A stretch of DNA of 64,000 nt, taken from assembly GCA_963720755.1 (NCBI GenBank), contig CAVRGP010000011.1, positions 736,001-800,000 on the forward strand. Direction: 5' to 3'. How positions within the stretch are numbered: position 1 is the first letter of the stretch; the number at the start of each line of letters is the position of its first letter. The notes beneath the pieces were generated by a model. The model searched no databases. It had not been told where the DNA came from and worked only from the letters and a program-made list of their open reading frames with translations. The position numbers were made by a program, and so were the translations under genes. The stretch is from an uncultured Chloroflexia bacterium (GTDB taxonomy: Bacteria; Chloroflexota; Limnocylindria; Limnocylindrales; CSP1-4). Positions 1-64,000 of this stretch are shown here, piece after piece.

Positions 1-1
1 C

Positions 2-421
2 GACGTCCTTCTCACCCCGACCAGGATCTACGCCCGAGCCGTCCTGGCGGCGCGCGCCGCGGTTCGGGCGAGCGGCTCCGACATCCGTGGCCTGGCCCAT
101 ATCACGGGCGGAGGCCTGCCCGGTAACGTGCCTCGCGCGCTGCCGGATGGCCTGGCCGCGCGACTCGACCCGGATCGCTGGCTGATGCCGTCGATCATGC
201 GCCTGTTCGGTGCCCTGGGTGGACTTGACGATGTCGAGATCCGGGCGACATTCAATGGCGGGATCGGGATGGTCGCGATCCTGCCGTCGACGGCGGTTGC
301 GACGGCCGTCGATGCGTTCTCGACGTTCGGGATCGATGCGAACGTGGTCGGCGAGGTCGTCGAGAGCGGCAGCGTCGGTGGTCACCGGTACGTCGAGGGA
401 CCACTCGACGGATACGCATGA
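2..421 (+). CDS. purM: Phosphoribosylformylglycinamidine cyclo-ligase (AIR synthase), 5'-truncated by the window edge
   Basis: Frame from position 2 reads LLTPTRIYA...GLAHITGGGLPGNVPR...TFNGGIGMV, the PurM C-terminal motifs; it lies directly upstream of purN. Confidence 0.95.
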   Translation, partial: DVLLTPTRIYARAVLAARAAVRASGSDIRGLAHITGGGLPGNVPRALPDGLAARLDPDRWLMPSIMRLFGALGGLDDVEIRATFNGGIGMVAILPSTAVATAVDAFSTFGIDANVVGEVVESGSVGGHRYVEGPLDGYA

Positions 422-2673
422 TCGATCAGGCGAGCCGATCCGGCGGGGTCGCCGTCGGGGTATCCGGGTCAGGCTCCAACCTCCGGGCACTCGTCGCGGC
501 GGCAGATCGCGGCGAACTCGGGGGCGAGATCGTGATGGTCTTCGGCGACCGGGCGTGCCCCGCGCTCGACTGGGCAGCCGAGCGCGGGATCGAGACCGCG
601 CTGGTGCCGCTGGGGGATGACACGATCGTGGCCGAGACCCTCGGCGCCGTCCGCCCCGACGTCGTCGCCCTGGCTGGCTACATGCGGATCGTCGGCCCGG
701 CCGTGCTGGCGGCGTTCGCGGGCCGCATCGTCAATACTCACCCGTCGCTCCTGCCGGCCTTCCCGGGCGCGCATGCGGTCGCGGATGCCATCTCGCACGG
801 CGTCGCGGTGACCGGTTGCACGGTTCACTTCGTCGACGAATCGCTCGACGGCGGGCCGATCATCGCGCAGGAGGCGGTACCCATCCTGGCGGGGGACGAT
901 GCCAGGACGCTTCACGAGCGGATCCGGGCGGTCGAACACCGCCTGTTGCCGCGAACCGTGAGTCTCCTGCTCGCCGGCGCGCTGAGCGTCGCGCCCGATG
1001 GCCGACAGGTCAGGCTCGATCTCGACCTGGCCGACCGATCCGTGCCTCGTCCGCGTCGTGCCCTGCTGTCGGTCTGGGACAAGACCGGGCTGGCCGACTT
1101 TGCCGGCGGCCTCGTTCGGGCGGGATTCGAACTCGTCTCGACCGGCGGGACCGCTGCGGCGCTGCGGGACTCGGGCCTGCCGGTGACCGAGGTCACGGCG
1201 GTGACCGGTTTCCCCGAGATGCTCGACGGTCGGGTCAAGACCCTCCACCCGAGGATCCATGGCGGCCTCCTCGCCGACCGACGATCGGCCGGCCATCGGC
1301 GCCAGGCGCTCGCGGCGGCCATCGCGCCGTTCGAGCTGGTGGTCTGCAACCTGTACCCATTCGCGGCCGCCGCCGAGCGCCCGGGGATCCTGCTCGACGA
1401 ACTGATCGAGGAGATCGACATCGGCGGGCCGTCGATGGTCCGGGCAGCCGCCAAGAACCATGCGAACGTAGCGGTCGTGACCGCACCCGAGCGGTATCCG
1501 GCGATCCTCCGGGCGATCGAGGAGGAGGGGAGCGTCGGGCCCGGCCTGCGTGCCGCGCTCGCGATCGATGCGTTCGCCTCGACCGCTGCCTATGACGCCC
1601 GGATCTCGACGGTGCTCCCCGGCCGGATGTCGGCCGCGGGCGTCGCCCTGCCGGACGAGCCGGGCTTGCCGGGTGCGTCCGACCCGTACCCGGCCACCCT
1701 GGCGATCGGACTCGAGAAGGTCGAGACGCTGCGATACGGCGAGAACCCGCACCAACCCGCCGCCCGATACCGGCGACCCGGTGCGACCGCGACGGACGGG
1801 CCGTTCGCGACCGGTGCGCCCATCCTGCAGGGCAAGGCGTTGTCGTACAACAACGTCCTGGACGCCTCGGCTGCGGTCGCGCTGGGTCGTGCCCTCCGGG
1901 GTCCCGGATGCATCATCGTCAAGCACATGAACCCGTGTGGGGCAGCGGAGCGGCCGACGATCATCGAGGCTTGGCAGGATGCTCTTGCCGGCGATCCGGT
2001 CTCGGCCTTCGGTGGCGTGGTCGCGCTGACCCGTCCGGTCGATGCCCAGCTGGCCGAGGCGCTGACGTCGATCTTCCTCGAAGTCGTCATCGCGCCCGCC
2101 TATGACGCGGCGGCCCTGCACGCGTTGGCCACCAAGGCCAACCTGCGGGTCGTGCTCGACCCCTTGCTGGGTGGTGACGCAGACGTTCCGGCACCGGGCC
2201 CGACGAGTTCGATCCGATCGGCTGGCGGCGCGGTCCTGGTGACCGCCTCGGATATCGGAGTCGATGATCCGGCGACGTGGGCGGTCGCCACGCGTCGTGT
2301 TCCAACGGATGCCGAATCGGTTGACCTGGACCTGGCCTGGCGGCTGGTCCGCGGTGTGACCTCGAATGCCATCGTGCTCGTACGGGACAGCCGGCTCATC
2401 GGCATGGGTTCCGGCCAGACGTCACGGGTCGATGCGGCGCGCGGCGCCGTGGACAAGGCTCGCGCGTTCGCCGGGGCCGGATCGCTCGCCGGGGCGGCCT
2501 GTGCCTCGGATGCGTTCTATCCGTTCCCCGATGCGGTCGAGGTCTGCCTGGCTGCCGGCGTGACGGCGTTCGTTCAACCAGGGGGCTCGATCCGTGATGC
2601 CGAATCGGTCGCTGCCGTGGATCGAGCCGGTGGGACGATGATGGTCACGGGCGTGCGTCATTTCCGTCATTGA
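418..2673 (+). CDS. purH: Fused PurN (GAR transformylase) and PurH (IMP cyclohydrolase/AICAR transformylase)
   Basis: N-terminal ~200 aa carry SGSGSNL, LAGYMRI, NTHPSLLPAFPG and GCTVHFVD (PurN). These are followed in frame by ALLSVWDKTG, GRVKTLHP, IDIGGPSM, LRYGENPHQ, SDAFYPF and TGVRHFRH (PurH). ATGA overlap with purM. Confidence 0.95.
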   Translation: MIDQASRSGGVAVGVSGSGSNLRALVAAADRGELGGEIVMVFGDRACPALDWAAERGIETALVPLGDDTIVAETLGAVRPDVVALAGYMRIVGPAVLAAFAGRIVNTHPSLLPAFPGAHAVADAISHGVAVTGCTVHFVDESLDGGPIIAQEAVPILAGDDARTLHERIRAVEHRLLPRTVSLLLAGALSVAPDGRQVRLDLDLADRSVPRPRRALLSVWDKTGLADFAGGLVRAGFELVSTGGTAAALRDSGLPVTEVTAVTGFPEMLDGRVKTLHPRIHGGLLADRRSAGHRRQALAAAIAPFELVVCNLYPFAAAAERPGILLDELIEEIDIGGPSMVRAAAKNHANVAVVTAPERYPAILRAIEEEGSVGPGLRAALAIDAFASTAAYDARISTVLPGRMSAAGVALPDEPGLPGASDPYPATLAIGLEKVETLRYGENPHQPAARYRRPGATATDGPFATGAPILQGKALSYNNVLDASAAVALGRALRGPGCIIVKHMNPCGAAERPTIIEAWQDALAGDPVSAFGGVVALTRPVDAQLAEALTSIFLEVVIAPAYDAAALHALATKANLRVVLDPLLGGDADVPAPGPTSSIRSAGGAVLVTASDIGVDDPATWAVATRRVPTDAESVDLDLAWRLVRGVTSNAIVLVRDSRLIGMGSGQTSRVDAARGAVDKARAFAGAGSLAGAACASDAFYPFPDAVEVCLAAGVTAFVQPGGSIRDAESVAAVDRAGGTMMVTGVRHFRH

Positions 2674-2764
2674 GCGGGGCGCCATCGAGCGGCCCTCAGC
2701 CGGCGTATCTTGGTGAGAGTCCGGCGCGGGCTCAGGTACATGAGCAGTCTTGGGGAGTTTGACG

Positions 2765-3244
2765 ATGGCGGAATTCCTGGCGGTGACGTTCGACGGCGCG
2801 GATGACGGCGAGGCGGCCCTGAAGTCGATCCGTATCCTGGAGAAGAATGGTGGCATCGGCCTCGAAGACACGGCCGTGGTGCGCAAGGGTGCCGACGGCA
2901 AGGTCACCTTCCACAACGAGGCCTCGAGCGGGACTGAGACCGGTGCCGTGATCGGGGCCGTCCTCGGCGGCCTCCTGTTCGTGGTCTTCCCGGTCGGTGC
3001 GGTCGTGGCCGGGGCTGCGGCGGGCGGTCTGATCGGTCGGGCGGCGGCGCCCGGGATCGATGGCCAGTTCGTCAAGGAGGTCGGTGCCGACCTGCCGGCG
3101 GGTGGCTCTGCGCTCTTCCTGCAGATCAAGTCCGGGAGCGATACCGGGCTCCTGGTCGGGGCCTTGCGGCAATATCACGGCCGTGTTCGACAGACATCGC
3201 TGCCAGATGACGTCGAGCAGGCACTCGACGAGTCGCTCCGCTGA
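2765..3244 (+). CDS. DUF1269-family membrane protein
   Basis: D-x-AVV motif and a Gly/Ala-rich hydrophobic hairpin (GAVIGAVLGGLL...GAAAGGLIG), then LPAGGSALF; GGGGAG RBS before ATG 2765. Confidence 0.75.
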   Translation: MAEFLAVTFDGADDGEAALKSIRILEKNGGIGLEDTAVVRKGADGKVTFHNEASSGTETGAVIGAVLGGLLFVVFPVGAVVAGAAAGGLIGRAAAPGIDGQFVKEVGADLPAGGSALFLQIKSGSDTGLLVGALRQYHGRVRQTSLPDDVEQALDESLR

Positions 3245-3312
3245 GGGCGGATCCTCCTTCGGATCGATCCGAGGCTGCCGCCTCGCCGATCGCGCCAACG
3301 GCTGCCCCCAGA

Positions 3313-4500
3313 TTGACGGTCCTGATGCCGTGCTGGAACGCCGCGGCGTCGATCGAGCGCGCCCTGTCCTCGATCCTCGCGGAACGTGACATCTCGCTCG
3401 AGTGCATCGTCATCGACGACGGGTCGACCGACGGGACCGGTGACGTCGTCGGATCGATCGCCGATCGCGATCCGCGGGTCGTCGTCCTCCGCCTTCCCTC
3501 GAACGTCGGCGTCTCGGCGGCCCGCAATGCCGGCCTGGCGGCCGCCCGTGGTGATTGGCTTGCATTCATGGACGCCGACGACCGATTCCTGCCGGGCGCT
3601 ATCGGCGTTCTCATGCGTCCGACAGCGGACCCCGAGGTCCTGGCGGTGATCGGCCAGCGGATCTGGTCGGACGGCCAGCGGACGTGGCTATCCCCGCTGT
3701 ACGACATCCCCGACATCCGCGAACCGGGTCGGAAGTCCATCCGGACCCACCCCGGTCTGCTCTATTACGCGGCCCTCGCCGGGAAGGCGTTCCATCGTTC
3801 GCTCGTCGGCGACCTCCAGTTCGACGGGCGCGTCCTGGGTGACCAGCCCTGGACGATCCGAGCACTGCTCCGGGCCGGCGACCGGATCGAGGTCATCGGC
3901 GACACCATCTTCGAGTGGTCGCGGCCGCATCCGGATCGGCAGGTCGAGACGATCACGGTCGTCGCCCGCGCTTCGGCTCGGGGCGCGACGGAGATGGCGA
4001 CCGTCGCCATCACGGCGTTTCGGGACGTCGCCGACGAGGTCGATCGCCAGATCGACGATGAGACGGGCCGGAACACGGTCAAGCAGGCATATTTCGACCG
4101 GCTGCTCCGGTCGGACCTGGGCGGGCCTATCGGCAAGGCGCTGGAGCGACGTGACCCTGCGATCGGCGAGTACCTCGGATCGATGGTCCGCTTCCTCGAA
4201 TCGATCCCATCGTCGATCCTCGCCACGTCTGGTCCGTTCGCCACCCTCGTGCTCCGACCGCCCGCCAGGCGGTGGCCCCGGCTGCCACGGTCTGCCCGGC
4301 CGGCCTATCGGTCGATGCTTCGCGTCGCCTTCGAGGCCGACCCGCGGGTGGCGCGACGGATCTCGTGGAGCCCGGTCGTGACGCCGGTCTTCGAGCTCAT
4401 GCGGCGCTCCGATTCGCCGCTGAGTCGGGTCGTGGCTTCGGCCTGGCTGACCGCGGCGTCCGTGGCGGCCGATCTCTATGTTCGGATCCGCCGACGATGA
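3313..4500 (+). CDS. Glycosyltransferase family 2
   Basis: VLMPCWN, IDDGSTDGT, NVGVSAARNAG and FMDADD motifs. The true start may be the in-frame CTG at 3241. Confidence 0.9.
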   Translation: MTVLMPCWNAAASIERALSSILAERDISLECIVIDDGSTDGTGDVVGSIADRDPRVVVLRLPSNVGVSAARNAGLAAARGDWLAFMDADDRFLPGAIGVLMRPTADPEVLAVIGQRIWSDGQRTWLSPLYDIPDIREPGRKSIRTHPGLLYYAALAGKAFHRSLVGDLQFDGRVLGDQPWTIRALLRAGDRIEVIGDTIFEWSRPHPDRQVETITVVARASARGATEMATVAITAFRDVADEVDRQIDDETGRNTVKQAYFDRLLRSDLGGPIGKALERRDPAIGEYLGSMVRFLESIPSSILATSGPFATLVLRPPARRWPRLPRSARPAYRSMLRVAFEADPRVARRISWSPVVTPVFELMRRSDSPLSRVVASAWLTAASVAADLYVRIRRR

Positions 4501-4532
4501 GGGAGCTGCGGTCGGGTAGGCCCGACGACCGC

Positions 4533-4538
4533 TACAAT
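4533..4538 (+). promoter_or_regulatory. Putative -10 box (TACAAT) for the methyltransferase-GT2 unit
   Basis: TACAAT in a GC-rich intergenic region about 100 nt upstream of ATG 4637; the same TANNNT style occurs throughout the window. Confidence 0.45.
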
Positions 4539-4636
4539 CCGGCACGTCCGCGCAACGAGATCGGAGACCACTTGTCCCTGGTGGCCGCATCCACATCAGC
4601 CGGGCTTCGCCGCGATGAGGCCGTCTGGCAGGTCCG

Positions 4637-5602
4637 ATGGCGTCGCTAGGCTCCCGCATCCCGAAGCCTGTCCGGCGACGTCTCGGAGCGATCAGGCGAT
4701 CCGTGCTCGGTCGAAAGGATGGCAGGGCTCGGACACCTACTCCATCGGCAAGGCTTCGGATCCGGCGCGACTTCGTGTTCAGGACCGCGGATCGCGCCGG
4801 CACCGCCCTGGAGATCGGACCCGCGCACAACGCGATCCTGCCCAAGCGCGATGGGTTTCGCACGAAGACCGTCGACTACATCGATCGCGACGGCCTCGTC
4901 GAGAAGTACCGCGAGTTCAAGCAGTACTCCCCGGATGCCATCGAAGACGTCGACTACGTGATCCCGGCTGGTGCCACGATGGCGGAGGTCATCCAGGAGC
5001 GATTCGATCTGGTCCTGGCATCGCACGTCCTGGAGCACACCATCTCCCTGATCGATTTCGTCAATGACTGCACGACGCTGTTGGCCCCAGCGGGTGTCTT
5101 GTCGCTGGTTGTGCCCGACCACCGATACTGCTTCGACCGGTTTCGCGAACGGTCGTCGATCGGGCGCGTGATCGACACATCGACCAATCCTCCGCCGGTC
5201 CATACGGTCGGCACGATGGCGGAGTTCGCCTTGAATGCGGTGAAGCATCGCGGTACGACGTCCTGGTCCGCCGGCCATACGGGCAGCTACCGGTTCCTCC
5301 ACGACCTCGACGCGGTCAAGGCGAAGACGGCACAGGCGCGGGGCGACGGATACATCGACGTCCACAACTGGGTCTTCACGCCGAACCACCTGCGCCTGCT
5401 GCTCCAGGACCTCCACGCGCTCGGTTTCATCTCCGTCCGTGAGGCGGCCTTCCAGGACACGATCGGGCACGAGTTCTTCCTCAACCTGACGGTCGATGGC
5501 CCGGGCACCGGCCTCACCCGGGAGGCGCTCGTCGTGCTCGCCGATGCGGAGCAGACCACCATGGACGTGCCGGTCTTCGACCCATCGGAGCGGGACGGGT
5601 GA
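4637..5602 (+). CDS. Class I SAM-dependent methyltransferase, probably glycan-associated
   Basis: LEIGP motif I, FDLVLASHVLEH and LAPAGVLSLVVPD; located inside a glycosyltransferase cluster. Confidence 0.8.
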   Translation: MASLGSRIPKPVRRRLGAIRRSVLGRKDGRARTPTPSARLRIRRDFVFRTADRAGTALEIGPAHNAILPKRDGFRTKTVDYIDRDGLVEKYREFKQYSPDAIEDVDYVIPAGATMAEVIQERFDLVLASHVLEHTISLIDFVNDCTTLLAPAGVLSLVVPDHRYCFDRFRERSSIGRVIDTSTNPPPVHTVGTMAEFALNAVKHRGTTSWSAGHTGSYRFLHDLDAVKAKTAQARGDGYIDVHNWVFTPNHLRLLLQDLHALGFISVREAAFQDTIGHEFFLNLTVDGPGTGLTREALVVLADAEQTTMDVPVFDPSERDG

Positions 5603-6703
5603 GATTCGTCGTCACCGTCATGGTGCGCGACGAGGTCGACATCATCGCCGCGATGGTCGAACACCACCTGGCGCAGGGCGCCGACCTGATCATCGCGACC
5701 GACAACGGCTCGGTCGACGGCACCACGGAGGTCTTGCAGCAGTACGCCGATCTGGGTGTCCTCGAACTCCACCACGATCCCGTGTTCCGCAAGCAGCAGC
5801 ATGCAGTCGTCACGGGCATGGCCCGCCGGGCCTTCACGGACCATGCAGCCGACTGGGTGATCAACGCCGACGCCGACGAGTTCTGGGTTCCCCGCGACAA
5901 GCGCCTCACGCTCCGGTCGGCCCTCGAGGCGACCCCCCTGTCCCTCGACGCGTTCACGGTCCCGGTCACGAACCTTGTCGGCCCCCCCGCGATGCGCGGA
6001 TCCGGCGTGGACCGGTTGCTCTGGCGCGACCAGCGCACGCCCGAGCAGCTGCAGGCGGTCGGGATCTTCGCCCAACCGACCGACGACGCCGTGCATCGCG
6101 GCGACCCTGAGATCGTGGTCTCCCAGGGCAATCACTTCGTCTCGCTCACGAGCGCCGGTCAGCCCGATCCGGCGTTCGCGCTCGAGGTCTTGCATCTCCC
6201 GTGGCGGTCGTTGCTCCAGTACGAGCGCAGGGTCGTCAACAGCGGACGGTCGTACGAGGCCAACCCCGATCTTCGGCCAAGCAAGAACCACCACGGTATG
6301 GCGGACTACCGACGATATCTCGCCGGTCGCCTGACCTACGCGTTCCTGGTCCGTCTGCCGCTGGGGAAGGATCTCGGTGGAGGTGAGCCGGACAGCTCGT
6401 TCAGCGTACGACCCCTGGCTGCGCGATCATCTCCACGCTCTCACGGATCAGGCGCTCCTGGCCGATCTCTTCGAACGTTGCCTGGACGCTTCGGACGATG
6501 GACCGATCGACCCCACTGAGCATGAACGGGCCGCGGACCTTGGCCGACTCTTCGTCGCCCTGGAGCGAGAACGGGACGCCGCGCGCAACCTGGCCGATGA
6601 ACGTGGCAAGCCACCCCCGCTGCGAGAGGACTGGCAGCGCATCACCCGGCGGACGGCGGGCGCCGTCAGGCGGCGACTCGGAGGCGGTCGTCGCAAACGC
6701 TGA
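5599..6703 (+). CDS. Glycosyltransferase family 2 (Glyco_tranf_2_4-like), split by a frameshift near 6403
   Basis: MVRDEVDII, DNGSVDGT and WVINADADEFW. After ttc-a-gcg-tac-gac the natural C-terminus (YDPWLRDHLH...) continues in the 6377..6703 frame. Confidence 0.8.
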
Positions 6704-6749
6704 GCAGGGTGGACGCAGCTGGATGACCGCGTTTGCCCGCGAATGGCCC

Positions 6750-9392
6750 CTACGAGGCGATCGCGCTCCCGTCGATCCCCGCCGGTCGAGCCTTGGCGAG
6801 CTGGACCGCCACATCGCACAACGCCTTGGCGCGCAGGTCGAAGGTGTGCCGCTCGAGGACGACGGCGCGGCCGTGGGCGGCGAGTCTCCGACGCTCATCC
6901 GGGTCGTCGAGGTAGCGGGTGATCGATGACTCGAGGTCCGCTCGTGAGCGGTACGTCGGGACCGCTCCATCGAATTCCTCATCGATACCGTGGATGTGGT
7001 CCGAGAGCACGAACGCCCCGCACGCGAGGGCGTCGTACAGGCGGTTCGAGATGAATCCCTCGACCCGCATGTCATCCCAGTGGTCGTTGAGCACGATGTC
7101 GGCAGCGCCGTAGTAGCGCGCGAGTTCGGTATTGGGGATGACCTCGCCCCGCACGAAGCGCTGGTCGACCAGATCGGGCGTCCAGTCCCGGCCGTAGATC
7201 GCGAGGTCGCGGGTGGTGTTCGCGAGGTCGTCCACGATCCGGCGATGGACCTTGCGCGAGTTGGCGACGAACAGGAGTTCGTGATGTGGCCCACCCGGCG
7301 CCGGGCGGAAGCGTTCCGGGTCGGTCGCCTGGTGAAGGGACGACACCGGCACGGCCGCTTGCCCGGCCATCATGGCGGCGAACCGGTCCGAGGCGACGAA
7401 GACGTGGTCGTACCGTTCGTAGAGTTCCGGCGTGGCGAGGTCGGGGTGGCTGATCTGCCACAGGATGTTGACCTGGCCCGGTCGGGTCGGGGCTTCCTTG
7501 AGCCCGAACAGGTGGACGGCGACGTCGTCGCGGGCGGCAGTGGATGACGTCCAGTCCGGCAGGAAGTGGACCCGCGTCGGGTGGCCGGCTCGCTCGAGGG
7601 CCCGCTGGAGGCCGCGCGCAAAGTGGTAGTCCCCCCAGCGATCGATGACCTCCCAGCTCGGGACACCGATCCGCAGCCCGAACCGAGTCGCGGACGCCCA
7701 GTCGATGAGCGCGTCGCGGATCGCCATCGCGCTCGGAAGATACCGGCCAGAGCCGGTGGCGACGACCGCATCGCCCCGTGCCGGCAGGCCGCGAGCCACC
7801 TTCGTGCTCCGCTCCCGGATGATCGCGGCGATCTCGTCACTCGATGCGAAAACGAGGTCGAACTCATCGAACCAGACCCGGTCAAGCCAGCGTTCGGGCC
7901 CGTCGACGACCCAGGCCAACGCGATCGCCTGTCTCGGCAGCCGTCGGATGTCGCAAGCATCATCGAGGACGATGACGGCCTCCACCGATGGATCGGGCTC
8001 GGACCATCCGTCGTCGTGGCGTGTCAGGTAGCTGACGCGCCAGCCGTGACCCTTGAGTGCGTCGCCAAGTTCGCGTCCGTTCGGTGACTCCCGGACCGCC
8101 GTGCTTGATCCGTCGGTGGTGTCGGTGATCGCGACGTGGAACGGATCACTCGAGAACCGATCGCCGCCGCGCAAGGCGTCGAGCAGCGCGTCACGGAAGA
8201 GCCGTGGTCCCCAGGTGTCGACGAAAGTCTTGCGGTTACTGGCCACGCGGGCGGTGTACCCGGCTCGGTCGGATGCACGTGTCGCGGATTCGTGGTGCCA
8301 CAGGGCGGCCCGGCCGTCGTAGACGAGCCGGCCACCGGCCGCTCGCAGCTTGAGGCACAGGTCCACATCCTCCGCCCCGTAGTCGTACGCGGACGAAAAG
8401 CCGCCGACCTGGTGGAACGCATCGAGGCGCACGAGCAGGCAGGCGGCCGTGAGCGCCGGCCGATCGGTGATCTGGGTGGCGACGGGGCCGAGAGGATCCT
8501 CGCCGGCCCCGATGGCGCGTGCGACCGGGACCGCCCGGCTCCGATCGAACCGCACGCCGGCGTGTTGCAGCGAGAGGTCGCGCAGGTGCGATCCGGCGCG
8601 TGCGCCGCCTCGATGACGCGGATAGATCAGGCGCGCCCCGACCGCGACCGCCTGGCGGTCCGCCATCGTTGCCACCATGTAGCCAAGCCAGTCGTCGGTG
8701 ATCGGGTCGACGTCGTTGTTGAGGAAGCAGATCAGCTCGCCGCTGGCGGCTGCGACGCCCTGGGCGTTCGCATCGGAGAAGGATCGGTTCACCGCGTTGC
8801 GGATGACCTGGATCGGGAATGGCAGGTCGAACGCCGCGGCGAACTCGGGCGATCCGTCGGTCGAACCGTTGTCGACGACGATGACCTCGATGTCTCGATA
8901 CCTCGTCCTGGCGACCGCGCTGAGGCACCGCTCAAGGTGGTCGCGTCCGTCGCGGTTGAGGATCACGATCGACACGACTGGGCCGCGATCCGGGGCCGGA
9001 CTCGAGACGTTCTCGCGAAGGGTCGCGATCAGGGCCATCTCGGCGGCCGGGGAGACGCGACGACCCCGACGTCGGCCCAGTTCGGCGATCCGCCGGCCGA
9101 CTCGGACGACGCGTCGACGGATGCCGGCGGGGGCTCGACGCGCGACCGAGGCGATCCGTTGTCTGCTCTTCGACACGACCAGGGCGTAGCGGACCGATCG
9201 ACGTCGCTTGAGGCCACGGACTTCACGTCGAGCCTGATCGCGCTCGGCTGCTTCGGATCGTCGGGCCGCAGCCGTCTCTCGGAGGAGATCGCGAGTGAGG
9301 CGCAACTCTTGCTCGAGGCGTTCGACAGTCGCACGGAGGGAGGCGACGCTCTCGTCGTCCGGGACGGGGCCTTCCTCCGGATCGCCGATCAC
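6750..9392 (-). CDS. Multidomain glycosyltransferase: coiled coil, GT2, and CgeB-like/GT-B glycosyltransferase
   Basis: VSIVILNRDG, VVDNGSTDGS, FLNND and EDVDLC (GT2); C-terminal WGDYHFA, HQATDP, LLFVANSR, VLNDHW, SNRLYDALACG and HTFDLRA. Confidence 0.85.
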   Translation of the reverse strand: MIGDPEEGPVPDDESVASLRATVERLEQELRLTRDLLRETAAARRSEAAERDQARREVRGLKRRRSVRYALVVSKSRQRIASVARRAPAGIRRRVVRVGRRIAELGRRRGRRVSPAAEMALIATLRENVSSPAPDRGPVVSIVILNRDGRDHLERCLSAVARTRYRDIEVIVVDNGSTDGSPEFAAAFDLPFPIQVIRNAVNRSFSDANAQGVAAASGELICFLNNDVDPITDDWLGYMVATMADRQAVAVGARLIYPRHRGGARAGSHLRDLSLQHAGVRFDRSRAVPVARAIGAGEDPLGPVATQITDRPALTAACLLVRLDAFHQVGGFSSAYDYGAEDVDLCLKLRAAGGRLVYDGRAALWHHESATRASDRAGYTARVASNRKTFVDTWGPRLFRDALLDALRGGDRFSSDPFHVAITDTTDGSSTAVRESPNGRELGDALKGHGWRVSYLTRHDDGWSEPDPSVEAVIVLDDACDIRRLPRQAIALAWVVDGPERWLDRVWFDEFDLVFASSDEIAAIIRERSTKVARGLPARGDAVVATGSGRYLPSAMAIRDALIDWASATRFGLRIGVPSWEVIDRWGDYHFARGLQRALERAGHPTRVHFLPDWTSSTAARDDVAVHLFGLKEAPTRPGQVNILWQISHPDLATPELYERYDHVFVASDRFAAMMAGQAAVPVSSLHQATDPERFRPAPGGPHHELLFVANSRKVHRRIVDDLANTTRDLAIYGRDWTPDLVDQRFVRGEVIPNTELARYYGAADIVLNDHWDDMRVEGFISNRLYDALACGAFVLSDHIHGIDEEFDGAVPTYRSRADLESSITRYLDDPDERRRLAAHGRAVVLERHTFDLRAKALCDVAVQLAKARPAGIDGSAIAS

Positions 9393-9583
9393 GTGGACGT
9401 CCGTGCGCGAGGCATTCGACCTTCGGGTAGGGCCCCCACGACGGCGGATGAGCGAAGCGTCTTCGCTCGCGATGTCGCCATCGACCGACAGTAGCAGGAT
9501 ACGTGCCGGCGAGTGCGACTCGGTCCGGCCGGGCGATACGGTCCGCGCGACCCTGGCCTGGCCGCTGCTACCATCACGCTCCC

Positions 9584-11230
9584 ATGTCCGACCGTTCGCG
9601 CTTCTACCTGACGACGTCGATCGCCTACGCCAACAACAAGCCTGGCTTGCACACGCTGTACGAGGTCATCGGCGCCGATGTCATCGCGCGGTGGCACCGG
9701 ATGCTCGGTGACGACACCCGGTTCCTGACCGGGACCGACGAGCATTCGATCAACATCGCCCAGGCGGCGCTCGACGAAGGACGCCCGACCCGCGAGTTCG
9801 TCGACGAGAAGGTGCGCCTGTTCAAGGCGGCCGAGGCATCCCTCGGCATCGTCCCCGACCGGTTCATCCGAACGACCGATCCGGACCACCTGAGAGCCGC
9901 CCAGGAGATGGTCCGCCGAGCCTTTGCCAACGGCGACATCTATCTCGGGACCTACGAGGGCTGGTACTGCCCCAGCGAGGGCTTCCGCAACGCGACCGAT
10001 GTCGTCGAGACGCCCCGCGGGACGATCTGCCCGAACCATCCGGAGATCCCCCTGCAGTGGCTCACGGAACGCAACTGGTTCTTCCGTCTGTCCGCGTACC
10101 AGGAGCGGCTCGAGCGCCACTTTGCCGACCACCCGGATTTCGTCCAGCCGGAACACCGCCGGAACGAGATGCTCGGGTTCATCCGCAGCGGCCTGGAGGA
10201 TTTCTCGATCAGCCGCGAGCGGACGCCGGGCGACTGGGGGATCCCGTTCCCGGTCGCCGAGGATGGATCCTCGACCTTCCGTGCCGATGGAACGTGGGAT
10301 CCGTCCGCCGGGAAGATCTATGTCTGGTTCGATGCCCTGATCAACTACATCACCGGAGCGGGCTTCCCGGACGACTCGTCGTCCTTCGATCACTGGTGGC
10401 CAGCCGATCTGCACATCATCGGCAAGGACATCGCCCAATTCCACACGATCTTCTGGCCGGCGATGCTGTGGAGCGCCGGACTCGAGGCGCCTCGGCACGT
10501 CTGGGTCCACGGATGGCTGTTGGCGGCCGGCGGTGAGCGGATGAGCAAGAGCCGCGGCAACTTCCTCGATCCCAACGACTTCGTGGCGGCATTCGGTTCG
10601 GACGGAGCCCGCTACGTCGTCCTTCGGGAGGTCCCGTTCGACCGGGACGCCGAGGTCAGCTGGGATTCCTTCGTGCGTCGGTACAACGCCGACCTGGCCA
10701 ACGATCTCGGGAACCTCGTCAATCGGACCGTGTCGATGGCCGGTCGCTATCTCGCAGGGGAGCGTCCGGCACCCCGACCGGTGTCGATGTCGCCGCTCGG
10801 GCGTGCATGGTCCGAGACACTTCGAACCTATCGGCAGCGGATCGATGGCTACCTTCTGCACGACGCCCTGGCCACGCTGTGGGACTTCGTCGGCCAGGCG
10901 AACAAAGCCGTCGACGCCGAGCAGCCGTGGGTCCTCGCCAAAGCGGCGAATACCGGCGACGAAGCAGCCGGCGAACGACTCCGCGACGTGCTCGCCGACC
11001 TCATCGAGGCGTGTCGGCTGATCGGGCTTGCGGCCGGCCCGTTCCTCCCCGCGACGACTCCGCGACTCCTCGCCCAGCTCGGGCACGACTATCCCTACGC
11101 ATCGGATGGACGTGATGGTCCGCCGATCCTGGATGGACTCGAATGGGCGGCGCATGCGGCCGGGGAGGGCCGCCTGACCGCGCCCGAACCGCTTTTCCCA
11201 CGACTCGATGTCGAGGTTGATACGCCGTAG
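9584..11230 (+). CDS. metG: Methionyl-tRNA synthetase (short form, single knuckle)
   Basis: FYLTTSIAY, FLTGTDEH, FIRTTD, YVWFDALINY, IGKDI, RMSKSRGN and LANDLGNLVNR; next to tatD. The HIGH motif is atypical (GLHT). Confidence 0.95.
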   Translation: MSDRSRFYLTTSIAYANNKPGLHTLYEVIGADVIARWHRMLGDDTRFLTGTDEHSINIAQAALDEGRPTREFVDEKVRLFKAAEASLGIVPDRFIRTTDPDHLRAAQEMVRRAFANGDIYLGTYEGWYCPSEGFRNATDVVETPRGTICPNHPEIPLQWLTERNWFFRLSAYQERLERHFADHPDFVQPEHRRNEMLGFIRSGLEDFSISRERTPGDWGIPFPVAEDGSSTFRADGTWDPSAGKIYVWFDALINYITGAGFPDDSSSFDHWWPADLHIIGKDIAQFHTIFWPAMLWSAGLEAPRHVWVHGWLLAAGGERMSKSRGNFLDPNDFVAAFGSDGARYVVLREVPFDRDAEVSWDSFVRRYNADLANDLGNLVNRTVSMAGRYLAGERPAPRPVSMSPLGRAWSETLRTYRQRIDGYLLHDALATLWDFVGQANKAVDAEQPWVLAKAANTGDEAAGERLRDVLADLIEACRLIGLAAGPFLPATTPRLLAQLGHDYPYASDGRDGPPILDGLEWAAHAAGEGRLTAPEPLFPRLDVEVDTP

Positions 11231-11263
11231 CCCTGCCGCGCCGAATGCGCCTACGATGCGTGC

Positions 11264-12094
11264 GTGCGCCTGATCGACAGCCATTGCCACCTGAACGCCG
11301 ACCGGTTCGCGTCCGACGCCGACCAGGTCATCGGAGGCGCCCGGCTGGCGGGCGTGGAGCGCGCACTGATCCCGGGTTGGAATGTCGGCTCGTCCGCGCG
11401 GGCGTTGACGTGCGTCGACAGGTTCCCATGGCTGGATGCGGCCGTCGGTGTCCATCCCCACGATGCCGACAAGGTGAGCGCGGATGACTGGCGGTCGATC
11501 GTCGAGTGGGCGAGCGACCCGCGGGTCGTGGCTATCGGCGAGACCGGTCTCGACTATGACCGGATGTTCAGCCCGATCCCGGCCCAGCTCGCGAATCTCA
11601 CCCGCAACCTCGCCATCGCCCTCGAGACCGGGAAACCCGCGATCCTGCACTGTCGCTCCGGGGAGGGGAAGCGCGATGCACAGGACGCGCTCGTCGATGC
11701 GTTACGGACCGCTGGAGTCGGCGGGGCAGCCTGGAAGGCTGCCTTCGATGGCCGGCCACCCGCGGTGATCCACTCATTCTCCGGGCCCGTCGACTACGCC
11801 GAGATCGTCCTCGACCTCGGACTGGCCGTCAGCTTCTCTGGGCTCGTCTTCCGGGCCGGAGAGGAGACATCGGCAGCGGTCGCGCCGCTGGTGCCGATCG
11901 ACCGGCTGCTCGTGGAGACCGATTCGCCGTTCCTGGCACCGCCTGGGGCTCCGCGGTCGCGCAACGAACCGGAGTGGGTGCGCGTCACAGCGGCATGGCT
12001 TGCAGAGCGCCGGGGCGTCAGCCCGGACGATCTAGGCCCGCATCTCGTCACCGCATACGATCGAACCTTCCCGACTTCGCGGAGGACAACATGA
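11264..12094 (+). CDS. tatD: TatD family hydrolase (DNase)
   Basis: IDSHCHL, GVHPH, AIGETGLDY, LHCR, IHSFSG and ETDSPFLAP. Confidence 0.93.
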   Translation: MRLIDSHCHLNADRFASDADQVIGGARLAGVERALIPGWNVGSSARALTCVDRFPWLDAAVGVHPHDADKVSADDWRSIVEWASDPRVVAIGETGLDYDRMFSPIPAQLANLTRNLAIALETGKPAILHCRSGEGKRDAQDALVDALRTAGVGGAAWKAAFDGRPPAVIHSFSGPVDYAEIVLDLGLAVSFSGLVFRAGEETSAAVAPLVPIDRLLVETDSPFLAPPGAPRSRNEPEWVRVTAAWLAERRGVSPDDLGPHLVTAYDRTFPTSRRTT

Positions 12095-12777
12095 ACCGCC
12101 AGGATTCGATCAGGGGATCCCGTGCCGGCCACCCGTTCGCACCTCGTTCAGGCCCGGTCGTCATCGGCCTGGCCGCGATCGCCCTCATCGTGGCAGCCTG
12201 CACCTCGGCGTCGCCCAGTCCCTCCTCGTCCGCGCTCGCCACGCCTGGACCGTCCGACTCGGCGCAGCCGACCGTCGCTCCGACGAGCACCCCAGCCGCC
12301 TCGGAGGCCGCCGTCACGCCCGGGCCGTCGCCGACCGACTGTGCCCTCGCCGTGGCCGATGTCGAGCTTCCGTCCGACCGGCTGATCGATACGTCGGTGA
12401 CGTCGGGTGCGAACTCGGACCAGATCACCTTCGTCTTCGACCAGGGGTCCCTGCCCGGCCCCGCCGGGACACCGAGCGTCTCCGTCGCCATCGCGCCGAC
12501 CCCGTATTCATTTGCCGGGAGTGGGGCTGAGATACCGATGTCGGGGGAGCACGTCCTGCTCGTCCGTTTCGACCACATGTCGCTGGCCAACGACGTCGGG
12601 CAGGAGACATATGTCGGTGACCGGGAGTACGAACCGGGATTCTCGGCGCTCCGAAAGGCGATCCTGTTCGATGAGTCCGAGGGCGTGGTCGGCTGGTACG
12701 TCGGCTACGACGGGACGGGCTGCGTGACGATGGACAGCGTCGGTTCGAAGGTCACGCTGACCATCGATCACTCGTAG
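12091..12777 (+). CDS. Secreted lipoprotein with a Ser/Pro/Thr linker and an AMIN-like C-terminal domain
   Basis: GGAGG RBS, lipobox IVAAC, S/P/T-rich linker, then a beta-rich domain (DQITFVF...DESEGVVGWYVG). Confidence 0.6.
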   Translation: MNRQDSIRGSRAGHPFAPRSGPVVIGLAAIALIVAACTSASPSPSSSALATPGPSDSAQPTVAPTSTPAASEAAVTPGPSPTDCALAVADVELPSDRLIDTSVTSGANSDQITFVFDQGSLPGPAGTPSVSVAIAPTPYSFAGSGAEIPMSGEHVLLVRFDHMSLANDVGQETYVGDREYEPGFSALRKAILFDESEGVVGWYVGYDGTGCVTMDSVGSKVTLTIDHS

Positions 12778-12791
12778 GCGGCGAGGGTGAG

Positions 12792-12821
12792 TTGACAGGC
12801 CCGGGCCAGGTTCTGTAGTCT
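12792..12821 (+). promoter_or_regulatory. Sigma70-type promoter of groES-groEL
   Basis: TTGACA (12792-12797), 18-nt spacer, TAGTCT (12816-12821), immediately followed by CIRCE. Confidence 0.75.
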
Positions 12822-12825
12822 CCAC

Positions 12826-12852
12826 TTGGCACTCTCCCATTGAGAGTGCCAA
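12826..12852 (+). promoter_or_regulatory. CIRCE element (HrcA operator)
   Basis: TTGGCACTC-N9-GAGTGCCAA, matching the consensus TTAGCACTC-N9-GAGTGCTAA with a symmetric A>G/T>C change; upstream of groES. Confidence 0.95.
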
Positions 12853-13032
12853 GCATCGCGAGATCACCGAATCCGACGGCGCCTGGGTGACCGGCTGGAG
12901 GGTCGGACGGGGTCCGGCGCGATGCCTCCATAGCGATTCCGGGGGAGATCGTTCCCATGGCCCGACCCGGCCGACGATCGACCACGGTCCACGCCCCGCG
13001 GCCGGCTATGGCCGATACAGGAGGAATGCACG

Positions 13033-13347
13033 TTGGCCAAAGCCACTGCGACACATTCGAAGCTCCGCCCGCTCGGTGACCGCGTCGTCATCAAGCCGAG
13101 TGCCCGCGAGGAGATGACCAAGAGCGGCATCGTCCTGCCGGACACCGCCAAGGAGAAGCCCCAGGAGGGAGCGATCGTCGCTGCCGGACCCGGGAAGATC
13201 CTTGAGGACGGCAAGCGCGAGGCGATGGACGTCAAGGTCGGGGACAAGGTCCTCTATGCCAAGTACGCCGGGACCGAGTTCAAGGTCGACGGCGACGACC
13301 TGCTCATCGTCAGCCAGAAGGACATCCTCGCCATCGTCGAGGACTGA
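13033..13347 (+). CDS. groES: Co-chaperonin GroES
   Basis: [28 protein letters not shown] and [16 protein letters not shown]; AGGAGGA RBS and TTG start. Confidence 0.98.
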
Positions 13348-13379
13348 CGGCGATCGCGCCGCAGCATCTGACCTAATAG

Positions 13380-15029
<1,650 letters not shown>

Positions 15030-15086
15030 TCCATCTCGAGGTCGCGCTCGGAACGCACCGGCGCGACCGCACACCGCAACAGACCG

Positions 15087-15125
15087 AGCCGGGTCACCCG
15101 TCCGCGGGTGATCCGGCTTCTCGTT
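15087..15125 (+). terminator. Probable intrinsic terminator after groEL
   Basis: Stem agccgggtcacccg / cgggtgatccggct with a tccg loop, followed by tctcgtt. Confidence 0.7.
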
Positions 15126-15216
15126 ACCGGCCACGGGGCCGCGATGGGGCTATGCGTGGGCACATGGAACTGGTAGCCTCCCGCGAAACACGTTCCGTGG
15201 GAGGTTGGGTTCGCAC

Positions 15217-15720
15217 ATGCCTTCGAAGGGACCAGCAGTCGCCCGGTCCGTCATCGACGACGACGACCTTGCTCCTGCCCCGATCAACCCGGCATGGATC
15301 GTCGAGGGTGAACCGGTAGCCCGGGCTCGCTCCGTGTCGGTCGACCAGGATGGGAGCGTCCGCGTCTGGCTGTGGGAGTGCTCGGCTGGACGGTTCGATT
15401 GGCACTACGGCAGCACGGACGAGACCGTCCACATCCTCCAAGGCGAGGCGGAACTGACGACCTCGGACGGGTCGATCCTGGCGATCCGGGCCGGGGATGT
15501 CGTCCACTTCCCGAACGACGAGATCGTCCGGTGGCATGTACCGCGGTACATCAAGAAGGTCGCGTTCTTCAGTGTCCACGTGGCCTGGCCACGACGGATG
15601 GCTCAACGGGTGCCGTTCGCTCGAAGGATCGTCCACACGCTGCGGCGATACCGGGTCGCGACGTTGGGGATCGCCGCCGGCGCGCTCCTTTCCGCGCCCG
15701 ATCTGAACACCTTCCTGTAG
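15217..15720 (+). CDS. Cupin domain protein (DUF861/EutQ-like)
   Basis: PINPAWIVEGEP, LWECSAGRFDW, DETVHILQG and IRAGDVVHFP. Confidence 0.8.
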   Translation: MPSKGPAVARSVIDDDDLAPAPINPAWIVEGEPVARARSVSVDQDGSVRVWLWECSAGRFDWHYGSTDETVHILQGEAELTTSDGSILAIRAGDVVHFPNDEIVRWHVPRYIKKVAFFSVHVAWPRRMAQRVPFARRIVHTLRRYRVATLGIAAGALLSAPDLNTFL

Positions 15721-15844
15721 TCGCAGTCATCCATCATCCGTCCGGCGCTTCGTGCTCCGGCGGCCCGCTTCAGGCGCTTCGGCACTTGTCGGTGGCCATC
15801 GGCCCCGGCAGTCTCGGTGTAGACAGCCGCAGGGAGCTGGAAGC

Positions 15845-16379
15845 ATGCGCACGCTGATCGTCTATGAATTCGATGTTTGGCAACACCCATGCCGTTGCCG
15901 AGGGGATCGCCGAAGGGCTTCGGCCCGACGCGGAGGTGCGGACAGTGCCGGTCGGCGACGCCACGAACGATCTCGTGTCGTGGGCAGAACTCGTGATCGT
16001 CGGAGCTCCGACCCATGCCCACGGGATGACTCGTGCGTCGTCGCGCAGGAGCGCGAGCGATACCGCGGCGCGCTCCGGCGGCACCCTCACCCTCGATCCA
16101 AGTGCCGACGGTCCCGGGATCCGGGATTGGCTGGCCTCGGCCGGCCGCGTCAGCGACAAGTCGGCTGCGGTCTTCGACACCCGGGTGGGTGGCCCACCGC
16201 TCCTGACCGGTCGAGCGTCGAGTGGGATCGCCTCCGGGCTGCGCCGCCGCGGCTTCAGGATCGCCGGCAAGCCGGAGAGCTTCCTGGTGGACCGGAGCAA
16301 CCGTCTGGTCCCGGGCGAGGTCGAGCGGGCACGTCGGTGGGGCGCCGAACTGGCCCTTCAGCTGATGCCGACCGGGTGA
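15845..16379 (+). CDS. Flavodoxin-like protein, frameshifted near 15869
   Basis: MRTLIVYE followed, one base out of frame, by SMFGNTHAVA (FMN P-loop of YESMFGNT type); also VGAPTH, AVFDTR and ERARRWG. Confidence 0.8.
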
Positions 16380-16544
16380 TTTGTGTCGACGGCGCTTGGA
16401 TCCGCGTCCGTGCACCGGCACGGCGCTCGACACCTGGGCCCATACGTCCCTCGCCGATAGGGTGATTGACACGGATCCACGTCACCATGACCCTACCGTT
16501 GGTCGTCGGACGATCACACGTTCACCGAACAGATCGGGAGTCCC

Positions 16545-17327
16545 ATGAACCATCGATCCGCATCCAAGCTTGTCGGGGTCGCCTTGCTGGCCGTCGTCAT
16601 CGCCGCCTGCAACGGCAGTTCGGGTACGGCGACCCTCACCGACCCGACCGAGATCGTGAATGCCGCCATCGCGTCGACGCAGTCGGCCAAGAGCGTTCAC
16701 CTGGAGATCGCCGTCGATGGGACGGCGACGGTTGCCCTGCCGATCGGCGGAGGTGGGACGCCGGTCGACCTGACCGGGACGACCGCATCCGCGGACATCG
16801 CCTTCTCAGCGGGGGCATTGCGTGCCACGTTCGCGGCGCCGTCCCTGCTTGGCCTCGCCGGTGAAGTCATCGCAGTCGACGGAACGACCTACCTCAAGAC
16901 GACGTTGACGGGACCGCTGTACCAGGCGTCGTCGGCGACATCGGGACCGGTCGACCCGTCGGCCTCGACCGGACTGATCAATGGCCTCGGCGACCTGCTT
17001 CTCGGAGATGGTGTCCAGTTGACCAAGGGTGACGACGTCGCCTGTGGTTCAGCGACGTGTTACACGGTGTCCACGACGCTGACCGCGGCGGACCTCGGGA
17101 CGAGCGGTGCCGATCCGCTCGGCAGCCTTCCGATCGACCTGACCGGCGCGAGCCTCGCCCTCACCATCCGGGTCGAGCAAGCCTCGCCGAACCATCTTGC
17201 CGGCGTCCAGGCGGTCGCCACGATGGCCGACGGGACGTCGATCACGATCGACGTGACGGCGTCGAAGTGGGACGCACCCGTGACCATCACCGCGCCCCCG
17301 GCCGACCAGGTCAAGCCGGCGGGTTGA
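16545..17327 (+). CDS. Lipoprotein, LppX/LprAFG-like
   Basis: Lipobox VIAAC, beta-rich body, and C-terminal KWDAPVTITAPPADQV typical of this family. Confidence 0.65.
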   Translation: MNHRSASKLVGVALLAVVIAACNGSSGTATLTDPTEIVNAAIASTQSAKSVHLEIAVDGTATVALPIGGGGTPVDLTGTTASADIAFSAGALRATFAAPSLLGLAGEVIAVDGTTYLKTTLTGPLYQASSATSGPVDPSASTGLINGLGDLLLGDGVQLTKGDDVACGSATCYTVSTTLTAADLGTSGADPLGSLPIDLTGASLALTIRVEQASPNHLAGVQAVATMADGTSITIDVTASKWDAPVTITAPPADQVKPAG

Positions 17328-17350
17328 GTCGCCCGACCTACAATGGGCGG

Positions 17351-20004
17351 GTGAGCCCGCCCCACCGTCGCCGAACTGTCGCTGTCGACCTGGATCCGAC
17401 CGTGGACGCCGCTCAGGTGTCGCATGGGGCCGCCTTCACGGAGCTCGCCGAGGAGCCGTCGACCGTCCCCGACGAACCGGACTGGATGTCGGTCGCTCCG
17501 GATGCGATCACGACCGATCCGACCGCGCCCGTGGCACCGGCGGACCCGATCGCTCGAGCGACCGCCGTTCGACTTCGTGAAGCGGAGATCGTCCGGGCGT
17601 TGAACCCGGAACAGGCGCGGGCCGTGACGACGACGGACGGGCCACTGCTCATCCTCGCCGGGGCCGGATCTGGAAAGACACGCGTCCTGGCCCACCGGAT
17701 CGCCTATCTCGTGGGCGTCAAGGACGTTGCGCCGTGGCGGATCCTTGCGGTGACGTTCACCAACCGAGCGGCCGCCGAACTCCGCGAGCGGATCATCAGC
17801 CTGGTCGGCGAGGGCGGCCGAGACGTCGTCGCCGGCACGTTCCACTCGCTGGCTGCCCGCGTCCTTCGGGCGGACGGGGAGGCGATCGGGATCAGCCGCC
17901 GGTTCGTCATCTACGACACGGACGATCAACAGGCGCTGATGAAGCAGATCCTGCGCGAAGAGGATATGCCGCTCACGGGTGAATTCCGGCCGAGTGCCGT
18001 CCTCGGCGCCATCAGTCGGGCAAAGAACGAGATGCTCGACCCGACATTCCTGGCCGAGCATGCGGCCAACCACCGCGAGCGGACGATCGCCCTGCTCGCC
18101 ACGCGCTACCAAGCGCGTCTGCGCAAGGCCGAGGCGCTCGACTTCGACGACCTGCTGCTCGAGGCCGTCCGCCTGTTCGACGAGGCTCCCGGCGTCCTCG
18201 CCACGTACCAGGAGAAGTGGCGCTTCCTCCACGTTGACGAATACCAGGACACGAACCGGGCCCAGTATCTGTGGGTCCGCGCCCTGGCCGCCCGCCATCG
18301 GAACCTGTGCGTCGTCGGCGACGATGATCAGTCGATCTACTCATGGCGCGGCGCCGATCTGCGCAACATCCTGGACTTCGAGCGCGACTGGCCCGATACG
18401 GCGGTGGTCAAGCTCGAACAGAACTATCGGTCAACCCAGCTGATCCTCGACGCCGCGCACGCGGTCGTGTCGCGAAATACGGCTCGCAAGGACAAGAAGC
18501 TCTGGACGGACAACAGCGGTGGTGTGCGGATCCAGCGGTTCGAGGCCTACAACGAGGAAGAAGAAGCGGAGTGGATCGCCCGCCAGGTCGAGGGGTTGGT
18601 GGGCGGTCGCGGGACGACGCTGACCCGCCGCGCCGACGATCAGGCCGACGCGTCCGTTCGCGCTCGCGAGATCGCGGTGATGTACCGGATGAACGCTCAA
18701 TCGCGTGCGATCGAGGAATCCTTCCTGCGCTACGGGATCCACTACCAGCTCGTGGGGGGGACCCGGTTCTATTCACGTCGCGAGGTCAAGGACGCCCTGG
18801 CGTACCTGCGCATCCTGCGCTCGGACACGGACAGCGTCAGCTTCGAACGGGTGATCAACGTGCCAGCCAGGGGGATCGGCGACAAGACGATCGAAGCCCT
18901 CAGGGCCGCGGCCGCTCGCGAGGGCGGCAGCACCTGGGGGGCGATCGAAGCGGCCGCGTCCGGCGATCTGCCCGGCCTGGCCCCACGTGCCCGCAACGCG
19001 CTTGCCGATTTCGCCGCCACCGTCCGCCGGTTGCGTGCCAGCATCGGTGTGCTGGCGCTCCCGGAACTTCTCGACGAGGCCCTCGAAGCCTCGGGTTACC
19101 GGGCCATGTTGGCGGACGGCTCGGAAGACGGCGAGGAGCGTTGGGCGAACCTGCTGGAGCTGCGATCGGTCACGACCCGCTACGACGATCTCGCGCCGGA
19201 CGATGCCCTCGATCGACTCCTTGAGGAGACGGCCCTCGTCGCGGATCAAGACTCATACGAGGGCGATGCCGACGCGGTCACCCTCATCACCCTGCATGCG
19301 GCAAAGGGCCTCGAGTTCCCGGTCGTCTTCATCGCGGGTCTGGAAGAAGGGCTGTTCCCACACGCTCGCGCACTGGACGACGAGAAGGAGCTGGAAGAAG
19401 AGCGCCGGCTCGCCTATGTCGGGATCACCCGGGCCAAGCGGCGGCTGTTCCTGTCGCACGCCTGGCGTCGCGCGACCTGGGGGATGGGTCAGGCCTCGGT
19501 CCCGTCTCGTTTTCTGATGGAGATCCCGGCTGAACTCATGGACGGCCCACAACTTGGCGCCACGGACGACCGGGACCTGGACCTGGACCTCGTGTTCGGT
19601 GCCCGGCGCACGAGTCGCTTCGGCACACCGGTTCGCAGCGCCGGTGCCGGCCCCGCCTACCGGCAGGGAAGCGGCCGGCCGGGCGCACCGCCGCCGGGAG
19701 AGACGTTCCGACCCGGCCGCGACCTTGCGGCACGACGAGAGTCGTACGAAGGAGGGGCGCCATCCGGGGTCCTCGCTGATCCGCCTGGATCGACGACGGG
19801 AACGGTCAGGCCGGCTCGTCCGATCATCCCTGGCGAGCGACGGTTCCGGGACGGTGATCGAGTCCGACATGCCAGATGGGGCACCGGCATCGTGGTGATG
19901 AGCAAGCTGACGCGAAGCGACGAGGAAGTGACGGTGGCCTTCAAGGACGCCACGATCGGGCGCAAGACGATGCTCGCCAGCCTGGCCAATCTGGACCTCG
20001 TCTG

Positions 20005-20005
<1 letters not shown>
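17351..20005 (+). CDS. pcrA: ATP-dependent DNA helicase PcrA/UvrD
   Basis: AGAGSGKT, VTFTNRAA, VDEYQDTN, VGDDDQSIYSWRGA, LEQNYRS, TLHAAKGLEF, EERRLAYVGITRA and a C-terminal Tudor-like GDRVRHARWGTG. The start is placed at GTG 17351 because TACAAT lies 6 nt upstream. Confidence 0.95.
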
Positions 20006-23758
<3,753 letters not shown>

Positions 23759-23917
23759 CGGGCGCTTCGCCAGCTTGCGCTGTCGGTCGAGGGCGACATG
23801 GGTCGGTTCGGACTCCGGTCAGGTCAAGAGGTGTGCCCTCAGGGTGGCCGGTGAGCGACCCTCTGACCATCACCCCATCGGGTGTCCGACGGGCGCCGTT
23901 CGGGCCATCGCGCGCCA

Positions 23918-24754
23918 TCAACCGATGGCGTGGTCGAACTGCCCCCAGATCCATTCGGGGTGCCAGGTCAGGGGATCGCCCCGGACCATCCGGGGTGCGC
24001 TCCATGCCTCCGTCCAACCCGAAGCAAGGAGTCGGTCGAGACCCGCCTCGTTCTCGAGCAGCAGGCCGGCCCGCACGCGCTCGTCGGCCGCGCGGCCCGC
24101 GCGTCGACTGTCGAGGATCGCGATGGCGTCGCCGATGTCGGGTGCGATCGTCTGGCCGCCGCCCCAGGGCGCCCGCACCGTGAAACCGCCGATCGACCCG
24201 TCATCGTGCTCCAGGCATCGCGCGGTCTCGACCGAGGCGAAGGCGTCCAGCAGATGGGTCCGGTCCTCTCCCGTCGCGGCCAGGGACAGCTCGGCCATGG
24301 CCGCCAGGTCGGCGGGCGCGAAGGGACGGATCCGCGGGTCCATCTGGTGGGCCGCGGGACCGGCGATCTCGAGGATCCGATAGGTCGTCTGGACCTCGAA
24401 CCCGATCCGCTCGTACAGCCGCCGGCCCGCCTCGGTGGCGACGAGCACGAGCGACCGACAACCGGCAGCCTCGGCAGCCTCGATCGTCGCCTGGGTCAGG
24501 GCCATCCCGACGCTTCGGCGACGCCAGGCCGGTTCGACCCAGATCGTGCCGATCCAGGCCACCGATCCGTGGAGACTGGCCACCCCGGTGCCGACGACGA
24601 CGCCATCGGCTTCGGCGACGAATGGTCTGGACCGGGGTTCGCGAACGACGTAGTCGAGCTTGATGCGACGGTCGCCCCAGTCCTGGCGCAGGAATGCGGC
24701 CGTGATCGGTCCCACGTCGGCGACGGTCATCGGACGGATACGCGGCAGCTGCAT
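23918..24754 (-). CDS. GNAT family N-acetyltransferase (YitH-like two-domain type)
   Basis: IWVEPAWRRRSVG acetyl-CoA motif A and AGRRLYERIGF motif B; ATG 24754 has TACGAT 6 nt upstream. Confidence 0.85.
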   Translation of the reverse strand: MQLPRIRPMTVADVGPITAAFLRQDWGDRRIKLDYVVREPRSRPFVAEADGVVVGTGVASLHGSVAWIGTIWVEPAWRRRSVGMALTQATIEAAEAAGCRSLVLVATEAGRRLYERIGFEVQTTYRILEIAGPAAHQMDPRIRPFAPADLAAMAELSLAATGEDRTHLLDAFASVETARCLEHDDGSIGGFTVRAPWGGGQTIAPDIGDAIAILDSRRAGRAADERVRAGLLLENEAGLDRLLASGWTEAWSAPRMVRGDPLTWHPEWIWGQFDHAIG

Positions 24755-24793
24755 CGACCGATCGTAGCGGTCGCGTCGGCTATCATCGCGGCG

Positions 24794-25090
24794 ATGGCCA
24801 CCTTGTCCCGATCCGACGTCGCTCACGTCGCCCACCTTGCCCGGCTCGGCTTGACCGACGCGGAGTTGGGCCGGCTCGAGGGTGAGCTCAATCACATCCT
24901 CGACCAGTACGCGATCCTGGCCGAGCTGCCGACCGACGACATCCCGCCCACGGCCCAGACCATCGAGCTCGTGAACATCCTGCGGGACGATGTCGTCCAG
25001 CCATCGCTGTCGGTCGAAGCAGTCCTCGTGAACGCCCCGGCCCGCGACGGCGACTTCATCGTGGTGCCGGCAATCCTCGACGAGCGCTGA
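24794..25090 (+). CDS. gatC: Asp/Glu-tRNA amidotransferase subunit C
   Basis: VAHVAHLARL...ILRDD...NAP...FIVVPAIL; 98 aa, directly upstream of gatA. Confidence 0.95.
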   Translation: MATLSRSDVAHVAHLARLGLTDAELGRLEGELNHILDQYAILAELPTDDIPPTAQTIELVNILRDDVVQPSLSVEAVLVNAPARDGDFIVVPAILDER

Positions 25091-25095
25091 CCTCG

Positions 25096-26682
25096 GTGTC
25101 CGACGTCACCCGCCTGCTCGCGCATGAGATGGCCGCCCTCCTGCGGTCCGGTGATGTGTCGTCGCGCGAGCTCACCGAGGCGCACCTGTCGGCCGCCGAG
25201 CGGGACAACCCGGCGCTCAATGCCTGGCTCCTGATCGACCGCGATCGAGCCCTCCAGATGGCGGACACGGCCGACGCCCGGCTTGCGGCCGCCAGGAGCG
25301 AGCCAGGCGATGCCCTCGACGGATCGCCGCTGCTGGGCATCCCCGTGGCCCTGAAGGACCTCGTGTCGGTCGCTGGCGGCCCATGCACGGCCGGATCCCG
25401 GATCCTCGCGGGATACCACGCCCCGTATGACGCCCACATCACGGAGCGCCTGCGGGAGGCAGGGGCCGTCATCCTGGGCAAGACGAACATGGACGAATTC
25501 GCGATGGGCTCGTCGACCGAGCATTCGGCGTTCGGGCCCACGGCGAACCCCTGGGCCCTCGACCGGGTCCCGGGTGGCAGCAGCGGCGGGTCGGCCGCCG
25601 CCGTCGCGGCATTCCATAGCCCGCTGTCGATCGGCACCGATACCGGAGGGTCCATCCGCCAGCCGGCGGCCCTGTGCGGCATCGTCGGGATGAAACCGAC
25701 GTACGGGCGGGTCAGCCGATACGGGATCGTCGCCTTCTCCAGCTCGCTTGACCAGATCGGTCCGTTCGCCCGGGACGCGCGTGATGCCGCCGCGCTCTTG
25801 TCCGCCATCGCTGGACGTGACGACCGCGATTCGACGTCGTCGCCGGAGCCGGTCCCAGCCACCCTGACGGCGTTGGCGTCCGGCGACGACGAGGCCGCTG
25901 CAGGGTTGCGCGGAAAGCGGATCGGTCTTCCTCGCGAGTACTTCGTGGCCGGCATGGAGCCCGGCGTGGAACGGCTGGTCCGCGATGCGGTCGCGGCCCT
26001 CGGGGCCGCCGGGGCGATCGTCGAGGACGTCAGCCTGCCGCACACCGACTACGGCCTCGCCACCTACTACATCGTCGCCCCGGCTGAGGCGTCGGCCAAC
26101 CTCGCCCGATACGACGGGATCCGCTTCGGGCCGAGGATCGGCGACGGCGACGTACTCGCGAATTACCTCGCGACCCGGGGGCAGGGCTTCGGGGCGGAGG
26201 TCAAGCGCCGGATCATGCTCGGGACCTATGCACTGTCGGCCGGGTACTACGACGCCTACTACCTGAAGGCCCAGAAGGTCCGGACCCTGATCAAGGCCGA
26301 TTTCGATGCGCTCTGGGCGGATGGGTTCGATGCCCTCGTCGCGCCCACGTCCCCGACCGTGGCGTTCCGCTTCGGGGATCGTCTGGCCGACCCGGTCGCC
26401 ATGTACCTGTCCGACGCCTGCACCCTGCCGGTCAACATGGCCGGCCTGCCCGGCGTCTCCATCCCGTGCGGCCTGTCCGACGGACTGCCGGTCGGCCTCC
26501 AGCTCATCGGGGCGCCGTGGTCGGAGGCAGCGCTCCTCGGCCTGGCGCGCGGCTATGAAGCGATCACCGTCGATGAGCCGTGGCGATCGCTCGAGCCGAC
26601 TGATCTTGCCGCCGCGGCGGATCCGGCCGCCCCGAGCCCATCGGAGCGGATGGCCGCGCTGGTCGCATCGTCCGCGACCTGA
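25096..26682 (+). CDS. gatA: Asp/Glu-tRNA amidotransferase subunit A
   Basis: Amidase signature GKTNMDEFAMGSSTE, PGGSSGGS and GTDTGGSIRQPA; also EVKRRIMLGTYALSAGYYDAYY. Confidence 0.98.
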   Translation: MSDVTRLLAHEMAALLRSGDVSSRELTEAHLSAAERDNPALNAWLLIDRDRALQMADTADARLAAARSEPGDALDGSPLLGIPVALKDLVSVAGGPCTAGSRILAGYHAPYDAHITERLREAGAVILGKTNMDEFAMGSSTEHSAFGPTANPWALDRVPGGSSGGSAAAVAAFHSPLSIGTDTGGSIRQPAALCGIVGMKPTYGRVSRYGIVAFSSSLDQIGPFARDARDAAALLSAIAGRDDRDSTSSPEPVPATLTALASGDDEAAAGLRGKRIGLPREYFVAGMEPGVERLVRDAVAALGAAGAIVEDVSLPHTDYGLATYYIVAPAEASANLARYDGIRFGPRIGDGDVLANYLATRGQGFGAEVKRRIMLGTYALSAGYYDAYYLKAQKVRTLIKADFDALWADGFDALVAPTSPTVAFRFGDRLADPVAMYLSDACTLPVNMAGLPGVSIPCGLSDGLPVGLQLIGAPWSEAALLGLARGYEAITVDEPWRSLEPTDLAAAADPAAPSPSERMAALVASSAT

Positions 26683-26772
26683 CCGACACAGCGACACGCG
26701 GCCCGCGACAACGGGCGGTGCGGCCCTCGCGCTCTGGCCGATCGCCGACGACCATTCCATCGGAGGTGACGT

Positions 26773-27588
26773 ATGCGGTTTCAGAAGCGCATCGCGCTCG
26801 GTGCCGTCCTCGGGACGGTCGCCGGGATCACGGCCAGTCGGACCGTCAAATGGTGGCGGACGTGGGGGGCGGACCCGGTCGAGAGCACGAAGGCCCTGCC
26901 CGGCGACGATCTCGTGCCGACGCCCACGGCGGTCGACACTCGGGGGATCACGATCGATGCCCCACCCGAAGCCGTCTGGCCATGGCTGGTCCAGATGGGC
27001 TATGGCCGGGCCGGCTGGTACAGCTACGACGCGCTGGACATGCGCGGCAAGAGCGCCGATCGGATCGTGCCCGAGTGGCAGACCATCGAGGTCGGCGATG
27101 TCATGCCGAACTCCCCGGGTGGCGGATTCTCGGTCCGGGCCGTCGAGCCCGGCCGGACGCTCGTGCTCTACTCCGACACAGACCTCGTCGCCAGTCAGGC
27201 CGAGGCGGCGAATGGGTCCGACCCCGGCGACGCGCCCAAGGGTCTGGCAGCCTCGGGTGCGATCCTGCGCCAGACGCCGACCGAGTTCGCGGCAAGCTGG
27301 GCGTTCGTTCTCGAGCCACTCGATCTCGGTCGAACCCGCCTGATCGAGCGCTTCCGGGTCCGCTTCGGCCAGCCGACGCCGGCCTTCAGGATCATCGCAC
27401 CGACGATGGGCTTCGGTGTCTTCGTCATGCTCCAGCGGCAGATGCTGGGCATCCGCGACCGGGCCCAGATGACCGCGGTCGCGCCGGCCATGCCGACGCC
27501 CGCCGGCAAGTCGAGCAAGGGCAAGACCAACGGGCACGCGGTCGAAGACGCCACGGCGACCGAGGTCGTGGTCGGCGCACCCGCCTGA
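26773..27588 (+). CDS. SRPBCC-like protein
   Basis: TWGA...LPGDDLVP...TIDAPPEAVWPWLVQMGYGRAGWYSYD...SWAFVL...MLGIRDRA; GGAGGTG RBS. Confidence 0.65.
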   Translation: MRFQKRIALGAVLGTVAGITASRTVKWWRTWGADPVESTKALPGDDLVPTPTAVDTRGITIDAPPEAVWPWLVQMGYGRAGWYSYDALDMRGKSADRIVPEWQTIEVGDVMPNSPGGGFSVRAVEPGRTLVLYSDTDLVASQAEAANGSDPGDAPKGLAASGAILRQTPTEFAASWAFVLEPLDLGRTRLIERFRVRFGQPTPAFRIIAPTMGFGVFVMLQRQMLGIRDRAQMTAVAPAMPTPAGKSSKGKTNGHAVEDATATEVVVGAPA

Positions 27589-27658
27589 CGACGGCCCCGG
27601 CGCTCGCCAACCGGGCGGAGTGGCCCATCGGGGGCTCGATGACGTACGCTTCGAGGCG

Positions 27659-28876
27659 ATGGTGACCGAGTCGAGCCCCCGCGCGCCCCTGACCGAACGC
27701 GTGCTGTCGGATCGGGTCAAGAGCGTCCCCCCGTCCGGCATCCGCCGCTTCTTCGACATCCTGGCGACGATGGACGACGTCATCAGCCTCGGGGTGGGCG
27801 AGCCGGACTTCGACACCCCGCGGGTGATCGTCGAGGCCGGTGTCGAGAGTCTTCGCGAAGGTCGGACCCATTACACCTCGAACTACGGGACGCTGGAACT
27901 CCGGCGTGCCCTGACCGATCACCTCGAGGGCCGGTATGGCGTGCGCTACGACCCGGCGACCGAGTTGCTCATCACGGTCGGGGCGTCGGAAGCGGTCGAC
28001 CTGGCGCTTCGCGCGACGTGCGACCCGGGCGATGAGGTCATCCTCCATGAGCCGAGCTACGTCGCGTATGTCCCGGCGATCGTCTTCGCCGGCGGAGTCG
28101 TTCGGCACGTGGCGACCCGGTTCGAGGACGACTTCGCCCTGGATCCGGCGGCCGTCGAGGCGGCTATCACGCCGCGGACCAAGGCCCTGTTCCTGGGCTA
28201 CCCATGCAACCCGACCGGCGCAGTCCTGCCCGAGGCGGTCGCGGATGCCATCGCCGAGATCGCGGTCCGCCACGACCTGCTCGTCTACAGCGACGAGATC
28301 TACGACCGGCTAGCCTACGGGACCTACCGCCATCGGGCGATGAGTGCCCTGCCCGGGATGCGTGAGCGGACGATCCTGATGGGCGGCTTCTCGAAGGCCT
28401 ACGCGATGACCGGCTGGCGGGTCGGGTATGTCGCGGCGCCGGCCGAGATCCTTGAAGGGATGGTCAAGGTCCACCAGTACGGGATCATGTCGGCGCCCAC
28501 CACTGCCCAGGACGCCGCCCTCGCGGCGATCCTCCTCGGCGAGTCCGAGGTCGAGCGGATGCGCGCGGAGTACGACCGACGCCGTCGGCTCCTGGTCGAT
28601 GGGCTGAACGCCCTCGGTCTCGACACCTTCGAACCCCGGGGTGCGTTCTATGCCTTTCCCCGGATCTCGTCGACCGGACTGACCGATCAGGCCTTCACCG
28701 AGGGCCTGCTGACCGAGGAGCGGGTCGCGGTCGTCCCCGGCAGCGCCTTCGGACCGTCTGGCAGCGGACACGTCCGCATGTGCTATGCGACGTCGTATGA
28801 GCGACTCGAGGAAGCGCTCGTCCGGATCGGCCGGTTCGTCGAGCGACATCGGTCGGAGCCGGTCGCTCCGGCATGA
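27659..28876 (+). CDS. PLP-dependent aminotransferase class I/II (aspartate aminotransferase-like)
   Basis: LGVGEPDF, PCNPTG, SDEIY, GFSKAYAMTGWRVG (PLP lysine) and GAFY. Confidence 0.93.
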   Translation: MVTESSPRAPLTERVLSDRVKSVPPSGIRRFFDILATMDDVISLGVGEPDFDTPRVIVEAGVESLREGRTHYTSNYGTLELRRALTDHLEGRYGVRYDPATELLITVGASEAVDLALRATCDPGDEVILHEPSYVAYVPAIVFAGGVVRHVATRFEDDFALDPAAVEAAITPRTKALFLGYPCNPTGAVLPEAVADAIAEIAVRHDLLVYSDEIYDRLAYGTYRHRAMSALPGMRERTILMGGFSKAYAMTGWRVGYVAAPAEILEGMVKVHQYGIMSAPTTAQDAALAAILLGESEVERMRAEYDRRRRLLVDGLNALGLDTFEPRGAFYAFPRISSTGLTDQAFTEGLLTEERVAVVPGSAFGPSGSGHVRMCYATSYERLEEALVRIGRFVERHRSEPVAPA

Positions 28877-30342
28877 CCGTCACGGAGCGTGCTCGGTACG
28901 AGGCGGTCATCGGGATCGAGGTCCATTGCCAGCTTCGGACCGCGTCCAAGATGTTCTGTGGCTGCTCCACCGCCTACGACGGCGCGGACCCCAATACGCA
29001 TGTCTGTCCGGTCTGCCTCGGTCTTCCTGGGGCGCTTCCGACGATCAACCGACGCGCGGTCGAACTCGTCCTGACGACGGGAGCGGCGATCGAGGCGACC
29101 GCGCCCGAGGCGACCCGCTGGGACCGCAAGAACTACTTCTATCCGGACCTTCCGAAGGGCTACCAGATCAGCCAGTACGACCTCCCGCTGGCATCACTTG
29201 GGCGGCTGACCTTCGAGACGTCAGATGGGCCGTTCACGGTCGCGATCACCCGGGCGCACCTCGAAGAGGACACGGCCAAGCTGGTCCACGCCACCGATCC
29301 CGATGGCCGCAAGGTCAGCCTCGTCGATTTCAACCGGTCCGGCGCACCGCTCATGGAGATCGTCACCGAGCCGGACATCAGAACGGCCGAACAGGCCCGT
29401 CGCTATGCCGAGGAACTCCAGCTGCTCCTCCGATCGATCGGCGCATCCGATGCGGACATGGAGCGTGGCCAACTGCGAGTCGAGGCGAACGTTTCGCTCC
29501 GTCCGGCGGGCACGGAGCCCTTCGGGACGCGGGTCGAGGTCAAGAACATGAATTCATTCCGGGCGGTCGAGCGGGCGATCGCCTTCGAGATCGACCGTCA
29601 GGGGGCCATCCTCGATGCGGGCGAGTCGCTCGAGCAGGAGACCCGCGGATGGTCCGAGGAGAGAGGCGAGACGTATCGGATGCGGGTGAAGGAGACATCC
29701 GACGACTATCGCTACTTTCCGGAGCCGGATCTGCCGCCGTTGCATCTCGATCCCGCCTGGCTGGCCGAGATCCGCTCCAGGCTGCCGGAACTGCCCGGTT
29801 CGCGGCGAGAGCGGTACGTGGCCGTCCTCGGCCTCAGCCCCTATGACGCCGCGGTCCTGGTGGCCGATCCCGCCGCGACGACCCTGTTCGAACGGATCCT
29901 GGCCACCGACCCCGACTCGGTGCCGAAACCGGTCGCCAACTGGGTCATCGGCGAATACCTTCGACTGCGCAACGCCGCCGAAGCGCCGGTGACGATCGAT
30001 CCGGCCGAATTCGCCGTCATCATCGCCGCTGTCGAGGCCGGCTCGATCTCGCGGGCCCAGGGTCGGGAGACGCTCGAGGTCCATGCGTCCACGGGCGCAG
30101 CGGCGAAGGCGATCATCGCGGAGCGCGGCTTCCGGCAGATCACCGACAGTGACGAGATGGCGGCCGCCGTCGATGCGGCCATCCGGGCCAACCCCGGTGC
30201 CGTTGCGGACTTCCGGGCCGGCAAGGCGCAGGCGGTCGGGTTCCTCGTCGGCCAGGTCATGAAGGCGACCCGCGGACAGGCGAACGCGGCGACCGTGCAA
30301 GGGCTCGTTCGCGAGCGTTTGGCCGGGGCAGGGGAGGACTGA
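28873..30342 (+). CDS. gatB: Asp/Glu-tRNA amidotransferase subunit B
   Basis: IGIEVHCQL, RKNYFYPDLPKGYQISQ, HLEEDTAK, DYRYFPEPDL and FLVGQVMKAT. Confidence 0.98.
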   Translation: MTVTERARYEAVIGIEVHCQLRTASKMFCGCSTAYDGADPNTHVCPVCLGLPGALPTINRRAVELVLTTGAAIEATAPEATRWDRKNYFYPDLPKGYQISQYDLPLASLGRLTFETSDGPFTVAITRAHLEEDTAKLVHATDPDGRKVSLVDFNRSGAPLMEIVTEPDIRTAEQARRYAEELQLLLRSIGASDADMERGQLRVEANVSLRPAGTEPFGTRVEVKNMNSFRAVERAIAFEIDRQGAILDAGESLEQETRGWSEERGETYRMRVKETSDDYRYFPEPDLPPLHLDPAWLAEIRSRLPELPGSRRERYVAVLGLSPYDAAVLVADPAATTLFERILATDPDSVPKPVANWVIGEYLRLRNAAEAPVTIDPAEFAVIIAAVEAGSISRAQGRETLEVHASTGAAAKAIIAERGFRQITDSDEMAAAVDAAIRANPGAVADFRAGKAQAVGFLVGQVMKATRGQANAATVQGLVRERLAGAGED

Positions 30343-30345
30343 CCG

Positions 30346-30627
30346 GTGAGCCTCCTGAACATCGTGCTGTGGCTCGGTGGCGTGGCGCTCATCATCGTGG
30401 GCTACCAGCGAGCGCGGCGACCGTGGGCCCGCTACCAGGCGCTCAAGGCCCAGGACGAGAACGTCGCACGCTACCAGTCGTGGCGAGGAGGCGTTCGCGA
30501 CGATACGGCGTCGGGACCGACCGGAGCCTCGGTGGCAATGGCCATCCTCCGCCGTCAGGCGCAGGTCGGTGGCGCCATCCTCGTCACCGGAGTGGTCCTG
30601 GTCTTCGTCGGGTTCCTCATCCGCTGA
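30346..30627 (+). CDS. Small two-TM membrane protein
   Basis: GGAGGA RBS, GTG start and two hydrophobic segments. Confidence 0.65.
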   Translation: MSLLNIVLWLGGVALIIVGYQRARRPWARYQALKAQDENVARYQSWRGGVRDDTASGPTGASVAMAILRRQAQVGGAILVTGVVLVFVGFLIR

Positions 30628-31095
30628 TCCGTCGCAACTCGATCGAGGTGCACCGGTTCATCGCGACCTCCAGGCCGCCCTCGTAGGCGATCCGGGCCGC
30701 CTCCCAGTCCAGCACGCCGAGCTGGAGCCACAACACGCGAGCGCCGATGGCGACCGCTTCACGAGCGTGGTGGGCGCACAGCTCGGATCGCCGGAAGACG
30801 TCCACGAGGTCGAACGGTCCGGTCGCCGCGGTCGCGGCGGCCAGGGTCGGATAGGCCGGCGAACCGAGGACCTCGGTGGCGGCCGGGTTGATCGGGACAC
30901 AGTCGAACCCTCGCGCCAGGAGATCCCGGAAGACGCCATTGGACGGCCGGCCAGGGGTCGCCGACGCGCCCACCACGGCGATCCTGCGCGTCGCACCAAG
31001 GATCCGTTCGATCCCGGCATCGTCGAGGACCGGGACCGGCCCGCGCCCTTCCTCCAGGTCGAGGAAGGCAGCGGCGCGTATCCGCTCTTCCCGAG

Positions 31096-31099
<4 letters not shown>
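30617..31099 (-). CDS. CoA-binding protein (YccU-like)
   Basis: IAVVGAS..PGRPS, PINP, DLVDVFRRS, VLWLQLG and MNRC. No ATG/GTG/TTG lies between the upstream permease stop and this domain; the start is inferred as the CTG overlapping that TGA. Confidence 0.85.
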
Positions 31100-32162
<1,063 letters not shown>

Positions 32163-32163
<1 letters not shown>

Positions 32164-33284
32164 CAGCGGATCGTCGCCTCGCCGCTGTAGGTCGCCGCGA
32201 AGGTCGTGGTCTCCTCAAGGCCTGTCCCGGCGCCTTTGAGTCGGAAGATCCGCTTGATGACCGGGCTGGCGACCAGGAAGAAGAGGATCGTCGCCTGCAG
32301 GACGCCGACCAGTTCAGCCGGGACCCCGGCCTGGATCTGCATCGCGGCCGAGCCGGTCCGCATCGCCCCGAACAGGAGCGCAGCCAGGACGATCCCGATC
32401 GGGCTCGTCCGGCCGAGCAGGGCCACGGCGATCGAGTCGAACCCGACCGTGGTGCCGTAGGTCGTCGTCATCTGATGGGTCGCACCCAACAGGTCGGTCG
32501 CCCCGGCCATCCCGGCCAGGAGGCCGGCCACCGACATCGTCCAGATGATCAGCCGTCGTGGCGACATGCCCGCGTACCGCGCGGCATCCGGACTTGCGCC
32601 GGCGATCCGGATCTCGAACCCGCGTGTCGTGCGGAAGAGCAGCCAGCCATAGAGCACCGCCATGATCGGCGCATAGATGATCGCGATCGTGCCATTGCGT
32701 CCGATGATCACCGGCAAAGCGGCGTTGCCGACGGGCAGGGTCGTCGGTGACACGGATCCCGGGACGTTCAACGGGCCACTCACGGCCGCCGCCAGGATGG
32801 CCAGGGCCACGAAGTTGAGCATGATCGTCGTCACCACTTCGTGGGCGCCGGACACGGCCTTGAGGAACCCGGGGATGAAGCCCCAGGCCGCGCCGAAGAC
32901 CATCCCCGCGGCCAGGGCGAGCGGAACCGCGACGATGACCGGGCTCTCGCGGAGCTGGACGCCGACGATGACCGAGCCGAGCGCGCCCATCAGGAATTGA
33001 CCCTGGGCACCGATGTTGAACAGCCCGGCCTTGAATGCCAGGCCCACCGACAGACCGCCGAGCAGGAGCGGCATCGAGTTGGTGAGCGTGTTGACGATCG
33101 CCCGCTCCGACCCGAGCGCCCCGCTGATCAGCGCGCCATAGGCATCGATCGCGAGGCCGAATGACAGTTCGCCGCTCACGAGCCACTCGGAACCGACGAT
33201 GACGAACGACCCGACGAGCAGGGCCAGGATGATCGAGATGAGCGGAAGCGCCAGCATCGCCCACACCCGGCTGATCACGGTCAT
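32163..33284 (-). CDS. Nucleoside/sugar ABC transporter permease (NupB-like)
   Basis: AFKAGLFNIGAQGQ, HEVVTTIMLNF and GFDSIAVALLG. Confidence 0.92.
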
Positions 33285-34879
33285 GCCGCACCCTCGGCCG
33301 CGCTCTTTTCCGGCTCATGGCCGCCGGTGGCCATGAGGATCCCGATCTCGTTCTTGTCCGCGGTCCGCGCATCGCGGATGCCGACCAGGCGGCCGCGATA
33401 CATGACGGCGATCCGATCGGACAGCTCGAGGACCTCGTCCAATTCGGCTGAGACAAGCAGGATCGCGGTGCCCGCATCGCGTTTGGCGATCGTCTGGCGA
33501 TGGATGAACTCGATGCTCCCGACGTCAAGCCCACGGGTCGGCTGATCCAGGACGAGGAGGCGCAGGTCACGGCCGAACTCGCGAGCGACGACGACCTTCT
33601 GCTGATTGCCGCCGGACAGGGTTGCCGCCTTGGCCTCGGCCGATGTCGTCCGGATGTCGAACGCCTTGATCCGTTCCTCGGCTGACGCCTTGATCGCCGC
33701 ATCATTGCGGAGCAGGCCGCGCGAGTACGGCGGTCGGTGGTAGCTGGTCAGGACCAGGTTGTCCGCGATGCTGAACGACAGGACAAGGCCGAACCGATGG
33801 CGATCTGCGGGGACGTAGCCGACACCGGTCTCGTAGATGGCCCGTGACCCCTTGCCGGTGATATCGGCATCGCCGAGTCGGACGTGTCCGCCACTCGGTT
33901 TGCGAAGCCCGACGATGGCTTCGACCAGTTCGTCCTGACCGTTGCCGGCGACGCCGGCGATGCCCAGGATCTCGCCCGCGCGGACCTCGAGGTCGATGTC
34001 GTGGACGACCTCCTGGCCTCGCGTGCCCTTGACGACCAGTCCGGAGACCGTCAGGACCGGGCCCGCGGGGTTCGATTCGCCGCGGTCGACCGTGAGTGAG
34101 ACTTCGCGGCCGACCATGAGCTCGGCGAGATCCGCCTCGTCGGTCGCCGACGGGACCCGTTCTCCGACGACCTTGCCGCGTCGAATGACGGTGATCCGAT
34201 CGGCGATCTCGATGACCTCGTACAGCTTGTGGCTGATGAAGACGATGCTGTGTCCTTCCGCGGCGAGGCGGCGGAGGACCTCGAAGATCTCCTCGGTTTC
34301 CTGGGGCGTGAGCACTGCGGTCGGCTCATCGAGGACCAGGATCTTGGCATTCCGATACAGCGCCTTCAGGATCTCGACGCGCTGCTGCCAGCCGACCGAG
34401 AGCGAGCCGACCTTGACGTCGGGGTCGATCTCGAACCCGAACCGGCGGCCGAGATCGACGATGCGGCGGCGGATCTCATTTCGGTCCAGGAAGACGCCGG
34501 CCGTGGTGGATTCCTGGCCGAGCACGATGTTCTCGGCGACGGTCAGCACGGGAACGAGCATGAAATGTTGATGGACCATGCTGATCCCGCGGGCGATGGC
34601 GTCTGACGGGCCGGTCAGACTGAGCTCTGTGCCGTCGAGCAGGATCTGACCCTCATCGGGGCGGGCCAGTCCGTACAGGATGTTCATGAGGGTGGTCTTG
34701 CCGGCGCCGTTCTCTCCGAGCAGCGCATGGATCTCGCCCGGGCGGATCTCAAGATCGATGGCGTCGTTGGCAACGACCCCCGGATAGCGCTTCGTGATGC
34801 CTCGCATCTCGAGCGCCGGAGCGCGGACGTTCGGGGATCCCGATTCCATGGGCTCTTCGCCCTCGTTCACGGTGGTCAT
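33281..34879 (-). CDS. ABC transporter ATP-binding protein (CUT2/NupA type, two NBDs)
   Basis: GENGAGKT, MVHQHFML, LDEPTAVLTPQE, LSGGNQQK and QPTRGLDVG. Confidence 0.95.
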   Translation of the reverse strand: MTTVNEGEEPMESGSPNVRAPALEMRGITKRYPGVVANDAIDLEIRPGEIHALLGENGAGKTTLMNILYGLARPDEGQILLDGTELSLTGPSDAIARGISMVHQHFMLVPVLTVAENIVLGQESTTAGVFLDRNEIRRRIVDLGRRFGFEIDPDVKVGSLSVGWQQRVEILKALYRNAKILVLDEPTAVLTPQETEEIFEVLRRLAAEGHSIVFISHKLYEVIEIADRITVIRRGKVVGERVPSATDEADLAELMVGREVSLTVDRGESNPAGPVLTVSGLVVKGTRGQEVVHDIDLEVRAGEILGIAGVAGNGQDELVEAIVGLRKPSGGHVRLGDADITGKGSRAIYETGVGYVPADRHRFGLVLSFSIADNLVLTSYHRPPYSRGLLRNDAAIKASAEERIKAFDIRTTSAEAKAATLSGGNQQKVVVAREFGRDLRLLVLDQPTRGLDVGSIEFIHRQTIAKRDAGTAILLVSAELDEVLELSDRIAVMYRGRLVGIRDARTADKNEIGILMATGGHEPEKSAAEGAA

Positions 34880-34896
34880 GGGTTGGGGATAGAGAT

Positions 34897-34927
34897 GAGC
34901 GGGCCGGTCATCACGACCGACCCGCTC
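34897..34927 (-). terminator. Intercistronic hairpin after the BMP lipoprotein gene (terminator or mRNA-stabilising stem)
   Basis: Minus-strand stem gagcgggtcggtc / gaccggcccgctc with a 5-nt loop, between the SBP and ATPase genes; no strong U-tract. Confidence 0.5.
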
Positions 34928-34945
34928 GACCAGACGTCGTCCGGT

Positions 34946-36151
34946 CTAGTTACCGATGGGCGGTGCGGGCGTCATGCCGCACTCGGGAGCTGGCGGGCAG
35001 GTGACGACGGTGCCACTGGCCATACCGGCCAGGGCCGTGTCGATCGTCGCCTGCATGTCCGCCGGGAGCTTGCTGGCCGCTTCGTAGAAGGGCGAGACCC
35101 CGACGCCGTCGTTGGCGGCGTTGTAGTAGATCTTGCCTCCAACGGCGGTGCCGCCGGAGATTTGCTGGATGGACGTCGCGACGGACACGCTCAGGTGCTT
35201 CTCTGCGCTTGTCAGGATGCACGCCTGCGACGCCGGGTAGGACTGGTACTGGTCGACGTCGACACCGATGGCGTTGATGCCGGCCGCACAGGCGGCGTCG
35301 ATGACACCGTTGCCGGTCGCGCCGGCGACCTGGAAGACGACGTCGATGCCCGGATTCTGCTTGATGAACTGCTGGCCGAAGGTTGTGCCACCGGGCTGGT
35401 CATAGAAGCCCTTGACGAAGTCGCTGGCCGAGACCCAAGCGGTCTTGACGACGATGCTCGGGTTGACCGACTGGGCTCCAAGGTAGTAGCCCTGGATGTA
35501 GCGAACGCACGGAGCGCAGACGGCGACGCCGCCGACGGCGCCGATGATCCCGCTCTGGCTGGCGGACGCGGCGACCATCCCGGCGAGGTAGCCGGCCTGG
35601 TCTTCCTGGAAGTTGATCGCGATGTAGTTCGGGATCAACGTGGCGAGGTCGCCGGAGCAATCGGAGAAGTCAAGGCTCACGTCACCGTTGGCGTCGATGC
35701 ACGGATCGGCGTCGACTCCGATGAACCAGATATCCGGGTTCTCCTTGGCCAGTTTGGCCGTGGCATTGACCAGGTTGAACCCGACCGCGACGATGATGTC
35801 GTAGCCCTGGTCGACGTAGGCCTGCAGGTCCGGCTCGTAGTCGGACGGTGCGGTCGGGACGACGACCGACGGTGTCTTGGCGCCGATCTGGCGCGCCCCG
35901 GCGACGGCGCCGGCGTAGCTGTACTGGTTGAAGTTCTTGTCGTTGACGGCACCGACGTCGGTGACGACGCCGATCTTGAGGTCGCTCGTCGGCTTGGCCG
36001 ACGGGGCCTCCGTCGGGGCTTCCGACATCGCGGCCGAAGGCTCCGTCGTCGGAGCGGTCGTCGGCGCGTTCGTCGCCGCGCTGCTGTTGCAGGCGGCGAC
36101 CAGGATGGACAACCCTGCGAACAGGGTCAGCCCAGTGCTGCGGATGCGCAT
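34946..36151 (-). CDS. BMP family ABC substrate-binding lipoprotein (purine nucleoside type)
   Basis: GGAGGAGG RBS, lipobox LVAAC, DVGAVNDKNFNQ, FQEDQAGYLAG, IGVDVDQ and LTSAEK. Confidence 0.93.
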   Translation of the reverse strand: MRIRSTGLTLFAGLSILVAACNSSAATNAPTTAPTTEPSAAMSEAPTEAPSAKPTSDLKIGVVTDVGAVNDKNFNQYSYAGAVAGARQIGAKTPSVVVPTAPSDYEPDLQAYVDQGYDIIVAVGFNLVNATAKLAKENPDIWFIGVDADPCIDANGDVSLDFSDCSGDLATLIPNYIAINFQEDQAGYLAGMVAASASQSGIIGAVGGVAVCAPCVRYIQGYYLGAQSVNPSIVVKTAWVSASDFVKGFYDQPGGTTFGQQFIKQNPGIDVVFQVAGATGNGVIDAACAAGINAIGVDVDQYQSYPASQACILTSAEKHLSVSVATSIQQISGGTAVGGKIYYNAANDGVGVSPFYEAASKLPADMQATIDTALAGMASGTVVTCPPAPECGMTPAPPIGN

Positions 36152-36333
36152 GTTTCCTCCTCCAAAGGTCCACGACCGGGTCATCCGGCATCGTGTTCGG
36201 ACCAGGGGCGACGTGGGCTAGTTGCCGTCGACCCTCCCGGCCGACCGCGGTGCACATCGTAACGACCGGAGGTATGACGCGGCAAGCCGATTCGCGCGAT
36301 CGCGGGGGGATGTCGCGGTCACGCCGCCGGGGC

Positions 36334-36711
36334 TCATCGCCGGCCGCGCTGCAGTTCGTCGATCCGCTCGTCGGAGATCCCGAGATGGTGGGCGATCTCG
36401 TGGTAGACGGTGTCCGCGACGGCCGCCGCGAATCGGTCCGGCGTCCGGTTCGCTCGCACCAGCGGCCCACGGAAGATCGTGATCTTGCTGGGCGCGGGGG
36501 CGCCATCCGCCGACCATCGGGTCCGCGGGATGCCCTGGTACAGGCCGAACAGTCCGCCTGCGCCGACCGATGCCAGCTGCTCCGCCGTCGCTTCGTCCTC
36601 GATGACGATGGCGACACTGCCGAGCTGATCTCGAAATGGCGCCGGCAGCGCCTCGAGGGCATCGATGACGATCGTCTCGATGTCGTCATCGGAAGGATCG
36701 AATGTGGCCAC
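36334..36711 (-). CDS. Zincin-like metallopeptidase (Zincin_1/DUF1025)
   Basis: LFGLYQGIP, KITIFRGPL and TVYHEIAHHLGISDERI (HExxH). Confidence 0.9.
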   Translation of the reverse strand: MATFDPSDDDIETIVIDALEALPAPFRDQLGSVAIVIEDEATAEQLASVGAGGLFGLYQGIPRTRWSADGAPAPSKITIFRGPLVRANRTPDRFAAAVADTVYHEIAHHLGISDERIDELQRGRR

Positions 36712-36830
36712 ACGGAGACGATAGCGGGTCGGACGTCTCGGGGCGTCCGGTTCGCCGCCATGCGACGGGTCATTCGGCCCTAGCGCGCTCGAGCTCGGGC
36801 GTCCATCGTGGGGTGACACAGGAGGCCGAC

Positions 36831-37229
36831 ATGACCATCGACGCGATCCCGCAGACCACCACGCCATTCAACGAGGACATCCTCGCCCGAACGAAGCGAA
36901 ACCACTACTTCCGAGAGGTCGTTTCGACTGGGCCGCACGCCCAGGTCGTGGTGATGAGCATCCCGCCGGCGGGCGACATCGGCGAAGAGATCCATGACGA
37001 CGTCGATCAGGTCCTCGTCTTTGTCGAAGGTGATGGCGTTGCCATCCTCGACGGTCGGCGGACCCCCGTCTCACCGGGCCGCCTCGTCCACGTCCCAGCA
37101 GGGCTGCGCCACAACTTCGTGAACGAGGGAACGACCGATCTCAAGTTGTACACGGTGTATGCCCCGCCGGAGCACGCCGAGGGCACGATCCACCGGACCA
37201 AGGCAGAGGCCGACGCTGACGAGGGCTAG
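36831..37229 (+). CDS. Cupin domain protein
   Basis: AGGAGG RBS; QVVVMSIPP..DIGEEIH..VDQ, VPAGLRHN and LYTVYAPPEH. Confidence 0.88.
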   Translation: MTIDAIPQTTTPFNEDILARTKRNHYFREVVSTGPHAQVVVMSIPPAGDIGEEIHDDVDQVLVFVEGDGVAILDGRRTPVSPGRLVHVPAGLRHNFVNEGTTDLKLYTVYAPPEHAEGTIHRTKAEADADEG

Positions 37230-37302
37230 CCGTTGACAATGGCGACGGGTCCGCGATAGTTGACCGTCTTACCCCGGACGACGCGACAGGAGACCCGACG
37301 CC

Positions 37303-37554
37303 ATGCCGCTGTACCTCGACACGCACGACCATGTCCCTGGCCTGACCGGTGAGGCCGTCGCCCAGGCGCATGCCGCGGACCTGGCGGTCCAGGGCAAGTA
37401 CGACGTCAAGTACCTGCGCTACTGGTACGACGAGGCGACCGGCAAGGTCTTCTGCCTCGCCGAAGCGCCAAGTCCAGAAGCAGCGGAAGCCGTCCACCGG
37501 GAGGCCCACGGCCTGCTCGCCGACTCGATCGTGGAGGTCAAAGAGGGAGCGTAG
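37303..37554 (+). CDS. DUF4242 (SCO4226-like nickel-binding) protein
   Basis: MPLYLDTH, AHAADL, YWYDE..GKVFCL.EAP and HREAHG; AGGAGA RBS, with TTGACA at 37233. Confidence 0.88.
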   Translation: MPLYLDTHDHVPGLTGEAVAQAHAADLAVQGKYDVKYLRYWYDEATGKVFCLAEAPSPEAAEAVHREAHGLLADSIVEVKEGA

Positions 37555-40303
37555 CCAGCGCCTCGTTCGGGGTCATCTGGCGGCCCTCGCGCCTGGCAGC
37601 CTCGAACCGCTCGGTCCCAAGGCGAGCCTCGAGGTTAGCCAGCTGCTGGTCATGCGCGGCGGCGGTCCGGGGCGGGACGATCGCCCGGATGGACTCCCGG
37701 AGTGACGTGGCGGCGCCATCGAGTCGGGCGGCGGCCTCCGGATCCTCGGTCGCGACCGCCCCGGCCAGGCTCTCCATCGCGCTGGCGAGGCCGGGCATGT
37801 CCCCGAGCTCCTGGCGGATCGCCAGGCTCTGCCGGAACAGCCCACGTGCGCGAGGCCCATCCCCATCGGCCAGTGCCAACTCGGCAAGCTGGGTCAGCAC
37901 GCGCGCGACGCCCCGTCGGTCGCCGAGCTCCTCGAGGATGGCCAGGGCTTCGATGTGGAGTGTCCGGGATCGCTCAAGCTGACCGGCTCGGTGGGCGATC
38001 CGCGCGAACGCATCCAGAGCGAACGCCTCCGTCCAGCGATCCCCCAGGCGCCGGATGGAGGCGAGGATCTCCTCCTCGAGCGATTGGGTGGCGGCCAGGT
38101 CGCCCTCCCGAGCCGCGACATCGGCAAGGTTGATGGATCCGAAGGCCGCGCCGCGCACGTCGCCGAGCTCCTTCGAGATCGAGATCGCCTCCTCGTAGAG
38201 TTCGCGGGCCCGCGCATTGTCGCCGAGCTGGATCGAGGTGTTCGCCAGGTTGTTCGCCGCGTAGGCCACGCCCTGTGGATCGCCGATCTGCCGCTGGAGC
38301 GCCAGGCTTTCGCTCTGGAGTTCCGCGGCGGCCCGGAGATCACCCTGCATGAACGCCAGATTGGCGGCGCCGGTCAGGGCATCGGCTCGCAGCGCGGACG
38401 TCTCCTCGCCGACAGCGTCCAGCATCCGATCCAGCCAGGCGCGCCCCTCGGAGAGGTGGCCACGGATCTCCCAGTACCGCCACAGGCCGGCTGCGATCCG
38501 CAGACCCGCCCGGGCCTCGCCGGGTTGATCGAGGCACCATTCGAGGGCGGCTCGAACGTCTTCGTGCTCGTCGTCGAGACGACGGAGCCAATCGATCGGT
38601 TCGGGACCGTGGAAAAAGGCAGGCGATGCCTTGTCGACAAGGGCGAGGAAGAGGTCGCGGTGACGCCGCAGCGTCGAATCGGCCTCGTCCGCCTCGACGA
38701 GCCGGCTGCGGGCGTACTCCCGGACGGTCTCGAGCAGCCGGAAATGGGCCTCCGACGAGGTCGGATCGGTGAACACCAGGGACTTCTCGACCAGCCGTCC
38801 GAGGAGGTCCAGGATGTCCATCGCGTCGACCGGGTCTCCCGCGCAGACTGACTCGGCTGCTTCGAGTGACGCTCCACTCGCGAACACGGACAGGCGTCGG
38901 AGCACCGCTCGCTCCGGCTCGGTCAACAGGTCGTAGCTCCAGTCGATCGTCGCGCGCAACGTCTGATGCCGGGCGACCGACGTTCGACTCCCGCCGGTCA
39001 GGAGCCGGAACCGATCGTCGAGGCGGGACGCGATCTGTTCGACCGGGAGCGCCCTGACGCGGGCCGCCGCGAGTTCGATGGCGAGCGGGATGCCGTCGAG
39101 GCGGCGGCACAGCTGCGCGACCGACCGGGCATTCTGGTCGGTCAATCCGAACGACGGCTGGACCGCCTGCGCGCGCTCCACGAACAGCTGACAGGCATCG
39201 ATCGATGCGAGGTCGCGTGCGCTGATGCTCGCGTCGACGCCGGGCGTCGAGAGCGAGGCGATCGGCAGGATCGCCTCGCCGGGCACGCCAAGCGCCTCCC
39301 GGCTGGTGACGACGATGCGAACCGTGGAGCAGACCTGGACGAGGTTCTCGGCAAGCTCGGCGGCCGCCGTGAGGACGGGGTCGCAGTCGTCGAGGACGAG
39401 GAGGAGTCGCTTGCCTTTGAGTTGATCGACGATCGTGGACAGCAGCGACCGCCCGGCCGGATCGGGCAGACCGATCGCACTCACCACCGAGGGCAGCAGG
39501 AAGCTCGGATCGCTGAGATTGCCGCACTCGATGATCCAGGTCCCGTCGTCGAATCGTTCGAGCAGCGTCCTGGCCAGGCGCCGTCCGATCCGGGTCTTGC
39601 CCACGCCACCCGGACCGGTCAGCGTCAGCAACGACGACTGGTCGAGCATCCGGGTCGCCTGCTCGATCTCACGGTCGCGACCGACGAAGCTCGTGACCTC
39701 GAGCTTGAGGTTGTTCCTCGGCGCATCGCCCGTCCTGGGCGGTGGGAAGTCGCGGGCCAGCCCTGGCCCGGAGACCTGATACAGGCGCTGGGCAGGCCCG
39801 TCGAGCGAGCGCAGGCTGTGCGCTCCCAGGTCGACCGTCCCCAGCGGTGGCCGAAGGTCCTCGGCGACCAAGTCCCGGGTGGTCTGCGAGATCAGGATCT
39901 GGCCGCCGTGACCGGCCGAGCAGATCCTGGCGGCCCGGTGGACGTCCAGTCCGATATAGCCCTCGGTTGCGTTGCGCGGCTCCCCGGTATGGATCCCCAT
40001 CCGGTCACGCACGACGGCGTCGCCGGGCCAGGGGTGGGCCGCGAGGGCCAGCTGCGCGTCGACCGCCGCCTGGACGGCCTCTCGCGCGCTCGCGAAGACG
40101 AAATAGAGCCCATCGCCGGCCGAGCCGCGCTCGAATGCGCCATGCCGGGCGAATGCCTCGCGGATCAACCGATTGTGGTCGGCCAGCACCTCCGGATACC
40201 GGTCGCCGAGCGACTGGAGCAACGCCGTCGAGCCCTCGATGTCGGTGAAGACCATCGTGACGGTCCCGGCCGGAAGCCCCGGCGCCTGTGAATCGATGGA
40301 CAA
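37538..40303 (-). CDS. Class III adenylate/guanylate cyclase fused to a STAND (NB-ARC-like) ATPase and TPR repeats
   Basis: FTDIEGST, GDG, RMGIHTGE and HRAARI (cyclase); FVGRDRE, GPGGVGKT, LLVLDDC, TSRE and LDGIPLAIELAAAR; C-terminal TPRs. GAGGAG RBS precedes TTG 40303. Confidence 0.93.
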   Translation of the reverse strand: MSIDSQAPGLPAGTVTMVFTDIEGSTALLQSLGDRYPEVLADHNRLIREAFARHGAFERGSAGDGLYFVFASAREAVQAAVDAQLALAAHPWPGDAVVRDRMGIHTGEPRNATEGYIGLDVHRAARICSAGHGGQILISQTTRDLVAEDLRPPLGTVDLGAHSLRSLDGPAQRLYQVSGPGLARDFPPPRTGDAPRNNLKLEVTSFVGRDREIEQATRMLDQSSLLTLTGPGGVGKTRIGRRLARTLLERFDDGTWIIECGNLSDPSFLLPSVVSAIGLPDPAGRSLLSTIVDQLKGKRLLLVLDDCDPVLTAAAELAENLVQVCSTVRIVVTSREALGVPGEAILPIASLSTPGVDASISARDLASIDACQLFVERAQAVQPSFGLTDQNARSVAQLCRRLDGIPLAIELAAARVRALPVEQIASRLDDRFRLLTGGSRTSVARHQTLRATIDWSYDLLTEPERAVLRRLSVFASGASLEAAESVCAGDPVDAMDILDLLGRLVEKSLVFTDPTSSEAHFRLLETVREYARSRLVEADEADSTLRRHRDLFLALVDKASPAFFHGPEPIDWLRRLDDEHEDVRAALEWCLDQPGEARAGLRIAAGLWRYWEIRGHLSEGRAWLDRMLDAVGEETSALRADALTGAANLAFMQGDLRAAAELQSESLALQRQIGDPQGVAYAANNLANTSIQLGDNARARELYEEAISISKELGDVRGAAFGSINLADVAAREGDLAATQSLEEEILASIRRLGDRWTEAFALDAFARIAHRAGQLERSRTLHIEALAILEELGDRRGVARVLTQLAELALADGDGPRARGLFRQSLAIRQELGDMPGLASAMESLAGAVATEDPEAAARLDGAATSLRESIRAIVPPRTAAAHDQQLANLEARLGTERFEAARREGRQMTPNEALATLPL

Positions 40304-40438
40304 CGATCGGCTCCTCTGTCGACTCGGACCCAGAAGACTACGCGGAACGCCGATGGTACGGCGTCTCCGACCCGTTGCCACGCATCATCGACGAGGGGAG
40401 CCGATCGTCAGGCCCGGCCCGGCTGCCGAGAGGACCCG

Positions 40439-41268
40439 TCAGCTGGGCTTTGTCGAGGCAGCTCGTGAGCGGGCGGTCGAACTGGCGGAAGGAGGTGTCA
40501 GCCCGCAATCCGGGGTCGTGCAGAGTTCCAGACCCAGCTCGGTCAGGCCCTCGGCGAGGGGCGTGAATCCGAGGTTGCCGGCGAGGCTTCGCGAGGTGAT
40601 CCCGGCGGGCTCTCCTCGGACCAGCACGACGCTGCCGGAGTCGCCACCACCGACCTGGAGTCGCGAGGCGATCAGGCACGGGAAGTAGGAGCCGTCCTGC
40701 GCGGCATCCTGCAGGTAGGAGCCCTTCTCGAGGACCGTCCCGGTGCGGTAGATGCCGCGTCCGTCCATCTCGATCGGATCCCCGACGGCGACGTCGGTAC
40801 AGGCGAGCGGCTGGCTGTCCGGCGCGAGGATCCGGTAGCCGCCGACCCCGAGGTCGATCTCGTTGAGGTGGCCCCACGGGATCCGGTCGGGCGCGACGAT
40901 GAGGTAGTTCATGTCCGACGCCTGACAGGTGTGGTCCGGATAGGCGCAGGTGGCGTCCTGTGCCGTCGGGCCGAAGATGCCCTGGACGGTCCCGTCGGGC
41001 GACGTCGCGGTCGTGCCCATGCCAGCACAATGCGGCGACGACGTGAGCACGATGGTGTCACCGAGCCGCGCATAGACGCCGGCTGAGCAGTAGCCAGGGA
41101 TCCACTGGCCGGCCAGGACCGGAGGGTCGTAGACGGTGTCGTACGGTGCGGCGTCGTGATGGCACGCACGACCGTGAAGGTTCCGAGCCCGAGCGCGAGT
41201 CCGGCCAGGACGACGATGACCAGGCGGACGGGACGGATGCGGATCCGGGCTCGAGTCGTGGGCACCAT
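40439..41268 (-). CDS. Membrane-anchored or secreted S1 (chymotrypsin-like) serine protease, frameshifted near 41150
   Basis: CSAG, TSSPHC (His), SD (Asp) and GDSGS (Ser). The basic and hydrophobic N-terminus lies in the adjacent frame (40909..41268). Confidence 0.7.
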
Positions 41269-41339
41269 GGCCCAACCGTCGCATCGCGGTTCGTCGGCGC
41301 AACACCCTCAAGGTCCTGGGACCTCGGGTCGGTCCGCGG

Positions 41340-41984
41340 TCAACGGCGGAGCATCGTCAGCACCGCCAGCACCCGCCGGTTCAGGTCCGGAGACGGCTCG
41401 AGGTCGAGCTTCTGGAACACGACGGCCGAGGCGGCCTCCACCGTGCGCTCGCTGATCCCGAGTTCACGGGCGATGCCCGCGTTCGACCGGCCCTCGGCCA
41501 TCAGGGCGAGAATCTCGCGTTCGCGGCTCGTGAGTGACTCGAGTGGCGAGTCGGGCCGCCTCCCGCGCATGAGTTGGGCCACGATGGTCGGGTCGATCAC
41601 GCACTCGCCCTCGGTGACCCGGCGCAGGGCATCCACGAGCACGGCGATGTTCGAGACCCGCTCCTTGAGCAGGTACCCGAGTCCGCCGGGCTGGTCGGCG
41701 AGCAGGCGCTGCGCATAGCGCGGCTCCACGTACTGGCTGAGCAGCACGACGGCGGTTGACGGGTGCTCGTCGCGGATCCGCCGCGCGGCGACCAGGCCCT
41801 CATCACTGTGCGTGGGCGGCATCCGGATGTCGACGATCGCGACGTCGGGCTGCTGGCGGACGACGAGCGTCAGTAGCTCATCGGCGTCGCCCGCCTCGCC
41901 CACGACTTCGACGCCGGCATCAGCGAGCAAGCGCGCCAGCCCGGACCGGACCAGCATCACGTCGTCGGCGATGACTACTCGCAT
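41340..41984 (-). CDS. NarL/LuxR family response regulator
   Basis: VVIADD, VDIRMPP (phospho-Asp), LSQY, YLLK and the LuxR HTH LTSREREILALMAEGRSNAGIA. Confidence 0.96.
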   Translation of the reverse strand: MRVVIADDVMLVRSGLARLLADAGVEVVGEAGDADELLTLVVRQQPDVAIVDIRMPPTHSDEGLVAARRIRDEHPSTAVVLLSQYVEPRYAQRLLADQPGGLGYLLKERVSNIAVLVDALRRVTEGECVIDPTIVAQLMRGRRPDSPLESLTSREREILALMAEGRSNAGIARELGISERTVEAASAVVFQKLDLEPSPDLNRRVLAVLTMLRR

Positions 41985-43708
41985 GGCATCTCCGCAGAGA
42001 GAAGGACGCCATCCTCGATGGACCCGACGACGAAGCGGCCGCCGACGGCACCGACCCTGTCGGCCAGATCAGTGAGGTCAGTCTGTTCCATGGCCGGGCA
42101 TCCGAGCAACCGCAGGCGGAAGTGCGCGGTGCCGCCATCCACGGTCACCACGATGCTGGCCGACGGAGAGCCCGGAGCGCGGCGTGCATGCGCTAACACG
42201 GTCGCAACAACGGCATATGCGGCCAGGGCGACATCGCGCTGAAGATCGAGCTGGGGAACATCGAACGTAACTGGCACCTCGGACGCCCGGGCCAGGTCTT
42301 CCAGGGCCGCGGTAAGGCCATGGGTCGCGAGCGTGGCAGGAAAGATCCCGTGCCCAAGCTCACGGAGGTGGGCAAGTGCCTCCCGAACGGCCGCTTCGGC
42401 CCGGCTCAGGTGCTCGTCTCCTGATATCAGGCGGGCGCGGGCAAGACTGAGCTGGAACGAGGCGCTGACCAAACGCTGCTGGGCGCCGTCGTGCAGATCG
42501 CGTTCGATACGCTGCCGTTCGGCGTCAGACGCCTCGACGATCCGGCGCTGGGAACTGCGAACATCGGCGAGGCGCGCCCTGCTCACGGCTTCAAGGCGAA
42601 GGTTCTGGATCGCCAACATGGTGGCTGGGGTGAGCGACGCCGCGACCTCAACGGGGTCGTCGCCCGAGGCGACGCCCAGACGGAGCGCCGGGCCGGAAGC
42701 GTCCGAGATCACGACGCCCCGAGCCACGTCGTGCGCCGGTTCGATCTCGACGCCGAACACGTCAACCCATCGGCCGTCGCCTGGAACCGCGAACTGGACC
42801 TCGCGGGCGTGGCCGCCAGCCCGACGATGCCGAGGCAGGCGCGCGCCGGCGAGGTCGTCGACTAGTTCCCGCACCTCCGTCCGAACCTGGCGCGCAGTGA
42901 TTCCCGCGGCGAGGGGTGCGAACCCGATCAGAAGGGCCGCGGCCACGCTCGGGAGCAGATCAGCGATGCGCGACGGAGCCTCCGTCCAGGTAGTCGCGTG
43001 CCTGATCCAGGGTAGGGCGAGGATCACGACGGCGAGAATTGCCGCCCGCGGGACCATGCTGGAGCGGCGATACGGACCCGGCCGGATCAGCCCGAGCACG
43101 GCGATGACCCCGGCTGCGCTCGTGAATGTCGTGGCAAGCACGTACGCTGCATGTCCCGAGAGCAGGCCGTTGGCCAGTGGCTCGACCCCACTACACGTCC
43201 GGCTGCATCCTGGATCGGTGAGGGGGTTGTACCCGGCCGCCTGCACGAGAACCGCGGCGGCTGCGAACCCATAGATCGCGACGAGCGGGGCGCCGGTGCT
43301 CGTACCCGGCGACCAGCGCAACCCGACGTGCGCGGCACCGGCGAGGGCCATCGGTGCGACGGCGAGCGCATACGCCCGCGCGTCGGCGGATGGCGTTGTC
43401 CATCCGGCCCACGTGGGCACGAGCAAACCGACGGTCGCGACGGCGAGTCCGACCGCTACGGCCGGCCGGTCGCTGCTGGAGATCCAGGCAGCCCCGACGA
43501 TCCCTAGACTCGCAACGAAGGCGATCGCGATCAACCAGGCTGGGAGGGCCAGCTCGAATGGGGATGCCCGATATTCGGGTATCGATACCCCCACGGTCAG
43601 CAGCGCGACACCGCTCGACACCAACGCCGCCACCAGTCCGACTGCACCACGGGGTCGGATCGCCAGCGACGTGATCGACACGCGGGCGCGCATGGTCATG
43701 CGTGGCAT
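41975..43708 (-). CDS. Membrane sensor histidine kinase (HisKA_3): intact H-box, degenerate ATPase domain
   Basis: Multi-TM N-terminus and ERQRIERDLHDGAQQRL. The N-box reads TVLAHARRA and the G1 box reads LLG. Start codon uncertain. Confidence 0.85.
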   Translation of the reverse strand: MPRMTMRARVSITSLAIRPRGAVGLVAALVSSGVALLTVGVSIPEYRASPFELALPAWLIAIAFVASLGIVGAAWISSSDRPAVAVGLAVATVGLLVPTWAGWTTPSADARAYALAVAPMALAGAAHVGLRWSPGTSTGAPLVAIYGFAAAAVLVQAAGYNPLTDPGCSRTCSGVEPLANGLLSGHAAYVLATTFTSAAGVIAVLGLIRPGPYRRSSMVPRAAILAVVILALPWIRHATTWTEAPSRIADLLPSVAAALLIGFAPLAAGITARQVRTEVRELVDDLAGARLPRHRRAGGHAREVQFAVPGDGRWVDVFGVEIEPAHDVARGVVISDASGPALRLGVASGDDPVEVAASLTPATMLAIQNLRLEAVSRARLADVRSSQRRIVEASDAERQRIERDLHDGAQQRLVSASFQLSLARARLISGDEHLSRAEAAVREALAHLRELGHGIFPATLATHGLTAALEDLARASEVPVTFDVPQLDLQRDVALAAYAVVATVLAHARRAPGSPSASIVVTVDGGTAHFRLRLLGCPAMEQTDLTDLADRVGAVGGRFVVGSIEDGVLLSAEMPCE

Positions 43709-43831
43709 TGTGCGACGCATTCGTCCGGTTGATACTCGTGTTTCCCGAAAGGCGAGCCGTGTCAGCCCGCTTCGAGCGGCCACCGTCGAGCGGTACAACC
43801 TGCACATTCAGCCGCGATGTGAGGACCGATC

Positions 43832-45394
43832 ATGAACGGGCAGCGAGTCGGCAGGTTCATTTCTCTCGCCCTCGGTGCGGGGCTGATCGCCGGGTGCGCC
43901 ACCACTCCGCAACCGCAACCAGCGCAGGACAAGGCGGGAACGCAAACGCTCGTCCTGAAGCTTGGCGCCGTCGACTCGATCGCGATCAACGGCCTCTCCT
44001 TTGGCCAGGCAGCCTTCATCGAGGACCTCGAGACGGTGTCCGGCGGACTGGTCAAGGCTGACGTCATCACCAGCTTTGGCGACCAGGCGCCTGATGCGGA
44101 GTCCCAGTTGGTCAGGGCGATCGCTTCCGGTGACATCGACGGCGGTTGGCCGTCGACCCGAGCGTTCGCGAACGCCGGGATCACCGGCCTCGAGGCCGTC
44201 GAGGCTCCGCTGACGATCACGAACTACGCTGCCAGCAAGGCACTGGTGTCCGGGCCGGTCGCGACCGATCTCCTCGATCAGCTGAATGGCACGGGAGTCG
44301 TTGGTCTTGGGTTGGCCGTCGGTCCGCTCCGCCGGCCATTCGCGGCACAGGCGGCGCTGGTGGAGCCGGCAGATTGGAAGGGCGCGACGTTTCGTTCGTT
44401 CAACTCGCCGGTGCAGACCGAGGTGATCCGCGCTCTCGGCGCCACCCCGGTCATCGCCGCCAACGATTGGGTCGATCAGATGAATGCTGGGACGCTCCGC
44501 GGGGCCGAATTCGACATCGAACAGTATTTCGAGAATGGTGCGACGCAAGCCCCGTACGTGACCGCGAATGTGGTCCTCTGGCCAAAGGTGTTCGTGCTCG
44601 CTCTCAGCCAGAAGCGCTTTGACGCCATGTCGGATCAGCAGCGGGCCTGGGTCCAGCAGGCGGCCGAGGCGGCGACCAAGGCATCGGTCGATGCGACCTA
44701 TGACGAGTCGGCGGCGGCCGCCGAACTTTGCGCGCGAGGCGTCCATTTTGTCGAGGCAAACTCGAACCAGCTTGCGCAGCTCCGCGACGCAGTCAGCCCC
44801 GTCATCAAGAAGCTTGCAGCCGATCCATTGAGCGGGCCGATCCTGACGGAGATCCAGGCCGTCGCCGCCCGGTATCCACAGGTTGAGGAACCGACCGTGC
44901 CCCCGTCCTGCCACGAGACTGCCGCGCCCAGCTCAAGTCCGGGTATTCCTGAGGACGTCGCATCGCTGCCGGACGGCGTCTACCGTGAAGAGGTGACGGT
45001 GGCGGACGCTCAGGGTCCCAAGTTCAAGGATCCAGGCCTCCGTGGCACCTGGACACTCACGGTCGATCACGGCACCTTCGCGCTCAGTTGTCGGTTCATC
45101 GACGCGCCCGACACGGATTGTGGACAGAGCCATGCGGATGGGGCGACGGTGGAGGTTGGCCGGCTCCGCGGCACCGGGAACACGGTCTACTTCGTCGGCG
45201 ACCTGGACATGCTGCGAGAGACGACCGGATGTCTGCTCCCGATCTCGATGACGCTGGATGGGCACTGCGTCGTGATCCCGCCGTACTGGTTCACCTGGTC
45301 ACTCGACGGTGACCAACTGACGTTCAAGGCCGTGGGGGGCGAGTTCGTCAACCTGCAGCAATTCTCGGTCAGGGCTTGGACCAGGATCAGCTAG
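43832..45394 (+). CDS. TRAP-type DctP-like substrate-binding lipoprotein with an extra C-terminal domain
   Basis: Lipobox LIAGC; ESQLVRAIASGDID, EAPL, DWKGATFR...IRALGATPV and FDAMSDQQRAWVQQAA; about 165 aa of Cys-containing C-terminal extension. Confidence 0.85.
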   Translation: MNGQRVGRFISLALGAGLIAGCATTPQPQPAQDKAGTQTLVLKLGAVDSIAINGLSFGQAAFIEDLETVSGGLVKADVITSFGDQAPDAESQLVRAIASGDIDGGWPSTRAFANAGITGLEAVEAPLTITNYAASKALVSGPVATDLLDQLNGTGVVGLGLAVGPLRRPFAAQAALVEPADWKGATFRSFNSPVQTEVIRALGATPVIAANDWVDQMNAGTLRGAEFDIEQYFENGATQAPYVTANVVLWPKVFVLALSQKRFDAMSDQQRAWVQQAAEAATKASVDATYDESAAAAELCARGVHFVEANSNQLAQLRDAVSPVIKKLAADPLSGPILTEIQAVAARYPQVEEPTVPPSCHETAAPSSSPGIPEDVASLPDGVYREEVTVADAQGPKFKDPGLRGTWTLTVDHGTFALSCRFIDAPDTDCGQSHADGATVEVGRLRGTGNTVYFVGDLDMLRETTGCLLPISMTLDGHCVVIPPYWFTWSLDGDQLTFKAVGGEFVNLQQFSVRAWTRIS

Positions 45395-47025
45395 GCTGGG
45401 ATCCGTGCGGTGAGTGTCGTACCCACTCCGTAGGGGCTCTCGACGCGGAGCCGACCACCGTACGCAGCCAGCCGATCGGCCAGGCCCTGCAGGCCGAACC
45501 CTGAGGGCTGGGCACCGCCGACCCCGTCGTCGGAGATGGCGATCACAAGGTCGGCACGATCGCGACGCAGGTCGATCGAGATGTGGCTCGCGTGAGCATG
45601 CTTGATCGCATTGGCCATCGCCTCAGAGCAAACGAAGAAGAGCGCCGTCTCACGCTCGACGTCCGCCCGTGCATCGGCTGCCAGCCCGACCGATACCGGG
45701 AGCGGGCACCGCGCGGCAAGCCCGGCGATGGCGTCGACCAGCCCACCGTTGCCGAGGATCGCCGGTGGGAGCCCGCTGATCAGGGCGAGGATCTCGTCGG
45801 CCGAAGCTTCGAGCTCACGGCCCGCGATATCGAGCGGCCCTCGAGCTTCCGCCCCACTCAGATCGCCATCGATGCGCCGGATCTCAGCGCCCGCCACCTT
45901 GATGACCTGCACGACCTCATCGCGCAGTCGTGCCGCGGTCGCGGCCCGCTGTCGATCGGTCGCCACCAGCAGCCGCCCGCGGGCCGCTTCGAGGTTCGCG
46001 AGCTGTAATTCCTGCGCCGCCTGCCAGCGCTCATGGAGCGCGGTGAGGCGGACCGCCTCGATCACGGCCGCGACGATCGTCGGATCCTGCATCGCCGACA
46101 TTCCTCGGTGGATGACCGACGCCAATCGCCCATTACCATCAGCCACGTCGATGATCAACGATTTGCCATCGTTCGCCTCCGTATCCACGCCGGCGGAGTC
46201 CCGATACCGGCCGGCAGTCGGGTCCCATACGAGGATCCTGAGATCGGGATCGCCGAGGGTCTCAGCGAGAAGCGCGGCGAGGCCCTCGATCCCCGCGCCA
46301 CTCTCGTCACCAACGAGGTGGTCCGCAAGCACGGCTCGCTCTCGAGTCACGGTCCAGCTGGCGATCGGAAACCCCACGGCGATCGCGACGAGGACAAGCT
46401 CAAGGCCGAGCAACCATGTCGATGCGTCGTAGTCGCGTGGATCGGTCGTTTCCGTCAACCACGACGTGAGGAGCACGAGGGCGACGCCGGCCGCAGCAAC
46501 GGCCGGAAACCATATAGTCGCGCGCGCCCAACGTCGGTCGATCCACGATGTAGCGGCGACCGCCGCCATGAGCGCGGCCAGCGCGGGGATGGGCGGGATC
46601 ACGCGGATGGCCAGGTAGAGTGCGACGACGAGGAGGGTCGAGGCGACCAGGATCCAGTCGCGAGGTCCGCCCGGACGACCAGTCGGAAACAGCGTCAGGG
46701 CAACCACCAGGATCGCCAGGTAGGCGAGTCGCGCCGCGGGGGCGGGGGACCCGAGTAGCCAGGCGAGCCCGACCGCAGCGAACCACACGCGGCACCGCCA
46801 CGGTCCGGGCGCGAGGATGGCCCCTACGACGAACGCCAGTCCAACGGTCAGGTCCGCGATCGTCGCCGCAGGACCGAGGCTACCGGGGGAGAGATCGGCG
46901 CGAGCCGCCAGGAGCGCCAGGACGGCCGTCATCAGGCCGAACGTCGCCCATGCCATCGGCCGCTGTTTTCCGCGCGTCGCGCCAGCAATGCCCGCCATGC
47001 GCACGTCGATAGTCGATGTCCGCAT
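45391..47025 (-). CDS. Membrane sensor histidine kinase-like protein: intact ATPase domain, no phospho-accepting His
   Basis: Multi-TM N-terminus; H-box position reads QRAATAARLRDEVVQ; intact EAMANAIKH, SDDGVGG, GFGLQGL and GVGTT. Start codon uncertain. Confidence 0.85.
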   Translation of the reverse strand: MRTSTIDVRMAGIAGATRGKQRPMAWATFGLMTAVLALLAARADLSPGSLGPAATIADLTVGLAFVVGAILAPGPWRCRVWFAAVGLAWLLGSPAPAARLAYLAILVVALTLFPTGRPGGPRDWILVASTLLVVALYLAIRVIPPIPALAALMAAVAATSWIDRRWARATIWFPAVAAAGVALVLLTSWLTETTDPRDYDASTWLLGLELVLVAIAVGFPIASWTVTRERAVLADHLVGDESGAGIEGLAALLAETLGDPDLRILVWDPTAGRYRDSAGVDTEANDGKSLIIDVADGNGRLASVIHRGMSAMQDPTIVAAVIEAVRLTALHERWQAAQELQLANLEAARGRLLVATDRQRAATAARLRDEVVQVIKVAGAEIRRIDGDLSGAEARGPLDIAGRELEASADEILALISGLPPAILGNGGLVDAIAGLAARCPLPVSVGLAADARADVERETALFFVCSEAMANAIKHAHASHISIDLRRDRADLVIAISDDGVGGAQPSGFGLQGLADRLAAYGGRLRVESPYGVGTTLTARIPA

Positions 47026-47171
47026 GGCTGTCAAGGCCTCGTGCGCGAGCGACACCGTGCTACCCCGGCTCCGGACCGAGCCAACGCCGTTGGAGCAGGG
47101 GCCCGAGCTTCCTACCTTGGATCCGAGGCCCGGCCGTTGCGTGTGCCGGGCAGGCCGATGGAGGTGGGAAC

Positions 47172-48794
47172 ATGTACGTTCGATCGGGAAGGACACCGGT
47201 GGCCGTCCTGGCGGCGTGGCTCCTGGCGACGACGGCGGTGCCTGGTGCGGTGGCCGCCGCCAGCCCGCTGTGCGTCGGCGGACCGGGCTGCTATACATCG
47301 GTGCAGGCGGCCGCCGATGCGGCGCACGACGGTGATGTGATCAAGATCAACCCCGGAACCTATGCCGGCGGCGTGACCGTCACGGCCAGCGTGCGGCTCA
47401 TCGGCGCCGGCGCGGCCCGGTCCCGGATCAAGGGTGGCGGGCCGGTCCTGACCATCGGGACGTACGGTGCAGATACGGAGCCGACGGTCGTCATCGAGGG
47501 GCTCTCGATCACGGGCGGCGTGACCCGCACGAGCCCGCAGTCATCCGAATGGGTCGGCGAGTCGGGCGTCGTCGCTCTCGGCGGCGGCATCGAGATCCCG
47601 CCCAACGCGGACTACTCCGGTGGCGCAACCGTCACCATCAGGGACAGCCTGATTACCGGCAACCGCGTCGCCCCGTTGACCACGGCGCCCGTCGGGCCGC
47701 CGTGCCCCGCTGGGGCCTGTCCATTCGCTCTGGCCTCGGGTGGAGGCATCGACTCCTGGGGCACGCTGACCCTGGTTCGTACCACGGTGAGCAACAACCT
47801 CGTGGGCGCCGCTTCGGGACTTTCGGACCTCGCCAGCGACGCAGAGGGCGCCGGCATCCGAAGCTGGATCGCACCGCTCACGATCCGGAACAGCCGAATC
47901 ACCGGGAACCGGGCGAGCGCCGTTGCCCCGAATGGACGGTTTGCCGACAGCGGCGGGATCTTCGTCAACGCCGGCTCATTCGAGATGGATCACAGCTCGG
48001 TGAGTGGTAATAGCGTCGTGCTGGAAGCAGCCTTGCCCGACACCGTCGACCTGGGAGCTCACGCCGGCGGCATCCATCTTGCCGACGACGTCGACCACGC
48101 GACGATCAACGACAGCGTCATCGCCGGGAACGCCGTGAGGATGACGAATAGCGTCGGCTCCGCGGACGCGTTCTCGGGCGGCCTTCACGTCGACTGGGGC
48201 GTGCAGCCGTTCACGATGACCGACAGCGTCATCGCCTTCAACCGCGTGTCCGTCAGGACGATTGGTGGATCGACCGGGGACGCCTCCGGCGACTCAGGCG
48301 CGGGCGAAATGCACGGGTCCTTCGACGGCACGCGCTTCGCGGGCAACACCGTGGAAATCAGGTCCGTCGCGGGCAATGCGTACGCTCTCGCCGGCGTGTC
48401 GATCTTCACCGGCGTCATCTCGCACGGCACGGTGGCTGGCAACAGGGTCACGGCCTCGAGCCACAGCGGAGAGGCGTGGATCGGTGGCGCCGCGCTCATG
48501 GCTGACGATGGCGGCATCACCCTGCGCGAGACGACGGTGCGCAACAACACCGCTCACGTGAGCGGTCACGACGCCGCCACGGCACAAGGCGGCGGGATCT
48601 ACGACTCGCCGATCCCCGACGGACCGCCGGGCGGTCCGCTGACGCTCGACCACAGCACTGTGACAGGCAACGTCCTCACCGGCTCGAGCGGCGCCACCCT
48701 CCAGGGCGGCGGGATCTACGCCACGGACGTGCCAGTGACGATCACCAGCAGCGTCGTGCGGCACAACGTTCCCGATCAGTGCTTCGGGTGCTGA
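47172..48794 (+). CDS. Secreted right-handed parallel beta-helix (pectin lyase-like) protein
   Basis: GGAGGT RBS, signal peptide, SVQAAADAAHDGDVIKINPGTY, and repeated GGGI / L.I..S.ITGN units. Confidence 0.78.
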   Translation: MYVRSGRTPVAVLAAWLLATTAVPGAVAAASPLCVGGPGCYTSVQAAADAAHDGDVIKINPGTYAGGVTVTASVRLIGAGAARSRIKGGGPVLTIGTYGADTEPTVVIEGLSITGGVTRTSPQSSEWVGESGVVALGGGIEIPPNADYSGGATVTIRDSLITGNRVAPLTTAPVGPPCPAGACPFALASGGGIDSWGTLTLVRTTVSNNLVGAASGLSDLASDAEGAGIRSWIAPLTIRNSRITGNRASAVAPNGRFADSGGIFVNAGSFEMDHSSVSGNSVVLEAALPDTVDLGAHAGGIHLADDVDHATINDSVIAGNAVRMTNSVGSADAFSGGLHVDWGVQPFTMTDSVIAFNRVSVRTIGGSTGDASGDSGAGEMHGSFDGTRFAGNTVEIRSVAGNAYALAGVSIFTGVISHGTVAGNRVTASSHSGEAWIGGAALMADDGGITLRETTVRNNTAHVSGHDAATAQGGGIYDSPIPDGPPGGPLTLDHSTVTGNVLTGSSGATLQGGGIYATDVPVTITSSVVRHNVPDQCFGC

Positions 48795-48992
48795 ATCCTC
48801 GGTAGCGCCTCGGGTTCCAGGCCGGGATCGGTCGTCGATCGACGATCACGCCCGTTCCCGGCCATATCTCGCCCTCCCGTGCTCCCTCTGGCGGGCTGAC
48901 ACCGACCGGCCATCGCATCAGCCGCCTCGCGCGTCTCGCGGCCCGCCGGCATCCGACGCGGGTCGAGCCTCTGAGGCAGCGAGGTCGGGCGG

Positions 48993-50286
48993 CTATGCGT
49001 CGGGGCGGAGACCCGGCTTCGTGAGTCGATAGGCGCCCTCGATCGCAACCGCCAGGGCGAGCATCGCTGCCAGGATCCACAGCTTGTCAGGTGAGGTCGT
49101 TGCCGTTTGCCAGATCAGTGCGCCCAACGCAACGAGGCACGCGACGGCCCCGACGACCGAGATCCAGACGAGACTGCCGGCGTGAAACGCGTGCCGCACG
49201 TTGGCGGCGTTCACCGCGGCGAAGATCAGCAGGAAGCCGGCGCTGCCCAAGCGTGGCGATGCTGGTCAGGTCGAACACGTTGGCGATCAGCAGCGTCATC
49301 CCTGCGGTGATCAGCAGTCCCTCGGCGGGTTGACCCCATGCCTTGCGTTCGAGCGTCGCCGGCAATTCGCCGTCGCGCGCGATGGTATAGCTCACGCGTG
49401 CTGCGCCGTAGAGCGTGGCATTGATCGCCGAGGCGGTGGACAGCATCGCCGCGATGGCGATGAGCGTGAAGCCGGTCTGTCCGAGAAACGGTCGGGCCGC
49501 TTCGGCCAGCGCGTAATCCTTGGCTGCCACGATCTTGTCCACCGATAGATTGCCCACGGCGACGAACGCCACCAGGACGTACAAGAAGATCACGAACCCG
49601 ACGGCTGTGTAGTACGCGCGCGGCAGCGTCCGAGGCACGTCCTCGACGTCCTGTGCCGTGTTGGCGATCAGTTCGAAGCCTTCATAGGCGAGGAAGATGA
49701 TCATCCCGCCGGCCGCCAGTTGCATCGGTGGCGACCAGGTGTCCGGGGCGAGCTGGGTGGTGTCGATGCCGGTCAGGCCCACGCCGACGAAGAACAGCAG
49801 GATCGCGATCTTCAGGCCCACGATCCAGCTCTCCGCCTTGCCGATCAGCTCGGCGCCGAGGAGGTTGAGCCCGGCGATCGTGATCACGCTGAGGCTGATC
49901 AGGATATGCGTGCCGACTCCCTGCCACGCGGGTGGCAGGAACGTTGCGCCATAGCTGCCGAAGGCGAAGGCGTACAACGACAGCATCACGATGTAGCTCA
50001 GCCACAGCAGGACGTTGAGGCTGCCGGTCAACATGCCCGACCCGAAGATGCGATCCAGGAAGGTGACCGTCCCTCCGCGGCTCGGGTAGGCCACCGAGAG
50101 CTTCGTGTACGAGTAGGTCGTGAGCAGCGCCACGACGCCCGCCAGCAGGAACGCCACCGGCGTGCCGCCGCGCGCCAGCTGCACGGCCAGGCCAAGGACC
50201 GCAAAGATCCCGCCGCCGACCATCCCGCCGACGCCGATGGCGACCACTGCCCAGAACCCGATCTTGCCGTTGCTTGCTCCGCCCAC
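48993..50286 (-). CDS. APC family amino acid permease, frameshifted near 49250
   Basis: GVGGMVGGGIF, AYEGFELIAN and SAINATLYG; the last TM segments (GSAGFLLIFAAVN...) continue in the 48993..49250 frame. Confidence 0.88.
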
Positions 50287-50409
50287 GAGCAGGTCACCTC
50301 CCGATCACGTGCCCGCCCTGATTGGCCGGGGAGTCTAGAAGAGACCGCATCAGCGTAGCCGGTGAGCCACCCGCGCCGGCAGGTCCGGCCGGGCTACCAT
50401 TGACCCCCG

Positions 50410-53400
50410 ATGACGATCGCCCCGAACGACTTCACGCATCTCCACGTCCACTCCGAGTTCAGCCTTCTCGACGGTCTCGGCCGGATCACGGAGTTGGTCG
50501 ACACGGCGGCCCAGCTGGGCATGGATTCGATGGCGATCACCGACCACGGCGCCCTGTACGGTGCGGTCGCCTTCTATCAGGCCGCGAAGTCGAAGGGGAT
50601 CAAGCCGATCATCGGCGTCGAGACCTACGTCGCGCGCCGGTCGATGACCGACAAGGAAGGCAAGGCCGACAGCCAGCCCTTCCACTTGATCCTGCTGGCC
50701 CAGGACCTGGGCGGCTACCAGAACCTGTGTCGCCTGATCACCGACGCCCACATCGACGGCTACTACTACAAGCCACGGATCGACCGCGAGCACCTGGCCC
50801 GGTACAGCGAGGGGCTCATCGGTCTGTCGTCGTGCCTGTCGGGCGAGATCCCCCGGGCGCTCGAGGTCGAGGACTGGGAACTCGCCCGGAACCTCGCCGG
50901 CGAGTACCGGGACATCTTCGGTGGCGACCGGTTCTTCCTCGAGGTCCAGGACCACGGTCTGCCGGACCAGCGACGGCTGAACGAGCAACTCTTCCGTCTG
51001 GCCCCGGAGGTCGGTCTGCCGCTGGTCGTGACCAACGATCTGCACTACGTGCGCCAGGACCAGTCCGAGGCCCACGATGTCCTGCTCTGCGTCGGGACGG
51101 GCAACAACCTCGACACGCCGAACCGGATGCGGTTCGACACGAACGAGTTCTATGTGAAGTCGGCGGCCCAGATGGCGGCACTCTTCCCGGATCATCCCGA
51201 GGTGGTGGCAAACACGCGCCGGATCGCCGAGATGACCGACCTCACCCTCCCGCTCGGCCAGCTTCGGATCCCGCATTTCCCGGTCCCGGACGGCCACACC
51301 ACGGAGACCTGGCTCCGGGCTGAGTGTCAGCGCGGGCTCGAGCGCCGCTACGGGACGGTCACCCCGGAGCTCCAGGCGAGGCTCGATTACGAGCTCGGGG
51401 TCATCCTCACGATGGGCTACGCCGGCTACTTCCTGATCGTCGCCGATTTCATCGCGTTCGCCCGGGAGCAGGGGATCCAGACGACCTGCCGGGGGAGCGC
51501 TCCGGGTTCGGTCGTGACCTACACGCTTGGGATCACCCCGGTCGATCCGATCCTGTACCAGCTGCCGTTCGAACGCTTCCTGAACCCGGACCGAGTGACG
51601 ATGCCGGACATCGATGTCGACTTCGAGGATGGTCGCCGCGAAGAGGTCATCGCCTATGTCGGTCGCAAGTACGGCCAGGACCACGTCGCCCAGATCATCA
51701 CCTTCGGGACGATGCTCGCCCGGGCAGCCATCCGCGACGTCGGGCGCGTCCTCGGTCACAGTTATGGTGAGGTCGACCGTATCGCCAAGGCCGTCCCGAA
51801 CCAGCTCGGGATCCGCCTCGACGAGGCGATCGAGATCTCACCGGAGCTGCGCGGCCTTGTCGACGGCGACCCGGCGGTCAAGCGGATCACCGACTTCGCC
51901 CGGCACCTCGAGGGCGTCGCCCGCAACGCTTCGACCCACGCCGCCGGCGTCGTCATCAGCCGCGAACCCCTGACCGAGCTGATGCCGCTCCAGAAGGCCA
52001 CGAACTCGGATGGCTTGATGAGCCAGTACGAGATGCATGCGATCGAGGCGCTCGGGCTGCTCAAGTTCGACTTCCTGGGACTGTCGAACCTGACGATCCT
52101 GCGCCAGGCGGTCGACCACGTTCGAGCCGATCGCGGCATCGAGATCGACCTCGACGCCATCCCGCTCGATGACGCCAAGACCTTCGAACTCCTGGCATCG
52201 GGCGAGACGACCGGCGTCTTCCAGCTCGAGTCGGCCGGGATGCGGCGGTATGTCCGGGACCTTCAGCCGACGTCCGTGTACGACCTGGCCGCGATGGTCG
52301 CCCTCTATCGCCCGGGGCCGATGGACAACATCCCCGCGTATATCCGGCGGAAGCACGGCCAGGAGCCGGTCACCTATCTCCACCCGCTGCTGGAGCCGTA
52401 CCTGGAGAAGACCTACGGGATCTTCGTCTACCAGGAGGACATCATGTCCGCGGCTATCGCGCTCGGTGGGTTCACCGGGCCGGAGGCGGACACGCTCGGG
52501 TACGCCATCCGCAAGAAGAAGTCCGCGGTCCTGCGCGCCCAGAAGGAGAAGTTCGTCACCCAGGCCGCCGAGCGCGGAGTGGAGCCACAGGTCATCGATG
52601 CGGTGTTCAAGGCGTTCGAACCGTTCGAGCGCTACGGCTTCAACAAGGCCCATGCCACGTGCTACGGCTTGATCGCCTATCAGACCGCGTATATGAAGGC
52701 CAACCACACGGTCCAGTACATGACCGCCGTGCTGACCGCGTTCCGGTCGAACGAGGAGAAGGTCGCCGCGGCGGTCGCGGAATGCCGGCGGATGGGGATC
52801 GAGGTGCTGCCGCCCGATGTCCACCGGAGCTCGCTCGAGTTCACGGTCGAGGGTGAGGCGATCCGGTTCGGGCTGCTGGCGGTCAAGAATGTCGGGCAGG
52901 GCGCCATCGAGTCGATCATCGCCGCGCGCGACGAGGGCGGACCGTTCCACTCGCTGACCGACTTCTGCACGCGGATCGACCTGCGGCTGGCCAATCGGAA
53001 GGTCCTCGAGGCGCTCGCCAAAGTCGGCGCGCTCAGCGCCTTCGGCCATCCCTCACAGATCCTCCTCGGGCTCGATGACGCCATCGCCGCCGCCCAGGCG
53101 ACCCAGCGCGACCGGATCACCGGCCAGACATCGCTGTTCGATATGGCCGCGACCGATGCGGCGACGTTCGAGCGTCCGCTCCCGCAGGCGACCGAGGTGC
53201 CCGTCCGGGAGCGTCTCCGCTGGGAGAAGGAGCTGCTCGGCCTGTACCTCTCGGAACACCCGATGGGTGAGGTCGCCGAGCGGGTCGGGCGGTTCGTGAC
53301 CGCCTACTCGAGCGACCTGCGGGACGAATCGCTCGACGGTCAGCGGGTCGTCGTCGGCGGCATCGTCACCGGCGTCCGGACCGTCATCACCAAGGCCAAG

Positions 53401-54222
53401 GCGTCGATGGCGATCGTCACGATGGAGGACCTCCAGGGTTCGATCGAAGTGGTCGTCTTCCCGCGCCTGTTCGAGCAGACCGCCGGCACGTGGCGCGATG
53501 GTGAGATCCTGCTGGTCGCCGGTCGAGTCGACCACAAGGGTGAGGAGGTCTCGCTGCTCGCCGACCTCGCGGTCGAGTGGGATGAGGCCGCCGCGGCGGG
53601 CGAGGAGTCGTTCGCTCGCAAGGTCGAGGCGGGTGACCGCGGCGCGGGTCGGCGCCGGGGGCCTAATGCGAATGGCAACGGGTCGGCGTCCGGCGGTGGG
53701 ACGGTCAACGGCGGGCGACCGCTGGTCGCGGTGGGGCCAGGGACGGCCGCCACCGAATCACGGGATCCGGCGATCCCGTTCGTATCGCCTCGTCGGGGTG
53801 GATCGACCGCGACGCTGCCCGCGATCGCGCCCGCTCAGCCGGTCTCGACCTACCCGGAGACGCGCGGCGTGATGGCATCGGGCGACGCCGATGACGACCC
53901 GTCCGTTCCCGACGAAGCGCGCGCCGCGATCCTCGCTGGAGCCACATCGGATGCCCCTGTGGATGCCGGTCCCGACACGGTGCTCCACGTGCGGTTCGCC
54001 GCGAGAGCGGCGCCCGACCGCGTCGTCGGAGCGATGGAGACGTTCAAGACGGTCCTCCGCTCCCATCCGGGCACGACCCGGGTGGTGATCCACGTCCCGG
54101 CATCAGGATCCGGCGAGAGCCTGCCGATGGAGCTGCGACGCGGCGTCGCCTACGATGCCGAGCTTCTGGCCGAGGTCCGTCGCCGGCTGGGCGACGGGCT
54201 CATCGAACTCCAGCTCACCTAG
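50410..54222 (+). CDS. dnaE: DNA polymerase III alpha subunit
   Basis: PHP domain (HLHVHSEFSLLDG, TDHG, TNDLHY), RGSAPGS, MPDIDVDF, STHAAG, LLKFDFLGL, YGFNKAHA and an OB fold. Confidence 0.98.
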   Translation: MTIAPNDFTHLHVHSEFSLLDGLGRITELVDTAAQLGMDSMAITDHGALYGAVAFYQAAKSKGIKPIIGVETYVARRSMTDKEGKADSQPFHLILLAQDLGGYQNLCRLITDAHIDGYYYKPRIDREHLARYSEGLIGLSSCLSGEIPRALEVEDWELARNLAGEYRDIFGGDRFFLEVQDHGLPDQRRLNEQLFRLAPEVGLPLVVTNDLHYVRQDQSEAHDVLLCVGTGNNLDTPNRMRFDTNEFYVKSAAQMAALFPDHPEVVANTRRIAEMTDLTLPLGQLRIPHFPVPDGHTTETWLRAECQRGLERRYGTVTPELQARLDYELGVILTMGYAGYFLIVADFIAFAREQGIQTTCRGSAPGSVVTYTLGITPVDPILYQLPFERFLNPDRVTMPDIDVDFEDGRREEVIAYVGRKYGQDHVAQIITFGTMLARAAIRDVGRVLGHSYGEVDRIAKAVPNQLGIRLDEAIEISPELRGLVDGDPAVKRITDFARHLEGVARNASTHAAGVVISREPLTELMPLQKATNSDGLMSQYEMHAIEALGLLKFDFLGLSNLTILRQAVDHVRADRGIEIDLDAIPLDDAKTFELLASGETTGVFQLESAGMRRYVRDLQPTSVYDLAAMVALYRPGPMDNIPAYIRRKHGQEPVTYLHPLLEPYLEKTYGIFVYQEDIMSAAIALGGFTGPEADTLGYAIRKKKSAVLRAQKEKFVTQAAERGVEPQVIDAVFKAFEPFERYGFNKAHATCYGLIAYQTAYMKANHTVQYMTAVLTAFRSNEEKVAAAVAECRRMGIEVLPPDVHRSSLEFTVEGEAIRFGLLAVKNVGQGAIESIIAARDEGGPFHSLTDFCTRIDLRLANRKVLEALAKVGALSAFGHPSQILLGLDDAIAAAQATQRDRITGQTSLFDMAATDAATFERPLPQATEVPVRERLRWEKELLGLYLSEHPMGEVAERVGRFVTAYSSDLRDESLDGQRVVVGGIVTGVRTVITKAKASMAIVTMEDLQGSIEVVVFPRLFEQTAGTWRDGEILLVAGRVDHKGEEVSLLADLAVEWDEAAAAGEESFARKVEAGDRGAGRRRGPNANGNGSASGGGTVNGGRPLVAVGPGTAATESRDPAIPFVSPRRGGSTATLPAIAPAQPVSTYPETRGVMASGDADDDPSVPDEARAAILAGATSDAPVDAGPDTVLHVRFAARAAPDRVVGAMETFKTVLRSHPGTTRVVIHVPASGSGESLPMELRRGVAYDAELLAEVRRRLGDGLIELQLT

Positions 54223-54229
54223 CGGGGGC

Positions 54230-54799
54230 TCAGGCCTCGCCCGTCACGCGGCGGATCTGCTGGACGGCCGAGAATCGCTCGTGGTAGTCGGCACGGATGA
54301 CGTTCATCTCGGCGTCCTCGATGTCGAGTTCGCCGGCGATCTGGTTGAGGACGGCGGTCTCTTCGGCTGAGATCGTCCCGTTGGCCGCCGTGACCGCGAA
54401 ACAGGCCCGCAGGACGACGAGCCGCTGCGACTTGTCCGCGAGTGCCTTGAATTCGCGCGTGACGACGTAGTCCTCTGTTCCCCCGACCGTCTTTGCCTGG
54501 AGCTTGGCCATCTCGGTCACCAGGACTGCCGTCGCTTCATCGAGCGCCTCGTTCGCCTCCAGTTCCGCCTCGATCGCCGCCGTCTCCTCGTCGCTGATGT
54601 CGAGGTCGGCGTTGGCAGCACGAGCGAGGGTGTAGGCCGCGGACGCGATCAGTCGAGCTTGCTCCGGCGGCATCGCCTCGAGCTTGGCGACGATCCGACG
54701 GACGGTGGCCGTATCACCCGGGGCGGTGTTCGGGGCGGCCGCCGTGGCGGGTTCGGCGGATGCTGTGGTGTCGGCGGATCCGAAGAAGCGGCGGAACAT
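54230..54799 (-). CDS. TerB-like (tellurite resistance family) protein
   Basis: LARAANADLDISDEE and FAVTAANGTISAEE, the duplicated TerB AD..IS..E motifs. Confidence 0.8.
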   Translation of the reverse strand: MFRRFFGSADTTASAEPATAAAPNTAPGDTATVRRIVAKLEAMPPEQARLIASAAYTLARAANADLDISDEETAAIEAELEANEALDEATAVLVTEMAKLQAKTVGGTEDYVVTREFKALADKSQRLVVLRACFAVTAANGTISAEETAVLNQIAGELDIEDAEMNVIRADYHERFSAVQQIRRVTGEA

Positions 54800-54887
54800 G
54801 CAGGTACTCCAGGGTGTGGTGGGGGAGCGGGCGCGACCGCTCGAAGCGGGCAGACCGGAGTCTACCGTGGACGCCGGTTCGCGGCCG

Positions 54888-55334
54888 TCAGCGACGGAGC
54901 ACGTTGGCGACGTCCGGCTCCGGGCCCTGCCATCGGCCGACTTCCTCCGTGGCGAACCGGCCGTAGTAGTTGATGAAGTGCCCGCCGTGTCGCGCCAGGA
55001 CGGCGGCCGCCGCGGCCTTCGCGTCCTCGCCACGAACGCGAATCATCGCCACCGCACGCCCGTCTCGCAGCGCCCATTCGTAGCTGGCGAAATCGACGAG
55101 CTGATCCATCAGCGTGAAATCGAACGCCCGCCGGAGGCGGCCGAGGCGACCCGACACACTGCCGACGCCGTCCATCCGGTCGGCGCCCTCGTCTCCGCGA
55201 AGGAGTTCGAGGTCGTCCGTGGCGATCCCGCTCGCCCGCAGTTCGGTCATGGCGGCCGCGGCCCGCGCAGGGTCGTCGATGACCGCGAGCAACCGATTCA
55301 TCGGATACCCGATCGGGCGGCGAGGCGTGGCCAT
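54888..55334 (-). CDS. Hypothetical protein
   Basis: PIGYPMNRLLAVIDD...LARHGGHFINYYG; ATG preceded by TAGACT at 7 nt. Confidence 0.65.
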   Translation of the reverse strand: MATPRRPIGYPMNRLLAVIDDPARAAAAMTELRASGIATDDLELLRGDEGADRMDGVGSVSGRLGRLRRAFDFTLMDQLVDFASYEWALRDGRAVAMIRVRGEDAKAAAAAVLARHGGHFINYYGRFATEEVGRWQGPEPDVANVLRR

Positions 55335-55414
55335 GGGCCGGAGTCTAGCGGTGAGCGGATGCACACGAGCCGTTCGCACCCATTCCTGGTGCGCGGCGGT
55401 GACCCCTCGTCTGG

Positions 55415-56782
55415 TCAGGCGGCCATACGGGCGGCCAGGACCGCCCGGTCGATCGGCCGGAACCACACCCAGTACAGCGCGGTCGCGATCGTGTACAGCG
55501 CGATGATCGTGACGAAGTTGACCGTGTAGCCGGGGTAGAACCCGATGGTCGCCTGGAGGACGGCGTACCAGATCCCCCCGATGATCCAGCCGATCTGCCA
55601 GAGCACGCTCATCGCGGCGGCCAGGGTCGCGCGTTCGTGCGGTGTGACCCGCTCCATCGCAAAGGCGCTGAAGATCGGGTTGCCGGCGTTCATCAGGGAG
55701 TTCCGGATGGCCATCGAGGCGACGACCATCCAGAGGATCGGCGAGAAGCCCAGAACGACGAGGAACGGGATACTCGCTCCCTGGACGATGACGACCGAGG
55801 TGATCTGCCCGTATCGCCTGGCCAACCTCGGCTGCGCCAGGATCGCCGCGATCGTCCCAAGGCTCGTGATGGCGAACACGGCGTTCAGCGAGGTCAGGTC
55901 GAGCCCGAACTTCCGCTGGATGAACAGATTCAGGAACGGGATCACCTGGCCGGCGCCGACCGAGATCAGGAAGCCTGGGAACACGAGGCGCGCGAACCGT
56001 CCGCGATCAGCGATGTTGATCCCCATCCGAGCGCGCGTTCTGCGCGGGTCAGCCGGGAACGCCGCCGGCTCGCCGAGGGCGACCAGCCGCGGACCTGCCA
56101 TCGATCGCGGCCGGTCATCGCTCAGAAGTGCGACCGTGCCGAGCGAGGCCGTGAGCAGGACCGCCATGAACAGCAGGACCACCTTGTACGTCCCCGGGCC
56201 GGCGGGGTCCAGGCCGGCGAGGTTCGCGATCGCCACTGCTCCGACGCCGCCGAGCAGCGCCGCGACGACATTGGTGACGTTCTGGATCGCGAACTGTGTG
56301 GCGAACAACTCGTTTCGGTGTTCGGCATCGCTGTGCTCGGTCAGGAACGGCGCCTGGACGACCTGGAATGCCATCCAGCCGGCTGACCAGAGTGCCGCGA
56401 AGGCGATGATCAGCGGCACCGCCTCGAACAGGAGCAACCCGATGAGGGCGATCAGCCCGGTGGAGATCCCGGCGGTCATGACGGCCTTCCGCCCGAAGCG
56501 ATCCGATGCCGCGCTGGCGGGGAACGCGGTGATGGCGCCGGCGCCAGCAGCGATCGTCGCCACGACGCCGATGGTCGCGGCCGGTATCCCGAGCGAGGCG
56601 AGATACAGGTTGAAATCGATCCAGTAGAGGCTCAGCGCGGCGCCCGCGACGAAGGTGGTGACCAGGAAGACCCGGGCATCGTGGTGGAACCGGGCGATGA
56701 CGCGGAATGGCGATCGCCAGCGCGATCCGGGAGTGCCGCTCGGCCCCGCGCCGCCGGACGGTCCGTCGAGCCCCTTCGGCAT
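55415..56782 (-). CDS. MFS transporter
   Basis: About 12 hydrophobic segments, with motif A SDRFGRK and a second LARRYG. Confidence 0.9.
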   Translation of the reverse strand: MPKGLDGPSGGAGPSGTPGSRWRSPFRVIARFHHDARVFLVTTFVAGAALSLYWIDFNLYLASLGIPAATIGVVATIAAGAGAITAFPASAASDRFGRKAVMTAGISTGLIALIGLLLFEAVPLIIAFAALWSAGWMAFQVVQAPFLTEHSDAEHRNELFATQFAIQNVTNVVAALLGGVGAVAIANLAGLDPAGPGTYKVVLLFMAVLLTASLGTVALLSDDRPRSMAGPRLVALGEPAAFPADPRRTRARMGINIADRGRFARLVFPGFLISVGAGQVIPFLNLFIQRKFGLDLTSLNAVFAITSLGTIAAILAQPRLARRYGQITSVVIVQGASIPFLVVLGFSPILWMVVASMAIRNSLMNAGNPIFSAFAMERVTPHERATLAAAMSVLWQIGWIIGGIWYAVLQATIGFYPGYTVNFVTIIALYTIATALYWVWFRPIDRAVLAARMAA

Positions 56783-56811
56783 CGTGGTCCCCTGGGCCTG
56801 AGCTACGTGGA

Positions 56812-56898
56812 TGGTGCCGGAGACGAGACTTGAACTCGTACGAGGTTGCCCTCAACGGTGTTTGAGACCGTCGCGTCTGCCTGTTCCGCCACTCCGGC
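56812..56898 (-). tRNA. tRNA-Leu(CAA)
   Basis: GCCGGAG/CTCCGGC acceptor stem plus ACCA; anticodon arm ACGGT-CTCAAAC-ACCGT; long variable arm GAGG-GCAA-CCTC; T-loop TTCAAGT; 87 nt. Confidence 0.97.
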
Positions 56899-56973
56899 CG
56901 GGCGCGTGCGCCATCGTACCGTCCGTGCGCACCGGTCGCACCGAACGTCCACAAACGACGTATCGTGCGCGGC

Positions 56974-57570
56974 ATGGCGGATGTCCTCCTCCTTGGTTTC
57001 ATCGCCGGCTACGTCCGGGGTGGCTGGAGCACGGGCTTCCTTCGACGTCTCGTCGGTCTCGGCTTCCTGGCAGCATCGTTCGTGGCCGGCGCATACCTCC
57101 GTCAACCGGTCGGTGCGATCATCGCCGGGATCTTCCCGGACATCCCGCCGTCCTACGCCGACATGGTCGGGTACTCGGTGTCGTTCACGGTGCTGGTCGC
57201 CGGTCTGAACATCATCAGCGGCCCGGTCCTCGGGAAGGTCGCGATGACCGGTCTTTCACGGGCGATGGATCAGGCGCTTGGCGCCGTGTTCGGGGCGATC
57301 GAGGCCGTCCTCCTCATCTCCGTCGCGATCGTGATCCTCGATACCTACTTCGGCAAGACTGGTGCGCTGGCGACGGACCCGGGGCTTGGTTTCCTCAAGA
57401 CGCTGAGCCAGGCGCTCGACCAGTCGACGATCGGTCAGTTCCTGATCCAGACGACCGTGCCGTTCGTCCTGGCGATCCTGGGGCCGCTCCTGCCGACGGA
57501 CGTCAGCTCGCTCGTCCCGACGGACGTGCCCGGTCTGGACCTGCCCGGCCTCGTGCCCTCGAAGCCGTAG
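56974..57570 (+). CDS. CvpA (colicin V production) family membrane protein
   Basis: D.LLL...GWSTGFLR at the N-terminus and MDQALGAVFGAI; four TM segments. Confidence 0.8.
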   Translation: MADVLLLGFIAGYVRGGWSTGFLRRLVGLGFLAASFVAGAYLRQPVGAIIAGIFPDIPPSYADMVGYSVSFTVLVAGLNIISGPVLGKVAMTGLSRAMDQALGAVFGAIEAVLLISVAIVILDTYFGKTGALATDPGLGFLKTLSQALDQSTIGQFLIQTTVPFVLAILGPLLPTDVSSLVPTDVPGLDLPGLVPSKP

Positions 57571-57705
57571 CAAGCGTCGGACCGACCTCCATCGGGAACC
57601 GTCCCGAGATTGGCGGCGTCTTGGCCGGGTCCGATGCTAGACTCGCCCAGCCTCAGAATCGCCGTCCGGAGGGACCCCCCGATCGTGGAGGACCTTCGAC
57701 CGACC

Positions 57706-58294
57706 ATGGTCTCCGACGACCCAGTCCAGCGCCGCGACCTCATCCTGCTCGAGCGCGCTCGTGATGGCGACCTCGGGGCGTTCAACGACCTCGTCGTCCT
57801 CTACCAGGACCAGCTGTTCGCGCTCGTCGTGCGGATGGTTCCCGATCGTGACCAGGCGTCCGACTGCGTGCAGGAAGCGTTCTTCTCAGCCTACCGAAAC
57901 CTGACCTCGTTCCGCGGCGGCAGCGTGAAGTCGTGGCTGAACCGGATCTGCGTCAACGCGGCGATGGATCTCCAGCGTGCCCGCAAGCGACGGCCGGTCC
58001 AGCCATACCCCGAATTCGAGGACGAGAGCTGGCAGCCACCCGCCGGTCCCGAGGCCGACCCGGAACGGACGGCCATCGAGGCCGAGCGGACGCGCGTGCT
58101 GGCGGAGCGCCCTAGCCGGGATCACCGATCAGCAGCGAGCCGCGATCGTCCTGTACGACGTCGAGGGCTACGACTACGCGGAGATCGCGCAGATGACCGG
58201 CGTCTCCCTCGGGACCGTCAAGTCGCGGATCCACCGCGGTCGCCTTGCGCTGCGTGGGTTGCTGGACGACCGGATGGAGCTGTTCCGTGGCTGA
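57706..58294 (+). CDS. ECF RNA polymerase sigma factor, frameshifted near 58108
   Basis: Region 2: GDLGAFNDLV, DCVQEAF and SWLNRICVN. Region 4 (EGYDYAEIAQMTGVSLGTVKSRIHRGR) is in the next frame. Alternative start GTG 57685. Confidence 0.88.
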
Positions 58295-59339
58295 CGCGTC
58301 GCGACTCCACGCTGAACACGATCCGTTGCGGATCGCGGCCCTTGTCGGTGAACCTGCCGACGGAGGGGCCGAGGTGGCAGCGCGTACCTGGATCGAAAGC
58401 TGTCCGGCATGCGCGACCTTGTATGCGGACCTCGCGGCGTTGTCGATCGCCACACGTGCCCTGCCGGCGCCGCAACGGCCGCATGACTTCCAGCTGACGG
58501 TCGCCGATGCGGCCCGTCTCACCGATGCGGTCGCGCAGCATGCCGGGCATGACGCCTCGCTCGTCGCCGCGTTCGCCGATGGGTCGATCGATCCTGCGGA
58601 TGTGCAGCGGGCGGAGGCGCTCGTCGGTTCGTGCGCCGATTGCGCCGCCCTTGACGCGGATCTCCGAATACTCGCCGACGCCACCAGGGCGATGGCAACG
58701 CCAGCGCGACCGCGCGACTACGCCTTGTCGCCAGACGACGCGGCACGATTGCGTCCGGCCGGTTGGCGCCGGTTCCTCGCGGGTGTCGGGTCGTCGCGTG
58801 ACGCGCTGAGCCGGCCGCTGGCGATCGGGCTGACGACCCTTGGCCTCGTCGGCGTGCTCATCGCGGGCGCGCCATCGATCTTGTGGGTCGGGTCGTCGGC
58901 GTCCTCGCTTGACACGGTCGGTTCGCCGATCGAAGCCGGGGCAGCGGGTGCTGCCGCACCATCCGATGCCAGGGATGTATCCGGTCTTGCCTCGCCGGCT
59001 CCGAAGCCCGCGACCGGTGTCCAGCCAGACACTGCCGGGGATCCCAACGACGCGAGCGGCGGACCCGATCAAGCGCCCGTTGCGGAGGCGAGTCCCGGTT
59101 CGAGCGTCGGACCGGCGGTGGTTGCGCCACCGTTCGCCGCAGCGACGACCGAACCGGGCTCCAAGGACCTGAACGATGGGTCCTCCGTCACTCCCGAACG
59201 CGTGGCAGGCACCGGCTCGACGAGCGACCGGACGACGACCGGCATGGCGCCGATGCTGTGGCTGTCGGCGCTCTTCCTCGTGGCCGGACTGGGTCTCTTC
59301 GCGATCCGGTGGGGAGCGCGCCGGCTCGGGGACGGCTGA
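58287..59339 (+). CDS. Membrane-anchored anti-sigma factor with a tandemly duplicated zinc-binding domain
   Basis: Overlaps the sigma stop; two CxxC-containing repeats, one TM, a P/A/S-rich extracellular region and a C-terminal TM. Confidence 0.75.
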   Translation: MADASRLHAEHDPLRIAALVGEPADGGAEVAARTWIESCPACATLYADLAALSIATRALPAPQRPHDFQLTVADAARLTDAVAQHAGHDASLVAAFADGSIDPADVQRAEALVGSCADCAALDADLRILADATRAMATPARPRDYALSPDDAARLRPAGWRRFLAGVGSSRDALSRPLAIGLTTLGLVGVLIAGAPSILWVGSSASSLDTVGSPIEAGAAGAAAPSDARDVSGLASPAPKPATGVQPDTAGDPNDASGGPDQAPVAEASPGSSVGPAVVAPPFAAATTEPGSKDLNDGSSVTPERVAGTGSTSDRTTTGMAPMLWLSALFLVAGLGLFAIRWGARRLGDG

Positions 59340-59402
59340 GGGCCAACGCCAGCGCCGAATCTCCGCTCCGACCGGGTTCGGAGGCCCCGCTACACTTGGT
59401 CC

Positions 59403-62363
59403 GTGCCCACAGAACGCCTGATGTTGCTCGATGGGAACGGGCTCATCTACCGCGGTTATTTCGCGTTGCCGCCCCTCACGACGTCGAAGGGCGAGTTGGT
59501 CAACGCGGTGTTCGGTTTCTGCAGCATCGTGCTCCGCGGGATCCAGGACCTCCATCCGGACTACCTGGCCGTCGCCTTCGACCTCCAGGGACCGACGTTC
59601 CGACACGAGCAGTACGCCGAGTACAAGGCCACCCGGCAGCGGATGCCGGACGACCTGCGCGACCAGTTCCCCAAGGTCCGCGAGGTGGTCAAGGCGCTCC
59701 GGATCCCGGTCTACGAACTGGCCGGCTACGAGGCTGATGACGTCATCGGCACGATCACCGTCGATGCCGAGCGGCGCGGCTTGGATACGACCATCGTGAC
59801 CGGCGATCTCGACATGCTCCAGCTGGTGACCGATCACACCCGGCTCATGACCACACGGAGCGGGGTCGAGAACACGATCCTGTATGACCCGGCCAGGATC
59901 GCCGAGCGGTTCGACCTCGTCCCCGGCCAGATGATCGACTACAAGGCCCTCAAGGGCGACCCGACGGACAACATCCCGGGCGTGCCCGGGGTGGGGGAGA
60001 AGACCGCGGCCAAGCTCATCCGCGAATTCGGCACGCTCGACGCGGTGTACGAGCGGATCGACGAGGTCAAGCCGGACAAGTTGCGCGACAAGCTGGTCGA
60101 GCACCGCGAGTCGGTGTTCATGGGCAAGGATCTGTCGACGATCGTCCGCGACCTGCCCGTGGACTTCGACCTCGAGGCCGCCCGCCTGGGCGACTACGAC
60201 CGCGAGACGGTCATCCGGCTGTTCCGCGAGTACGAGTTCCGAACGTTGATCGAGCGCCTGCCGGCGATGACCGGCGAATCGGCAGGGGACGCGGCCGAGG
60301 CGCTCCGCGGGGTTGCGACCGATGGCTCGGTGCCGGCTGCGCGGGTCGCCGGATCGGCGCGGCCGTCTGGCTGGGGTGCGCCACGATCGAACCGGCCGGC
60401 CACCGAAGGTGGCGGCCTCCAGCTGTCCCTCGATTTCGATGCGGTGTCCGGGCCGTCCGCGACGGCAACGACCGGTCCTGAGGCGTCGACGGAGGTAGCG
60501 GCCCCGCCGGTCGAGGGTGAACCCGACGACCTCCCGACCGCGCTTGCCGCGGCGATCAACGACCCGTCGCGGATCGAGGTCCATGCGGGTGACCGGATCG
60601 CCGCGCTGGAGTCGTGGCTGGCGGCCCAGGCGACCGTCGGTGTCGGGTTGCTCCTCGACGATCCTCGGCCGCGACGCGGGATGCCCATCGCCCTCGCGCT
60701 GGCGGGGTCGGACGGTCGAACCGTCGCTGTCGAAGGACCCGATGACGCGGCGGCACTCCGGCGACTCCTCGATCGGCTCGGGACCGCGGTCGTCGGGCAC
60801 GAGGTGAAGCCGCTGCTCGTCGCGCGGATCGCCGACGACCCGGATGCGCCACCGACCCCGGTCGCCTTCGACACCCAGATCGCCGCCTACATCCTCAACG
60901 CCGCGCTTCGAAGCCAGACGATCGCGGACGTCGTGGCGGAGCAACTCGACCTGATCCTGCCGGATACCTCGACGCTCGACGGGGCAGCCCGGGCCGGGCT
61001 GGAGGCGCTGTCGGCGCTGGCCGTCCGGGAGCCGCTCGAACGCCGGCTCATCGAGGAGGGCCTCGATCGGCTCTTCCGCGAGATCGAGCTGCCGCTCATC
61101 CCCGTCCTCGCGCGGATGGAGGCGACCGGCGTCGCGCTCGACCGCGACGCGCTGGGGCTGCTCGCGACCGAATTCGGCGCGGAGATCTCGCGACTCGAGA
61201 CCGAGATCTATGCCGACGTCGGGCACGAATTCAACCTCGGCAGTCCGAAGCAACTCGAGCAGATCCTGTTCTTCGAGCTGAACCTGCCGAAGGGCAAGCG
61301 GACCAAGACGGGTTACTCGACCGATGCGTCGGTCCTCGAGGACCTGCGGGCGGCGCACCCGATGATCGACAAGCTGCTCGAATGGCGGATCTACACGAAG
61401 CTCCGCTCGACCTATGTCGATGCGCTCCCGATGCTGATCGCCGACGACGACCGGCTCCACACGACGTTCCACCAGGCCGTCGCGGCCACCGGCCGGCTGT
61501 CGTCGTCGGACCCGAACCTCCAGAACATCCCGATCCGGACACCACTCGGCCGCCGGATCCGGCGGGCGTTCGTGGCCGGCGAGCCTGACCTCACCCTCGT
61601 GGCCGCCGACTACAGCCAGATCGAGTTGCGGATCCTCGCCCACGTCTCCGGCGACGAACACCTGCGCGACGCGTTCGCCCGCGGCGCCGACCTGCATCGG
61701 GAAACCGCGGCGCTCGTCCTCCACAAGGACCCGGCCGAGGTGACCCTCGCGGAGCGGTCGATGGCGAAGATGGTCAACTTCGGGATCGCCTATGGACTGT
61801 CCGACTTCGGGTTGTCCGAGCGCGCCAACATCCCCCGCGCTGAAGCCCAGGCGTTCATCAACACGTACTTCGCGACGTATTCGGGCATCAGCTACTACAT
61901 GCTGGCGATCAAGGAGCAAGCCAGGACTCAGGGGTTCGTGACCACACTCCTCGGCCGGAAGCGGCACATCCCGGAGCTGGCCGCCCGCAACCCGACGCTT
62001 CGCGCGGCCGGTGAGCGGATGGCCATCAACATGCCGATCCAAGGGACCGCGGCGGACATCGTCAAGATCGCGATGATCCGGCTCGACGAGCGGTTGCGGA
62101 GCGGTGGCTTCCTGGCTCGGCCGCTGCTCCAGGTCCACGACGAGTTGCTGCTCGAAGTCCCGCGCGACGAGGTCGACCGGCTGGTGCCGCTGTTGAGGGA
62201 CACCATGGAGAGCGCGCTTCCACTCGACGTGCCACTGACGGTCGACATCAAGATCGGCGACGACTGGGAGTCGATGGCGCCGCTGACCCGTGCCGATGCC
62301 CTCGCCGCGGAAGCCGACGAGGCGCCCGATCTCGATGCGCCGGTCGCGCCGATCAGCAGCTAG
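59403..62363 (+). CDS. polA: DNA polymerase I
   Basis: 5'-3' exonuclease motifs (LLDGN, YEADD, GDPTDNIPGVPGVGEKTA) and polymerase motifs TGRLSS, DYSQIELR, K.VNFGIAYG and QVHDE. Confidence 0.98.
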   Translation: MPTERLMLLDGNGLIYRGYFALPPLTTSKGELVNAVFGFCSIVLRGIQDLHPDYLAVAFDLQGPTFRHEQYAEYKATRQRMPDDLRDQFPKVREVVKALRIPVYELAGYEADDVIGTITVDAERRGLDTTIVTGDLDMLQLVTDHTRLMTTRSGVENTILYDPARIAERFDLVPGQMIDYKALKGDPTDNIPGVPGVGEKTAAKLIREFGTLDAVYERIDEVKPDKLRDKLVEHRESVFMGKDLSTIVRDLPVDFDLEAARLGDYDRETVIRLFREYEFRTLIERLPAMTGESAGDAAEALRGVATDGSVPAARVAGSARPSGWGAPRSNRPATEGGGLQLSLDFDAVSGPSATATTGPEASTEVAAPPVEGEPDDLPTALAAAINDPSRIEVHAGDRIAALESWLAAQATVGVGLLLDDPRPRRGMPIALALAGSDGRTVAVEGPDDAAALRRLLDRLGTAVVGHEVKPLLVARIADDPDAPPTPVAFDTQIAAYILNAALRSQTIADVVAEQLDLILPDTSTLDGAARAGLEALSALAVREPLERRLIEEGLDRLFREIELPLIPVLARMEATGVALDRDALGLLATEFGAEISRLETEIYADVGHEFNLGSPKQLEQILFFELNLPKGKRTKTGYSTDASVLEDLRAAHPMIDKLLEWRIYTKLRSTYVDALPMLIADDDRLHTTFHQAVAATGRLSSSDPNLQNIPIRTPLGRRIRRAFVAGEPDLTLVAADYSQIELRILAHVSGDEHLRDAFARGADLHRETAALVLHKDPAEVTLAERSMAKMVNFGIAYGLSDFGLSERANIPRAEAQAFINTYFATYSGISYYMLAIKEQARTQGFVTTLLGRKRHIPELAARNPTLRAAGERMAINMPIQGTAADIVKIAMIRLDERLRSGGFLARPLLQVHDELLLEVPRDEVDRLVPLLRDTMESALPLDVPLTVDIKIGDDWESMAPLTRADALAAEADEAPDLDAPVAPISS

Positions 62364-62372
62364 GCTCCTCGG

Positions 62373-63455
62373 ATGCCTGAACTCCCTGAGGTCGAGACGG
62401 TCGTGCGCGACCTGCGCCCGAAGATCGTGGGCTCGACGATCGTCGATGCCCGCTGCTCCTGGGCCCGGACGTTGCGGACTCACACGCCGGGCGCGTTCGC
62501 CGAGGCGATCGCGGGCCGACAGGTCGAGACGGTCGACCGGAGAGCGAAGCTGGTCGTCGTCGGGCTGTCCGGGGACGCGGCCCTGACCATCCATCTCAAG
62601 ATGACCGGGCAGTTGTTCGTCGTACCGGCCACGGTTCCGATGGATCCGTATGTCCGGCTCGTCCTTGGGCTCGCCGACGGACGTGAGGTCCGGTTTCGCG
62701 ACATCCGCAAGTTCGGCAAGGTCGGCCTGTACGGGCGGGATCCGGTGACCGGTGAACTCGTGACCGAAGTCGGAGGGACGTCCGTGTTCGCGGCATTCGG
62801 CCCCGAGCCGCTCGATCCATCGTTCCGCCTCCGCGACTTTCGGGTTCGGCTGCGCCGGCGCAAGGGCCGGCTGAAGCCGCTCCTGCTCGATCAATCGTTC
62901 CTCGCCGGGGTCGGCAACATCTATGCGGACGAGGCGCTATGGGCGGCACGGCTGCACCCGCTTCGGTCCGTCGGGACGCTTCATCTCCCGGACGAGCGGC
63001 ACCTGTACGAGGCGGTACGGACCATCCTCGCCGAGGCGATCGAGCGACGCGGCAGCTCCATCGACGATTACACCGCGCCGGACGGTGACGGTTCGATGCA
63101 GGAGCGGCTCGCGGTCTACCAGCGGACCGGCGAGCCATGTCCCCGCTGCGGACGGCCGATCAAGCGGATCGTCATCGGGTCGAGGGCGACCCACTTCTGC
63201 TCGTGGTGTCAACGGCTGGCGGCGTCCGACCGGGCGGCGGCAAAGGTCATCCTCCGGGGCGTGACGGGCGGCCGGCGACGCGGCGGCGGACGCTGGACAG
63301 AGTTGGCGGGGGAGGGGAGCATCGGCCTGACCCAGGCGGAAGCGGAACGGGCCGCCCGGGCCGCGATCCGCGCACGAGCCGAGCGGACGAAGCGGGCCGC
63401 GGCGACGCGGCGAGCAGCCGCGCGCGCGTCCGTCGCCGGGGCGACCACGCGATGA
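62373..63455 (+). CDS. mutM: Formamidopyrimidine-DNA glycosylase
   Basis: MPELPEVE, HLKMTG, DIRKFG, GVGNIYADE and the zinc finger CPRC...CSWCQ. Confidence 0.96.
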   Translation: MPELPEVETVVRDLRPKIVGSTIVDARCSWARTLRTHTPGAFAEAIAGRQVETVDRRAKLVVVGLSGDAALTIHLKMTGQLFVVPATVPMDPYVRLVLGLADGREVRFRDIRKFGKVGLYGRDPVTGELVTEVGGTSVFAAFGPEPLDPSFRLRDFRVRLRRRKGRLKPLLLDQSFLAGVGNIYADEALWAARLHPLRSVGTLHLPDERHLYEAVRTILAEAIERRGSSIDDYTAPDGDGSMQERLAVYQRTGEPCPRCGRPIKRIVIGSRATHFCSWCQRLAASDRAAAKVILRGVTGGRRRGGGRWTELAGEGSIGLTQAEAERAARAAIRARAERTKRAAATRRAAARASVAGATTR

Positions 63456-64000
63456 GCATCCTGCGACTCACCGGTGTCAGCCGGGAGATCGGCACCTTCG
63501 TGATCCTCGATTCGATCGATGCATCGATCGCGTTGGGGGACCGGATCGGCCTCGTCGGTCCGAACGGCGCCGGCAAGACCACGCTGCTCCGGCTCGCGTC
63601 GGGCCGGGACGAGCCGGACCGAGGCGAGGTCCACCGAAAGCGTGGCCTGACCCTGGGTCTCCTGGCCCAGGAAGCCCACTTCGACGAGGCGTTCATGGCC
63701 TCGCCGGATCTGCGCCTCGCGGTGCGCACGGGCGCCGCCCACCTCGACCGGATGGCCGAGCGCCTCGCGTCTATGGAGCGCGACGGCCACGTGACCGAGC
63801 ATGCCTACGCAGACCTCCTGCATCGATACGAGATCCTGGGGGGCTACACGCTGGACCAGCGGGTCGACAGCGCCCTGACCGGATTGGGTTTCGGCAAGGA
63901 CGAATGGGCGAAACCGCCGTCGGCGCTGTCCGGCGGCGAGCAGACCCGGGCATCGCTGGCCCGGCTCGTCATCGCGGACCCGGACCTCCTTCTCCTCGAC
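63452..64000 (+). CDS. ABC-F family ATP-binding protein, 3'-truncated by the window edge
   Basis: Read manually from ATG 63452: GDRIGLVGPNGAGKTTLL, LLAQE, ALTGLGF and LSGGEQTRASLA...DLLLLD. Confidence 0.9.
   Translation, partial: MSILRLTGVSREIGTFVILDSIDASIALGDRIGLVGPNGAGKTTLLRLASGRDEPDRGEVHRKRGLTLGLLAQEAHFDEAFMASPDLRLAVRTGAAHLDRMAERLASMERDGHVTEHAYADLLHRYEILGGYTLDQRVDSALTGLGFGKDEWAKPPSALSGGEQTRASLARLVIADPDLLLLD

What the first reader, a model, noticed from the sequence alone, without database searches (positions are those of the whole stretch)
41340..47025. Two histidine kinases with complementary defects: a candidate obligate split (His-only plus ATPase-only) sensor
Seen: kinase A (41975-43708) has a perfect HisKA_3 H-box, ERDLHDGAQQRL (His codon 42491-42493). 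Its catalytic domain lacks the ATP-binding signatures: the N-box E..N..KH reads TVLAHARRA, the G1 DDG reads LLG, and the G2 G.GL reads TDL. Kinase B (45391-47025) is the mirror image, with intact EAMANAIKH, SDDGVGG and GFGLQGL, but its H-box is eroded to QRAATAARLRDEVVQ (Arg at 45922-45924 where His belongs). The only response regulator in the region overlaps kinase A's stop. Established: HisKA_3 kinases are dimers that need both the His and the GHKL boxes. Inference: neither homodimer can autophosphorylate, so signalling would need B's ATPase to phosphorylate A's His, in a heterodimer or in trans. That would be an AND gate over two different membrane sensor domains. CGC is one base from CAC, but the erosion of the whole helix argues against a single read error.
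Basis: partly seen in the sequence, partly recalled or inferred. Interest (0 to 1): 0.88.

Follow-up and report, generated by a model that had tools for sequence, protein, structure and literature searches.

The report
Conserved pair of complementary half-kinases
Two neighbouring membrane sensor kinases, one keeping only the phosphorylatable histidine and the other only the ATP-using catalytic domain, are inherited together with a binding protein and a regulator in many soil bacteria, which points to a natural kinase built from two different proteins.

Summary
Kinase A (41975-43708, -) matches HisKA_3 but not HATPase_c. It keeps LHD (CAC 42491-42493) and has lost the N, G1 and G2 boxes. Kinase B (45391-47025, -) matches HATPase_c but not HisKA_3 and has Arg (CGC 45922-45924) at the His position.

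This is neither decay nor a read error. All 120 listed relatives of A keep the His and none has an N box. Of the 42 closest relatives of B, none has His and about 40 keep every ATP box. The genes form a four-gene module: B, a DctP-type lipoprotein binding protein on the opposite strand, A, and a NarL-type regulator. Among 401 genomes of the order, the close A clade and the close B clade occur in the same 8 genomes and at the same loci. The module also occurs in Actinomycetota, including cultured Kribbella.

Constraint is strongest on A's His helix and on B's ATP domain. In some lineages the A partner still has ATP boxes, which suggests B lost its His first and A lost its ATPase later.

Best reading (about 0.6): B's catalytic domain phosphorylates A's His, and A then serves the regulator. 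No biochemistry exists, and structure prediction gave only weak support. This is a new variant of the known split-kinase idea.

The parts
45391..47025 (-). Kinase B ('B-type'), 544 aa. It is a polytopic membrane protein of about 6-7 TM helices, with a small beta domain, a DHp-like helical hairpin without the phospho-acceptor His, and an intact CA (ATP-binding) domain.
   Evidence: ORF. HATPase_c 1.2e-10 and no HisKA_3 match. Hydropathy. AF2 model with mean pLDDT 84.8, hairpin H315-388/H392-416 and a 12-residue loop at the ATP lid. Orthologues are about 530 aa.
45922..45924 (-). CGC = Arg368 of B, at the column where HisKA_3 kinases carry the phosphorylated His.
   Evidence: Sequence. Alignments. 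Orthologues at this column: R 31, L 5, Q 1, V 1, S 1, no His.
45394..45720 (-). CA domain of B (aa 436-544) with N box SEAMANAIKHA, G1 SDDGVGGA, G2 GFGLQGLADR and G3 GVGTTL.
   Evidence: These residues are invariant among 36 orthologues: E468 A469 N472, D499 G501 G503 G504, G509 G511 L512 G514 L515, G535 T536. It has the lowest pN/pS of B's domains (0.31).
43832..45394 (+). DctP-family (TRAP-type) solute-binding protein of 520 aa, with a lipobox (LIAGC) and a C-terminal extension of about 190 aa. It converges on B, with overlapping stop codons, and diverges from A.
   Evidence: PF03480 1.5e-23, residues 62-329. NCBIfam TRAP_S1. It is the only DctP match in the genome, and the genome has no DctM match. 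It lies between or beside the two kinases in related loci.
41975..43708 (-). Kinase A ('A-type'), 577 aa. It has about 8 TM helices, a small beta domain, a DHp with an invariant H-box, and a C-terminal Bergerat-like domain without ATP-binding boxes.
   Evidence: ORF. HisKA_3 1.3e-10 and no HATPase_c match. Hydropathy. AF2 model with mean pLDDT 87. Foldseek matches to DesKC and ChpT. Orthologues are about 575 aa.
42491..42493 (-). CAC = His406 of A, the predicted phospho-acceptor, within ERDLHDGAQQRL. The following D..QQ is the HisKA_3 phosphatase motif.
   Evidence: Sequence. His is present in 120 of 120 relatives. R398 R400 E402 D404 L405 H406 D407 G408 A409 Q410 Q411 are invariant in 55 sequences. 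The role of the Gln comes from passages of PMC5231405.
41978..42283 (-). Degenerate CA-like domain of A (aa 476-577). The alpha/beta fold is kept, the N, G1 and G2 boxes are lost, and the ATP-lid loop is reduced to about 6 residues.
   Evidence: for the motifs. for secondary structure (E480-483 H491-510 E516-524 E527-535 H542-554 E558-564 E567-575, pLDDT about 90).
41340..41984 (-). NarL/LuxR-type response regulator of 214 aa, whose start overlaps A's stop by 10 nt. The acidic pocket DD and the acceptor Asp (VAIVDIRMP) are present.
   Evidence: Response_reg 4.1e-17 and GerE 7.2e-15. It is 85-96% identical in the close modules and 77-80% in the Kribbella modules. pN/pS is 0.11.

Best explanation
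The four genes form one signalling module, a histidine kinase divided between two paralogous membrane proteins.

B keeps a working ATP-binding catalytic (CA) domain but has no histidine to phosphorylate. A keeps the phospho-acceptor His, the adjacent general-base Asp and the HisKA_3 phosphatase motif (HD..QQ), but its CA domain can no longer bind ATP.

The proposed mechanism runs as follows. A and B associate through their DHp helices, either as an A:B heterodimer or as neighbouring dimers. B's CA domain phosphorylates His406 of A in trans. A~P passes the phosphoryl group to the Asp of the NarL-type regulator encoded just downstream, and unphosphorylated A acts as its phosphatase. The orphan DctP-type lipoprotein encoded between the kinases is the likely extracytoplasmic ligand receptor feeding one or both membrane domains.

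Shown here: the reciprocal motif states, their conservation, the synteny, the co-occurrence, the retained folds and the distribution. Inferred: physical association, the phosphoryl flow B to A to RR, and the role of the binding protein.
For: (1) Reciprocal states in the window are confirmed.

(2) Each state is a family trait under selection. For A: His in 120 of 120, N box in 0 of 120, and all 120 carry PF07730 only, with 11 H-box residues invariant. For B: 0 His among the 42 closest clusters, N box 40/42, G1 40/42, G2 39/42, with the misses being truncated entries. ATP-binding residues are invariant, and no His is conserved in B's DHp.

(3) Constraint sits where the model needs it. pN/pS is 0.32 in A's DHp against 0.61-0.64 in A's other domains. 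It is 0.31 in B's CA against 0.45-0.64 in B's other domains (synonymous sites are saturated, so only the ranking counts).

(4) Co-inheritance. Among 401 genomes of the order, the close A clade is in 8 genomes. The close B clade is in the same 8 (broken across frames in G352). They lie at the same loci in the order B-SBP-A-RR, in 7 genus codes, and in only 1 of 71 genomes sampled from the window's own genus.

(5) More distant modules with the same layout occur in 8 genomes of the genus and across Actinomycetota, including five Kribbella records. In the GTDB-wide loci, 29 tandem pairs were fully alignable. The upstream partner lacks His in 27, the downstream partner keeps His in 29, and the downstream partner has none of the three ATP boxes in 24.

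(6) A-types and B-types each form one clade (SH-aLRT 87 and 92), so the division of labour arose once and persisted.

(7) Evolutionary order. In L126, L130, L134, L140 and L093 the His-bearing partner still has some or all ATP boxes while B already lacks His. The later loss of A's ATPase in most lineages, with its His kept invariant, is expected if B's ATPase already served A.

(8) In L093, L096, L099, L100, L143 and L173, B and A are directly adjacent or overlapping on one strand.

(9) A's CA-like domain is still a confident alpha/beta fold without an ATP lid, and its cytoplasmic part matches DesKC and ChpT. B's DHp is a confident hairpin.

(10) In HisKA_3 kinases the His is not needed for phosphatase activity (passage of PMC5231405 citing Huynh 2010). 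The absolute conservation of A's His therefore argues for phosphotransfer.

(11) Complex prediction of A(370-577) with B(322-544): ipSAE 0.53, best of 3 controls 0.00, verdict 'weak support'. The mark was reached by 58 of 80 solved complexes and 2 of 110 mismatched pairs. At 0.60 or under it was reached by only 7 of those 80 and by both mismatches. The runs agree in at least 96% of contacts and partner pLDDT is at least 80. Kinase dimers are solved, so the pass may reflect likeness only.
Against: There is no biochemical or genetic evidence of any kind.

B and A are not co-transcribed in the window, because the SBP gene on the other strand separates them.

The complex score is in the range where passes are more often wrong than right unless the guess was already likely. 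It cannot distinguish A:B from A:A or B:B.

Exceptions exist:
- In L044 (G068) B keeps His and A has Leu there.
- L105 and L165 have B-types with His.
- L102 (G100:C2) has A-RR-SBP with no B-type within the 17 kb fetched.
- The B-type is broken across frames in G352 (L095/L142), L046, L101, L103, L104, L124, L129, L131, L133 and L135. These may be assembly errors or real decay.

The window's own A and B sit on the longest branches of their clades (2.1 and 2.6).

pN/pS of the 'dead' domains (0.61 for A's CA-like domain, 0.45 for B's DHp) equals that of the membrane domains, and synonymous sites are saturated, so selection on those domains is not demonstrated.

Whether HisKA_3 kinases autophosphorylate in trans is recalled knowledge. 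I could not confirm it in the passages I read.

HK-like proteins with dead CA domains can instead be fed by a receiver domain (PhyK, ChpT).
Confidence: 0.6

Rival explanations
1. A is a membrane-bound histidine phosphotransferase/phosphatase of the ChpT, PhyK or PhyP kind. It is fed by some other donor (another kinase or a receiver protein) or acts only as the regulator's phosphatase. B is a pseudokinase-type modulator in the manner of DivL or RetS. It binds ATP and tunes A, or the binding-protein signal, without transferring phosphate to A.
For: HK-like proteins with inactive CA domains that relay phosphate from a receiver are documented. ChpT has an atypical Bergerat fold, binds no ATP and does not autophosphorylate (passages of PMC3433190). 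PhyK/LovK and PhyP have a degenerate CA domain (passages of PMC5964349).

Foldseek lists ChpT (4fmt_A, E 4e-4) and the RetS-GacS co-complex (7n0e_B) among A's matches.

A keeps the phosphatase motif. The genome has 8 other HisKA_3 matches that could in principle act as donors. Several loci have a frame-broken B beside an intact A, and L102 has no B within 17 kb. The complex prediction gave only weak support.
Against: No receiver domain other than the NarL-type regulator lies in the module or anywhere in the 64-kb window. B has no receiver domain.

B's Mg/ATP-binding and lid residues are invariant, which is more than a scaffold needs.

A's His is invariant in 120 of 120, although the His is dispensable for HisKA_3 phosphatase activity.

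Strict co-occurrence of A and B at one locus in 8 of 8 genomes, and spread of the whole module across phyla, fit a donor encoded in the module better than an external one.
Confidence: 0.25
2. B is a protein kinase or ATPase with another substrate, for example Ser/Thr phosphorylation as in the GHKL anti-sigma-factor kinases, or ATP-dependent control of the binding protein or of a transporter. On this reading its adjacency to A reflects shared regulation only.
For: B also matches HATPase_c_2 (PF13581, 8.4e-06, below the cut-off) and weakly matches spIIAB (TIGR01925, E 0.011). B is transcribed separately from A in the window.
Against: B is a full-length paralogue of the same HisKA_3 kinase family, with a conserved DHp hairpin. 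Its best NCBIfam matches are UhpB and MctS. No candidate substrate gene other than A, the SBP and the RR is conserved in the module. The genome has no TRAP permease match.
Confidence: 0.08
3. The two defects are independent decay (pseudogenes) or sequencing/assembly errors in a metagenome-assembled genome.
For: The genome is 93.6% complete in 15 contigs. At 69% GC, long open frames persist by chance. The window's A and B have long branches. CGC is one base from CAC.
Against: The same states recur in dozens of orthologues at 40-74% identity, from different assemblies and from cultured Kribbella genomes. Key residues of the retained halves are invariant. The regulator is 85-96% identical across the close modules, with pN/pS 0.11. 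A short-read contig agrees with the Arg codon.
Confidence: 0.02

Closest known systems
CheA3/CheA4 split kinase of Rhodobacter sphaeroides (passages of PMC3591291)
   Same: The phospho-acceptor and the ATP-using catalytic domain lie on two different proteins. Neither autophosphorylates alone. The His-bearing partner is also the phosphatase of the regulator. The same paper notes that 1556 of 42417 HisKA proteins in SMART lack a HATPase domain and could be split kinases.
   Different: That system is CheA-class (HPt P1 domain, soluble, docked to chemoreceptor arrays), and each protein simply lacks the other's domain. Here both are full-length class-I HisKA_3-type membrane paralogues that keep both domains as folds with reciprocal inactivation. 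They also carry two different membrane domains and a dedicated binding protein.
HK1/HK2-TcrA of Mycobacterium tuberculosis
   Same: It has three genes. Recalled from Shrivastava et al. 2007, which I did not read: one protein carries the ATP-binding domain and the other the His. I saw only its listing as 'HK1/HK2 ... TcrA' in the review PMC9321153.
   Different: As recalled, those are fragments of one HisKA/OmpR-type kinase gene, not two full-length paralogues. There is no binding protein and it belongs to a different kinase subfamily.
ChpT (Caulobacter) and Spo0B (Bacillus): kinase-like histidine phosphotransferases (passages of PMC3433190)
   Same: A resembles them in having a DHp-type four-helix-bundle His carrier plus a Bergerat-like domain whose ATP lid is gone. 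ChpT (4fmt_A) is among A's Foldseek matches.
   Different: ChpT and Spo0B are soluble and receive phosphate from a receiver Asp in a phosphorelay. A is a polytopic membrane protein with a HisKA_3 H-box. No receiver domain other than the output regulator is encoded nearby. A paralogue with a live ATPase is.
PhyK/LovK (Caulobacter) and PhyP (Sphingomonas) (abstract and passages of PMC5964349)
   Same: These are kinase-shaped proteins that work as phosphotransferases or phosphatases. PhyP has a degenerate CA domain.
   Different: They belong to the HWE/HisKA2 families and are fed by a single-domain response regulator. They have no paired His-less ATPase paralogue.
Laboratory intermolecular complementation of kinase mutants (EnvZ, NtrB)
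   Same: A His-minus subunit and an ATP-binding-minus subunit together restore phosphorylation, which is the exact logic proposed here. This is recalled from Yang & Inouye 1991 and Ninfa 1993, neither of which I read. PMC3591291 states that EnvZ's HATPase and HisKA domains work when placed on separate polypeptides.
   Different: Those are engineered mutants of one gene. Here it is a natural, conserved arrangement of two diverged genes.
Pseudokinase partners: DivL (PMC4211667, search listing and start of abstract only) and RetS-GacS (PDB 7n0e title)
   Same: A kinase-family protein without a usable His acts through contact with another two-component protein. RetS and GacS associate through their kinase regions.
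   Different: As recalled, DivL and RetS act as regulators or inhibitors and do not supply ATPase activity to a partner whose own ATPase is dead.
AbrC1/AbrC2/AbrC3 of Streptomyces coelicolor (passages of PMC4428217)
   Same: Two adjacent kinases and one NarL-type regulator in an actinomycete.
   Different: Both AbrC kinases autophosphorylate on their own His in vitro, so both are complete kinases.
Binding-protein-dependent sensor kinases (TorT-TorS, LuxP-LuxQ; recalled, not read here)
   Same: A periplasmic-type binding protein with no transporter role is encoded beside the kinase and delivers the ligand signal.
   Different: Here the binding protein is of the DctP/TRAP family with a C-terminal extension. 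It is a lipoprotein and is paired with two half-kinases. Its role is inferred only from synteny and from the lack of a TRAP permease.

Membership tests
Canonical HisKA_3 sensor histidine kinase (DesK/NarX/LiaS type) | DHp domain with the H-box phospho-acceptor His | tested here: met
   For A: PF07730 1.3e-10 with LHD at His406. B is covered in the next row.
Canonical HisKA_3 sensor histidine kinase (DesK/NarX/LiaS type) | The same feature, tested in B | tested here: not met
   No PF07730 match at E<=1. Arg is at the His column. No His is conserved in the DHp of 36 orthologues.
Canonical HisKA_3 sensor histidine kinase (DesK/NarX/LiaS type) | CA domain with N, G1 and G2 ATP-binding boxes, tested in A | tested here: not met
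   No PF02518 match at E<=1. All three boxes are absent in A. The N box is absent in 120 of 120 relatives. The ATP-lid loop is about 6 residues in the model.
Canonical HisKA_3 sensor histidine kinase (DesK/NarX/LiaS type) | CA domain with N, G1 and G2 boxes, tested in B | tested here: met
   PF02518 1.2e-10. The boxes are intact and invariant among orthologues.
Canonical HisKA_3 sensor histidine kinase (DesK/NarX/LiaS type) | Adjacent NarL/LuxR-type response regulator | tested here: met
   The RR overlaps A's stop and has Response_reg + GerE. It is present after the A-type in related loci.
Split (two-protein) histidine kinase | Phospho-acceptor and ATP-binding catalytic function on separate polypeptides | tested here: met
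   Met at the sequence level only.
Split (two-protein) histidine kinase | The two genes co-occur and are co-inherited | tested here: met
   Same genomes and same loci in 8 of 8 cases among 401 genomes. 27 of 29 readable tandem pairs elsewhere.
Split (two-protein) histidine kinase | Neither protein autophosphorylates alone, while the mixture labels the His-bearing one | not testable with these tools
   This needs gamma-32P-ATP assays.
Split (two-protein) histidine kinase | Physical association of the two proteins | tested here: inconclusive
   Complex prediction: ipSAE 0.53, best of 3 controls 0.00, verdict 'weak support'. The mark was reached by 58 of 80 solved complexes and 2 of 110 mismatched pairs, but at 0.60 or under by only 7 of those 80 and by both mismatches. 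The runs agree in at least 96% of contacts and partner pLDDT is at least 80. Solved kinase dimers may explain the pass.
Kinase-like histidine phosphotransferase (ChpT/Spo0B/PhyK type), considered for A | DHp-like His carrier plus a Bergerat-like domain unable to bind ATP | tested here: met
   AF2 model and motif loss. Foldseek match to ChpT 4fmt_A, E 4e-4, TM 0.47 on the target.
Kinase-like histidine phosphotransferase (ChpT/Spo0B/PhyK type), considered for A | Receives phosphate from an upstream receiver (Asp) domain | tested here: not met
   B has no receiver domain. There is no second Response_reg match in the 64-kb window. A distant donor cannot be excluded.
TRAP transporter (DctPQM), considered for the binding protein | DctP-family binding protein together with DctQ/DctM membrane subunits | tested here: not met
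   DctP domain present. No DctM (PF06808) match in the 93.6%-complete genome. Only one DctP match in the genome. DctQ was not searched.

The most novel reading that the evidence does not exclude
A natural, hard-wired asymmetric histidine kinase. After a gene duplication, an ancestral homodimeric HisKA_3 sensor became an obligate A:B hetero-complex with a single active site (B's ATPase acting on A's His) and two different membrane sensor domains served by a dedicated orphan TRAP-type binding protein. The four-gene unit then spread as a cassette between Chloroflexota and Actinomycetota. On this reading it would be the first class-I membrane sensor kinase known to work only as a heteromer of two reciprocally inactivated paralogues. 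Intermediate stages (B without His, A still complete) survive in living lineages.
Probability: 0.45. Interest if true: 0.88.

Novelty: new variant of a known kind. Interest (0 to 1): 0.8.

Why it matters
Sensor histidine kinases are treated as homodimers in which every subunit carries both the His and the ATPase. That one subunit can phosphorylate the other has so far been shown mostly with engineered mutants. Natural 'split' kinases are documented for the CheA class and suspected from domain censuses.

This module would give a natural, widespread test case for class-I membrane sensors, with three uses. It offers a fixed asymmetric dimer for structural work on the autophosphorylation step. It shows how a homodimer can evolve into a heteromer by reciprocal loss, with intermediates still present. 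It is also a signalling design in which kinase and phosphatase functions lie on different proteins, and modelling of split kinases links that design to switch-like responses (PMC3591291, passages read).

For annotation, thousands of proteins now called 'histidine kinase' in these families cannot be autokinases, and orphan DctP-type proteins next to them are probably sensors and not transport components. The module exists in cultured, harmless Kribbella species, so the idea can be tested directly.

Tried and rejected
- Anchoring orthologous loci on the response regulator failed. Regulators of all kinases of this family are 51-63% identical to the window's, so the regulator does not single out the module. 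I used full-length kinase profiles instead.

- Searching the window's own genus with A or B alone gave no close orthologue (best 33-44% identity). This first looked like lineage-specific decay. Wider searches showed that the close relatives lie in other genera.

- The search for related loci with B alone found nothing. The permitted second scan, with alignment A2, found 80 loci.

- pN/pS. Synonymous differences are saturated (pS about 0.55), so absolute values cannot prove purifying selection on the inactivated domains. I use only the ranking of domains. The script stopped on a division by zero after printing part of its output. One search is the corrected run.

- Reads. All four runs are Logan contigs from one study, and X1 may be the source sample. 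Only X1 record 7 bridges the Arg codon with 31 or more letters on each side. X4 record 31 ends 16 letters past it. X2 and X3 do not cover it. The differing letters listed at 41370-41731 lie in the regulator gene and come from contigs under 95% alike, probably paralogues or relatives. No RNA run was found, so nothing can be said about expression.

- Literature. The phrases 'heterodimeric histidine kinase', 'histidine kinase heterodimer', 'heteromeric histidine kinase', 'kinase-dead paralog', 'sensor kinase heterodimer' and 'obligate heterodimer histidine' returned 0 papers. No hit described a pair of reciprocally inactivated HisKA_3 paralogues. The library lacks most subscription journals and supplements are closed, so absence in print is not shown. 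The review by Willett and Crosson 2017 (PMC5218898) is not held. I could not confirm from passages read that DesK-type kinases autophosphorylate in trans.

- The lab-evolved ChrS pseudokinase paper (PMC9491836) was seen only as a search listing and was not pursued.

- I did not analyse the SBP's C-terminal extension, the membrane domains' ligand sites, promoters or the regulon.

Full report
WHAT IS THERE

The region holds four genes:
- a NarL/LuxR-type response regulator (41340-41984, -);
- kinase A (41975-43708, -, 577 aa; the open frame runs on to 43807);
- a DctP-family solute-binding protein on the other strand (43832-45394, +, 520 aa);
- kinase B (45391-47025, -, 544 aa; the frame is open to 47298).

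The window is 65-71% G+C in this region and belongs to a 3.0-Mb, 15-contig genome estimated 93.6% complete.

Pfam gives A a HisKA_3 match (1.3e-10) and no HATPase_c match at E<=1. It gives B a HATPase_c match (1.2e-10) and no HisKA_3 match. NCBIfam kinase models (MctS, UhpB) nevertheless align across the whole cytoplasmic part of both proteins, so the 'missing' domains are present as diverged sequence.

A and B are paralogues: 27% identity, E 4e-12 over A288-608 and B302-634 of the long ORFs.

In an alignment with 13 paralogous kinases from genomes of the same genus, all 13 have the N, G1 and G2 boxes and 12 have ERDLHDGAQQRL. A alone lacks all three boxes, and B has Arg at the His column with intact boxes. 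The regulator's start overlaps A's stop by 10 nt. It is the only receiver-domain match in the whole 64-kb window, and B's CA is the only HATPase_c match there.

NOT AN ERROR, NOT DECAY

A search of 5.8 billion protein clusters with A returned 1865 hits at E<=1e-10, scored from the 8000 best-matching candidates. The 120 best (39-100% identity, mostly full length) all carry PF07730 only. Aligned to a profile of canonical family members:
- 120 of 120 keep the His;
- 0 of 120 have the N box;
- only 7 show a single lax match to G1 or G2.

In an alignment of 55 of them, R398 R400 E402 D404 L405 H406 D407 G408 A409 Q410 Q411 are invariant.

The same search with B returned 73 hits. The 42 closest (38-100% identity; this count includes the window's own protein) carry HATPase_c and never HisKA_3 (two truncated entries have no Pfam domain on record). 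At the His column they read R 31, L 5, Q 1, V 1, S 1, with 3 not alignable and no His. The N box is intact in 40, G1 in 40 and G2 in 39, and the misses are truncated entries. Among 36 aligned orthologues the ATP-binding residues are invariant, and no His is conserved anywhere in the DHp region.

A short-read contig of a public run covers the Arg codon without a difference, and another covers A's H-box and most of its C-terminal domain. That run may be the source sample, so I count it only as consistent.

A CONSERVED FOUR-GENE MODULE

I built a 211-position profile of DHp+CA from 12 canonical kinases of the genus and scored all six-frame ORFs of the fetched loci. The scores were bimodal. Canonical kinases scored 230 bits or more. 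Those scoring 105-196 bits came as pairs about 3.5 kb apart on one strand, in 8 genomes including the window's.

In all 8, the upstream member is B-like and the downstream member is A-like. A DctP-type gene lies between them on the other strand, and a regulator 59-65% identical to the window's follows A. Seven of the 8 B-types lack His (R, A, R, R, N, D, D). Seven of the 8 A-types keep it, and all 8 A-types lack the N and G2 boxes. The exception is L044 (G068), where B keeps His and A has Leu.

In a maximum-likelihood tree of 54 kinases, the 8 A-types form one clade (SH-aLRT 87) and the 8 B-types another (92). Because identical rows were merged, four of these appear under other locus names. 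The window's two proteins have the longest branches.

Closer relatives lie outside the genus. With the B profile (A2), 401 genomes of the order gave very high scores (482-864 bits) only in G341, G208, G246 (two copies), G210, G262, G378 and the window's genome. Pieces of a frame-broken copy appeared in G352. With the A profile (A1), the same 401 genomes gave E<=1e-75 in exactly G208, G210, G246 (two copies), G262, G341, G352, G378 and the window's genome. The close clades therefore coincide in 8 of 8 genomes.

The fetched loci show the order B - SBP - A - RR, with the regulator 85-92% and the binding protein 56-67% identical to the window's. These genomes carry 7 different genus codes. Within the window's own genus only 1 of 71 sampled genomes has this clade. 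The unit is thus patchily distributed and moves, or is retained, as a whole. None of the 42 genomes of the second family of the order had a match.

A scan of one genome per GTDB species with A2 returned 80 loci with record titles. The closest (52-74% identity) are MAGs labelled uncultured Chloroflexia or Candidatus Limnocylindria. The window's genome therefore probably belongs to that Chloroflexota lineage; this is an inference from the labels of relatives. One A homologue is labelled Acidimicrobiales.

Full-length relatives at 39-45% identity occur in Actinomycetota:
- five Kribbella records, four of them named cultured strains;
- Phytohabitans;
- Dactylosporangium (contig end);
- MAGs labelled Propionibacteriaceae, Jiangellaceae, Acidimicrobiales and Ilumatobacteraceae.

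In these loci I found 47 tandem kinase pairs, of which 29 had both partners fully alignable:
- The upstream partner lacks His in 27 (R 15, G 6, L 2, A 2, N 1, gap 1) and keeps it in 2. These two are L165 and L175, and L175 is simply two canonical kinases in tandem.
- The downstream partner keeps His in 29 of 29.
- The downstream partner has none of the three ATP boxes in 24, and 1 to 3 boxes in 5 (L126, L130, L134, L140, L175).

In Kribbella the B-type has Gly at the His column and no His in that helix. The regulator there is 77-80% identical to the window's, far above the roughly 41-43% of the kinases.

Some of these loci repeat those: L107=L086, L108=L088, L109=L089, L111=L091, L150=L087, L142=L095.

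EXCEPTIONS AND WEAK POINTS OF THE COMPARATIVE PICTURE

- L044: the roles are partly swapped.
- L105 and L165: the B-type keeps His.
- L093 (G182): the A partner keeps its G1 and G2 boxes and part of its N box.
- L102 (G100:C2): A - RR - SBP with no B-type within 17 kb.
- B-types are broken across reading frames in L095/L142, L046, L101, L103, L104, L124, L129, L131, L133 and L135. Some A-types and regulators are also broken (L016 RR, L120, L131, L133). I cannot tell assembly errors from real decay.

In L093, L096, L099, L100, L143 and L173 the two kinase genes are directly adjacent or overlapping, with the binding-protein gene elsewhere in the locus or not found.

STRUCTURE

AlphaFold2 on the A alignment (mean pLDDT 87, pTM 0.67) predicts:
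- eight to nine membrane helices (21-287);
- a small beta domain (301-346);
- a long DHp hairpin (361-426, 431-452);
- a compact alpha/beta C-terminal domain (480-575) at pLDDT about 90, with only about 6 residues where the ATP lid should be.

Foldseek places the cytoplasmic part on DesKC structures (for example 3gif_A, E 1.7e-5, 214 columns). It also lists ZraS, the RetS-GacS co-complex and the kinase-like phosphotransferase ChpT.

B's model (mean pLDDT 84.8) has a confident hairpin (315-388, 392-416) and a CA domain with a 12-residue lid loop.

Hydropathy gives about 8 helices for A, with a loop carrying a conserved Cys pair, and about 6-7 helices for B. No similarity between the two membrane domains was detected by BLASTP.

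WHERE SELECTION ACTS

Among the 7-8 close modules, pN/pS was as follows:
- A: DHp 0.32, against membrane domain 0.64, middle domain 0.64 and CA-like domain 0.61.
- B: CA 0.31, against membrane domain 0.64, middle domain 0.55 and DHp 0.45.
- Regulator: 0.11.
- Binding protein: 0.46.

Synonymous sites are saturated (pS about 0.55), so only the ranking is meaningful. Constraint is concentrated on the His helix of A and the ATPase of B.

THE BINDING PROTEIN

The DctP-type protein has a lipobox near its N terminus (sequence) and a conserved C-terminal extension. It is the only DctP match in the genome, and the genome has no DctM match (DctQ was not searched; completeness 93.6%). It is therefore unlikely to serve a TRAP transporter. 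Its fixed place in the module suggests a co-sensor role. That role is an inference.

MECHANISM

The most economical reading is a kinase divided between two paralogues. B supplies the ATP-dependent catalysis, and A supplies the acceptor His, the docking surface for the regulator and the phosphatase motif.

Four arguments go beyond mere co-occurrence.
1. B's catalytic residues are invariant although it has nothing of its own to phosphorylate.
2. A's His is invariant, although in HisKA_3 kinases the His is dispensable for phosphatase activity (a passage of PMC5231405 citing work on NarX). A's conserved function should therefore include carrying phosphate.
3. No other receiver domain that could feed A is encoded nearby.
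4. Lineages survive in which B already lacks His while the partner is still a more or less complete kinase. This implies that A's ATPase was lost later, and was lost without harm to its His, as expected if B's ATPase was already doing the work.

The single complex prediction allowed (A 370-577 with B 322-544) scored ipSAE 0.53 against a best control of 0.00, with the verdict 'weak support'. The mark was reached by 58 of 80 solved complexes and 2 of 110 mismatches. At 0.60 or under it was reached by only 7 of the 80 and by both mismatches. The runs agreed in at least 96% of contacts and partner pLDDT was at least 80. Because kinase dimers are solved, this may show likeness only. It does not distinguish a heterodimer from homodimers.

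Whether transfer occurs within an A:B dimer or between an A dimer and a B dimer is open. A within-dimer route requires trans-autophosphorylation geometry, which I recall for DesK-type kinases but could not confirm in what I read.

COMPARISON WITH WHAT IS KNOWN

- Split kinases are established for the CheA class. For CheA3/CheA4, neither autophosphorylates alone, CheA4 phosphorylates CheA3, and CheA3 is also the phosphatase. They were predicted for HisKA proteins lacking a HATPase domain, which make up 3.66% in SMART (PMC3591291, passages).
- Hik36-Hik43 of Synechocystis is a split CheA-like kinase (PMC7656254).
- The M. tuberculosis HK1/HK2-TcrA system is listed in a review. Its details are recalled.
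- Kinase-shaped phosphotransferases with dead ATP domains are known: ChpT, Spo0B, PhyK and PhyP.
- Two-kinase/one-regulator systems such as AbrC have two complete kinases.

None of the ten searches turned up two full-length membrane HisKA_3 paralogues with reciprocal, conserved inactivation plus a dedicated binding protein. The library is incomplete and supplements were closed. I therefore rate this a new variant of a known kind.

VERDICT

The finding is real, conserved and widespread. The presence of the module in cultured Kribbella makes that test straightforward.

Noticed in passing
window 43193-43207 (-), aa 168-172 of kinase A: Two cysteines in the motif DPGCxRTC are invariant in 55 A-type proteins (C168) or nearly so (C172). 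They sit in the only long loop (about aa 159-189) between membrane helices. A C-terminal Cys (C576, '..PC..') is also invariant. This could be a disulfide, redox or metal site of the sensor.
   Followed up: no
window 44819-45391 (+), aa 330-520 of the binding protein: The DctP-type protein carries a C-terminal extension of about 190 aa with no Pfam match. Alignments to the window's protein run over 470-524 residues in close modules and in Kribbella, so the extension is conserved. The genome has no DctM match and only this one DctP match.
   Followed up: partly
L186:2054-4958 (= G000:C2:40053-42957): The same genome holds a second HisKA_3 protein without recognisable ATP boxes (676-aa frame; His present; profile match ends before G1). 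It lies directly downstream of a small soluble complete kinase (283-aa frame). This may be another divided kinase of a different kind.
   Followed up: partly
L088 (= G246:C3:25000-42000), also L108: Two complete B-SBP-A-RR modules of different subfamilies lie in the same 17 kb in opposite orientation, their regulator genes facing each other. One has B with Gln at the His column and a regulator 62% identical to the window's. The other has Arg and a regulator 92% identical. G011:C6 also has two modules about 65 kb apart (L016, L104).
   Followed up: partly
L126, L130, L134, L140, L093: In these loci the His-less B-type is paired with a downstream kinase that still has some or all ATP boxes. They look like intermediate stages of the reciprocal loss.
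   Followed up: partly
P0164, P0171, P0174, P0175; L143, L163, L167: More distant His-less kinases have a conserved '..L/I-R-E/D-G-P/A-E..RL' helix (Arg for His). They include MAGs labelled Solirubrobacteraceae, Thermoleophilia and Actinomycetes, again next to an A-like partner where the locus is readable.
   Followed up: partly
window 37538-40381 (-): A 947-aa protein combines an adenylate/guanylate cyclase catalytic domain, a STAND/AAA NTPase (NB-ARC-like) and TPR repeats.
   Followed up: no
window 40439-41311 (-) and 47016-48794 (+): Two genes flank the module in the window. One is a 290-aa protein without a Pfam match that contains a GGDSGS motif, typical of chymotrypsin-like serine proteases (recalled). 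The other is a 592-aa right-handed beta-helix protein. Neither was found beside the related modules.
   Followed up: partly
G000:C5:33946-34955 and G000:C12:8277-9286: Two contigs of the window's genome give identical or nearly identical scores for a HisKA_3, a HATPase_c and a receiver match at matching spacing. This is probably a duplicated stretch or a redundant contig in the assembly. G246 likewise carries the module twice with identical scores (C3 and C10).
   Followed up: no
L106-L185 record titles: The closest relatives of the module are labelled Chloroflexia or Limnocylindria, whereas others at about 40-45% identity are labelled Actinomycetota, and one 'Acidobacteriota'. The regulator stays at 77-85% identity. 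This suggests transfer of the cassette between phyla, or mislabelled bins.
   Followed up: no
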